Origin: Macrostomum lignano
Lineage: Eukaryota
Assembly: GCA_002269645.1 (NCBI GenBank)
Contig: NIVC01000146.1
Coordinates: 310,001 to 374,000, forward strand
Reading direction: 5' to 3'
DNA: 64,000 nt
Shown: positions 1-64,000 of the stretch, piece after piece
Layout of the letters: every line of letters starts with the position of its first letter
Numbering within the stretch: position 1 is the first letter of the stretch
Notes under the pieces: generated by a model
The model's input: the letters and a program-made list of their open reading frames with translations, nothing else
What the model was told of the DNA's origin: nothing
The model's database searches: none
Program-made: the position numbers and the translations under genes

Positions 1-834
1 CTCTTGAACTAATTTCCCAGAGCTAAAATTTCTGCTCTTTGTTGTTGAAACAGACTTTATATTAGCAATTCTTTTGCTCAAGAATGTGCTAGCCATTCCT
101 AAACTAACTGAAGTTGGTTTCATATCTATTAGCATATATAGCTAACATTGGTTCTATATCTATCCTATGCTACTTACTGCTTTATTCTTTTTTTACTATT
201 TATCTATGGCTAAACCTTCATAGCTTATAAATAATGATTCATCAATACTTAGCAAAAGTAACAATGTGGTTTCTGATCCATTTTTTCTAAAAATTATCTG
301 CAATTTCTCTATTAGGGTTTTGATTCAATTTTCTTCAAAAATTATAAGGGGAGGGGCAGTTGCTTATAGGAGGGAGTGGGTTTTAAAAAGAAAAGACCTA
401 AAGAAAGTAAAAAAAGCAAAAATGTGCTTGCCCCCCCTTTGTTTTTTTAGATCTGCCTAAAAGGGGAAGCAACTGCCTCTCCCCCTGCCCCCTAGTTATA
501 CAACTACTACTAAATAGTTATTGTTCTATTATGTTTTTATGATATTTTTATATACTTTTTTACAATCTTCATAAGACTATAATTTGTATATAGGGTAATG
601 ACATGTTTAGAAATTTTTATTGGAATATATAAACCATAAAGCTAAGTCTATAAAGGCACTATATAGACAAATTCAAAGCTTCATAGCAATTAGATAGTAA
701 ATATTATTAATATCTATACAAAACTTTAAAAAAATTTCTTTTACTTGATTCTCTATTTTAAAAGCAAAAGAATCATTAAAATTTAAGAGGTTATATAAAA
801 AAGATACATTATTCGGTCTGATCTCTGTATGTGC

Positions 835-3120
835 AAGGAGCCTATGACTGTCATGCCCCTCTGTGTGCCATGAGCCTATGACTCATCCTACTGATTCTGC
901 CTGTCTTCTCTGTGTGCCATGAGCCTATGACTGTCATCCTACTGATTCTGCCTGGCCCCTCTGTGTGCCATGAGCCTATGACTGTCATCCTACTGATTCT
1001 GCCTGTCTTCTCTGTGTGCCATGAGCCTATGACTGTCATCCTACTGATTCTGCCTGGCCCCTCTGTGTGCCATGAGCCTATGACTGTCATCCTACTGATT
1101 CTGCCTGGCCCCTCTGTGTGCCATGAGCCTATGACTGTCATCCTACTGATTCTGCCTGTCTTCTCTGTGTGCCATGAGCCTATGACTGTCATCCTACTGA
1201 TTCTGCCTGTCTTCTCTGTGTGCCATGAGCCTATGACTGTCATCCTACTGATTCTGCCTGGCCCCTCTGTGTGCCATAAGCCTATGACTGTCATCCTACT
1301 AATTCTGCCTGGCCCCTCTGTGTGCCATGAGCCTATGACTATCATCCTACTGATTCTGCCTGTCTTCTCTATGTGCCATGAGCCTATGACTGTCATCCTA
1401 CTGATTATTCCTGTCTTCTCTGTGTGCCATGAGCCTATGACTGTCATCCTACTGATTCTGCCTGTCTTCTCTGTGTGCCATGAGCCTATGACTGTCATCC
1501 TACTGATTCTGCCTGTCTTCTCTGTGTGCCATGAGCCTATGACTGTCATCCTACTGATTCTGTCTGTCTTCTCTGTGTGCCATGAGCCTATGACTGTCAT
1601 CCTACTGATTCTGCCTGGCCCCTCTGTGTGCCATAAGCCTATGACTGTCATCCTACTGATTCTGCCTGGCCCCTCTGTGTGCCATGAGCCTATGACTGTC
1701 ATCCTACTGATTCTGCCTGTCTTCTCTGTGTGCCATGAGCCTATGACTGTCATCCTACTGATTCTGCCTGGCCCCTCTGTGTGCCATGAGCCTATGACTG
1801 TCATCCTACTGATTCTGTCTGTCTTCTTTGTGTGCCATAAGCCTATGACTGTCATCCTACTGATTCTGCCTGGCCCCTCTGTGTGCCATGAGCCTATGAC
1901 TGTCATCCTACTGATTCTGCCTGTCTTCTCTGTGTGCCATGAGCCTATGACTGTCATCCTACTGGTTCTGCCTGTCTTCTCTGTGTGCCATGAGCCTATG
2001 ACTGTCATCCTACTGATTCTTCCTGTCTTCTCTGTGTGCCATGAGCCTATGACTGTCATCCTACTGATTCTGTCTGTCTTCTCTGTGTGCCATGAACCTA
2101 TGACTGTCATCCTACTGATTCTGCCTGTCTTCTCTGTGTGCCATGAGCCTATGACTGTCATCCTACTGATTCTGCCTGGCCCCTCTGTGTGCCATGAGCC
2201 TATGACTGTCATCCTACTGATTCTGTCTGTCTTCTCTGTGTGCCATGAGCCTATGACTGTCATCCTACTGATTCTGCCTGTCTTCTCTGTGTGCCATGAG
2301 CCTATGACTGTCATCCTACTGATTCTGCCTGTCTTCTCTGTGTGCCATGAGCCTATGACTGTCATCCTACTGATTCTGCCTGTCTTCTCTGTGTGCCATG
2401 AGCCTATGACTGTCATCCTACTGATTCTTCCTGTCTTCTCTGTGTGCCATGAGCCTATGACTGTCATCCTACTGATTCTGTCTGTCTTCTCTGTGTGCCA
2501 TGAGCCTATGACTGTCATCCTACTGATTCTGCCTGGCCCCTCTGTGTGCCATGAGCCTATGACTGTCATCCTACTGATTCTGCCTGGCCCCTCTGTGTGC
2601 CATGAGCCTATGACTGTCATCCTACTGATTCTGTCTGTCTTCTCTGTGTGCCATGAGCCTATGACTGTCATCCTACTGATTCTGCCTGTCTTCTCTGTGT
2701 GCCATGAGCCTATGACTGTCATCCTACTGATTCTGTCTGTCTTCTTTGTGTGCCATGAGCCTATGACTGTCATCCTACTGATTCTTCCTGTCTTCTCTGT
2801 GTGCCATGAGCCTATGACTGTCATCCTACTGATTCTTCCTGTCTTCTCTGTGTGCCATGGGCCTATGACTTCATCCTACTGATTCTTCCTGTCTTCTCTG
2901 TGTGCCATGAGCCTATGACTGTCATCCTACTGATTCTTCCTGTCTTCTCTGTGTGCCATGAGCCTATGACTGTCATCCTACTGATTCTGCCTGGCCCCTC
3001 TGTGTGCCATCGGGCTATGACTGTAATGCGGTAGGAATCGGTAGGATGACAGTCATAGGCTCATATCACATATTGGGGTCATGCCATGAACCTATGACTG
3101 TCATGCCCCCTCTGTTTGCT
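835..3120. repeat. 51-bp minisatellite, ~42 copies, two interspersed variants
   Basis: Unit ccatgagcctatgactgtcatcctactgattctgcct(gtctt/ggccc)ctctgtgtg. Confidence 0.97.
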
Positions 3121-4223
3121 ATGAGCCTATTACTGTCATCCTACCTGTCTGTCTGTATTCTACCTTTCATTCGTAAAACAGTTCTATTTTTGTTTTGTCA
3201 GTTAATTTAAATCAACATTTAGCAATGTAGTTTAAGTGCTAGTGCTCCATTGCAGTTGTACTTTTTTATTCGCGGAATTGGGTCAGCGCTATTGCACCGA
3301 CAATGCCACACGGTGACCCGTTACTGCCCCATAGTGCCGCTAGATTGGGCCAAAGTCACTTATTATCAGTTAGTATTTTGATAATCTTTTGTGTGGGTGG
3401 GTCGGCCGCTGTCAGCACCGGTAACCCCTTCATTTCCTAATTTAAATCTTTCAAACCACTTCTGCATTATTTGAGTACTGCTGTCAGTTAAAGTTCTGCT
3501 ATTTTGTATGCAATCTTTCTTTCATCTATCTTTTTCAGCATCTCATTTCCTCCCATCATTGTCAATTGTCAAGACAAGCCCACTTAGCTCTCTATTCTGT
3601 TTGCAAGCACTCTGGCCATTTTCCAAACTAAGACATTAAAGACTTCCATTTATACCCTTCGGCTCTGATTCAATGCAGTATTTAGAAATATTGCTTGCAG
3701 CAATAGGCTAGTTTATGCAGAGTGCTTATAATAGTATTAAAGACAAGAGGGCAGGCAGACAGAGGGAGAGACTTAGCAGCCAGTCCGCCTGCGGTGCGGG
3801 ACAGGAAAGCAGCCGATTTCTTCTGCCATAAAGTCGTGCACAGATCCACTGGCGGTCGGGGGGGGGGGTTGCAGCCTTCTGCGAGACCAGAAACCTTCGT
3901 ACCCCCCGCCTCTCTGTCTGTCTGCCACAGTCCTATGCACTGGCCGTACCGCTACCTATGCTGCGTTGTGTTCCGACAGTTCGTGTCGCAGACCCCCCGC
4001 CTCCCCTCTCTCCCTTATTAGTCTTCCATCTGCAGGGCCCAGTGTACAGGGTTGGTCCTCTCTCACTGACTATATATATATATAAATACTATATTAAGCA
4101 AATTTATTCTCGACGTTTCACCTTTTCAGACTATTCAGTTCGTATAGCAATAAGCCTTGCAAGCTTTTAAAAGGCTCTGCGCTCTCATCTTAGTAAGGGT
4201 AATAAATTATTAGTAACAAGTAG

Positions 4224-10930
<6,707 letters not shown>

Positions 10931-11649
10931 TTGGCTTCACTTGGCAGCCGCGCTGAAAGCGAAAAAGCAACTGAACTGTGAGCAAAGCCGTTGCCATGGC
11001 AACCGCACCGCATCCACCTGTATCATACACGTTATTTCGATTCAAACAAATCTTCTGATCGTTGCTTTTTCTATCTGTTTCTTGTTTGTGCTTCTTCCAA
11101 AAATTGGACTATTGAGTCTCGTCTAATGAAACCTTGAAACTGTTTTTTTGCTTTCTCTGTAACAGAGTTCAGATTTTATTAGAGAAAGAGAGAAGAGTGG
11201 CCTGTGGCTCTAGTGTATAAAATATGGTTTCATGATTGCCTTGCTTTTAATAATTTTTTTAGATTGTTTATTTGCAATTTGTTTAAACTGGCAATTGTTG
11301 CTATTTGTTTTTGCCCCGATCGCGCGCTCTCCTCATTCACTCTCAGTACCTCTGATTGAAAGGTTCAATTCGCTTTCTGACTTGCTTTCTGTATCAATAT
11401 TCGCTTATTAGTCTTTGCTAGCTCAGCATTAGCACGCGTGTACTGTAAATATAAATATTTTTCAATCATGTGCAAAATGATTGAAGACTCACTTTCATTT
11501 TCAATTCATCTTTGTTTTTATTGCCGTAGAAGTTTTACTGCGTTATGTTGCTGACAACCGGCACAAGTTGAAACTCCTCATTACCTCATGGGAATATTGG
11601 ACCGTTTGATTTATGGGGAATTAATGTCTAGTGAATTTACTAGCTGGGT

Positions 11650-11910
11650 CTATGGGACTATAGGAGCTATAAATCTATAGGATGTAGTAGATCTTGGGAC
11701 CATAGGGTCTATAAATCTATAAGATCTATTAGATCTATGGGACTATAGGATCTATAAATCTATAAGATACATTAGATCTAAAGGACGATAGAATCTATGA
11801 GATCTATTAGATGTATGGGACTATAGGATCTATAAATCTAAAGGATCTATTAGATCTAAGTGACTATATGATCTATAAATCCCATAGGATCTGGGGATCT
11901 ATTAGATCTA
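11650..11910. repeat. Degenerate ~43-bp repeat
   Basis: gggactataggatctataaatctataagatctattagatct variants. Confidence 0.75.
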
Positions 11911-12639
11911 GAGGGACCATGTGACCTGTGTTTCTATCAGATCTAAGGTTTGGCTCTCATCAAACTATTTTTATTAATTTCGCACAGGTTCAGTGCAGTT
12001 CGTCACTTCTATAAATTGCTAGGCAGGCCAGGCCCCATATTGATTATTAATAGCTTCTACAATACTTACGGAGCCTAGTTTCCTATTCTGCATAGTAACT
12101 AACTAGCTCGTACTGTGAAGTTTCTAAATGAAGTAGACCACCCGCCCCTAACAGACAGAAAAATGTGGTGAGCGCATGTGGCGTTTATTTCAGGTATTTC
12201 CGTCACAGCCCCCCCCCCACCCCTACGTGTGTAGTCTGTCTACACTACCACGCCCTGTCTCTGTCTCTCAACTCTGCCCTCCTCTGTTTGTACGCTTCGC
12301 CGCGTACATGGCGCTGATCACGTGATGAAATGAGTTGCTTTTTTTACTCGTAATAAATTTACAATGAACCTTAGTAGCAGAAACAGAAGATAGCTTCAGT
12401 GTGATGGTTTTCGAAGTTTCCAACTTATTTTGGGGTCACTAAATATGTATTCTCTGTACTGCATTCTGTTGTGCTTGTAAATTTCTGAATCTCTGCGCTC
12501 AGTCTAAGTAGTGTTAACTTAAATTGCGCTTTTAATAATGGTCACACGCTTCAGTATTCTGCTTTTATATTTATAATAATGCGCTTTCTGTGTGTTTGGC
12601 GACCTGCTTATCTAACTTGACTACTTCTCTGCCTTGTCT

Positions 12640-13110
12640 AATGTCTACTTCTCTTATCTCTGTTTAGCTGTCTAATTCTCTTTTCTACTTTGTCTACTTC
12701 TCTCTTCTCTTCTCTCTAAATATCTACGTCTCTTCTCTCTTCTCTAGCCTGTCTACTCCTCTACCCTGTCTACTTCTCTACTCTGTCTACTTCTCTACCC
12801 TGTCTACTTCTCTACCCTGTCTACTCCTCTACCCTGTCTACTCCTCTACCCTGTCTACTCTACCCTGTCTACTTCTCTACCCTGTCTACTTCTTTTCTGT
12901 ACCTGTCTAATGTCTACCTCTCTTCTCTACTTTGTCTACTTCTCTCTTCTCCTCTCTCTAACTGTCTACGTCTCTTCTCTCTTCTCTACCTTGTTTACTT
13001 CTCTCCTCTCTTTAGCTGTCTACTTCTCTTCTCTACGGCCTGTCTACTTCTCTCCTCTTCTCTCTAGCTGTCCACTCCTCTTCTCTACCTTGCCTACTTC
13101 TCTAAAATTT
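12640..13110. repeat. CT-rich low-complexity tract with 16-bp unit
   Basis: ctctaccctgtctact repeats. Confidence 0.8.
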
Positions 13111-13913
13111 CTGCATCTTTTCAACGCGTGTCCCTGTTTTGCACTTTTAACTATGAGCCTACCTCTAACACTCGGGCCCTCTCCAACTGACTAGCCAAGC
13201 TCGGCATGGGCTGCTATGCTTCCACAGCAAATACATTTTCACACACCGCGCCTGCTGCGCATGTAAGTTGCTCTAATCGGATTGGTTCTCTACAGACATA
13301 AATATTACTTCATTTTAACCATATAAAATTATTTTAGTATAACTGATAAATTGATTGTATTTTATCACGATTAGCTTGAGTGTCTGTCAAAAAAATATTT
13401 AGATGTTTTCACTTTTAGACAAAGTTCAACCAGCACTTTGTAAGCCACTGATGTAATGCTTAAAATATTGTATTCGTGATTATTATAATTCAACATCCGC
13501 TCTGTTTTGCTGCGCGCGTCTTTAATTCAATTTTTGGAGCTTATTTGCACCACAGCAAATTCACTTCTCATTGTGTGTGTGGTGTTGCTATGCGCGTATT
13601 CCACATCGTGTTGCGGTAATTGACTCGCAATCACTTTGCATTCGTTATTCATGCGATCAAATATACGAGTAGTAAATTTTTACCGCCGGCTTGTATTATT
13701 GTTTTTATTAACACTGCTATGCTCTCTATTTCGCTCAATTTCTATCATGTAATCCACTTTGCCTGTGCGCCTCGTCTGTTCCCCCAGTGTTAAATGAGCG
13801 GTGATAATCAGTAGCGAAACTCTGCTACCATAGACAAACCAACGAGATGGATGGACATGGATAGCGGAAATAAGGCGTTATATTTAGGTCGCACATGCCG
13901 TGGATTACATACA

Positions 13914-14010
13914 AAGAATCGTCTAATACTAGGAGATGAGCCATAGACAGTATCTCGACGCTTCGCTCGGAGATTCTGTATGACTCATCTCCTCGTATCA
14001 GACGATTCTT
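13914..14010. other. 97-nt imperfect fold-back (~42-bp arms, ~13-nt loop)
   Basis: Left arm aagaatcgtctaatactaggagatgagccata pairs with right arm tatgactcatctcctcgtatcagacgattctt with 3 mismatches, plus an inner stem atctc/gagat. Confidence 0.8.
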
Positions 14011-14059
14011 GTTTATTTTTTGGGCGAGATCAGGTTAGATTAATGTGAGATTGTCTATC

Positions 14060-14330
14060 GGGTGAGATTATCATCATCATCATCATCATTATTAGCATCA
14101 TCAACATTATCATTATCATTATCATCATCATCATCATCACTTCCGTAGCAAGTATAACAGTTGGTGCACCCATTTCTCGACAGCGACTCTCCAACACCTC
14201 CGTCTTTTGATCAGATCCACAAACCCTTCCACCTCATTTCCGCGGATTCTTGTCGCTTCTTTTTTAATCAAATCGTTGCTTTCCAGGAAATGCCCAGCAT
14301 CCTGTAGGTTTTCATATCGAAAGCCTATCT
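14060..14330 (-). mobile_element. 3' fragment of an RTE-like non-LTR retrotransposon with (TGA)n tail
   Basis: Minus-strand broken peptides RMLGISWK and RRRCWRVAVE..* run directly into a (GAT/TGA)n tail (+ strand (ATC)n at 14068-14140). Confidence 0.45.
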
Positions 14331-14384
14331 CGGGGGAGATATGCTTGGGTCCGAGATAGGCTTGGGTTGAGATGTCGTGGGGAG

Positions 14385-15630
14385 AGATATTCTTAGAGTG
14401 AGATCTCGTGAGGAGAGATTTTTTAGGGTGAGATCTCGTGAGGAGAGATTTTCTTAGGGTGAGATCTCGTGAGGAGAGATTTTCTTAGGGTGAGATCTCG
14501 TGAGGAGAGATTTTCTTAGAGTGAGATCTCGTGAGGAGAGATTTTCTTAGGGTGAGATCTCGTGAGGAGAGATTTTCTTAGGGTGAGATCTCGTGAGGAG
14601 AGATTTTCTTAGGGTGAGATCTCGTGAGGAGAGATTTTCTTAGAGTGAGATCTCGTGAGGAGAGATTTTCTTAGAGTGAGATCTCGTGAGGAGAGATTTT
14701 TTTAGGGTGAGATCTCGTGAGGAGAGATTTTCTTAGGGTGAGATCTCGTGAGGAGAGATTTTCTTAGAGTGAGATCTCGTGAGGAGAGATTTTTTTAGGG
14801 TGAGATCTCGTGAGGAGAGATTTTTTTAGGGTGAGATCTCGTGAGGAGAGATTTTCTTAGGGTGAGATCTCGTGAGGAGAGATTTTCTTAGGGTGAGATC
14901 TCGTGAGGAGAGATTTTCTTAGAGTGAGATCTCGTGAGGAGAGATTTTCTTAGGGTGAGATCTCGTGAGGAGAGATTTTCTTAGGGTGAGATCTCGTGAG
15001 GAGAGATTTTCTTAGGGTGAGATCTCGTGAGGAGAGATTTTCTTAGGGTGAGATCTCGTGAGGAGAGATTTTCTTAGAGTGAGATCTCGTGAGGAGAGAT
15101 TTTCTTAGGGTGAGATCTCGTGAGGAGAGATTTTTTTAGGGTGAGATCTCGTGAGGAGAGATTTTCTTAGGGAGAGATCTCGTGAGGAGGGATTTTCTAA
15201 GAGTGAGATCTCGTGAAGAGAGATTTTCTTAGGGTGAGATCTCGTGAGGAGAGATTTTCTTAGGGTGAGATCTCGTGAGGAGAGATTTTTTTAGGGTGAG
15301 ATCTCGTGAGGAAAGATTTTCTTAGGGTGAGATCTCGTGAGGAGAGATTTTCTTAGGTGAGATCTCGTGAGGAGAGATTTTCTTAGGGTGAGATCTCGTG
15401 AGGAGAGATTTTCTTAGGGTGAGATCTCGTGAGGAGAGATTTTCTTAGGGTGAGATCTCGTGAGGAGAGATTTTCTAAGGGTGAGATCTCGTGAGGAGAG
15501 ATTTTCTTAGGGTGAGATCTCGTGAGGAGAGATTTTCTTAGAGTGAGATCTCGTGAGGAGAGATTTTCTTAGGGTGAGATCTCGTGAGGAAAGATTTTTT
15601 TAGGGTGAGATCTCGTGAGGAGAGATATTC
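14385..15630. repeat. 31-bp minisatellite, ~40 copies
   Basis: Unit gagatctcgtgaggagagattttcttagggt. Confidence 0.97.
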
Positions 15631-16424
15631 CTAGAAAGAGATTTTCAAGGTTAAGTTTACCGTAGGAACAATTGGCATAAGGGTCAGAATTCTATTATGT
15701 AAGGTTCTCATAGAATGAGACCTGAGATTTCCACCTTCGGGCATTTGTCGGCAAACATTATCCCTATCCCAATTGCTCCAGTTAAACAGGCAAGCGCAGC
15801 CTGCACAGGGCATGCTGGCTGAAGAAATATTTGATAGCAATGCATGTGCAGTCCCGGCCTTCAGACCCTGGAGTAGGGAAGGTGCGCCAAGACACCTCCC
15901 TGCTTTCCCCTCGCTCGCTCACCCCCACAACCTCCAATCTCGCCCTGTGGCTCCCAAGGCGGCAGATTAAGAGAGAAAGCTTTCTTCCTCAAGCGAAGCA
16001 GCCCCGCTCGCTCGTCTAATCTTCTCAGTCTCTAAGCTCAGTTGGTGGAATGGTTACTGGCAACTATTAGCCATTACATGCGTACTTCTCTTCTCCGATA
16101 TATGGATGCGCTAACCCGTTGTTCTTTGGTATTTTATCGATCTGCAACCTTCATAGCCATTCTTAACCCGAGGCCTTATCTCTATGACCTGTGCTACAAT
16201 GGCCTGTTAACTTCATTGTATTTGTAGTTAGTGTTTATATACAGGTATATTATATCCAACTGTGCTAGCAAGAGATTCTCCGCTATTTTTTCGCTCTCTT
16301 ATCTTGATAGGCTTGATAATTAATTTATCTGGTTGCCAGAGCTATGAGCACGAATCAAAGTTTGTATTGATGGGCATTCAGTATAGAATTCAAAAAATCC
16401 ATTTTTTGTAGCCAAAGCCCCAGT

Positions 16425-16750
16425 CTATCTATCCACTGTCTATGGCCGAACCTCTAGTCTGCCTATCTAACCACTGTCTATGGCCAAACCTCCGTTCTGT
16501 ATATCTATCTATTGTGTATGGCCGAACCCCCAGTCAGCCTATCTAACCACTGTCTATGGCCAAACCTCCGTTCTGTATATCTATCTATTGTGTATGGCCG
16601 AACCCCCAGTCAGCCTATCTAACCACTGTCTATGGCCCAACCTCCAGTCAGCCTATCTATCTGCTGTCTATGGCTGAAACTCCAGTCAGCCTATCTAACC
16701 ACTGTCTATGGCCCAACCTCCAGTCAGCCTATCTATCTGCTGTCTATGGT
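16425..16750. repeat. ~39-bp degenerate minisatellite upstream of MOCS2
   Basis: ctatctaaccactgtctatggcc-aacctccagtcagc variants. Confidence 0.85.
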
Positions 16751-16873
16751 CGAAACCTCAGCCTGCTACATGCAAATGCCTACAGCTTATATAAACCAAG
16801 TACTCTGGTTATATTTCGAATACCAACTGTCACTTTCCAGCCTTGGCAGCCACCCGGAGACCAACTTATAAAA

Positions 16874-18189
16874 ATGAACTTTATCGAGGTGACGCCCGAG
16901 CCGCTAAGCCTGGACCGAATTCACCAGCTGGTTGTGGACCCAACCTGCGGCGCAGTGTGCCACTTTGTTGGTGAGTAGATAAATGAATGCTACTAAATAT
17001 TTCAACTATCCTACTCACAATCCAGCTGAATAGTAGTGCAAACGAGTTTTGTCAATCTTTATTCGGTGCAACGTTTTACAAAAAAACCAGGCACTACTCG
17101 CGACTCGTTCGAAGGCCGGGAGGTGGTGCGACTGGAATACGAAGCCTACGAGGAGATGGCGCGCAAAGAGATGCTGGCCATCTGCCTGCAGGCCAGGCAG
17201 CGGTGGAGCTGCCTGCGGCATTTGGCTATCTATCATCGGACTGGGTGAGCTGGGCTTGGTGTTCTGTATTCAGAGCTACACTTCGGCTCCTTTCTCCCCT
17301 CTCCCTTCTCCCCTCTTCCTTCTCCCCTCTCCCTTCTCCCCTCTTTCTCTTCTCCCCTCTCTCTTCTCCCCTCTGTCCCTTCTCCCCTCTCCCTTCTCCC
17401 CCTCTGTCCCTTCTCCCCTCTTTCTCTTCTCCCCTCTCTCTTCTCCCCTCTGTCCCTTCTCCCCTCTCCCTTCTCCCCCTCTGTCCCTTCTCCCCTCTTT
17501 CTCTTCTCCCCTCTCTCTTCTCCCCTCTGTCCCTTCTCCCCTCTCCCTTCTCCCCCTCTGTCCCTTCTCCCCTCTTTCTCTTCTCCCCTCTCTCTTCTCC
17601 CCTCTCCCTTCTCCCCCTCTGTCCCTTCTCCCCTCTGTCTCTTCTCCCCTATCCCTTCTCCCCCTCCCTTCTCCATTCTCACTCTACCCTTCTCTCCTCT
17701 TCCTTCTCCACCTCTCCTCTCTCCCTACCCCTCTCTTGCCCCGTTATCTGTTTCCATATTTATTATATTTTATTGTTTCTCAATATTTTTTGGCCATCCA
17801 GTGTCTCCTTCTCTCCTTCTGCCTTCGCTCACTCGCGCTCACTCTCCTCTTTTCTGTTTACCCAATCAAGATACTTTGCAATTAGCAAATCGCTCCCATC
17901 CCGCAGCCTGGTGCCCGTTGGCGAGGCCAGCATCATCATAGCCGTGTCGTCTCCGCACCGCTCGGAGGCTATCAAAGCCGTTGAGTTCGCGATCAACGCC
18001 GCCAAAGCCACGGTGCCGGTCTGGAAGAAGGAGATTTACGCAGGCGACCAGCCGCCTCAGTGGAAGGTCAACGCGGAGTGCCAGTGGGCCGGCACTGCCA
18101 CCGCTTCCGCCGGCGCGGACAAGCCGGCGTCTCCCGGCGAGGCCGCCTCCTCTGCAGGCGGCGCCAGACCGGCTAACGGACACGCTTGA
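16874..18189 (+). CDS. MOCS2: Molybdopterin synthase catalytic (large) subunit, MoaE/MOCS2B, ~177 aa
   Basis: Exons 16874-16970, 17091-17244 and 17907-18189 are in frame (534 nt). Motifs: CGAVCHFVG|TTR, LEYEAY, HRTG|[28 protein letters not shown]. The start could extend to the acceptor at 16841. Confidence 0.93.
17288..17725. repeat. CT-rich array in MOCS2 intron 2
   Basis: ccttctcccctct-type repeats. Confidence 0.9.
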
Positions 18190-18430
18190 TTGTCTACCGA
18201 TATGTATCGAAATTATTTCTAACTTCTTGGGACTGTGGGCTTCAATTAGCGAGGATTGAATTGCTGAATGCTCAGGTATGAATTATGTAAGAAATGAGCA
18301 AGTTAAATGACTGGTTGGTGTATTTTTTTATTTTGGTTTTCTAGCAATTTCATGGTGCTCATCCTGTTGCCTTGAATACGTGCAAAACTCGTTTTATAAC
18401 GCGTAAATATGCTCGTATATGTATGTAGAT

Positions 18431-18520
18431 GCCTGTGGCATTTGACTATCTTTCATCGGACTGGGTTGAGTTGGGCTTCATGTCTCCGCATTCCGAGCTA
18501 CCCTCTTGGGCTCCTTTCTC
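18431..18520 (+). pseudogene. Degenerate duplicated fragment of MOCS2 exon 2 3' end and intron 2 start
   Basis: gcctgtggcatttgactatctttcatcggactgggttgagttgggctt matches 17211-17257 with 4 substitutions and 1 insertion, followed by its own CT-rich array. Confidence 0.8.
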
Positions 18521-19025
18521 TCTTCTCCCCTTTCCCCTCTCCTATCTTCCTCTCTGCCTTTCCCTTCTCCCTCCTCCCCTCTTTCCCCCTTCTCCCCTCT
18601 CCCTTTCCCCTCTCTCCTATCTTCCTCTCTCCCTTTCCAATCTCCCTCCTCCCCTCTTTCTCCCTTTTCCTCTCTCCCTTTCCCCTCTCTCCTATCTTCC
18701 TCTCTCCCTTTCCAATCTCCCTCCTCCCCTCTTTCTCCCTTTTCCTCTCTCCCTTTCCCCTCTCTCCTATCTTCCTCTCTCCCTTTCCAATCTCCCTTCT
18801 CCCCTCTTTCTCCCTTTTCCTCTCTCCCTTTCCCCTCTCTCCTATCTTCCTCTCTCCCTTTCCAATCTCCCTTCTCCCCTATTTCTCCCTTTTCCTCTCT
18901 CCCTTTCCCCTCTCTCCTATCTTCCTCTCTCCCTTTCCAATCTCTCTTCTCCCCTCTTTCTCCCTTTTCTTCTCCCTTTCCCCCTCTCCCTCGCTCCTCT
19001 CCCCTCTCTCCCCTCCCTTCTCCCT
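18510..19025. repeat. CT-rich array with ~75-bp higher-order unit
   Basis: Repeating ...ctcctatcttcctctctccctttccaatctcc... block. Confidence 0.85.
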
Positions 19026-19674
19026 ATTCCGTCTGCTGATGCTGTTGCCTTGAATGTGTGTAAAACTTATGTATTTGTAGATCAATGAATTCTAAACTGC
19101 AGATCCTACTCATCCTACTGTTAGTAGATTCTAAATAAATCTGGCTGTGAACTAAAGAAAATCAGAGATAAACCTCCATGCTCTAATTAAAGTCGTGGCA
19201 AAGACTTCATATAAAAATAACACAACATGATGTTCATTCATTGTATTATTTTCCCGGAACAGAATAGTCAACTATTATGAAAATAGTACACAATCATTTA
19301 TTGAACATACAGCCTACTTGAATAGCAGTAAGTTTTTTTGGCAAGCAAAATAGGAGAGCACCAACTATGATATAAAATCAAATTGTTCATGGGAATTTGT
19401 TTAGAGCACCAAAATGATGGAAATCTTGTCAGCTCGGTTGCAATGTGGAATAAAAAACGCACATTCTACAGATGATGATAAGCAAGTGCTAGCATTGATT
19501 TTAGTCAGTACAGAATATATTATATTGCTCATTAGCAGTAGTAAATCAAGGTGCGCCATTAAAAGCATGCAATGGGTTTCTATAAAAGAAGCGTGTGTAC
19601 AAACCACTCGGCAGCTGCGGCCTGATCGATACTCCTGTAAATCAATATTAGTAATGCTTTGCTAAATTGGTATT

Positions 19675-20110
19675 GGGGATGAGGTGCTTCAGGAAGGAGA
19701 GGGTGAGGTTTTTCTAGCGAGAGGGTGAGGTGCTTCAGGCGGGAGAGGGTGAGGTGCTTCAGGCGGGAGAGGGTGAGGTGCTTCGGGCGGGAGAGGGTGA
19801 GGTGCTTCAGGCGGGAGAGGGTGAGGTACTTCAGGCGGGAGAGGGTGAGGTGCTTCGGGCGGGAGAGGGTGAGGTGCTTCGGGCGGGAGAGGGTGAGGTG
19901 CTCCAGGCGGGAGAGGGTGAAGTGCTCCAGGCGGGAGAGGGGTGAGGCGCTTCAGGCGGGAGAGGGTGAGGTGCTCCAGGCGGGAGAGGATGAGGTGCTT
20001 CAGGCGGGAGAGGGTGAGGTGCTCCAGGCGGGAGAGGGTGAGGTGCTCCAGGCGGGAGAGGGTGAGGGGCAGGAGTGGGTGAGGTGTTTCTAGCGGAAGG
20101 GAGTGAGGTG
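19675..20110. repeat. 24-bp minisatellite
   Basis: Unit gggtgaggtgcttcaggcgggaga. Confidence 0.95.
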
Positions 20111-20648
20111 CTTCAGACAGGAAATGTGTCCAAGATTCAGTTGTTTCAAATAGTACACTGCAGCGGATTCTAGCCTACAGAAGGGGCTCGGGATGGAAGG
20201 CAGAGGCTAGAAAAGTGCAGGCAATTTGAAGCAGACTGGAGAAGCTGCTATAATCCATTTAGACTATAACTGAACAAACAATGGTCTAAATATTTTTCAC
20301 AACAATGAGGAAGTCTTTCGGGGGGGCGCAAAAACATTGGTGCATAAAAATTGAATTGAAGCGCGGGTGCACCGAACACGGAAATTGAAGGCTGTTAACA
20401 ATGAAATGAAGGGAACAAATGTGCCTAGTGATGAGGAAGATAGATGCTAAATTGCAACAAAAGCAGCTGCGGGGACAGATCTCCCACGCTGAGCTCAGCG
20501 GGGTTTCACTCTTGACTGGCGCGCTGTCTGGATGAAAAAAGAAGATTTCGAGTACCGGGCAAGTTCGGAACAAAAAATAAAATAATATTGCCAAAAATAG
20601 AAAAAGCCAAGCTGCTCGAGAAGAAAAGAAATCTTAGCTGCTTTTAGT

Positions 20649-20654
20649 TTTATT
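20649..20654 (-). terminator. Probable polyadenylation signal of the FLYWCH gene
   Basis: AATAAA on the minus strand just downstream of the stop at 20682. Confidence 0.5.
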
Positions 20655-20681
20655 CAGTAGTTCCGGATCTGTGCGTGCGCC

Positions 20682-21932
20682 TCACGTGAGCTGCGCCGCC
20701 AGACGCTGAACCCGGCTCAGGCCGTCCATGTAGTTGAACAACTGCTTCAAGAACTCCTCGTCGTTGACGGCGCCTTCGACTCCGCTGCCGCCGCCGCCGC
20801 CGCCGCTGCACACGATCAGATTGCTGATGCCGTTGATGCCGGCCCGGAAGTACGCCTCCAGCCGGCGCAAGTGGCGCAGCAGCTGCGCGTTGTCCACGCC
20901 GGCCGGACAGGAGGCGGCCAGGCGGTTTGTCATCAAATTCTGCGGCTGCTGCGGCAGCGGCGGAGGGGGCGGCGGCGGCGGCATGGCGGATAAGTCGGCG
21001 GCGTAAGCGCGCAATGGCGGCGGCTGCTGCTGCAGCTGGTGCGGCGGGGCCACCCCCGAGGCGATGGCGGCGCTCAGCATGGCGAGAAACTCCGGGCTGT
21101 TCAACGCGGCCACGCTGCCGCCACCGGAAGACATGTTCAAGCCTGCGAGCTGCTGAACACTCGGATGACACGGCTGATGCTGCTGCGGCAGCCTCGGTGG
21201 CGGCGGCGGCGGCGGCATCGGTATCGGAAAGGCGGCAGTCGGGGAGTCCAGCGGGTCGACCGAGGCCACATTCAACAGGCTGCCGGATGTCGGGGCGGCC
21301 TCCTCGTCATCGCCGTCGCTGTCAACGATAACGTCCTCGTCCGCCGCCTCGTCCGTCTGCTGCTGCAGCTCCTCATCTTCGGCTTCGTCTGCAACGCTGG
21401 AATGCCGCGGTCGCTTCAGCGGGGAGTCGCCGCCGCCGCCGCCATCGTCCAGTTGCCGAGGCGTCAGCGGCCATTTGACTGCGACTTCGGTCGGGGTCCC
21501 CGACGCCTGGTAGTCAGCTGAGAAATACTCGTCCTGCCCGGCAGGCGGGTGGCTGTGGAACCGGCAGGCCGTGACGCGGCGCACGGAGAGCAGCCGCCTG
21601 CCGATGCTGATGGCCGTGGCCGGACAGAACCGCTTGCTGCAGCGCCAGAACACCCGGCCGTCCTTGCCTGATCGGCTCTCCGTCATCTTGTAGCCGTCGA
21701 TCACGATGCTTTCCTTGTTCTTGCGGGTCACGTCCCACTTGACGCTGACTATGCCGCGGGCCTCGGCACATCGACGCTCGACAACGTCTGGACGATCGCT
21801 GGCGGCGCGTTCGGGCCGATGATCGGTGTGTCGAACAGGCTGGGAGTGCGGTCGGTTCTGCTGCTGAACCGTCAGATCCAGCGCGTCTGACAGCATGGGG
21901 TCTTCGCCCACCTGATGCTGCGGCTGCTTCAT
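20682..21932 (-). CDS. FLYWCH-type zinc-finger protein, ~416 aa, single coding exon
   Basis: Open GC-rich frame containing IVIDGYKM...VFWRCSKRFC-x22-HSH (FLYWCH pattern), with acidic and Pro/Gln low-complexity tracts. First ATG is at 21932, an in-frame acceptor (ttttccccAG) lies at 21990, and AATAAA lies 28 nt past the stop. The ORF track start at 22037 is a TTG. Confidence 0.85.
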   Translation of the reverse strand: MKQPQHQVGEDPMLSDALDLTVQQQNRPHSQPVRHTDHRPERAASDRPDVVERRCAEARGIVSVKWDVTRKNKESIVIDGYKMTESRSGKDGRVFWRCSKRFCPATAISIGRRLLSVRRVTACRFHSHPPAGQDEYFSADYQASGTPTEVAVKWPLTPRQLDDGGGGGDSPLKRPRHSSVADEAEDEELQQQTDEAADEDVIVDSDGDDEEAAPTSGSLLNVASVDPLDSPTAAFPIPMPPPPPPPRLPQQHQPCHPSVQQLAGLNMSSGGGSVAALNSPEFLAMLSAAIASGVAPPHQLQQQPPPLRAYAADLSAMPPPPPPPPLPQQPQNLMTNRLAASCPAGVDNAQLLRHLRRLEAYFRAGINGISNLIVCSGGGGGGSGVEGAVNDEEFLKQLFNYMDGLSRVQRLAAQLT

Positions 21933-22969
21933 CGCTGCTGGAACCTGCGTCGATTCGGTCGAATTCGCCGACGTTCTTGTCCCGGTTTTCTGGGGAAAAT
22001 TGTCAACGAATTTCGCAATGGCCGCAATGGCGTGCAAGGTTGGCTGCGTTCAGGGCGTCTTAGGGCTTTGGAGGGAGGGTTTGTCCTCCGAATACACCGC
22101 TGTGATATGAACTTGGCTCCCAGACTATATCTCTCTCTCTCTCCAACAGAGCCTGTCAAAAGCGGCTGAGGCTCTGGCGGGAGGAGGTTGGGGCCTCTGG
22201 CGAAAAAAACTGCTTTGCACGGAATTCTCTCTCCCGCTGTGTGTTGCCCTGCCGGCCCACCGCCGACCAATCCGGTTCCTGAAGCGAACCCCCAGCGCAT
22301 TCAGACCTTTTTAAAGTGGGTCTTTGTTCCGGCTGGGCCCCACCCACCCCCCCCCCCTCCATCGGTTGTGGGAGCCGCCAACTTAGCCATACTTACTGCT
22401 ACTACTATGACTGCTACGTAAGTTTTTTAAAGGAGGCCGGGTGGGTTGGACGGCTCCCACGACGGAGTTTAATACGGACTTGTGGGGGGGGGGGTAGGGA
22501 GAGGGGCCGAGCATCAATATAGTCAAATTCTTGTCTCGACCCGCTATCAACCCATTCGTATCAGTTTGTCTAAGCGAGGACGAAAAGAAAAAAGAGTTCT
22601 GTGTGTGTGTGCCTGTCCGTGTGTTCGTGTGTGTGTGTGTGCTTCCAACACACATCCGGGTGCTGCGTTCTTGAATGCTGTACGAGTACGATGTGTTCAG
22701 GTATCGCTTTCTTAATACCGAAATTTCACAATGCCCAAAGACACCTGCCTTCACAAGACCGAAAATTATTTTTCTAAAAGAGCATAGAAACTATTGGAGG
22801 CTGGGGCTATGCAATAAAACGATGAAAAAATTATTAATTATGTCGATGATTATTAAAATCAAAACTATTTTCAACAATCGACAAACTTGAATTATACCCG
22901 TTATTCTTACTATTGTCCTTCTGTTGTGCGCTGTCTTAGATTTAAACTAGGTTAAAGTTCATTACGAGC

Positions 22970-23680
22970 CAGATTAGGCGCCACCCCCCCCACTCACCCA
23001 CCAGTCCTTCATTAGATAAGGCGCCCCCCACTCACCCATCAGTCCTTCATTAGATAAGGCGCCCCCCCCACTCACCCATCAGTCCTTCATTAGATAAGGC
23101 GCCCCCACTCACCCATCAGTCCTTCATTAGATAAAGCGCCCCCACTCACCCACCAGTCCTTCATTACATAAGGCGCCCCCCCCCCACTCACCCATCAGTC
23201 CTTCATTACATAAGGCGCCCCCCACTCACCCATCAGTCCTTCATTACATAAGGCGCCCCCACTCACCCACCAGTCCTTCATTACATAAGGCGCCCCCCCC
23301 CCACTCACCCATCAGTCCTTCATTACATAAGGCGCCCCCCCCACTCACCCATCAGTCCTTCATTAGATAAGGCGCCACCACCCCCACTCACCCCCACTCA
23401 TCTACCAGTCCTTCATTAGATAAGGCGCCACCACCCCCACTCACCCCCACTCATCTACCAGTCCTTCATTAGATAAGGCGCCACCACCCCCACTCACCCC
23501 CACTCATCTACCAGTCCTTCATTAGATAAGGCGCCACCACCCCCACTCACCCCCACTCATCTACCAGTCCTTCATTAGATAAGGCGCCACCACCCCCACT
23601 CACCCCCACTCATCTACCAGTCCTTCATTAGAAAAGGCGCCACCACCCCCACTCACCCACCAGTCCTTCATTAGAACATG
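22970..23680. repeat. 38-47-bp minisatellite with variable C-run
   Basis: Unit cattagataaggcgccccc(n)actcacccatcagtcctt. Confidence 0.93.
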
Positions 23681-24419
23681 CGCCTACACGAAACTTTTAA
23701 TTAAGTCAGGATTTGCTATACGTGTGCTCGAAAACCAATTCACACGCTGAGAATGAAACAGGATAAAATGAGTCTACTACTATCAATGCAGACACAAGTG
23801 ACAACTGGATTCAATCGTGCACAGATAAGAACAGGCAGACAGCCGCAGACTGCTCAAACAGATGCAGTCGTTAAGATAAGCCACGCAGGCCCTTCTGCTT
23901 CAGGACGAACCAAGGAGAGAAATGGCTGCTGCCAGACAGAGCAGCGACAGGCCACGGCAAGGAGTTGCATGCCAATTTGCCGCAATGACAAGCCCCGCAG
24001 GCCCACTGTGCCCACACCGAGCGCTGACTCAGCTCTCTCTGTTCGGCGCATGGCAACTAAAAACACTCATATTGAGTTTTTTCATAAGCTGAATAATTCC
24101 AGTGTAAATTTTATTACGATCTCTCTGGTCAAACAATCGACTACCTTGATTAGCAAAGCGGGCTCTCACCCCCGACCCCCATATTATAGAATATAGTAGC
24201 TGCTATCGGGGCCGCCCTGCTGCTCTGATATGCAGGTTGGAGTCTTTCGGGTCCTGGCAAAGCATTGAACTTGAGTAGAACGAGATTCCCGGTGCCCGTG
24301 TTTAGATAAGATTTTTTACAGCAAATAGTAGCTTTGAGAGCTTCTATCTTTTGAATTTTAACAGTAGCAACAACTAGAGACAAATTTCACAAATGTATGT
24401 TCCGATAGTTGAGGCTCGG

Positions 24420-24950
24420 GGCGACTTTGCGGGGAGATTCTGTGCTAGGGGCGATTTTTAATGGGAGATTCCCTGCAAGGGGCGATTTTTTATAGTAGAG
24501 TCCCTGCTAGGGGCGATTTTTAATGGGAGATTCTCTGCAAGGGGCGATTTTTTATGGGATATTCCCTACCAGGGACGGTTTTTATGGGATATTCCCTGCC
24601 AGGGACGATTTTTTATGGGAAATTCCCTGCCAGGGACGATTTTTTAGGAGATTCTCAGGCGATTTTGTGGGAGATTCTCTGCTAGGGCGATTACGCGTAG
24701 GATATTCTCCGCTAAGGGCGATTTTTTATGGGAGATTCCCTGCTAGGGGCGATTTTTAATGGGAGATTTCCTGCCAAGGGCGATTCTTATGGGAGATTCT
24801 CTGCTAGGGGGAGATTTTTTATGGGAGATTCTCTGATAGGGGCGATTTTTTATGGGAGATTCTCTGCTAGGGGGCGATTTGTGGGGGAGATTCTCTGCTA
24901 GGGGCGATTTGTATGGGAGATTCTCTGGTATAGGCGATTTTGTATAAGAG
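24420..24950. repeat. Degenerate ~33-bp repeat
   Basis: ggggcgatttttatgggagattctctgcta variants. Confidence 0.85.
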
Positions 24951-26154
24951 TACTCTGTTCTAGGAGTACACTGTACTGTACTCTGTGCTGTACTGTACTA
25001 GGAGTACACGGAGCCCTTTTGCAGTATTGCTTTGGCGTCCCTGACCCTGACGCCGACTCAACAAATAAAACTAAATGAGGCCCCTCAGCCGACATAGCGC
25101 GCCCCACAGCAATAAAAATGCATTGGTAGGCAGTTGGTGGGTGCTTTCCTACATGTCAAAGACATACAGATTTCGAACCATCCAGCGAGACAGCTCAGCT
25201 ATATAATAAACAAATAAGCCGCACAAGTCAGCTCAAATCTATAAGTGAATCGGACTGGGGCGCGGGGCAACTCCCGAAATTTGATGCGGGAAGTCAAGGA
25301 GGCTCAGAATCAGGACTTGGAGTAGTTGCTACTCTTCCCTTACCCTCCCCCTCGAATTTTCAGACAAATGTAGGCCGACATAATCTTTTTTACTTCATCA
25401 TAACTTCATAATTTCGCATCATAGAGATTGTGAAATCTAGAGCTTGTGAAGTTTCGAGCTTAGAAAACGCCTCCAATCTGACGAGCTGCAGCTGCAGATG
25501 ACGAGAGGTTTTTGGAATCACCTGCGGTTTGAATCACCTATTTATGTCATTCCTCGTATCCAGACTATGCGCTGAAGTATGGTGAAATGGCGAAATTGGA
25601 ACCGCGAGTTAGTCTTCCGCTCCCAATCCAGGTGCCCTCTATGCGAGCTCCCTGTCCGGCAGTCCCAGATTCGGGACACGGGAATTTCCTCGATCTTGAC
25701 TACCATCTGTCGTTGGGGAAAAAGCATCTATTTATTACTATAGTAGCAACCAACTGAAGGCTGCGGGCCAGCGTGGGAAATGCGATGAGCTTGTCAGGCG
25801 GGTGATTTATTGCTCTAATAACCAGCCCCTACTCAAATTGTTGTGCCTGTTATTCTATAAACAGAACACAATAGAGCTGCGCCACTTAAACAGCTCAAAC
25901 CACTGTATCCAAACTGGAGGGGCGACCAGACACAAAGGATGTCGTCAGATCGGAATTCGATTGAGTTTTTTAACAACATTAGTAGATTCCCCAAGAACAG
26001 CAGCACCACAGAGATGAATTTGAGATCCCATTTCACATTTATATACATCGCTTGAGGCCGTAGATTTTATGTACGCTCGTTGTAATGCAAGGCAAATGGT
26101 AAAAGTGAGGCAGCGAGGGAACCACAGATCGGCAAGATAAGGAGTGATCACAGC

Positions 26155-26235
26155 CACAGACACAGACAGAGACAGACAGGCAGGCAGACAGACAGACAGA
26201 GACAAACAGACACACAGACAGACAGACAAAGACAC

Positions 26236-26282
<47 letters not shown>

Positions 26283-26325
26283 GGCAGACAGACAGAGACA
26301 AACAGACACACAGACAGACAGACAC

Positions 26326-26360
<35 letters not shown>

Positions 26361-26377
26361 CACAGACAGACAAACAC

Positions 26378-26432
<55 letters not shown>

Positions 26433-26535
26433 CACAGACAGACAGACAGGCAGACAGACAGAGACAAACAGACACACAGACAAAGACACACAGACACACA
26501 GACAAACAGACAGACAGGCAGACAGACAGACAGCC

Positions 26536-26566
<31 letters not shown>

Positions 26567-26833
26567 GACAAACAGACACACAGACAAAGACACACAGACA
26601 CACAGACAAACAGACAGACAGGCAGACAGGCAGACAGACAGACAGCCAGACAGACAGACAGACAGCCAGACAGACAGCCACACAGACAGACACACACACA
26701 GACAGACAGACAGACAGACAGCCAGACAGACAGACAGACAGGCAGGCAGACACACACACAGACAGACAGACAGACAGACAGCCAGACAGACAGACAGACA
26801 GCCAGACAGACAGCCACACAGACAGACACACAC

Positions 26834-26876
<43 letters not shown>

Positions 26877-27010
26877 GGCAGGCAGACAGACAGACAGCCA
26901 GACAGACAGACAGACAGCCAGACAGACAACCACACAGACAGACACACACACACAGACAGACAGACAGACAGACAGCCAGACAGACAGACAGACAGGCAGG
27001 CAGACAGAGA
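26155..27010. repeat. (ACAG)n microsatellite
   Basis: Direct reading. Confidence 0.97.
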
Positions 27011-27529
27011 AGAAACTAACACACAATTAAAAAGGATTCAAATATTATAACTCAGATTAACAAAGCATAATAGTTAAATAAAAATTACCGGATAAGTAAT
27101 TTACGGTGCTGACAAAAGAAAAGAGGCAGTCGATTCGCGCTGAATGTAAAATCAATTTACATTTTATTTCACCAGTGATAAAAAGTGGGACCAACAGACT
27201 CTGTGGCAAGAAATGAAATAAAAAATGCAAAAATACATTTGAGCCAACTGCTACGGCAGGCAAAGTTCACATGCACGCAGTACCTATTATTAGTAGGCTT
27301 GACAGTAAACACGTACAGATACGTGAAGAGTCAGCAGAAAAGCGGGTGTTTAGCTTTTTCATCGTAATTAAAAGCAGTGTTTCGCAAATGCATCAACTAC
27401 TGGCAGTAGAACACAAAGGATTTTATGTAGAGTAAAAAGTTCGACAATGTTGATTACAGGGGGCGGATACTGGCGGATCAGGGGCGGATGCTGGCGGTTC
27501 AGGGGCGGATACTGACGGTTCAGGGGGCT

Positions 27530-30500
27530 TCAGTAGAAGCGGCTCCGCTGTCTCAGAATTCGATATCGAGCCCAGGCCAGGCCAGTCACGCAGGCAGCAG
27601 CCGCTAGCAGGGCCAGCCAGAAGGCAGAGAGGACGCCACCGCTGTCTCCGCCGCTGGCAGCTAAATGGGCATCGGTGAGTGAGCCGGGACGCGCCGAGTG
27701 CAGAGGGTCGCCGAGTTCTGAAGAGAGTGGGAGGGTGAGAGAGGGTGAGGGAGTGTTGTAACTGAGCTAGAAAGAATCGAGTGAAGGGTAAAGAGAGAGA
27801 TAAGACTAAACAATTATTTTAACCAATGCTTTGAAGACATGAATTGATTAACTTCTAATTAACTAAAATTAGAGGCATCTAAGCTACTGAAAGTAGCGCG
27901 AATGCACAGATGAACACTCACCGCCTTTCTCCTTAGCGAGAGGGTCGATTTCCGGCACAATCTGTCTGCGAGTGCCGGTGTAGTCGTCTGGATTCAGCGT
28001 CTGGCGATGTGGGAAAGAAATTATTCACCTGATTATTGGCTGTGACCTGGGTTTGGATGCCTTCTCAGAGTGGGGCGCCTCCTCAGATAAGGGCGCCTCC
28101 TCAGACAAGAGCGCCTCCTCACTTAAGGGCGCCTCATCAGAGTGGGGCGCCTCCTCATTTAAGGGCGCCTCATCAGAGTGGGGCGCCTCCTCACTTAAGG
28201 GCGCCTCATCAGAGTGGGGCGCCTCCTCATTTAAGGGCGCCTCATCAGAGTGGGGCGCCTCCTTACTTAAGGGCGCCTCATCAGAGTGGGGCGCCTCCTT
28301 ACTTAAGGGCGCCTCATCAGAGTGGGGCGCCTCCTCACTTAAGGGCACCTCCTCAGATAAGGGCGCCTCCTCAGATAAGGGCACCTCCTCAGATAAGGGC
28401 ACCTCCTCAGATAAGGGCGCCTCCTCAGATAAGGGCACCTCCTCAGATAAGGGCGCCTCCTCAGATAAGGGCACCTCCTCAGATAAGGGCACCTCCTCAG
28501 ATAAGGGCACCTCCTCAGATAAGGGCACCTCCTCAGATAAGGGCACCTCCTCAGATAAGGGCACCTCCTCAGATAAGGGCGCCTCCTCAGATAAGGGCAC
28601 CTCCTCAGATAAGGGCACCTCCTCAGATAAGGGCGCCTCCTCAGATAAGGGCACCTCCTCAGATAAGGGCACCTCCTCAGATAAGGGCGCCTCCTCAGAT
28701 AAGGGCACCTCCTCAGATAAGGGCACCTCCTCAGATAAGGGCACCTCCTCAGATAAGGGCGCCTCCTCAGATAAGGGCACCTCCTCAGATAAGGGCGCCT
28801 CATCAGAGAAAGACGCTTCATCAGAGTGGGCGCCTCGTCAGAGTGGGGCGCCTTCTCAACAGTGGGAGCCTCCCTCCTCAGTAGGGCGCCGCTCCCTCCA
28901 AGCCAGCAGAGTCACGAACTCAACGCACCGACTCAACTTCGTAGACCTTAGCCGCCAGAATTTCATGATTGTCAACCAGTTCGCCCGTCATAGCGCTCAG
29001 CCCGAACATGAGGTGAGTTGGCAGGCGGACGCCTCGGACGCGAAAGCAAATCCGCCAGATGCCCGGCTCGGAGGTGCCGCCCCAGCCGTCGCCTTCATCG
29101 TCGGTAACTTTAGTGTAGACGGTTAAAACGTCATCGACGTAGCGAACGGCGAGGTGCGTCTCGCCCTGGCGATTGCGGAAACTGCAATAAGAAATTCATA
29201 ATAAACTTGTCGATATCGGTTGTTGAATATTTCAATGACTCTACTGATACGAGCGTATAAGCCATATTAGTAGTGCTACTAGCGCATGCGCGAGAAATTA
29301 GTAAAAAAACAGAAAAAATAGAGTGAAGCATTACTTCACTGTGCAGCCGGCCGGTTCCTTCTGTTCGCCGTCGTCATCGTGCGAAAATTCCAAACTGCCG
29401 TTGTTGACGATGGCCGATATGTAGGGGTGAAAACGGCCTTGCTCAGGGCCGTGCGCATTGCTGTAGGTGTCAAGCAGAACAGCCAGGCCACGAAATCGGC
29501 TGGGGCCACCGAACAGCGGCCCGGGGAATCCCCGGGGGAATCTCGCACCTGGGATTCCCTTGGCATCTGCATACCAGAAGGCAAAGCCGTCGCCGCAGTG
29601 ACCATCAGCAGGGCCGTGGACTCGGAAGTGGACACGAACCTCCCAGTGTCGGATGTGGACGGGCAGACGGCTGACAATGGCACCCTGCTGTGACTGCCTG
29701 TTGGCTGTCAGCTGGACAAAGTCGTCGCCAGAGATCGCAGCACTGCCAGAGAGACTCCATGAACCTTTTGGGGATATGGAAATATAGGAAATATGGAAAG
29801 AAAAGTCTAGCGATTTATATCACAGTTAGGACTGACACAAGTCACAGTGGGGTCCATAAGAATTACCTGCCAAGATTTACCTGCAGTGCAATTTGCCTGT
29901 GAGTGAATTGCCCACTGAGTTTTTACTGCTAAGGTTTGCCTGCAATTATTTTTCCTGTAGCACATTTAGCCACATAGCAGATTGAGTCTGCCTTGTCTCC
30001 CCAATGCTTAGTAAGTCTTAATAAAGAGATTTACCCAATCAAAACATTTTGATAGTAACTGCATATCAAATTCATTTTTCCTGTAGGTATTCAGGGGTAC
30101 ATGCCAGGGTACATTGGTGAGGTATTAATTTATGCATATGTTGCATTGCTTTGTCTCCAAATCTCTTTATTAAAACTTATACAGTACTAAGCATTAGGGG
30201 AGGCAATGCAGACAGAATCTAGCTTCAAATGGCTAAATGCATTGCAGTAAAAAAGCATTGTGGGCAAACCTTGACAGGAAAAAATCTAGTAGACAATTTG
30301 CTTGTAGGTAGGGCAATTCATTTGTGAGCAAATTGCACTGCAGGCAATTCTTGGAAGGCAAGTATTAATAGGCAATTTGCTCATAGGAAAAATGCACTGT
30401 AGGCAAATCTTGGTAAGAAAAGCTTAATGGGCAAATCTTGGCAAACAATTCTAGTATGTCATAGATATATAGGGCATCAAACAAATGTAAACAACAATTT

Positions 30501-31305
30501 TAAGTCAATAGGATACTTAAAATCCAAAGCAAGTTTTTTTAAAAACTTATCAATGAAAAATAAAGTTATATTTTAATTAAATAAATTAGTAATTGAAAGT
30601 TAAAATCATAGTTTAAGCACTTATAAGGCACAATATATATAAAAGTGCTAGTAAATTTTGACATTATTATTAATATTATCATTTTATTGTTCAAAAAAAA
30701 AACTTTATATAAAATTACTTCCTTTTAACACTACAAAAACAGTTTACTAAGCATATATCATATAAACCATAGATAGTTGTAAAATAAAACCAAAAATAAT
30801 AGATTTAGTGACTATTCTATTATAAAAAAAATATATATATAAACAATAATATAATATCATAATAATTACATTTAATTCTAAAATTCTTTCTTAAAATGAA
30901 AGTTTCCTGTCAAGATACTATATTTGATAGAAAAAATTGACTTAAAAATAGTTATATAGAACTATTGCTATGTATGAGCAATCAATTAAGTGTGACCAAT
31001 CCTATTTATTATGTAGGTATTTTTTGTTTCTATTTTTATCAATATATAATAGACAAAAATAAAAGCTTGAAAAATAAACAATATATAGAGGCTCGAAAAG
31101 ACAATGTTAGCAAGTTTAAATGAAGTAACTATGAGGGTGCTTTTATAAATACAATCTTACCTTGGTATGGCTTCATCAAGGAATATTCTTTCCTTAGGAA
31201 AAATGATGGAGACATGCCATTTGAAATGTCTTCCAGCTCATCATTGGCATTACTAAAATCTGAACTACACTGTGTTGGCAATATGAAAAGATTAATTCCT
31301 AACAT
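27530..31305 (-). CDS. LMAN2: VIP36/VIPL (LMAN2/LMAN2L)-type L-type lectin cargo receptor, ~364 aa
   Basis: Exons 31305(or 31416)-31161, 29764-29335, 29181-28929, 28000-27922 and 27717-27530 join in frame. Motifs: FLRKEYSLMKPYQG, WEVRVHFRVHG, GDGFAFWY, GLAVLLDTYSN, PYISAIVNNGS, HDDDG, CTVNFRNR, VRLPT..FGLSAMTGELVDNHEI, then a TM helix and tail RQRSRFY*. The start codon is uncertain (31305 vs 31416). Confidence 0.92.
28065..28870. repeat. 18-bp minisatellite (39-bp composite at left) in LMAN2 intron 3
   Basis: Unit ggg(c/a)cctcctcagataa-type. Confidence 0.95.
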
Positions 31306-33489
31306 AATGGCAAACACAAAACTTAAAGTAGTGTCCCAAATGACCCTAGGACTCGGAGTGGTTTTGCCATTGGAACGAAATGAACACAAGTCAGAAGTTA
31401 CGAGTAATAAGTGCATTTGAAAACGCGTAAAAGCACAGCTTTTAATGTCTGGAACTTGCGAAATTTAGGCACTTAGGTTTATTTAGCTATTCTCTAGCGA
31501 CCAAGATTTGTTATTTATGTTACTGCGATGCTCAAAAAAGGAAAATTCAGAGAATCAAAGGAAGCGAGAAATTTTCAATTTTCTATGATTCGTTTCTGAC
31601 GCACACATCGTTTCAATTATCGCTGTTTCGACTTCCACTCTCCTTGTATTGTGATTCTGAAGCAAGCTCGACACTTCAGTAGTCATTAATAGTTTTTATT
31701 CAGTTAAATAAGTATAAAGAGCCTTCATTTTGGTTGTTTGTAGCAACTCATTACAATTTATTGAACTTCAGTCAAGGACGATTTTAGATAGCTTTTCGAA
31801 ACGAAGAATGTAAAACTTCAAGTACAGTACATGCAGTATTGTTATGAATTCTTATGTTATGTATTATGGCTTTTGTATCTGACGGATTCTGAGTTTATAA
31901 TTAAAACTTTCTGTCAAATCAGTCAGTCTACACTTTAGGCATTTTCACAGGCTAACTTACATGTAGATATGTGCTTAAAGCCAAAGGCGACTTATATATG
32001 TATTTTACATTTACATGTAGTCTGCCACAAATTTTATGGTGACTTTTTATAATCAGTAATCCCATATATCTACGATAGTTATTAATATTTAAAGCATTAT
32101 TATAGTTGGAAAAGGATTTTGAAGTGAATTATTAATCGGTCGGCACGCCAGACACGATCGAGATCAGGTTTGTCACAGAATTATCACTGTTTAAGATAGC
32201 TAGGTGACCGATACAATCTTGGTCATCTGTGCTTTACTTTTATGCGTACTTTACACACGTGTGTACGTGTACTTTATTCTTCTACACTATGAATTGGATA
32301 TAGTCCCTTGACGACCCCTCTAGACACCAAGCGACGGCCCAGCTTTACTTTTCCGTGAATGAAATCCGCCATTTTGTGACACCCGAGAATAATCACAGTA
32401 AAATTTCGCCTCAATCCATACTGGATTGATATACACAACTGGAAAAACGTCACATCTGGAATCGTTGCCATAATTATCCCACGACTAGAGTCTCTTCGAT
32501 GTGCGATATTTGAGAACACCGGCGGAGAGAGGCGCGCATAATTACATGAGTATGAGCTGCGCTACGTCGCTTTTTGTCTGGCCAGGCCGGCACTTGCAAT
32601 ATGCGCGCCGCATTAAGAAGAAACCCGATTGACCGAGCAGAAATCTGACACCCTGTGTGGTTTGATGGCCGCACAAAGGGTGCCTGTACACGCCCGCTGG
32701 CCTTGAAATAAGGATTCGCCAAGAGCAAAGGCGCCAAAGCAAAGAAAAAAATAATCCAGCTTTTGTTCAGCTGCTTAAGAAGCTTGTAGATGAGCCGGCA
32801 ATCCCTGAACAAACCATTTCAATTTTACAGTTAGAATACACCATGTTTGGCCAATCTGTAGCTGCAGGTGGGCCACATGGTCTCACCATCCTCCGCCCCG
32901 AGTTAAACTGCCTACAGCACTCCCCGTCTGACGCCCGGCCAGTCGTCTCCATTCCATTCCCAAGAATCCACCGGCAGTCGAGTGCTTATCCCAGCTGCAT
33001 TAGTTGATTGTAGAGAAGCGGCCGTTCCCCAGACTCTGGCAGACGCATTAATACATAATGCGCTCGATTTCACGTCAAAAAATGGGACATGCTGATGAGA
33101 TATGACGATAAGCCGAGGTAAATGTAAAAAGTGCAGGATTAAAAAGTCCGGAATGGCCTTGCTGCCATGCAGTGGCGAAAGCGGGACCTGGCCTAGTATT
33201 TTACCTGACGGACTTACAGTTCTTAGTGTAAAAATTAATTAAACTAGACTTCGATCAGTATATACATGCAATAATGAGCGTGCAAATCTCTCTAATACTG
33301 GAGAAATGGGAGCTGTAAGTCGGGAGGTACATTTAAAGGAGAATAATTGCTACAATTCGATCATTATAAATGTATAGTTGAAGTTCATTTCTTAGCTCAT
33401 CCTCATCCTCGGAGGCTCTGAATCCACCAGATTAGGGTTTAAGAATGTGTGGTGCTTAAATGCTGATGCAGATTCCAAGTGTGTAGGAA

Positions 33490-34440
33490 TTTAGGATTCC
33501 GAGTGTTGGATTCCAAATGCAGGATTCCGAATGCGGGATTTCGAGTGTAGGATTCTGAATGCGGGATTCCGAATGTCGGATTCCAAGTGTTGGATTCCGA
33601 ATGCGGGATTCCGAATGCGGGATTCCGAATGCGGGATTCCGAATGCGGGATTCAGAATGTGGGATTCCGAGTGTGGGATTCCGAATGCAGGATTCCGAAT
33701 GCGGGATTCCGAGTGTGGGATTCTGAATGCGGGATTCCGAATGTGGGATTCCAAGTGTTGGATTCCGAATGCGGGATTCCGAATGCGGGATTCCGAATGC
33801 GGGATTCAGAATGCGGGATTCCGAGTGTGGGATTCCGAATGCAGGATTCCGAATGCGGGATTCCGAATGTGGGATTCAGAATGTGGGATTCCGAGTGTGG
33901 GATTCCGAATGCAGGATTCCGAATGCGGGATTCCGAGTGTGGGATTCTGAATGCGGGATTCCGAATGTGGGATTCCAAGTGTTGGATTCCGAATGCGGGA
34001 TTCCGAATGCGGGATTCCGAATGCGCGATTCAGAATGCGGGATTCCGAGTGTGGGATTCCGAATGCAGGATTCCGAATGCGGGATTCCGAGTGTGGGATT
34101 CTGAATGCGGGATTCCGAGTGTGGGATTCTGAATGCGGGATTCCGAATGTGGGATTCCAAGTGTTGGATTCCGAATGCGGGATTCCGAATGTGGGATTCC
34201 GAATGCGGGATTCAGAATGTGGGATTCCGAGTGTGGGATTCCGAATGCAGGATTCCGAATGCGGGATTCCGAGTGTGGGATTCTGAATGCGGGATTCCGA
34301 GTGTGGGATTCTGAATGCGGGATTCCGAATGTGGGATTCCGAGTGTTGGATTCCGAATGTGGGATTCCGAGTGTGGGATTCTGAATGCGGGATTCTGAGT
34401 GTGGGATACCGAATGTTGGATTCCGAATGTTGTATTCTGA
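33490..34440. repeat. 14-bp minisatellite
   Basis: Unit gggattccgaatgc with variants. Confidence 0.95.
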
Positions 34441-35057
34441 ATGTACATTGGCCAATAGAATACAAGTTTTAGGATATAAAATCGATGCATAGTTAATTTG
34501 ATCGCTTTTTAGTTTATAAAAACGAGGCTGAGGCTCACCAGCCGCTGCCGGGACCCAGCCAGACCCAATCTACTTGTCGGCTGATCTGAGGCTCCAGTTC
34601 AAACTGGGGGTAAGAGGTGAATTTTGATTACCATGGTCGGACCAAACGAAGCTTTGGTATATTTTTTGCCAACAAGTCAGCGCTGAGCAGCTGCTCAATC
34701 AGTGCGGATTGATTGGCTGAGGTTGGTGCTCATGCTCACAACAGACGCAGGGCCAGGGGTGATTGGCAGCTCGCGGCGTCTGGAAGGGAGCCTCACGTGA
34801 TCCGGGAGAACAAAACATGCTCAGAGTGCCTGCACATGCAGTCTGAAGAGCTGAAGAGCCGCGACAAATTACGATCAGGAGTTTGCCCAGTTGACCTAGA
34901 AGAGACAATTACTTCGACAAAAAGAATTACATCGAGTCGTACTTTCTAGCGACGCAGTACACGCTGTAAGTGGGTTGTAAAATTCAGTTCTGAAGTCCAA
35001 AAAACAGCATTTCAATAAGATCATCAATAATGTTCACTCATGTACTAATGACTAGTC

Positions 35058-35300
35058 ATTGAACTCACTAATCCTCAACTCGAACTCACTAATCCTCAAT
35101 TCGAACTCACTAATCCTCAATTCGAACTCACTAATCCTCAATTCGAACTCACTAATCCTCAACTCGAACTCACTAATCCTCAATTCGAACTCACTAATCC
35201 TCAATTCAAACTCACAAATCCTCAATTCGAACTCACTAATCCTCAACTCGAACTCACTAATCCTCAATTCGAACTCACAAATTCTCAATTCGAACTTACG
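35058..35300. repeat. 21-bp minisatellite
   Basis: Unit gaactcactaatcctcaattc. Confidence 0.95.
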
Positions 35301-35379
35301 AACATTTCGAAGGCAAAAACTCAGATAACCTCGTTCACTTTATTATGAAGTAGAATAAGTAGAATCTTCAGCTTGCGAC

Positions 35380-36470
35380 ACATGCCTCTAAGACACTTTG
35401 AGTTTGAGACACATGACTCTGAGACACTTTGAGCTTGAGACACATGACTCTGAGACACTTTGAACTTGAGACACATGACTATAAGACACTTTGAGCTTGA
35501 GACAAATGACTCTAAGACATTTTGAGCTTGAGACACATGACTCTAAGAAACTTTGAGCTTAAGACCCATGACTCTAAGACATTTTGAGCTTGAGACACAT
35601 GACTCTAAGACACTTTGAGCTTGAGACAAATGACTCTAATACACTTTGAGCTTGAGACACATGACTCTAAGACACCTTGAGCTTGAGACAAATGACTCTA
35701 AGACACTTTGAACTTGAGACACATTACTCTAAGACATTTTGAACTTGAGACACATGACTCTGAGACACTTTGAGCTTGAAACACATGACTCTAAGACATT
35801 TTGAACTTGAGACACATGACTCTGAGACACTTTGAGCTTGAGACACATGACTCTAAGACACTTTGAGCTTGAGACACATGACTCTAAGACACTTTGAGCT
35901 TGAGACACATGACTCTAAGACACTTTGAGCTTGAGACACATGACTATAAGACACTTTGAGCTTGAGACAAATGACTATAAGACACTTTGAACTTGAGAAA
36001 CATGACTCTAAGACATTTTGAACTTGAGACACATGACTCTGAGACACTTTGAACTTGAGACACATGACTCTAAGACATTTTGAACTTGAGACACATGACT
36101 CTGAGACACTTTGAGCTTGAGACACATGACTCTGAGACACTTTGAACTTGAGACACATGACTCTGAGACACTTTGAGCTTGAGACACATGACTCTGAGAC
36201 ACATGACTCTGAGACACATGACTCTAAGACACTTTGAGCTTGAGACACATGACTCTAAGACACTTTGAGCTTGAGACACATGACTCTAAGACATTTTGAA
36301 CTTGAGACACATGACTCTAAGACACTTTGAGCTTGGGACACATGACTCTAAGACACTTTAAGCTTGAGACACATGATTCTAAGACATTTTGAACTTGAGA
36401 CACATGACTCTAAGACACTTTGAGCTTGAAACACATGATTCTGAGACATTTTGAACTTGAGACACATGAC
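35380..36470. repeat. 31-bp minisatellite
   Basis: Unit gagacacatgactctaagacactttgagctt. Confidence 0.96.
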
Positions 36471-36588
36471 TCGCAAAATTTGAAACCCTTGACCCGTGTC
36501 TCCGTGGCTCTATGAACGCATATAACTGACTCAGACGACCCGATATTTGCACCGACACCGCCGCCGCCACCGCCCATCAGCGCCGAGC

Positions 36589-37002
36589 ATGGGCGCCGTG
36601 GACGGCATGACCCTGCAGGAGGTGACGCTGATGATGCAGCCCTTCGATCACTGGACGGAGCGGCGGCTTGGCAGCAACGAAGCGGAGGAGAGCAGCGGCC
36701 AGGCGGGCGGGCCTCCGAGGGCAGAAGCGCACCGCAGCAGCTGGAGGCGTCAGGCCGGACCCGTAGCCGCCGAGGACAATCGCCACGAAGGCGGACTGTG
36801 CAGTCCGACAGCGATCAAGGTCCTGTGCTCGAGTCTCGCGATCCTATCCGCCCTCGGACTGCTGCTGTACCTCATCATGCGGGCCGCCATCGATGAGGAA
36901 GAGGAGCGGGAGGCCCTGCGGAAGGCGGTAGCTGCTGCCTGTTCTGCCGGCAGGAACGCCAGCAGTTGCGCAGCGGCGACGACTGCGGCTGCGACACTTT
37001 AG
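36589..37002 (+). CDS. Hypothetical single-pass membrane protein, 137 aa
   Basis: GC-rich, non-repetitive ORF between two arrays, with an acceptor-like cccatcAG 8 nt before the ATG and a hydrophobic segment IKVLCSSLAILSALGLLLYLIM. No family recognised. Possible 5'UTR exon donors at 34610 and 34966. Confidence 0.6.
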   Translation: MGAVDGMTLQEVTLMMQPFDHWTERRLGSNEAEESSGQAGGPPRAEAHRSSWRRQAGPVAAEDNRHEGGLCSPTAIKVLCSSLAILSALGLLLYLIMRAAIDEEEEREALRKAVAAACSAGRNASSCAAATTAAATL

Positions 37003-37099
37003 GGAGTCACCGTCAGTGCAGTCTCAGAGCTGTGCAGGTTCTCTGAGTAGCTTTGCTTCGATTTGCCAGCTGCACAATAAGTTGTGAGCACTCACGCCT

Positions 37100-37750
37100 C
37101 CCAATCCCTGTCTGCATTCATACCCACCTCTCCCAGTCCCTGTCTGCATCCATACCCACCTCTCCCAGTCCCTGTCTGCATCCATACCCACCTCTCCCAG
37201 TCCCTGTCTGCATCCATACCCACCTCTCCCAGTCCCTGTTTGCATCCATACCCACCTCTCCCAGTCCCTGTCTGCATCCATACCCACCTCTCCCAGTCCC
37301 TGTCTGCATCCATACCCACCTCTCCCAGTCCCTGTCTGCATCCATACCCACCTCTCCCAGTCCCTGTTTGCATCCATACCCACCTCTCCCAGTCCCTGTC
37401 TGCATCCATACCCACCTCTCCCAGTCCCTGTCTGCATCCATACCCACCTCTCCCAGTCCCTGTCTGCATCCATACCCACCTCTCCCAGTCCCTGTTTGCA
37501 TCCATACCCACCTCTCCCAGTCCCTGTCTGCATCCATACCCACCTCTCCCAGTCCCTGTTTGCATCCATACCCACCTCTCCCAGTCCCTGTCTGCATCCA
37601 TACCCACCTCTCCCAGTCCATGTCTGCATCCATACCCACCTCTCCCAGTCCCTGTCTGCATCCATACCCACCTCTCCCAGTCCCTGTCTGCATCCATACC
37701 CACCTCTCCCAGTCTCTGTCTGAATCCATACCCACCTCTCCCAGTCCCTG
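37100..37750. repeat. 32-bp minisatellite
   Basis: Unit gtccctgtctgcatccatacccacctctccca. Confidence 0.96.
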
Positions 37751-37837
37751 CCTGCATCTGGGGCTGCATGATTCTGCCCTTTAATCCGCTCTGAATCTCT
37801 TTTCACCACATTTGAACTGCTTTTTCTGCTTTTTTAA

Positions 37838-38475
37838 CATCGCGTGGAACAAAAGTCATGTTGTTTAGGCCGTAAGTCATCTAAAAATAAATATTTTTCA
37901 ATGAAATCTTATGCTCAAAGAAGCATTACCATAGCTGCCGAAAATCAAGCAAATCAACTTCGACGTGTCCATAGTGCGTGCAAAAAGCTGTGGAAGCGAA
38001 ATTGGAAGAATGGATCCGGACCCGACGCGCTTTCAATTTTATGCAGCAACTCGTCATGCCAGAAACTCGGAGATTCAGGCACTGGAGTTCATCAAGACCT
38101 GCATGGTTGCCGCTTGGGGTGATTGTGTTCCATCTCTCCGGACTGTATCAGATACAGCACCGATGGATGAAGGACGTCAAGGACGCCAAGGTGCTCAAGA
38201 ACACATGAGCTGAACCCAGAACGCGCTCCGTGGCGCGACCTTCAACAGTTGTCAAGAAGTTGTAGATGCCGGATTGCAGATGTTGCGAGGGAGGCCTCTC
38301 TTAAAGTGCCCTCAGAGACCACAGGTCACCCTGCTGGTGGACCACTGCCAGCGTGTCTTGAAGCGAATGGACATTACATGTATGTTACTGGCTAGAGTTA
38401 TCAAACGTTTTTAAAATTTTACCAAATTCTTCAACTGGCGGCACTAACAACAGGACTGTTGTTCCACCCGAAGTA
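37838..38475 (+). mobile_element. Decayed, internally deleted Tc1/mariner element (~640 bp)
   Basis: Imperfect ~20-bp TIRs (catcgcgtggaacaaaagtc / gactgttgttccacccgaag followed by TA). Frameshifted mariner-like C-terminal peptides ALRGATFNSCQEVVDA and CLEANGHY. Confidence 0.65.
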
Positions 38476-38509
38476 TAGAATATTTTATATTTTTAGAAAT
38501 TATACCCAA

Positions 38510-39161
38510 GCGGCGTCGCCATGGATTTTATGGTCGGGGGACAAAGGCAAGAATTTTACATGTACATGTACATAACTAAGTTCCTACATGTACGAGTACA
38601 TTACTGATCGTATTTTGACAATCGGTGTTGTCAGCGCTCATTTTAGCGCCGCAGACAATCATTTTAGCGCCATGGGCAATCATTTTAGCGCCGCAGGCAA
38701 TCATTTTAGCGCCATAGGCAATCATTTTAGCGCCATAGGCAATCATTTTAGCGCCATAGGCAATCATTTTAGCGCCATAGGCAATCATTTTAGCGCCATA
38801 GGCAATCATTTTAGCGCCGCAGGCAATCATTTTAGCGCCATAGGCAATCATTTTAGCGCCATAGGCAATGATTTTAGCGCCGCAGGCAATCATTTTAGCG
38901 CCATAGACAATCATTTTAGCGCCATAGACAATCATTTTAGCGCCATAGACAATCATTTTAGCGCGATAGGCAATCATTTTAGCGCCGCAGGCAATCATTT
39001 TGGTGCCGCAGGTGCTATATACGATTTTGGAGCCTTGAAACAAATTATTGATTTCCATAACTGGCTACAAGGTGGGGTAGGGGTGACAAAGCATTGGCAT
39101 GTCCCTCATAGCTTTTACTGCAGGAGACATGTCCCCCAGCAGTCCCCCCGATGGCGACGCT
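38510..39161. mobile_element. MITE-like shell with short TIRs enclosing a 21-bp minisatellite
   Basis: gcgtcgccat (38513-38522) and atggcgacgc (39151-39160) are exact inverted repeats with G-run/C-run subterminal tracts. TSD not resolved. Confidence 0.4.
38635..39010. repeat. 21-bp minisatellite
   Basis: Unit ggcaatcattttagcgccata. Confidence 0.96.
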
Positions 39162-41159
39162 GTACTGAAAAGAGTGACCTTTTACAATTCTACAAGGCGC
39201 GTACGAACTTAATTGTGTATGATTGTAAAATTAATTCTGTAACAATTCAAATCAAACTAATAACCAGGTTGACTAATGAAACAGTCTGATGTTACTAAAA
39301 ACATTGAAACTCTTTCACATCTCGAACGCTCGAAGTCCGGAATTTTTCATGATCCTTAATAGTATTTTTGTGCATTAACACATGTACCAATCGAGAGCAA
39401 GTTCGACTATTACATCATTTGATCTTAAAATAAAATACAGAAAGCAGAACAGTAAGAGTTTAACACAGAGTACTCACTGTGTTGCTGGAAAGCAACTTTT
39501 AATATGCATTCTCTTATTTACTATATATAATGAATTGTATAATTTCTTTGTAACCAACATAGATGCGACAATATAAAGCGCGTTAACCAAAGCACAGATT
39601 AACAAAAACAAAATCAACCCATGGGTTGCCCAGTATCATTAAATGGGTTGATTCGCTTAAATTTTAATGTAAGATTGCACAGATAAATCATTTTGCGCGA
39701 AGGATTCTCAAGGGATTCTAAGGTGCTATAGACGTGCTTTTCGAATAAGCAAGACGAAAATTGCCTCAGATTATGCTTCAGGTACGTAGCAGGCAGAAGA
39801 AAAGCCGACTTTCTGCTACAGCAAAACTTTTTGCTGATCCAAAAAAATGGACAATGATGGGAATGAAAATGTAAAGATAACAATGTCCTGAATGTTAAGT
39901 AGCGCTTTTAAAAGTAAATTATAAATACTATGCAATGCAGTATCGCGTGTAACAATATGGAGATAGACAGACAAGCCGGAACCAAATCTGGACAATGCTT
40001 ACTTAATCAACAGAAAACGAACGTTATGTCGGCGAACAAGTAATTATGCCATTTTATTAATAAAACAAGTATACAGAATTTTTATTGTTAGCTGTATTTT
40101 TTAACTTACTATGACTATTTTAGAATTATATTAAAATATTAAAAAGACAATGATTGAAAACAAAACGCTAAAGATTAACAAAATAATTAGGTTTAACCTT
40201 CACACGTGTAAATTGAAAAATCTATTTTTTATAATCTATTTATGTAACCCAGACAGTTATAAACAAAGTTATTCGTTATGCATAAATCGTCAGTCTTGAC
40301 TTTATTAAAAACTTTTTTTTGATGGTTTATGGTGTCGAAATAGTCTAATTTCGTTGTAATACTATACCGTTGATAATATTTGTTGTTTTAATGAACGAAA
40401 AAATATACATTAAAAACAAGTCTTTATGACAACTTTTGACACAAAAATTAAAAATAATGGCGCAACTACGAAAATTCTATTACGTCAGATAAAAGCGATC
40501 TATTATTCATTTACGTCACAGAAACTCTGTCGCGACACAAACCATTGTGACTTGCCCAAAAAATAGTCGAAATTAGTCGAACATATTCGTTTTCACAGAA
40601 AACTGAAACTAGTGAAAAAATAGACAGCAGAAGCAACAACAATATTTAGGTGTTTTTCAGCAAACCATGAGTAACTAAAAATTATAATTCAGTTCCACCT
40701 GTGCACGACTAGAGGTAAAACAAAATATAAAAGTAAACAATAAACAATGATTACATGTGACAACAGCACGAAAATAAAAATGAAAATAACACACCACAGA
40801 CACATCGGGCAAGAGAATAGAAAACAAAAGCAGACTTAATATATGCATTCATATAAAGCATCTTAGGCTATTTCAGTAACTAAAAGCTAAACAATATGTG
40901 GAAAGTTTTTTGTCGTAAAATACACAAATTAGTTTGCATCAGAGCAGAAAATTAAAATTGGCGGAATGGATTGCGTTTCCAGGAATTGTAAACATCTACC
41001 TTTGCCGAGTGTGTATTTAAAGTGCGGCATATTCTTTAGATAAGTTCTGACGCACGTCTTAGCATAGGTATGGCGCTCCACTATTATTTCTGCTAAGGAT
41101 ATAAGAGACATCCTTTTATAATATTTGATAGATTTGTAAGGCCGGGTAGTTCTCTGAGT

Positions 41160-41840
41160 AGGTCTAGCACTTCTCTTAGTAAGTCTAGCACTTCTTTGAG
41201 TTTTGGTGTCTAGCACTGGGGTCTAGCACTCTGGCACTCTAGCACTCTAGCACTGGGGTCTAGCACTCTGGCACTCTAGCACTGGGGTCTAGCACTTTGA
41301 GGTCTAGCAATTCTCTGAGTAGGTCTAGCACATCTCTGAGTAGGTCTAGCACTTCTCTGAGTAAGTCTAGCACTTCTTTGAGTTTTGGTGTCTAGCACTG
41401 GGGTCTAGCACTCTGGCACTCTAGCACTCTAGCACTGGGGTCTAGCACTTTGAGGTCTAGCAATTCTCTGAGTAGGTCTAGCACATCTCTGAGTAGGTCT
41501 AGCACTTCTCTGAGTAAGTCTAGCACTTCTCTGAGTAGGTCTAGCACTTCTCTGAGTAGGTCTAGCACTTCTCTGAGTAGGTCTAGCACTTCTCTGAGTA
41601 GGTCTAGCACTTCTCTGAGTAGGTCTAGCACTTCTCTGAGTAGGTCTAGCACATCTCTGATTACGTCTAAAACTTCTCTTAGTAGGTCTAGCAACGGAAT
41701 GGGCGACGCTCGCCTCCCCGCTGCGTCTTCGGACTGCCCTGCAGTTAAGAGTATAAGGTCTAGCACTTCTCTGAGTAGATCTAGCACTTCTCTGAGTAAG
41801 TCTAGCACTTCTCTGAGTAGATCTAGCACATCTCTGGGTA
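41160..41840. repeat. 21-bp minisatellite with a duplicated composite block
   Basis: Unit ggtctagcacttctctgagta. Confidence 0.93.
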
Positions 41841-41963
41841 GGTCTGAGAGCGCTCTGTATTCCTGACTAAAAACGTCAACTCAACATTTAATTCACAAAA
41901 CTGTGCCGCAATTCTGTCACAGGGAAAGAGGCAGGGAGAGAGAGAGAGAGGGATCGGCGCCTG

Positions 41964-44900
41964 TCAAAACGGCCACCATTTCTTGTCCTTATCTTTGTAC
42001 TTTTGCGCCAGCTGGCCGGCAACATTCCTGTGCTGCTCGGCAGAGTTCTTCATCCGTTCGGTCTGCTCGTCCACTTCGCTCAGCTTCTCGCCGCGCTCCA
42101 TCGCTTTCTGCGGGTTGTCGGGGCGAAAATAAGGGAGGGGATTCAGACGGCTGCCGAAATGATTAATTTGTGCAAGGGAAAACAGGCTAAAGGTATATAA
42201 TGTGCAGCAAAATATCGGAATGAAATTTATATTCATCGGGTATTCTAGTATAATAAAAGCTTGGAGCTTCTGTACTCAAAGGGCTTGTAAGAAGGCAAGA
42301 AGTAGGAGGGGAGAAGTCGGAGGGGAGAAGTCGGAGGGGAGAAGTCGGAGGTAAGAAGTCGGAGGGTGGAGAAGTAGGAGTGGAGAAGGCGGAGGGGGAA
42401 GACGGAGGGGAGAAGGCGGAGGGGAGAAGTCGGAGTGAGAAGTCGGAGGGGAGAAGTCGGAGGGGAGAAGGCGAAGGGGAGAAGTCGGAGTGAGAAGTCG
42501 GAGGGGAGAAGTCGGAGGGAGAAGTCGGAGGGGGAGAAGTCGGAGGGGAGAAGGCGAAGGGGAGAAGGCGGAGGAGAGAAGTCGGAGGGGAGAAGTCGGA
42601 GGGGAGAAGTCGGAGGGAGAAGGCGGAGGGGAGAAGTCGGAGGGGAGAAGGTGGAGGGGAGATGGCGAAGGGGAGAAGGCGGAGGGGAGAAGGCGGAGGG
42701 GAGAAGGCGAAGGGGAGAAGACAGAGGGGGAAGGCGGAGGGGGGGAGGCGGAGGGGGAAGGCGAAGGGGAGAAGGCGGAGGGGAGAAGGCGAAGGGGGAA
42801 GGCGGAGGGGGGAAGGCGAAGGGGAGAAGACGGAGGGAGGAAGGCGGAGGGGGAAGACGGAGGGAGGAAGGCGGAGGGGGGAAGGCGGAGGGGGGAAGGC
42901 GAAGGGGAGAAGTCGGAGGGAGGAAGGCGGAGGGGGAAGGCGAAGGGGAGAAGGCGGAGGGGAGAAGGCGGAGGGGGAAGGCGAAGGGGAGAAGGCGGAG
43001 GGGAGAAGGCGGAGGGGAGAAGGCGAAGGGGAGAAGACAGAGGGGGAAGGCGGAGGGGGGAGGCGGAGGGGGGAAGGCGAAGGGGAGAAGGCGGAGGGGA
43101 GAAGGCGAAGGGGGAAGGCGGAGGGGGGAAGGCGAAGGGGAGAAGACGGAGGGAGGAAGGCGGAGGGGGGAAGGCGGAGGGGGGAAGGCGAAGGGGAGAA
43201 GTCGGAGGGAGGAAGGCGGAGGGGGGAAGGCGAAGGGGAGAAGGCGGAGGGGAGAAGGCGGAGGGGAGAAGGCGGAGGGGGGAAGGCGAAGGGGAGAAGA
43301 CGGAGGGGGAAGACGGAGGGGGGAAGGCGGAGGGGGAAGGCGAAGGGGAGAAGGCGGAGGGGAGAAGGCGAAGGGGGGAAGGCGGAGGGGGGAAGGCGAA
43401 GGGGAGAAGACGGAGGGAGGAAGGCGGAGGGGGGAAGGCGGAGGGGGAAGGCGGAGGGAGGAAGGCGGAGGGGGGAAGGCGAAGGGGAGAAGGCGAAGGG
43501 GAGAAGGCGGAGGGGAGAAGGCGATGCCAGAAATTCAATGAATGGCAGTATAAGAGCTCAAACAAACAAGAACTGCTTTGAAAGCGAAATTCAAGGGATA
43601 GCAGCATAAATTAATGATGGAGCCGGCTGAATATCAAACAGAAATCCTTAGTGAAACTGTATCATTGAAAAGCTTAGTCGAGTCCCAAAGGAGATTATTG
43701 CCGAAATGTTATGGTATGAAGTAGCACTTATCTATCTTTGCAGACGAATCAGTTGACTGCATCTGCACGGCTCCCTGTCTGATGCTTAGCAAGTAATTTT
43801 GTTGCTTTTTGTTTAAGATCAACCAGTAGAGGGTGTAATATTTAGTGAGCTAAACCAGATAGTCAGGCTTCAATCGGGGAGACTGGAGACTAATGATGAA
43901 AAATGAGATTAAAGGAAGAAAAGAAGCTTATAAAGAATGAGAATTGAATGGAGATTGAAAAGGGTGGGATACGGTAGACAAAATGAAGAGTGAGACGAAG
44001 GATGAGATGAAGAGTGAGACGAAGGATGAGATTAAGGGTGAGACGAAGGATGAGATTAAGGGTGAGACGAAGGATGAGATTAAGGGTGAGACGAAGGATG
44101 AGATGAAGAGTGAGACGAAGGATTAGATTAAGGGTGAGACGAAGGATGAGATTAAGGGTGAGACGAAGGATGAGATTAAGGGTGAGACGAAGGATGAGAT
44201 GAAGAGTGAGATGAATGGGAAATAAGGGGTGAGATTAAGGGTGAGAGGAAGAGAGACTTAATGTAGGGTGAAACGAAGGATGAGAAGAGTGGTGAGATTA
44301 AAAGAGATTGAATGAAGGGTGAGATGAAGGGAGACTAAATAAAACAAGAGATTTCAGGAGACAGAAGCCAGGGTGAGATGAAGGGTAGGTGTAGGGCTCA
44401 CCTGCATGGCCAGCCCGATCTCGGAGGAGGCGCCAGCGGCCCTGGCCTGGACGCCCTCCATGTTGGGGCCGCGCGTCAGCTTGCAGATGCCGGCGGACGC
44501 CTTGCCCGCGGCGGCCTCGCCAACTGAAATAATAAAAACATAATCGAGTTTTTATCGTAGAAATAGCACTGAAAATCCGCTTGATACTACTAACAAGCAG
44601 AGTCGGCAGGTAATGCAAAGCAACTCACAGAGCTGCTCCCGGTCGATTGAAGACGCGCCGCTTCCGAAAAGATTCTGACCGAATTTTTCTAGAAAGTTCT
44701 TCTTTGGCGGCTCGGGCAAGTCGCAGGGAATGTACAGATCCGCCAGCATGTCGTTCAGGTCGTTGCTGCGGGTTAAATGTATTAGCAATTCATGTTATTC
44801 CTTCATTCTTTTTGGCTGGATTAGCAATCCATTCTATTCCTTCATCTGTGTTGGATAGATTAGCAATCCATTCTATTCCTTCATCTGTGTTGGCTAGATT

Positions 44901-47900
44901 AGCAATCCATTCTATTCCTTCATTCTTTTTGGATAGATTAGCAATCCATTCTATTCCTTCATCTGTGTTGGATAGATTAGCAATCCATTCTATTCCTTCA
45001 TCTGTGTTGGATAGATTAGCAATCCATTCTATTCCTTCATCTGTGTTGGATAGATTAGCAATCCATTCTATTCCTTCATCTGTGTTGGCTAGATCAGCAA
45101 TCCATTCTATTCCTTTTTTCGTGTTGGGTGGATTAGCTGTTTAATACATGTACCTTGCCAAATAAGTTCATTTATTAATAAATGTAATATATGTAAAAAT
45201 AGCATAAATATAACATGCTATGATTACATTCATTTAATCAGTGCCTCACCTCATCTCACTGGACAGAGTGATTTTCTGCAGTTCACTCGGAGAGCAAAAG
45301 TACACGGCTTGCCCGTGATTGCTGCACTGGAAGGTTCGAATCTGTCTGAAGAAGCAATTTTGATTGGCTAAATAATGTTGAGATATAGTGGCAAGTGGTT
45401 TGCAAAAAAAAGTAACAAAACAAGCAAAGAAAATACGACAATATTTTTTAAAATCTAGCACGTTTTCTAAGAAATGGGATTTTCTAATATTAACAAAAAA
45501 CTTTCAACTTTAAAATTGGCCATTCAGCAAATATTCAAAGAAACAATAATTAACTCTTTGTTCTCATGCAAACTGACTGCTAAAAATGATATTCACAATG
45601 ATACATGCTTAATCGATTCTGATAACTTTCTATATTAGTTATATCGACCCAGCAGCTACCTGCACATGTAGGAGTCCCTTTCCAGGAAAGAGCTAAAAGT
45701 GAGGGACAGTGAGATGGCTGGGCTAAGGATGCAAACGTAAGTTTAAAATTATAGGAGTATGCGAGTAAGGCTCACCCTTAATTTTATAATCGCATAAAAA
45801 TAGTTATTGAAAACAATTAGAAATACCGTCAACTAGATTACACATCAATTTAAGAAAAAGAGAGCGTCTTCATTTTGAAAATGGCACTTTGATTTTGGAA
45901 ATGGCGCCTTGATTTCGGAAATGGCACCTTGATCTCGGAAATGACACCTTGATTTTTGAAATGGCACCTTGATCTCGGAAATGACACCTTGATTTTGGAA
46001 ATGGCGCCTCGATTTTGAAAATGGCGCTTGGATTTGAAAATGGCGCCTTGATTTTAAAAATGGCGCTTGGATTTGAAAATGGCGCCGCGATTTTGAAAAT
46101 GGCACCTCGATTTTGAAAATGGCACCTCGATTTTCAAAATGGCCCCTGGATTTTAAAATGGCGCTTTAATTTTAGAAATGGCGCCTTGATTTTGAAAATG
46201 GCAACTTGATTTTGGAAATCGCGCTTAGATTTGGGAAATGGCGCTCTACTTTTGGAAATGGCGCTTCTGTTGTGAAAATGGCAAGTTGATTTTGAAAATG
46301 GCGCCTTGATTTTGGAAATGGCGCTTAGATTTGGAAATGGCGCTTAGGTTTTTGAAATGGCGCTTCCATTTAGGAAATGGCACCTTGATTTCCGAAAATG
46401 GCGCTTAGATTTTGAAAATGGCGCTTAGATTTGGAAAAGGCGCTTAGATTTGGAAATGGCGCTTAGGTTTGGAAATAGCGCCTTGATTTTGGAAATGGCA
46501 CCTCAATTTTGAAAATAGCGCTTAGATTTGGAAATGGCGCTTAGGTTTGGAAATAGCGCTTAGATTTGGAAATGGCGCTTTAATTTTGGAAAATGGCGCT
46601 TTAATTTTGGAAAATGGCGCTTTAACTTTGGAAATGACTCTTTGATTTTGTAATGACGCTTTGATTCAAAATAGAAAAATTGGCCAGACAAAACCATAAA
46701 CCAGTTGGCACCTGAAGTCCACAAGCGGCATGTAGTCAACGTCCATCAGCGGCCGCAGGCTGGGCAGCGAGTTGGCGATGAGGTGGCCGTTGCCAAGAAG
46801 GCAGACGAGGCACGGGGCGCCGAGGATTGTCGGAACGCTGGCGCGGACGACGTTTGACGTCTCTGTCAGCTTCTTCTCCGAGTAGCAGGTCTGCGATGGC
46901 AGGCCGACCACGCGAACCTGGCGGCGTTTGGGTCGCGGAGATGTTTCACATGTCGGAGTGTTTGGTATTAGTTGTTGAAGTAGTCGGAAGTGTTGGATGT
47001 GTCGGAGGTGTCGGAGATGTCGGAGGTGTTGGATGTGTCGGAGGTGTCGGAGATGTTGGATGTGTCGGAGGTGTCGGAAGTGTTGGATGTGTCGGAGGTG
47101 TCGGAGGTGTCGGAGATGTCGGAGGTGTCGGAGGGGTCGGAGGTGTCGGAGGGGTCGGAGATGTCGGAGGTGTTGGATGTGTCGGAGGTGTCGGAGGTGT
47201 CGGAGGTGTTGGATGTGTCGGAGGTGTCGGAGGTGTTGGATGTGTCGGAGGTGTCGGAGGTGTCGGAGGGGTCGGAGGTGTCGGACGGATCGGAGGTGTT
47301 CGATGTGTCGGAGGTGTCGGAGGGGTCGGAGGTGTCGGAGGGGTCGGAGGTGTCGGAGGTGTCGGAAGTGTTAGATGTGTCGGAGGTGTCGGAGGTGTTG
47401 GATGTGTCGGAGGTGTCGGAAGTGTTGGATGTGTCGGAGATGTCGGAGGTGTTGGATGTGTCGGAGGTGTCGGATGTCCGACGCTTTGAGGTGATGGCGG
47501 TGAAGCTGGTGCTGTCCAAGCAGACCAAAGCAGAACTGAGTCCTCGATGATGGCTCACCTGCTTCTCAGAGCAGAGGCACACCAACTGACGATCTTCACC
47601 GCTGCCCCCGCCGCTGCCGCCACCGCCACCGCTGCCGCCACCGCCGCCGCTGCCGGAGATGCTGCTGGTTGTCGACTGCCGCGTCAGGGAGCTGGCGGAG
47701 CTGCCGCGCTGCTGGCTGGCCAGATTGGCAGCTCGCCGACCCGCCGGTGGCTGCTGAAGCGGCTGTCGGGCGGCGGCCCAGGAGCCCTGAGCGTCCGCGT
47801 CCGCTTCCGCGGCAGCCGCATCTCCGCCGGAGCCTCCAGCCGCCGACGATGGAGGAGTTGGCGGGATGATGGAGTTGAGGAAGGAGACGTCCTGCACGGA

Positions 47901-50900
47901 GCCGAGCAGGTGGAACACGGTGCCGCTGGGAGACACGATCACTGGCTGGGTGGTGCGGGCCTCCGGGACCTGCAGGTTCAGGATGAACACCGAGCCCACG
48001 GAGGTGCCGACCCACAGGCAGGGCGTTGCCTGAGCGTCTGCAATGTGCAGGGTTCTTGTTGTAGTGCATGTCCTGAACTGCCGCTCCCTCCAGTCCTGAA
48101 CTGCCGCTCCCTCCAGTCCTGAACTGCCGCTCCCTCCAGTCCTGAACTGCCGCTCCCTCCAGTCCTGAACTGCCGCTCCCTCCAGTCCTGAACTGCCGCT
48201 CCCTCCAGTCCTGAACTGCCGCTCCCTCCAGTCCTGAACTGCCGCTCCCTCCAGTCCTGAACTGCCGCTCCCTCCAGTCCTGAACTGCCGCTCCCTCCAG
48301 TCCTGAACTGCCGCTCCCTCCAGTCCTGATCCTGAACTGCCGCTCCCTCCAGTCCTGATCCTGAACTGCCGCTCCCTCCAGTCCTGATCCTGAACTGCCG
48401 CTCCCTCCAGTCCTGAACTGCCGCTCCCTCCAGTCCTGAACTGCCGCTCCCTCCAGTCCTGAACTGCCGCTCCCTCCAGTCCTAAACTGCCGCTCCCTCC
48501 AGTCCCTCACCTGACTTCCTGGCGAAGGTGTCGGCAAAGGCCAAAAACAGCACGGACTCCTTGCTGGGGTCGAGGCTGCTGGTGCTGGAGCTGCAGGATC
48601 TTGAGAAGTTCTCTGGCTTCTCTGCAGTAAAAAAGTGGCCAGTTGAGTTGAACTTGGGTTTGTACTTCGAATTTCTGTCAAATGTTGCAACTTCAATCTC
48701 CTAAATAATAGCGAAATGCTTCGCACAACATTTACTTTGGGCAAAGTAGCCAGTCAACACTTAAAAGCTCGGGTAACATACGGAAACAAGAAATGGAATT
48801 TAATTAGGTGAGAACTCGTCCTCAATTTGATTTCAACCTCACTGCCCTGGCTGACGAAGAGAATAATTGCACCAAGATTCGTGAGGTTCTTCTTTTACAT
48901 AACTTAAAATTTGAAACTTCGTTTTTTTCATTAAAAAAGGATTTTGGAAAAAATCCACTGCATTTTATATATCCTGATAAATCCCCCATATCTAATCCCC
49001 AACCCTATCCCTAATCCCCAACTATATCCCTAATCCCCAACCCTAACCCAATCCCCAACCCTATTCCTAATCCCCAACCCTATCCCTAATCCCCAACTAT
49101 ATCCCTAATCCCCAACCCTAACTCAATCCCCAACCCTATCCCTAATCCCCAACCCTATCCCTAATCCCCAACCCTATCCCTAATCCCCAACCCTATCCCT
49201 AATCCCCAACTATATCCCTAATCCCCTACTATATCCCTAATCCCCAACCCTAACTCAATCCCCAACCCTATCCCTAATCCCCAACCCTATCCCTAATCCC
49301 CAACCCTATCCCTAATCCCCAACTATATCCCTAATCCCCAACCCTAACCCAATCCCCAACCCTATCCCTAATCCCCAACCCTATCCCTAATCCCCAACCC
49401 TATCCCTAATCCCCAACTATATCCCTAATCCCCAACCCTAACCCAATCCCCAACCCTATTCCTAATCCCCAACCCTATCCCTAATCCCCAATCCTATCCC
49501 TAATCCCCAACCACCCCAATCCTATTCATAATCACCAACCTACCCCTAATCCCCAACTCTATCCCTAATCCCCAACCCTACCCCTAATTCCCAACCCTAC
49601 CCCTAATCCCCAACCTGCTCCCTAATCCCCAACCCTACCCCTAATTCCCAACCCTACCCCTAATCCCCAACCTGCTCCCTAATCCCCAACCCTACCCCTA
49701 ATCCCCAACCCTATCTCTGCTGAGCACAAGACATTTCATTTTTCAGCCCAAGTGCAAATAGCCCGTCTACTAAATAAGTAGCGAGAAACGAAAACGAAAG
49801 CAATAAAATAAGCGCAAACAGCCCAGGAGCCACCCCGGGGGTCCAACTAAAAAAACAAGGCGCGGCGGGCGGGTTGGCCGAGCCAGAAGGCGATCGTGCG
49901 CGGAGGCGGACAAAACGAGCGGAACGCCAAAAGTGACGACAGAACGCTGACACGGACGGTGACCGACGGACCGGACGTGACGACAAACGCGGCGCGAAAA
50001 CAAGCGAAAGCTGAAGGAAACGAGAGGCACAGAAGTAAATGAGGAATTCTGGGACGGGGCCTCCGTCGTCCGTTCACAACCTAGCGAGGCGTGGCTGCTC
50101 AGCCTGCCGGCGAAGGGGGACGGCGCGGCCAAGGAATTCGAGGTGCCGGCCGGCCCGCCCTGCATCGACGAGGGCGGCTCCTCTAAACTACGGGCGGTGG
50201 AGATGCAGCTGCCGCCAGCACCGCCGCCGGGACTCAGCTGCGAGGACCCCCTAGCGGCCCTGCCAACGGCCTGACCTTGGCTGCGGGCCCGCATCAGGTC
50301 CGCGCTGCGGGTGCCGGCCGGGCCGGGCGACGCTGCCGCTGCTGCCGCCGCCGCTGCCGCCGCCGCAGAGGAAGACGCCGACGATGAGCTGACGGTGTCC
50401 GTGCGCCGGGTGAACCGGCCGCCTCCGCCGCCGCCGCCGCTGCCGGCTGACATGCCGTTCATCTGGAGGGGATAAATGGGGCTGGATTAGGGAACTGAAG
50501 TATAGAGCGGCAGTTCTAAGAATTCACTGTTGTGTCCGACTGACAGCCCTGATTAATGATCAAGTGAAACGCACTGGAACAGCAAAAATGAATCATTGCT
50601 GATTCTTCAACTTGAACATTGCAGCCCTAACATTTGATATTCTCTAGAGATTGTCATGCACAGTGTTTATGCTGACTGATCCATTGCAATGCAATTGCTT
50701 TGAGTGGGGAGGGAGTAGACAACACAAAAAGCTCGTCATTATAGAGGGGCTGATCAGCTGTCTATGGCAAAAGCCACTCTACAGTCCCTGCAGAAAAAGC
50801 GTGCGGACTGTTGCGGAGGCTTAGGGAGTCAGACAGCAGGGCTCTGACCGGAGGGTTAGAGAGTTTATTAGCCTAGCAGCCTGGGCTAAGGTAGTGGGCG

Positions 50901-53900
50901 ATTTAATTGGCACAACGCATAGCGGAGATCATGAGTTGAATATCAACAGTTTAGCTAGATAAGACTTTACCGATGCATTCGGCATCCAATGTGCAACCGA
51001 AAGTTATAGTGTCGTTGTAAATCTAGTATAACTTGTAGAATTTACTAATATAGGATCTGGTTAATTTATAATCTGATCAGTATAATCTAGTTAATCTAGA
51101 ACCTGGTTAATATATAACCTAATTAGTCTAGAACCTGGTTAATCTAGAACCAGGTTGATCTAGAACCTGGTTAATTTGAAACCTGGCTAACCTAGAACCC
51201 GGTTGATCTAAAACCTGTTTGATCTAGAACCTGATTAATCTAGAACCTGGTTGATCTAGAACCTGGTTGATCTAGAACCTGGTTAATCTAGAACCTGGTT
51301 GATATGGAACCTGGTTAATCTAGAACCCGGCTAATCTAGAACCCGGTTGATCTAAAACCTGGTTGATCTAGAACCTGGTTAATCTAGAACCAGATTAATC
51401 TAGAACCCGGTTGATCTAAAACCTGTTTGATCTAGAACCCGGTTGATCTAAAACCTGGTTGATCTAGAACCTGGTTAATCTAGAACCTGGTTTATCTAGA
51501 ACCTGGTTGATCTATTTATTTCCTAAGCTAGAACTTTGTAAATCTACAACTTGTGTAAATTTCAACCTTACGAATCTGCACTCATGTTAATCTGGAGTGT
51601 ATACAGCATGGTTGGAAATTAGCTAATTAGGCAGTAAATTAGTTACGAGGACTGAGGGAGTCACGCGGTGAGCGACAATGGCGGTGCCAAAACGGGGAAG
51701 AAAACGCACGCAAATTTCTGGCTGGTGTTCAAAGCTCTGCTTGTTATCCTATTGGGGGGTGACTGTCAGACTCAATATACAAACTCGGTCGCGATGCGAT
51801 ATCATCCCGCATTTATGCGAGATGTTTACGTCAGACTTTATGTAGAAAATTTAAAAATCTTGAAAATCATAGGAAAGACTTGAGAAAAGCTGCGAATTTG
51901 AGACGGAAAGAGAGAGAGAGAAAGGAGAGAGCGAGAGTGAGAGGCGCCGGCCCACCTGGGCTGCCTTGTCGACAATGCAGTGCCATTTGGCCTGCGTCCG
52001 TTGCTTCTTCGTCTGCTTCGACTGCAACAAATTTGAGTAGAAGGCGATGGCACTGGTGAGGAGGACGGTTGATTGATTGCTGTGCGATTGGGGAATTCTT
52101 GTGCACCAAGCGAGGGGTTTTCCAAATACATGTAGGGGAATCCTCATAGATACGAGCTACTTGGGGAATTCATATGGTTACCGGGGAATTCCCTATGTTT
52201 ACGGGAATCCTCGTAGCTATGGCGGCAATCTCCATGGCTACGAGAATGAGGGATTTCCCAGGTTGCGCAGAATCACCATGGCTACGGGGAATCCCATGGT
52301 TACTGGGGAATCCCTATGGTTCCGGGAATTCCGATAGCTCCATGGTTACAAGAATGAGGGATTCCCTATTGCTGCACACAATCGCCATGGCTATGAGGAA
52401 TCCCATGGTTACTGGGGAATCCCTATGGTTCCGGGAATTCCGATAGCTCCATGGTTACAAGAATGAGGGATTCCCCAGAGTTGCGCAGAATCACCATGGC
52501 TACGGGGAATCCCATGGTTACTGGAAAATCCCTATGGTTTCGGGAATTCCGATAGCTCCTTGGTTACAAGAATGAGGGATTCCCTATTGCTGCACAGAAT
52601 CACCATGGCTACGGGGAATCCCTCTAGGGGGGAATCCCAATGATTACGGGAATTTTTTTGGGTTCGGAAAAATACAACATAGTGGCAGGGAATTGACCAA
52701 AAAACAGGACTTGCTGGCTGCCAATAGCAAAGACCGAACACAGGGGGTGATTCCCTGGCTATACAATCTTGGATTTGGGACTTGGGGAAAAATGGGATTT
52801 CAATATGAAGCGGAATGAATTTGGAGCTCTGTGGTTTTGGAGTGTCGAATGGTAAGCAAAAAAATTAAAATGTTTTGCATGTTTAATGGACTGACGATAC
52901 TGCCTGGCCATGCAGGTCTCTAACACATTTTGACTTTGGTTCAAATTGACGCACACGGCATGAGTGACAAGTTGCACAATGCACTGAACAGCTGGTAGAG
53001 GACAGTTCGGGGTTTCAACAATTATTTTTAAAAAAACTTGGCAGTTAAAAAATCCGAGTTCAAAGTGATAGTGTGCTCATAAGTCACATGGGTAGGAAAT
53101 GACAATTACTATTTAATATACACTGCTCATAATTCAATTTGCAAAGTACGGAGCTGCCAGCATCCGATCAGAGTTGGCACCCGAAACCCCCATTATTCAC
53201 ACGCGGGAACCGAATCAATGGAGCAAACAAAGCACAAAAAAGGCAATTTTCTGGGGGGATAAGGAAGGCTCTCTTAGCCAAGCAGCGATGCAGCATGGGG
53301 CCTGACCTTGGACGCCTTGGTGACGAGCGACAGCCATCTGGACTTCGCCCGGCCGCTCTCCTCGTGCTGCTCCCATGGTTGGTTATTGGTTAAAGAAGAA
53401 GAAGAGAGAAAATGTAGGGTTTTGAGCAGGCGGACAATGCGCCGTTATTTTTCCGGAGAAATTCAGTGCGCACAAAACTCGTTTTAGTTTCAATTAAAAC
53501 AAAACAAGTTTAATAAAACAGTATTGCTCGAGGCGTCAATCTACGGTTAGGAAAATTGTTAACTGTATTGGTAATTTAAATTGATTTGAAAAAATTAACA
53601 AAATGATTGTAGCTCGCATTGTAATTAAATTATTATGCGACAAAACCGTAGCGAGTACAGAGAGAAGCACTATTAATATTAAGATAGGAAATATTGCATT
53701 CGGCTTGGCTGTACTGCCTCGGGTGATGTTAGAGCGATGGTGAGCTTCGATGTCGAAAGAAAAAAAGATGCTATTGGATAAGACATCTGCGTTTTTGAGT
53801 AAAGCTTTATAGCAATCAGTAAACAATTCAATTGTAGAGAATCGATTTATCTAAACAATTTTGACAATTTTAAGTCCCTAGAAACGGGATTTCCCTTGGA

Positions 53901-56900
53901 AACGGGATTTTCTTCGGAAACGGGATTTCCCTTGAAATCGGGATTTCCTTTAGAAACGGGATTTCCTTAGTAAATGGGATTCGCCTTGCAAATTGGATTT
54001 CATAGGATTTCCCTTGGAAATGGGATTTCCCTTGGAAATGGGATTTCCCTTGGAAATGGGATTTCCCTTGGAAATGGGATTTCCCTTGGAAATGGGATTT
54101 CCCTTGGAAATGGGATTTCCCTTGGAAATGGGATTTCCCTTGGAAATGGGATTTCCCTTGGAAATGGGATTTCCCTTGGAAATGGGATTTCCCTTGGAAA
54201 TGGGATTTCCCTTGGAAATGGGATTTCCCTTGGAAATGGGATTTCCCTTGGAAATGGGATTTCCCTTGGAAACAGGATTTCCCTCGGAAATTGGATTTCC
54301 CTTGGAAACGTGATTCCTTCGGCAACGGGATTTCCTTTGGAAACGGGGTAAATATTTAGACCGACTGTAGGACTGACTCGATTCCTGTGTCTCATCAAGC
54401 ACGCGTGTGTAATGTAGGATTCCAAAATCTCCGTTCTCAAGTTTTCAAAGCGAATCAGCAGCTCCGTAAAGAGATTAAAATCTGAGAGTTAATATCGGTT
54501 CAAAAGACCGACATCTGTGCCCAGGTTTACAGGGCTAGCTAAGCAAGTCTTTAATCAGCTTTTTTTAAATGGAGTTTAGTTCCGGATTAGTAAACTAAGA
54601 AGATTGCTTGAGGCGGATGTGCCAGTGGATATTTATAAAATTCAGCGATTAAAATCTGCTGTATGTTTTCATTTGCTACTTACTGAGTAGTAGATCTCAT
54701 AAAGAGGTTAAACTGGCCTTAAATTGACAACTTCCTCACATTGTAGACTACCGGATAGCAAATGAAGCCACACCAAGCTGGCTCGTCAGTTTTGTTAATA
54801 TTATGTGTTTAATCATTCATAAAACATTTTGATAATTTTTTCCAGCTTTACTCGAATCGTCAAAGTCTAGAAGGTGAGAAATTGTCAATTTTGTCAGTTT
54901 AGTGATGGAATGCTGACCGATCCCTGTCTCTGCTCTGTCAATCCTGGGTTACGGTAAATCTCTATTTCTGCGCCCAATGCTCTCTCGATCCATTTCGCTC
55001 TGTACCTCAGTCGGTCTCAAGTCGATGTTCAGGCATGATTTTGCCTTCATATCGCAGCGCAGATTCCGCAGCGGACGCCGCTTCATCGTTGGCGTCCCCC
55101 AGGCTCCGATGGAGAGCGAGTGGTGCAAGCACTGGCGGTGTGTGCGCGACCAAAGTAAAGTTCTTCCTGTGCTTTAATTTGAACTTAAAACAGCTAATAT
55201 GGATAAGTTCAAGCTTAAACTAAAACTTTATTCTGATCATTTATTGCATCGCTCTAAAAGAAGAGCAACTTTTGAGGTTCGTGCAAGCGATGAACTGGGG
55301 TCCAGTTCATCCGGGAATGTGGAGATTGTGGGGTTGTAGTTGTAGGGGGGTTGTGTGGGCGGTTGGACTGGGGTGGGGTTGTAGGGGGGTTGTGCGGGCG
55401 GTTGGACTGGGGTGGGGTTGTAGGGGGGTTGTGCGGGCGGTTGGACTGGGGTGGGGGTTGTAGGGGGGTTGTGCGGGCGGTTGGACTGGGGTGGGGGTTG
55501 TAGGGGGGTTGTGCGGGCGGTAGGACTGGGGTGGGGGTTTTAGGGGTGTGCGGCCGGTTGGACTGGGGTGGGGTTGTAGGGGGGTTGTGCGGGCGGTTGG
55601 ACTGGGTTGGGGGTAGTAGGGGGTTGTAGGGGTTGTAGGGGCTTGCAAAGACGGTGGACAAGCAACTCCAAACAGCTAGGAATTCAGTGAAGTTAGTGGT
55701 TGGCTTCTAGTTTAGCTTGAAGTATCAATATGAGACCTGTTAGCTTGGGGGATGTGGATTCGAACACTAGTGGAGGCTGTGTGGGGCGAATTCTATAACT
55801 TCGTATGTTGTTTTTAGGAAAACCCAAACCAACAATCGCATGCACTCGCGCCTTACCGAATAACTTTGTCTTGCTTCCCTAATACATAATGCAAGTATTA
55901 AAAGTTAGCATGCAAAACTGAGTTAGGAGCAAGTAGGTGACATGCAATTCTTTCTGCTGCAAAGATGAAGTTATAATATAGAGGAGTTACACTGGATTCT
56001 CTTAAAAATTCAAGGAAAATAATTTAAAAATGAGTTAAAGCACGAGGCTAACAATTCTATGCAGTTTTTGTGTTTAGCAGACCTAGACAGCGCGACTCAC
56101 CTGCTCAGTGCTCTGCTGCCGGTCTTCCTTGCGGGACATCGGCGAACGGGGATTCCTTGAATGCGGATCAACGGACCCTGCAAGCATGAGGAGATGCGTT
56201 GAGGACATCTTTGGGAATCGAAATTTCACAAGCCCGGACGATCTTTGTGCCGATCTTTGTGAGGCTTCTGATTTGCATAATCAGAAGCCTCACTTTCTGA
56301 TTATGCAAATTATGAAAGGATTAAAGTAACCAGCCCTGGGTCCTGAACGAAATGCAGTTCCGAGCTGGTGAAACTTTCAAAAGACGCAGAATTCATGTGC
56401 GCGTAAGATTTGCAAGCAATGGCACACGTACCGTACAGGTCAGGGGTGCATAGAGTCAGTAGGACGCAGGCTTGGACCAAGTCTACCAGACCCACTCCGT
56501 TCTCGTTTCCAATGGCTAGACTGGAATAGTAGAATGGGATGTAGTGATTATGGAATACTATACATGCTTTAATTAGTGCTGACACTGTCAGTGTGTGAAC
56601 TGACGCTAGTGCTGACACTTCAGTGTTTTAACCAACGGAAGTGCTGACACTTTAGTGTGTTAACTAACGTTAGTGCTGACACTTCAGTGTGTTAAGTAAC
56701 GCTAGTGCTGACACTTCAGTGTGTTAGTTAACGCTAGTGCTGACACCAGTGTGTTAAGTAACGCTAGTGCTGACACTTCAGTGTGTTAAGTAACGCTAGT
56801 GCTGACACTCCAGTGTGTTAGTTAACGCTAGTGCTGACACCAGTGTGTTAACTAACGTTAGTGCTGACACTTCAATGTGTTAACTATAACGCTAGTGCTG

Positions 56901-59900
56901 ACACTTCAATGTGTTAACTAACGCTAGTGCTGACACCAGTGTGTTAACTAACGTTAGTGCTGACACTTCAATGTGTTAACTAACGCTAGTGCTGACACCA
57001 GTGTGTTAACTAACGTTAGTGCTGACACTTCAATGTGTTAACTAACGCTAGTGCTGACACTTCAGTGTGTTAATTAACGTTAGTGCTGACACTTCAGTGT
57101 GTTAATTAACGTTAGTGCTGACACTTCAGTGTGTTGATATCCATTAGTGTTGATATAAGCTCAGCCCAGAATGCTCCCAGTTTGCACCAAATTGCAGTTC
57201 TCACTCACATCTGATAGTCGGGCGAGAATCTGGCGCAAGTGACGGGAGGCGGAGGCGCATCCGGGTTGGTGGAGCCAAGCAGGCAGACGAGCTCGGGCTG
57301 GTAGCCGGGACTCCAGCCGCGGCAGCCGCGCCGGACGCTGAGGCCCACAAGCACCTCCTGCGGCGGGGTGATGGCATGAGAATAACAAATTGCAATCTGA
57401 GACAGTTTTGTAAGAAAATTCATCGTAATCTTAACAAAGAAAAGTTTCTTGAAATTCTTTGGAGTAGTTAAGGAAACAAGATTTAAATATTAGCATCTTT
57501 TACATCTTTTAAGTTTTTTTAAGCTATAAAAGTGAGCACTACTCATCTCGCAATTGCACTTTAACGCTATCACGTATAATATATATATATATATATATTA
57601 TAACACCAAACTTGTTATTTATATATATATATGTATCGCAGAAAGCCTTGACCAGTTTAGAAGACAGTTTGTTATAAATAACACTTACAAGGAATATAGC
57701 GCCGTGTTAAGAATTCCACACAAATATACACAGTGACCAGCACTATAAACAGCATTTGTAACTTGGGCTTCAGTCAGCGCTGCTATTGACAATTCTTGAT
57801 TTGAATTGATTTTCTTGAATTTCTATATTTAAATTGATTATTGGCTTGCTCTTACATACACTAACAAATAGACAGACATATAAGAGAGGGAATTAAGTAA
57901 TTTTGCGAAAATCACGAGACTTTCACGAGACAATATAATGATCGGATGAATTAATTCAATTCAATTTTATCCGCGCAAAAGCTGTTAGCGATAATTATGA
58001 AATTAATGGAGACCATGGAGTTTTATATGCAGAATCTGGAGTGGAAACTTACTAGCCAATCATCACTAGCTACTTATCTAATAGTTAGGACTGACTGTAG
58101 TTTGATTTTCGAATTTTATAAAATTCATTTTTCAAACAAAATTTTAATTTTTGGGAGAGTGAGCTCTGGTCTGCATTGGTTTCCTTGCCAGGTTTTGCAT
58201 TTAGAACTACAGGGAGGAGATTTGCTCAAGCGGTAAGTCTGTTTTAATACTAATTCAGTATGATTTAATCTACAAACTATACAAGATCAAGAATAGAGAG
58301 AAGTAGGCATAATATAACTCTTTTTTGCTCTAATATCAGAAGCTTTAATGGCAGAATTTGTTATAATGATATTATATTTTTTGTATTATAAGCAAACTTC
58401 ATTAAAGCAGAAAGATCTGCAGAGAACAAAATCTACTGGTAAATAAACTTATATAAAGGTCATTATGTTATTTTTATTTATAAATAATATGTTTTATAGT
58501 TAATAACTTTTTTATAATGTTAAAGAAGGCTAATTGATGCAATTCAGTTTTCATAAACAGAAGAGAAATAAAAAATCGAGTTATGATTATTTCCACAGTG
58601 CATTATCTTGTTAATTTATAGCATTTGAGTAATAATGATGCTATATTTTGTTAAACTAATTTGGCATCAAATCAACCGATTTGAACTGCAAAATGTAAAT
58701 TGCCAGTTGCAGTGCATTGATAAAATATTCGAGAAACAGATTTAATTAGCTAGTAAAAAATTAGAATAGGTATGTACGATCGGAGAGACGCCATGCCAAC
58801 ACGCAGTTCAGGGTGCATGTCCTTACACAGATACATAGCGTGCCATAAATTACATAATGGCATGTACAGTGGGCGCAGTTCGCTCACCAAGGAACATTCA
58901 CTGACAATGACAGATGCAAGAAGGAATCCATCGAATCGATTAAAGTTAGCAGCTGTTTTATAAATAAACAATCAGATTAAATGCGTAAGCCAGTCATGGG
59001 ATTTGCCTTGCAGCAGGAATTGAACTGACTGGCTCCCTTGCTCTCACATTGAAGCTCTAAAGAGCACCGCAGATACTAGAATAACTAGATAGGCCACTCA
59101 GGCATATATACTTAGCAAAACAGCTTTCTACTTTCAGTTCAGTAGCAATGAAGAATACATAAGCTATTTTATAAGAATAAAGGCAGCTGAGATGACTGAT
59201 AAATTTAGAAGCTTTCAGACTTAAACAGCTTGCTAATTGGTTCAGCCATAATGTACATTAGCCACTGAAATGTACATGGCAGATTTAGGCTGGAACAAGC
59301 GAGGAAGGCAATAAAAATTGGGTGGCGGGGCAGGGGTTGAGGTTCTGTGTGGAGTTTGAGGGGTTTAAGCTTGGTGGGAAAGAGCCAATAAATAAGCTTT
59401 GTTTATAAAAAAACATTTAAATGCTTCAGTTTAACTTACTACTGAACTGAAAGTAGCTTGTACGCAAGTGTTCTGAGTGGCCCATCTACGCTCGTAGCTA
59501 TTCTAGTATCTGTGAAGAGCACTTGAAAGCAAAACAGAAATTTCCCTCCCAACTCCGGGATCTTAACCTTGGCGTGGTGATTTTGAAACACGTCCGAGTG
59601 GAACGGACTCGATGACCGACTTGACGACGAGCCAAACCGAGGTCTCGGCGGCCGCTTCAGGGTGGGCAGGGTGAAGTTAGGGGCAGCGATTTTTAATGAG
59701 ACATCCGCGAATCGCACAATGCTGGCTAGTTAAAACACATTGGTGTTTAGTTTCCCTTAGAAATTTCTGTTTAATACGTGACAGAGATGATATTGCGTCA
59801 TCCGTTTGAGCCGTTTGGGGGCTCTCGTGTATGGAAAGTTGAATATGGCCAACCCACTGAGAATCTGTTTGTCACTAAAGTTTCAAGAAACGTGTCACAA

Positions 59901-61467
59901 TTGTCAAAGTTATGTCCCTTTGTCATTTATAATTTGTCTACAAATGCTACAAAAATTGAGTACAAAAACGGCTTATTTTAGGACATCACACAGTTTCTAC
60001 TTTCAATATTCGACAAGCCAAAATTCAATTTACTAGTACTTGTGACAAGCAACAAACTGTCAAACATTATCAGTTTACATCATCAGTAAACATTATCAGC
60101 TTACATCATCAGTAAACATTATCAGTTTACATCATCAGTAAACATTATCAGCTTACATCATCAGTAAACATGATCAGTTTACATCATCAGTAAACATGAT
60201 CAGTTTACATCATCAGTAAACATTATCAGTTTACATCATCAGTAAACATTATCAGTTTACATCATCAGTGAACATTATCAGCTTACATCATCAGTCAGAT
60301 GCTCGTACGTCTAGATTGAATCTCAGTTTGGATCAACTTGAACTGTATGAGGTATGCAAAATATATCTGCAACGAAAAGCTGTCAACAGAACGCCCGAGT
60401 GCGAATCCCCATAAAGATCTCATACTTTTAAAGAGGTCGACTTGCTGCTAATTATAGTTTGCATGCAAACTGAAAACAATGAAACGTCGAATGCCAATTT
60501 ATTAAAATGCATTGTTTCAAGTGCGCCAACACCCACTATATTTGCCTTTAATGCAAGCGCAAAGCAATCATGTTTTGACAATTGTGGTTGAGGGCAAAAT
60601 TCCTGTGCTTAGCATGCTACTGGTCCGATACTGTTGGTGAGTAGTACACACTAAGTGCATTGAAAAATCCAGCTCATGCAACCAAATAGTTATGCGAGGT
60701 GAAATTGAGGATAAATAGCAAAGGAGAATATTTGGCATTATTGCCTGCTTGATTAGGGTCTGGGGTTTAAATTCTCCCAAGAGTTACGACTGAATTAGTT
60801 GTTCTACCCTACTATACTAATGATAGTAAAGTCCGTATAAAAGCTGCTGAATTTGGCGGATAGGGCAGATTAAAAGGGAAGTCTATTTTTCTAATCAGAG
60901 CTAGATACGAATATGCCAAAACAAAATCTTGAGCAGCTCGACAATTGACACGAACACTCGGCGGCTACCTCGTAATTAAGCCTCACCCGACTCTGCATCA
61001 GTCTCTAAACTCGATTTTAGTTGCCGAAACTACCCAGTGACAAACAAAAGCACCCAGTTAATTGATGGACACGTGGGGCTCGCTGAGTCACTGATGATGC
61101 TGCATGGCTGACAGGCTGGGTAAAAGCAGGGAGGGTTTGAGGAGGGAGGCGCGTGCAGTCACGGGGGCGTGTGATGAAGCATCGGATGCTGGCATACAGA
61201 CGCAGCGCGCGAGCGCGCGAGATTGGCATGTCACCTGATGCTAGAAAGCACCTGGTCTTTCTCCGTGTGTCAGTTCGAAGGATTGCCGCCTTAACATTTC
61301 ATTTCTAATTCACAAAATCTCAGCTTTCCTGAATATCTGGCTGAAATGCAACTAAAGGGAGCTGATAGGAAAACACAGGGTTGGGGTGGGTCGTCATTCG
61401 CACCGAGACTCATGTTGGTTCAGGTGACTCACCCGGTCCGGAGGCTGCTTTGGCGAGCCTGCGGCAA

Positions 61468-61508
<41 letters not shown>

Positions 61509-62240
61509 GACCCGGAGATGCGGCTGAAATCCTCGTGCAGATCCGAGTCGTCGTACTGCTCCACGCACAGCTCCACCGTCTGCGGGGGGACGAGGGGTTT
61601 TGGACGAGCGTGAAGAGGGTGGTTGACGGAGAAGGTGGGTGGCAAAGGTGAGGAGAGGTGACGTAATCAATCAAAAAGACGCGCTCTCACCATAATCTCG
61701 GAGCGGACTTCTCTCCGACTGAAGCTGAGCAGGCAGACGTGCGCCGTGCCAGCAACCAGCAGCCGCTGGAAGTCGGCATCAAAGGAGATGAGCTGCACCG
61801 CCAGCGCCTCGTCGCCGAGCTGCCAGTTGGCGCCGCCGCTGGCCTCAGTTCCTCCCGAGGCCGGTGCCGCCGGATCAGCCGTCGTCTCGGAGGAAACCTG
61901 GCGGGAGGTGGGTTTGCTGCCGCCGCTCCCTGGCTCGAAGTACTTGGAGGTACGCAGGCGATACAGCGCCTGCAGCTCCAGCAGCGAGGCGTCCCAAAAC
62001 TTCAACGACCCGTCGGCGTGGCCAGTGACGAGGATTTCCGAGTAGCTGGTCTTGGAGTCGCCCCATTCGCCCCCTGTGACGGGCCACTGCTTGGTGCTGA
62101 AGCCCTCCGAGTGCTTCTGCGACCGGCCGACCATGAAGAAGGACTCAATGAGCTTGTGCGGGCAGTCGGCCACGTAGTGGCAGGCGGTGACGGGCGACTC
62201 GTGCAGGTCCATGGGGTACGGGTTCTCGAAGTTCGGGTAC
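41964..62240 (-). CDS. STXBP5: Tomosyn (syntaxin-binding protein 5; WD40/Lgl-type propellers plus C-terminal R-SNARE motif), 5'-partial
   Basis: Core exons 62240-61691, 61579-61433, 57357-57209, 56520-56432, 56177-56101, 50462-50081, 48621-48511, 48037-47559, 46917-46712, 45345-45250, 44765-44629, 44523-44402 and 42107-41964 are all phase-compatible GT-AG. Motifs: YPNFENPYPMDLHESPVT, TGHADGSLKFWD, PGYQPELV, GSVDPHSRNPRSP, PCLWVGT, SIDREQLFGE, ERGEKLSEVDEQT, KKWWPF*. Upstream exons were not found in 62241-64000. Confidence 0.95.
42300..43525. repeat. GA-rich ~14-bp degenerate array in last tomosyn intron
   Basis: ggcggaggggagaa variants. Confidence 0.93.
43985..44290. repeat. 24-bp minisatellite
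   Basis: Unit gagacgaaggatgagattaagggt. Confidence 0.9.
44815..45135. repeat. 39-bp minisatellite
   Basis: Unit gattagcaatccattctattccttcatctgtgttggata. Confidence 0.93.
45880..46660. repeat. ~20-bp degenerate minisatellite
   Basis: Unit gaaaatggcgccttgatttt variants. Confidence 0.92.
46985..47482. repeat. 9-bp repeat array
   Basis: gtcggaggt / gttggatgt units. Confidence 0.95.
48075..48506. repeat. 23-bp minisatellite filling a tomosyn intron
   Basis: Unit cctgaactgccgctccctccagt. Confidence 0.96.
48985..49712. repeat. 19-bp telomere-like minisatellite
   Basis: Unit ccctaatccccaaccctat (minus strand ATAGGGTTGGGGATTAGGG). Confidence 0.95.
51055..51515. repeat. 16-bp minisatellite
   Basis: Unit tagaacctggttaatc / tagaacctggttgatc. 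Confidence 0.93.
51956..52021 (-). CDS. Candidate tomosyn cassette microexon B, 66 nt, phase 0-0 (SKQTKKQRTQAKWHCIVDKAAQ)
   Basis: tttgttgcAG|TCG...CAG|GTGGGC, in frame. Peptide is similar to exon A. Confidence 0.6.
52130..52640. repeat. 109-bp tandem repeat, ~3.5 copies
   Basis: tccctatggtt recurs at 52311, 52420 and 52529. Confidence 0.88.
53307..53369 (-). CDS. Candidate tomosyn cassette microexon A, 60-63 nt, phase 0-0 ((Q)HEESGRAKSRWLSLVTKASK)
   Basis: Long upstream polypyrimidine tract, tandem GAG/CAG acceptors (exon start 53369 or 53366), donor AAG|GTCAGG. Peptide is similar to exon B. Confidence 0.6.
53880..54350. repeat. 18-bp minisatellite
   Basis: Unit gggatttcccttggaaat. Confidence 0.96.
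55006..55131 (-). CDS. Candidate tomosyn cassette exon C, 126 nt, phase 0-0
   Basis: accgccAG|TGC...GAG|GTACAG. Encodes CLHHSLSIGAWGTPTMKRRPLRNLRCDMKAKSCLNIDLRPTE, in frame between exon ends 56101 and 50462. Confidence 0.45.
55325..55640. repeat. ~40-bp G-rich minisatellite
   Basis: Unit ggggttgtaggggggttgtgcgggcggttggactggggtg. Confidence 0.92.
56570..57135. repeat. 30-32-bp minisatellite
   Basis: Unit aacgctagtgctgacacttcagtgtgttaact. Confidence 0.93.
59568..59654 (-). CDS. Candidate tomosyn exon, 87 nt, phase 0-0 (RPPRPRFGSSSSRSSSPFHSDVFQNHHAK)
   Basis: CTAAC branch-like site and C-rich tract before gaAG, donor AAG|GTTAAG, open and in frame between the phase-0 flanking exons. Confidence 0.55.
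60060..60297. repeat. 26-bp minisatellite
   Basis: Unit aaacattatcagtttacatcatcagt. Confidence 0.93.
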
Positions 62241-62471
62241 CTGCGAGGAGGGAAAACTGCATGACTGAAAATCGTCTGTCGAAATTTCGGCAAACTCTAC
62301 TAGGAAAATCGTTAGAAAATAGAAATTAGAAAACCGGGCTCTTGTTAGTAAAGTTATTCAGGTTTGAATTAAAAAAGATCGAGAAAGCTCGTTCGAAGAT
62401 TTCTGAGAAGTCAAGGCTCGGGTGGATTACATGGAGGGGATGGAGAGGAGGGGGATTGCTTAGATGCCAAT

Positions 62472-62806
62472 CAGGGACAACTAAAACCCTCGGGACGCGA
62501 AACGAGCCAATTCATGGCAAAAAATCTGAGGGGCTCGCTTAAAAGTATTGTTCTATGGCTTTTTCAAGTCTTCTCTGCTATCAGGCAAATTAAAATTGCT
62601 TTAGCTGCGGCCAGCAGTGAAGCTAAGCTGAACTATATCAAGAGAAACTACTCGACATTGCTTCGCTTTACTATTTAATCTAACCGTTAATGCCTGATAG
62701 CAGAGAAGACTTGAAAAAGCCATAGAACAATACTTTTAAGCGAGCCCCTCAGATTTTTTGCCATGAATTGGCTCGTTTCGCGTCCCGAGGGTTTTAGTTG
62801 TCCCTG
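62472..62806. mobile_element. Non-autonomous hAT-type MITE, 335 bp
   Basis: Perfect 116-bp TIRs (62472-62587 and 62691-62806) starting CAGGG, and an exact 8-bp TSD ATGCCAAT at 62464-62471 and 62807-62814. Confidence 0.92.
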
Positions 62807-64000
62807 ATGCCAATGATCAATTGTAAGTTGTTGGTAGGCCAAGCCAAAGGCAGATCAAAAGGGAGAGTCAGGGTTAAGCTGTGGCTTAAAGGGAGGCTTT
62901 GATGCCACAGCTCACAGGGGTGCTGATGTCTTAGGCTGGACAGCAAATGCGTTTTTGCTTTAAACATCTTTTCTTAGGATACTAACAATACAAGGTCAAA
63001 ACCTACATGTAGTTTACTCAATATTTTTTTCTTTCTTTGTTGCCAACCCGAAGTGTCAGCTAAACCGATTGGAGAAGCAATAAAAATATTGTCTATTCTG
63101 AATTCCTATTTACAAAGTGTAGGAGAAGCCAACCTTTGCGCTGAACTATAAAAGCTTAAACTGCATGGAAATAATCACGGCCAGGACACAGAAAATGCTC
63201 CGATTCTCTCCCGCAGCTCTTTCAATTGCGTCTCAGCAAGGGCTGAGCGGAAATCCCTCAATTCAAATCCTTGCCAAGATCCGCTTCCTTCGATTTCCTT
63301 GGTCCAGAAATCTTCCCCCTTTAGAGGAGCCCTGCAAAGAATTCTTGCCAAAACTCAACCATCAGGCCGAGCAATCTTTGCCTTGAGTGAAAATCATGAT
63401 TCCTGGAACTGAGACCTTCGTGTTGCCTTCTGCAGCAGCGGGAAAAAAGCAGATGAAACCTTACTAGGGCCACGGAGGTGGGGCCAGTTCGTGACTAAGA
63501 TTACCAAAAAAACTAAGGCGTCAACGGGATGGCTAAAATGTTTCGATCAGACTTTCAAAGTGCATTCCAAATATGTTTGTCTAATTTCCATTCTTGCATT
63601 AAGCAACAGAACAGTCTGCAGAAAAATACAGAAAGTACAAGAGAGTGGAGAGAGAAAGTGCTCAGAATAAGAAGAAGAGCAAATTTACTCGAACTTTCTT
63701 TGATCGAACTGGCCGCCAAATTCTGAATTGCCCGTTTGCCTTGGCCTGGCCATTTTTCCTGCTCCCTTATGAGCCTCGTCTATCGCCTTCCGCGCATGAA
63801 TATTGAATGGCCGAAGCTGCCCGCCAGGATGGGAAATAACTTTGGCCCGCGAAGCCCAGAAGCCAGACTCGCCAGGGCAAGGAGGAGAAACTAAGTGTCC
63901 AAAGCGGCTACATATTTATGCTGTCTGTGTTTGTCAGTTCCTGGCTAGCTACTGCGCGACAGGGTTCAGGATTGCTGTTAGCAACGGAAGGGACGAAAAA

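Follow-up and report, generated by a model that had tools for sequence, protein, structure and literature searches.

The tomosyn gene and its variable-loop intron

The analysed window comprises 64,000 nucleotides of Macrostomum lignano DNA (contig NIVC01000146.1). The gene that hosts the exons described here lies on the minus strand and combines an Lgl-type propeller with a C-terminal R-SNARE. Its exon at 62266-61693 matches LLGL2/LLGL1 (E=1e-16) and thus belongs to the Lgl-type WD40 double-propeller region. The C-terminal R-SNARE is represented by a match to the Pfam family Synaptobrevin at 42236-41964 (-), with 37.5 bits against a cut-off of 26.4. The top database matches of the gene are STXBP5. 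Together, the propeller, R-SNARE and STXBP5 matches bear out the assignment as tomosyn made in a preliminary description of this DNA.

A constitutive exon on the minus strand (56101..56177) closes the conserved segment ...LYG-SVDPHSRNPRSPMSRKEDRQQSTEQ. It ends with ...RSPMSRKEDRQQSTEQ in phase 0 and is followed by the donor gtgagt. The phase is set by the preceding exon, which ends in phase 1 with ...CTGTACG/gtacgt (slashes denote splice junctions). The encoded peptide aligns with the vertebrate segment ...LYGSNDPYRREPRSPRK and with residues 560-648 of LLGL1. Downstream of it in the variable loop is a low-complexity exon (50081..50462, minus strand) with the acceptor side cctccag/ATGAAC.... 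It encodes MNGMSAGSGGGGGGGRF...DLMRARSQGQ... and has phase 0 at its start and phase 1 at its end. Its motif [DE]L[KM]R[AS]RSQG is common to the M. lignano protein P0014 and the Dreissena protein P0013.

These two exons enclose the variable-loop intron (50463..56100, minus strand; 5,638 nt, phase 0), about 30% of which is tandem repeat (18-bp, 16-bp, 39-bp and 109-bp arrays). Three candidate exons, named X, A and B, are located in this intron. The phase is continuous across six neighbouring exons. The intron is therefore in phase 0, and the frame stays intact whether or not A and B are included. In an alignment with vertebrate, mollusc and arthropod tomosyns, the insertion site of X, A and B is the loop between the motifs RSP-x-RK and FSRS-x-SSS.

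Candidate exons A, B and X

Exon A extends from 53369 or 53366 to 53307 on the minus strand (63 or 60 nt, phase 0-0, donor gtcagg) and encodes (Q)HEESGRAKSRWLSLVTKASK. The two possible starts result from a NAGNAG tandem acceptor, gggAG/cAG/, the 60-nt form starting after the second AG. This acceptor scores poorly with a generic matrix, and its pyrimidine tract is found 24-45 nt upstream. Exon B (52021-51956, minus strand; 66 nt, phase 0-0) is flanked by the acceptor ttgttgcag and the donor gtgggc and encodes SKQTKKQRTQAKWHCIVDKAAQ. The positions, AG/GT boundaries and 0-0 phases of A and B within the 5.6-kb intron had already been given in the preliminary description and are all verified on the sequence.

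Exon X (55131-55006, minus strand; 126 nt, phase 0-0) has the structure gccag/TGC...GAG/gtacag and encodes CLHHSLSIGAWGTPTMKRRPLRNLRCDMKAKSCLNIDLRPTE. It was overlooked in the preliminary description. X is a third cassette-exon candidate in the same intron and is better conserved.

The term microexons, previously used for A and B, does not apply. With 60-66 nt for A and B and 126 nt for X, all three are above the usual limit (27-51 nt). Exons of the neural microexon programme (SRRM4/eMIC type) have a length of at most 27 nt, or 51 nt in the most generous definition. In a scan for the SRRM4/eMIC-type motif, UGC is found at positions -31 and -5 of the 3' splice site of exon B and is absent within 58 nt of that of exon A. 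No Rbfox motif GCAUG occurs in the 300 nt around any of X, A, B or the paralogue exons described below. Protein-database searches with queries that included the exon peptides did not retrieve a spliced product carrying them. This negative result is weak, since the searches covered cluster representatives only, with very few M. lignano tomosyns.

Conservation in paralogous loci

For comparison, a paralogue locus of M. lignano (L001, contig NIVC01000465.1) was used; the conservation described here is thus between paralogues within one species. A dS of at least ~1.2 and unalignable introns indicate an old divergence from the window gene. DNA alignment of the two introns gives weak AT-rich matches only, and exon A is matched with 69% identity over 39 nt (E=1.8).

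At the protein level, an A-like exon is present in the equivalent intron (L001 19490-19567). It is bounded by AG/GT, has phase 0-0, encodes CPSPETAKKRTATLSRWLQIFNSASK/gttgtt and ends with ...SRWLQIFNSASK/gt. As in exon A, the Trp is located 9 codons before the donor, and spacing and phase are the same. Among 305 donor-anchored candidates, A (p=0.0005) and B (p=0.0185) both find their best match in this exon. A separate counterpart of B is absent from the paralogue, the best match being the exon already matched by A. Synonymous differences between A and the A-like exon in conserved codons (TCC/TCT, CTG/CTT) speak against a recent gene conversion.

Exon X is the best conserved island between both introns (tblastn E=3.8e-7). 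Its paralogue copy (L001 18308-18454, 147 nt) reads gtgcag/TGT...GAG/gttaga. The copies differ by indels of 1, 4 and 2 codons, all in frame, and the conserved residues show synonymous differences. X and its AG/GT splice sites are kept in three of three loci, namely the window, L001 and the homeologue L002, a second M. lignano copy. Accordingly, frame, key residues and splice sites are kept in a diverged relative for both A and X. In L002, the A-like exon lies inside a 352-nt run of perfect identity, whereas the surrounding intron is 92-96% identical.

Another element of L001, ML-1 (18142-18183, AKSLWSSLHSDASK), was considered as a second A-like site and rejected. Nine of its 14 residues are identical to A, but its aligned end lacks an in-phase donor, and the acceptor and the AKSL residues are lost in L002. 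ML-1 is probably a relic or a chance match.

Exons or chance open frames

Splice-bounded open frames alone are common in the variable-loop intron, where 126 intervals between AG and GT are open in phase 0 over 60 nt or more. Given the 45 TGG triplets of the intron, chance would yield about 1.8 cases of a Trp followed by nine open codons and GT; two are observed. The previous observation that A and B both end 9 codons past the Trp is thus correct, but its frequency is at chance level; the spacing counts only within a donor-anchored alignment.

X, A and B are the only unique (non-tandem-repeat), GC-rich and coding-like islands in the intron. Their GC3 values are 0.95 (A), 0.82 (B) and 0.76 (X). 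By codon usage, A (23 bits) and B (11.8 bits) rank first and second in the intron on the sense strand. As a proof of coding this score was discarded, because the antisense strand of each island scores equally high, and it is taken only as a sign of compositional islands. In the neighbouring intron, the same island screen picks 59654-59592, which is probably a genuine exon; islands therefore appear to track exons.

The sequences of A and B are related. Their BLOSUM62 score of 32 is rarely reached by composition-preserving shuffles (p=0.002 over all registers; 0/3000 with the donor as anchor). A, B and the paralogue exon have a core in common that consists of basic residues followed by W-x-x-[LI]-[VF]-x-x-A-x-x and ends exactly at the donor. 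The relationship suggested by the preliminary description, an exon duplication, is backed by the shuffle test and by the common best paralogue exon. Given the relationship among A, B and one exon of an old paralogue, these exons most likely represent an exon family under purifying selection, with a tandem duplication in the lineage of the window gene.

The alternative is that A and/or B are chance open frames in GC-rich intronic islands and that any conservation is non-coding, reflecting a splicing or transcriptional regulatory element. The abundance of splice-bounded frames, the chance-level Trp spacing and the antisense codon scores are all in line with this. Furthermore, the annotated paralogue model P0175 skips both X and the A-like exon, B has no counterpart of its own, and the perfect identity with L002 reaches 240 nt upstream of the A-like exon and is thus not confined to it. 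Conserved intron flanks are typical of regulated alternative exons. A non-coding origin is at odds with the match of A to the paralogue at the protein level, in the sense frame and up to the exact GT, where the DNA identity is only about 67% and codons have changed synonymously. It also fits poorly with the in-frame indels of X and with the AG/GT sites kept in three loci. An Rfam scan of the intron matched no family and thus gives no sign of a snoRNA or another known RNA there, and dispersed-repeat copies are absent. Chance frames are therefore considered unlikely. The preferred reading, held with some confidence on the basis of sequence comparison, takes A, B and X as alternative cassette exons that preserve the frame and encode parts of the disordered variable loop of a Macrostomum tomosyn. 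The loop would thus probably have two, and likely three, small optional exons.

Comparison with other tomosyns

In vertebrate tomosyn-1 and -2, the variable domain occurs in s, m, b and xb isoforms, according to the passage of PMC3948876 that cites Groffen et al. 2005. The loop exons carry regulatory sites, namely PKA sites and the SUMO site K730 (PMC3948876). In the database, a b-type insert (...KMNNFIEKVKTKSRKFSKMVAND...) is present in P0007 and an m-type insert (AKMSRKLSLPTDLKPDL) in P0008 and P0009. Sequences with and without these inserts, as well as PMC3948876, agree with the earlier statement that the flatworm exons are located in the loop that varies among vertebrate isoforms. The vertebrate exons are similar in that they belong to the same family and loop (after ...LYG..RSPRK, before FSRSRSSS), preserve the frame and encode short basic segments. 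The vertebrate b-insert, on the other hand, has no detectable homology to A (shuffle p=0.17) or B (p=0.73). The vertebrate inserts lack a Trp, whereas the flatworm exons contain the W-x2-[LI]-[VF]-x2-A core that ends at the donor.

An eyeballed pattern, [RK]-V-[DS]-x-K-x-K (insect WKTFNLKRQLSKVDLKLKA, gastropod FFRKVSVKLKS, vertebrate b-insert FIEKVKTKSRKF), had suggested that X, A or B might be homologous to the basic segment found in this loop in other phyla. With an HMM built from seven such segments (vertebrate, mollusc, arthropod), X, A and B reach rank 371 at best among 1,618 six-frame ORFs, and this homology was therefore dropped. Likewise, the pattern W-x2-[LIVMFC]-[LIVMF]-x2-[AGS] is absent from the loop of all loop-spanning tomosyns of other phyla among the matches found with P0014 as query.

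In Drosophila tomosyn, the mutually exclusive exons 13A and 13B encode a loop that protrudes from the WD40 core (PMC8612732). Compared by description, and without equating the loops, both systems have an alternative exon pair at one site in a loop protruding from the WD40 domain. While 13A and 13B exclude each other, the flatworm exons may be jointly included, because A and B both have phase 0-0 and are 1.3 kb apart.

Predicted helices and candidate partners

The variable loop projects from the WD40 propellers. If A and B are cassette exons, each included copy is predicted to add a basic amphipathic helix of ~20 residues to it. In single-sequence AF2 models, exon A is helical along its whole length (pLDDT about 83 at the centre) and exon B is also a helix (pLDDT 84-91). 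For short peptides, single-sequence AF2 tends toward helices. The hydrophobic moments of the exon helices (0.43-0.55) are not significantly above those of shuffled sequences. A carries a net charge of +3, B of +5 and the paralogue exon of +4. The face formed by residues i, i+3, i+4 and i+7 (Trp, Leu/Ile, Val/Phe, Ala) may serve as a docking surface, and splicing would then set the number of docking helices (0, 1 or 2) in the regulatory loop of this release inhibitor. Candidate partners are calmodulin, an acidic membrane or an intramolecular site.

Lgl, the sister family of tomosyn, has a loop that binds membrane. By analogy, A and B may be polybasic amphipathic segments that bind membrane phosphoinositides, possibly switched by phosphorylation like the aPKC-regulated Lgl loop; inclusion would then tune the hold of tomosyn on the plasma membrane or vesicles. 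This is conceivable but not very likely. The site at which the exons are inserted corresponds by homology to the beginning of the polybasic loop of Lgl, and tomosyn ...PRSPMSRKEDRQQSTEQ aligns with LLGL1 ...EGPLSRVKSLKKSLRQ (8r3y_L, E=0.0018). The phmmer alignment to residues 560-648 of LLGL1 (8r3y_L) stops at SRVKSLKKSLRQ, opposite tomosyn SRKEDRQQSTEQ. A net charge of +3 to +5, an interfacial Trp and a hydrophobic face are suited to membrane binding, and Ser or Thr residues occur 2-4 positions ahead of the Trp in a basic context (RAKS-R-W, KKRTATLS-R-W, KQRT). In mammals, an alternative exon of the same loop bears PKA and SUMO sites (PMC3948876). LLGL1/2 (PDB 8R3Y, 6N8P) and the flatworm tomosyn have a basic regulatory loop at a homologous double-propeller position in common. 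The Lgl loop, however, is constitutive, more highly charged and has repeated aPKC serine sites, whereas the flatworm segments are optional exons of modest basic charge whose hydrophobic face is centred on a Trp. A, B and the paralogue exon have no phospho-acceptor position in common, and no conserved aPKC-type serine pattern is evident by eye in these three. In the tomosyn literature consulted, a functional polybasic region is described only at the C-terminus (PMC10965968).

The preliminary description had proposed a different partner. A and B would be Ca2+/calmodulin sites of the Munc13-1 type, with a Trp anchor and 1-5-8 spacing, and splicing would provide a tunable switch. The Munc13-1 peptide given there exactly matches 2KDU chain B (RAKANWLRAFNKV...). 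The putative ubMunc13-2 site, WFRAVTKV, was left out of the sequence comparisons. A 1-5-8(-26) motif with Trp at position 1 has been described (PMC7017353). Like the Munc13-1/ubMunc13-2 site (PDB 2KDU; PMC7017353), the flatworm segments are predicted to form a basic helix in which position 1 is a Trp and position 5 is hydrophobic, with Ala as the residue at position 8; RAK-x-x-WL-x4-K is common to the Munc13-1 site and exon A. Munc13 and tomosyn are both vesicle-priming regulators, although the proteins are unrelated and non-homologous.

The resemblance of A, which reads RAKSRWLSLVTKA, to the Munc13-1 site was seen again in an ungapped comparison (score 32, shuffle p=0.004), a comparison chosen post hoc. 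Among 109,355 positions in the six-frame ORF peptides of the window and L001, A is the only 13-mer that reaches this score. W1, [VF]5 and A8 are conserved in A, B and the paralogue exon and coincide with Munc13 anchors 1, 5 and 8; the paralogue exon has WLQIFN where Munc13-1 has WLRAFN. The net charge of +3 to +5 and the predicted helix are also compatible with calmodulin binding. The match was, however, selected from a large space of remembered motifs, and when the A+B peptide was compared by phmmer with every PDB chain, 2KDU_B among them, nothing was reported at E<=10. A, B and the paralogue exon all have Ala, a small and weak anchor, at position 8. The Trp at position 26 is absent. Joining A to B puts the second Trp at position 23, and joining either of them to the downstream exon adds no Trp, only MNGM at positions 11-14. 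Past the Trp, the helix has just 10 residues before the exon ends. The W/i+3/i+4/i+7 spacing is generic to any amphipathic helix, and B alone is not significantly Munc13-like (p=0.09). Among the top-ranked papers naming both tomosyn and calmodulin, a report of binding was not recognised.

Because the likeness is post hoc and is missed by the PDB-wide search, calmodulin binding is possible but improbable. Equally doubtful is the prediction that the tomosyn loop acquired, via splicing, a Munc13-like, Trp-anchored (1-5-8) calmodulin helix in one or two copies. The position of the Lgl polybasic loop makes membrane binding an equally good rival to calmodulin.

Implications for tomosyn

Alternative splicing of the tomosyn loop is already established in mammals and flies (PMC3948876, PMC8612732), and the cassette exons of the flatworm are probably a further case. 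Three unannotated alternative exons would also be a probable improvement to the annotation of M. lignano tomosyn, as judged from the genomic DNA.

Tomosyn determines release probability and short-term plasticity. Splicing in vertebrates and flies, and modification by PKA and SUMO, act on its loop, yet the binding partners of the loop are poorly understood. If calmodulin is the partner, the inhibitory arm of priming would be coupled to Ca2+ sensing. A single sensor would then relay residual Ca2+ to both the activator (Munc13) and the inhibitor (tomosyn) of priming, with the dose set by splicing. With A and B both included, their Trp residues at positions 1 and 23 might together make up a bipartite site that recalls the Munc13 1-5-8-26 arrangement. 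If membrane is the partner, the polybasic-loop mechanism of Lgl would extend to tomosyn. In either case, the putative flatworm exon family, kept in two long-diverged paralogues, offers a concrete and mutable docking candidate for the loop in the form of a compact, Trp-centred amphipathic helix.

The tomosyn gene and its variable-loop intron

The minus-strand gene is tomosyn, as the preliminary description proposed, judging from its sequence relatives. Its large exon (62266–61693) matches the LLGL1/2 propellers, its closest database relatives are syntaxin-binding protein 5 and its last exon scores above the Pfam Synaptobrevin threshold. The rebuilt minus-strand chain continues in fitted phase with 61579–c. 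61436, 57357–57209, 56520–56431, 56177–56101 (ending ...RSPMSRKEDRQQSTEQ, donor gtgagt at 56101), 50462–50081 (acceptor cctccag, beginning ATGAACGGC), 48621–48511 and 48037–47557. All donor phases along the chain agree with the next acceptors. Thus, the 5,638-nt variable-loop intron between the exons at 56101 and 50462 is phase 0, and the two short exons A and B within it are phase 0-0.

Exon A (minus strand, 53369/53366–53307, donor gtcagg) encodes (Q)HEESGRAKSRWLSLVTKASK. Its tandem gAG/cAG acceptor is a NAGNAG site (53366–53371, gggAG/CAG/CAC), and the choice of AG would add or omit one Gln. Exon B (minus strand, 52021–51956) encodes SKQTKKQRTQAKWHCIVDKAAQ between the acceptor ttgttgcag and the donor gtgggc. 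Coordinates, boundaries and exon-chain phases agree with the two splice-bounded frames originally described, but at 60–66 nt these are small exons, above the usual sense of the term microexon that had been applied to them.

According to Tandem Repeats Finder, tandem repeats make up 36% of the window (e.g. 53881–54347, 51090–51514, 52230–52654 and 55339–55627), and many of the arrays create long spurious ORFs in every frame. Within the variable-loop intron alone there are arrays of 18 bp (x26), 16 bp (x27), 109 bp (x4) and 39 bp (x7). Directly downstream of the 50081 donor there is a GC-rich coding-like island (49857–49976), which reaches 12 bits on the gene's own strand and 33 bits on the other. 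Further features include an open frame of 455 codons downstream of tomosyn (20685–22049, minus strand, GC3 0.81); it contains a FLYWCH zinc finger (Pfam 24.7 bits, cut-off 23.6) and is either an independent gene or an ORF that was domesticated or derives from a transposon.

Exons A and B stand out from the intron background

There are 126 AG..GT-bounded open frames of at least 60 nt in the variable-loop intron. Both A and B end nine codons after Trp, as first noted, but the pattern "Trp, nine open codons, GT" occurs in the intron at the expected rate. With tandem repeats masked, only three unique GC-rich coding-like islands are left, namely A, B and a third candidate, X (55131–55006). The antisense of each scores as high as the sense; thus, the coding score marks islands, not frames. 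Applied to the neighbouring 4.1-kb intron, the same composition screen picks 59654–59592, so the islands seem to track exons. This interval (minus strand, 63 nt, phase 0-0, encoding RPPRPRFGSSSSRSSSPFHSD) fits in phase after the exon that ends near 61436 and before the one that begins at 57357, resembles ...IGFSASFGSPKLASEK of the paralogue protein P0175 and is probably a further tomosyn exon.

The similarity of A and B exceeds that expected from composition (best ungapped score 32, shuffle p=0.002), and none of 3000 shuffles is as good when the exons are anchored at their donors. They share a core in which a stretch of basic residues precedes W-x-x-[LI]-[VF]-x-x-A; in a helix, the Trp, Leu/Ile, Val/Phe and Ala of this core are predicted to lie on the same face. 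Single-sequence AlphaFold models both exons as helices (pLDDT ~83 for A, 84–91 for B; a weak indication for peptides this short). The hydrophobic moments of the exon peptides (0.43–0.55) equal that of the Munc13-1 peptide and are not significant against shuffles.

Conservation in a tomosyn paralogue

A second M. lignano tomosyn, P0175 (PAA82513.1), lies on NIVC01000465.1 (locus L001). It is ~85% identical to the window gene in conserved exons and ~37% in the variable loop. Synonymous divergence is at least 1.2 and the introns do not align, as expected of an old paralogue and hence a useful comparator. The equivalent intron (L001 16319–21655) contains a 78-nt, phase 0-0 exon at 19490–19567 (acceptor cacacag, TGC...AAG, donor gttgtt) encoding CPSPETAKKRTATLSRWLQIFNSASK. 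It ends in ...SRWL....ASK followed by gt and has Trp nine codons upstream of the donor, both as in A. When the 305 open 14-mers preceding GT in this intron are ranked against the end of A, this exon comes first (p=0.0005); ranked separately against the end of B, it comes first again (p=0.0185). At the DNA level it is only ~67% identical to A, and conserved residues are encoded by different codons, which argues for protein-level conservation and against recent conversion.

Exon A is therefore very probably genuine and under selection. The paralogue exon shares KK(Q)RT with B in its N-terminal half and SRWL...ASK with A in its C-terminal half. The proposed exon duplication fits the similarity of A and B and their common best match, but B has no independent conservation in the paralogue; it probably arose by lineage-specific tandem duplication of A's exon type.

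The paralogue exon lies inside a 352-nt run of 100% identity (L001 19250–19601) with L002, a second M. lignano copy of the paralogue (~7005–7356), which reaches ~240 nt upstream of the exon; other intron parts are 92–96% identical. Conservation of splicing-regulatory sequence, gene conversion limited to this stretch or an effect of the assembly could each account for the run. Another A-like segment (L001 18142–18183, AKSLWSSLHSDASK) shares 9 of 14 residues with A. The segment lacks an in-phase donor where the alignment ends, and L002 has lost the acceptor; the likeness is probably that of a degenerate copy or a coincidence.

Exon X (55006–55131, minus strand, 126 nt, phase 0-0), missing from the preliminary description, is a cassette encoding CLHHSLSIGAWGTPTMKRRPLRNLRCDMKAKSCLNIDLRPTE. 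No other island is as well conserved between the two paralogous introns (tblastn E=3.8e-7, in-frame indels), and X keeps AG and GT at all three loci (window, L001 18308–18454 and L002 ~5142–5288). Its peptide, CLHHS...LRCD-x-K-x-KSC..., is another basic segment. Together with A and B, the loop thus appears to hold three or more optional exons.

Protein searches with the spliced exon peptides returned no match containing them, and the annotated P0175 model skips its counterparts of X and A. P0175 and P0014, another model of the paralogue, use different loop exons (SHNRQHTHQ... and ...ELKRARSQGQ...), which points to either alternative splicing or mis-annotation of the paralogue loop. P0178, a UniRef M. 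lignano entry named "SpoU_methylase domain-containing protein", is in fact a tomosyn fragment; it matches two window exons with full identity before running into a window intron with a single difference, which marks the window as M. lignano or a near-identical copy.

Possible functions of the loop exons

The tomosyn loop is known to be alternatively spliced. In mammals the "unique variable domain" gives seven isoforms (PMC3948876), and database tomosyn sequences occur both with and without b-type and m-type inserts, which confirms that the site is the loop where vertebrate isoforms differ. In Drosophila, the mutually exclusive exons 13A and 13B encode a protruding loop (PMC8612732). By position and logic the flatworm exons appear to belong to this class, whereas their sequences have no detectable homology to vertebrate, insect or mollusc loop segments.

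A and B were originally read as Munc13-like calmodulin-binding helices, which is possible but unproven and, in our judgement, improbable. The Munc13-1 site used for that comparison agrees exactly with 2KDU chain B, the Munc13-1 peptide in the PDB. A (RAKSRWLSLVTKA) matches Munc13-1 RAKANWLRAFNKV with a score of 32 (p=0.004) and is the only 13-mer of its kind among 109,355 background positions. The conserved residues of the exon family coincide with Munc13 anchor positions 1, 5 and 8, and the paralogue exon has WLQIFN where Munc13-1 has WLRAFN. However, the comparison was picked after the fact, and the Munc13-1 peptide was not recovered at E<=10 when the PDB was searched in an unbiased manner with phmmer. 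Position 8 is Ala in the exon family, only ten residues follow Trp, and the spacing of the Trp face is generic among amphipathic helices. The position-26 anchor, which defines the Munc13 motif (PMC7017353), is absent. No report of tomosyn-calmodulin binding was recognised in the top-ranked literature containing both words.

An equally good rival, by analogy, is that the exons may encode an interfacial membrane anchor, whose look a basic, Trp-bearing amphipathic helix also fits. In Lgl, the sister family of tomosyn, a polybasic, kinase-regulated loop binds membranes. A phmmer alignment of tomosyn ...PRSPMSRKEDRQQSTEQ with LLGL1 ...EGPLSRVKSLKKSLRQ places the insertion site of the exons at this loop. 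A mammalian alternative exon of the same tomosyn loop bears PKA and SUMO sites (PMC3948876). In the tomosyn literature consulted, a functional polybasic region is described at the C-terminus only (PMC10965968). The mechanistic hypothesis, while currently resting on a short motif, is attractive and cheap to test.
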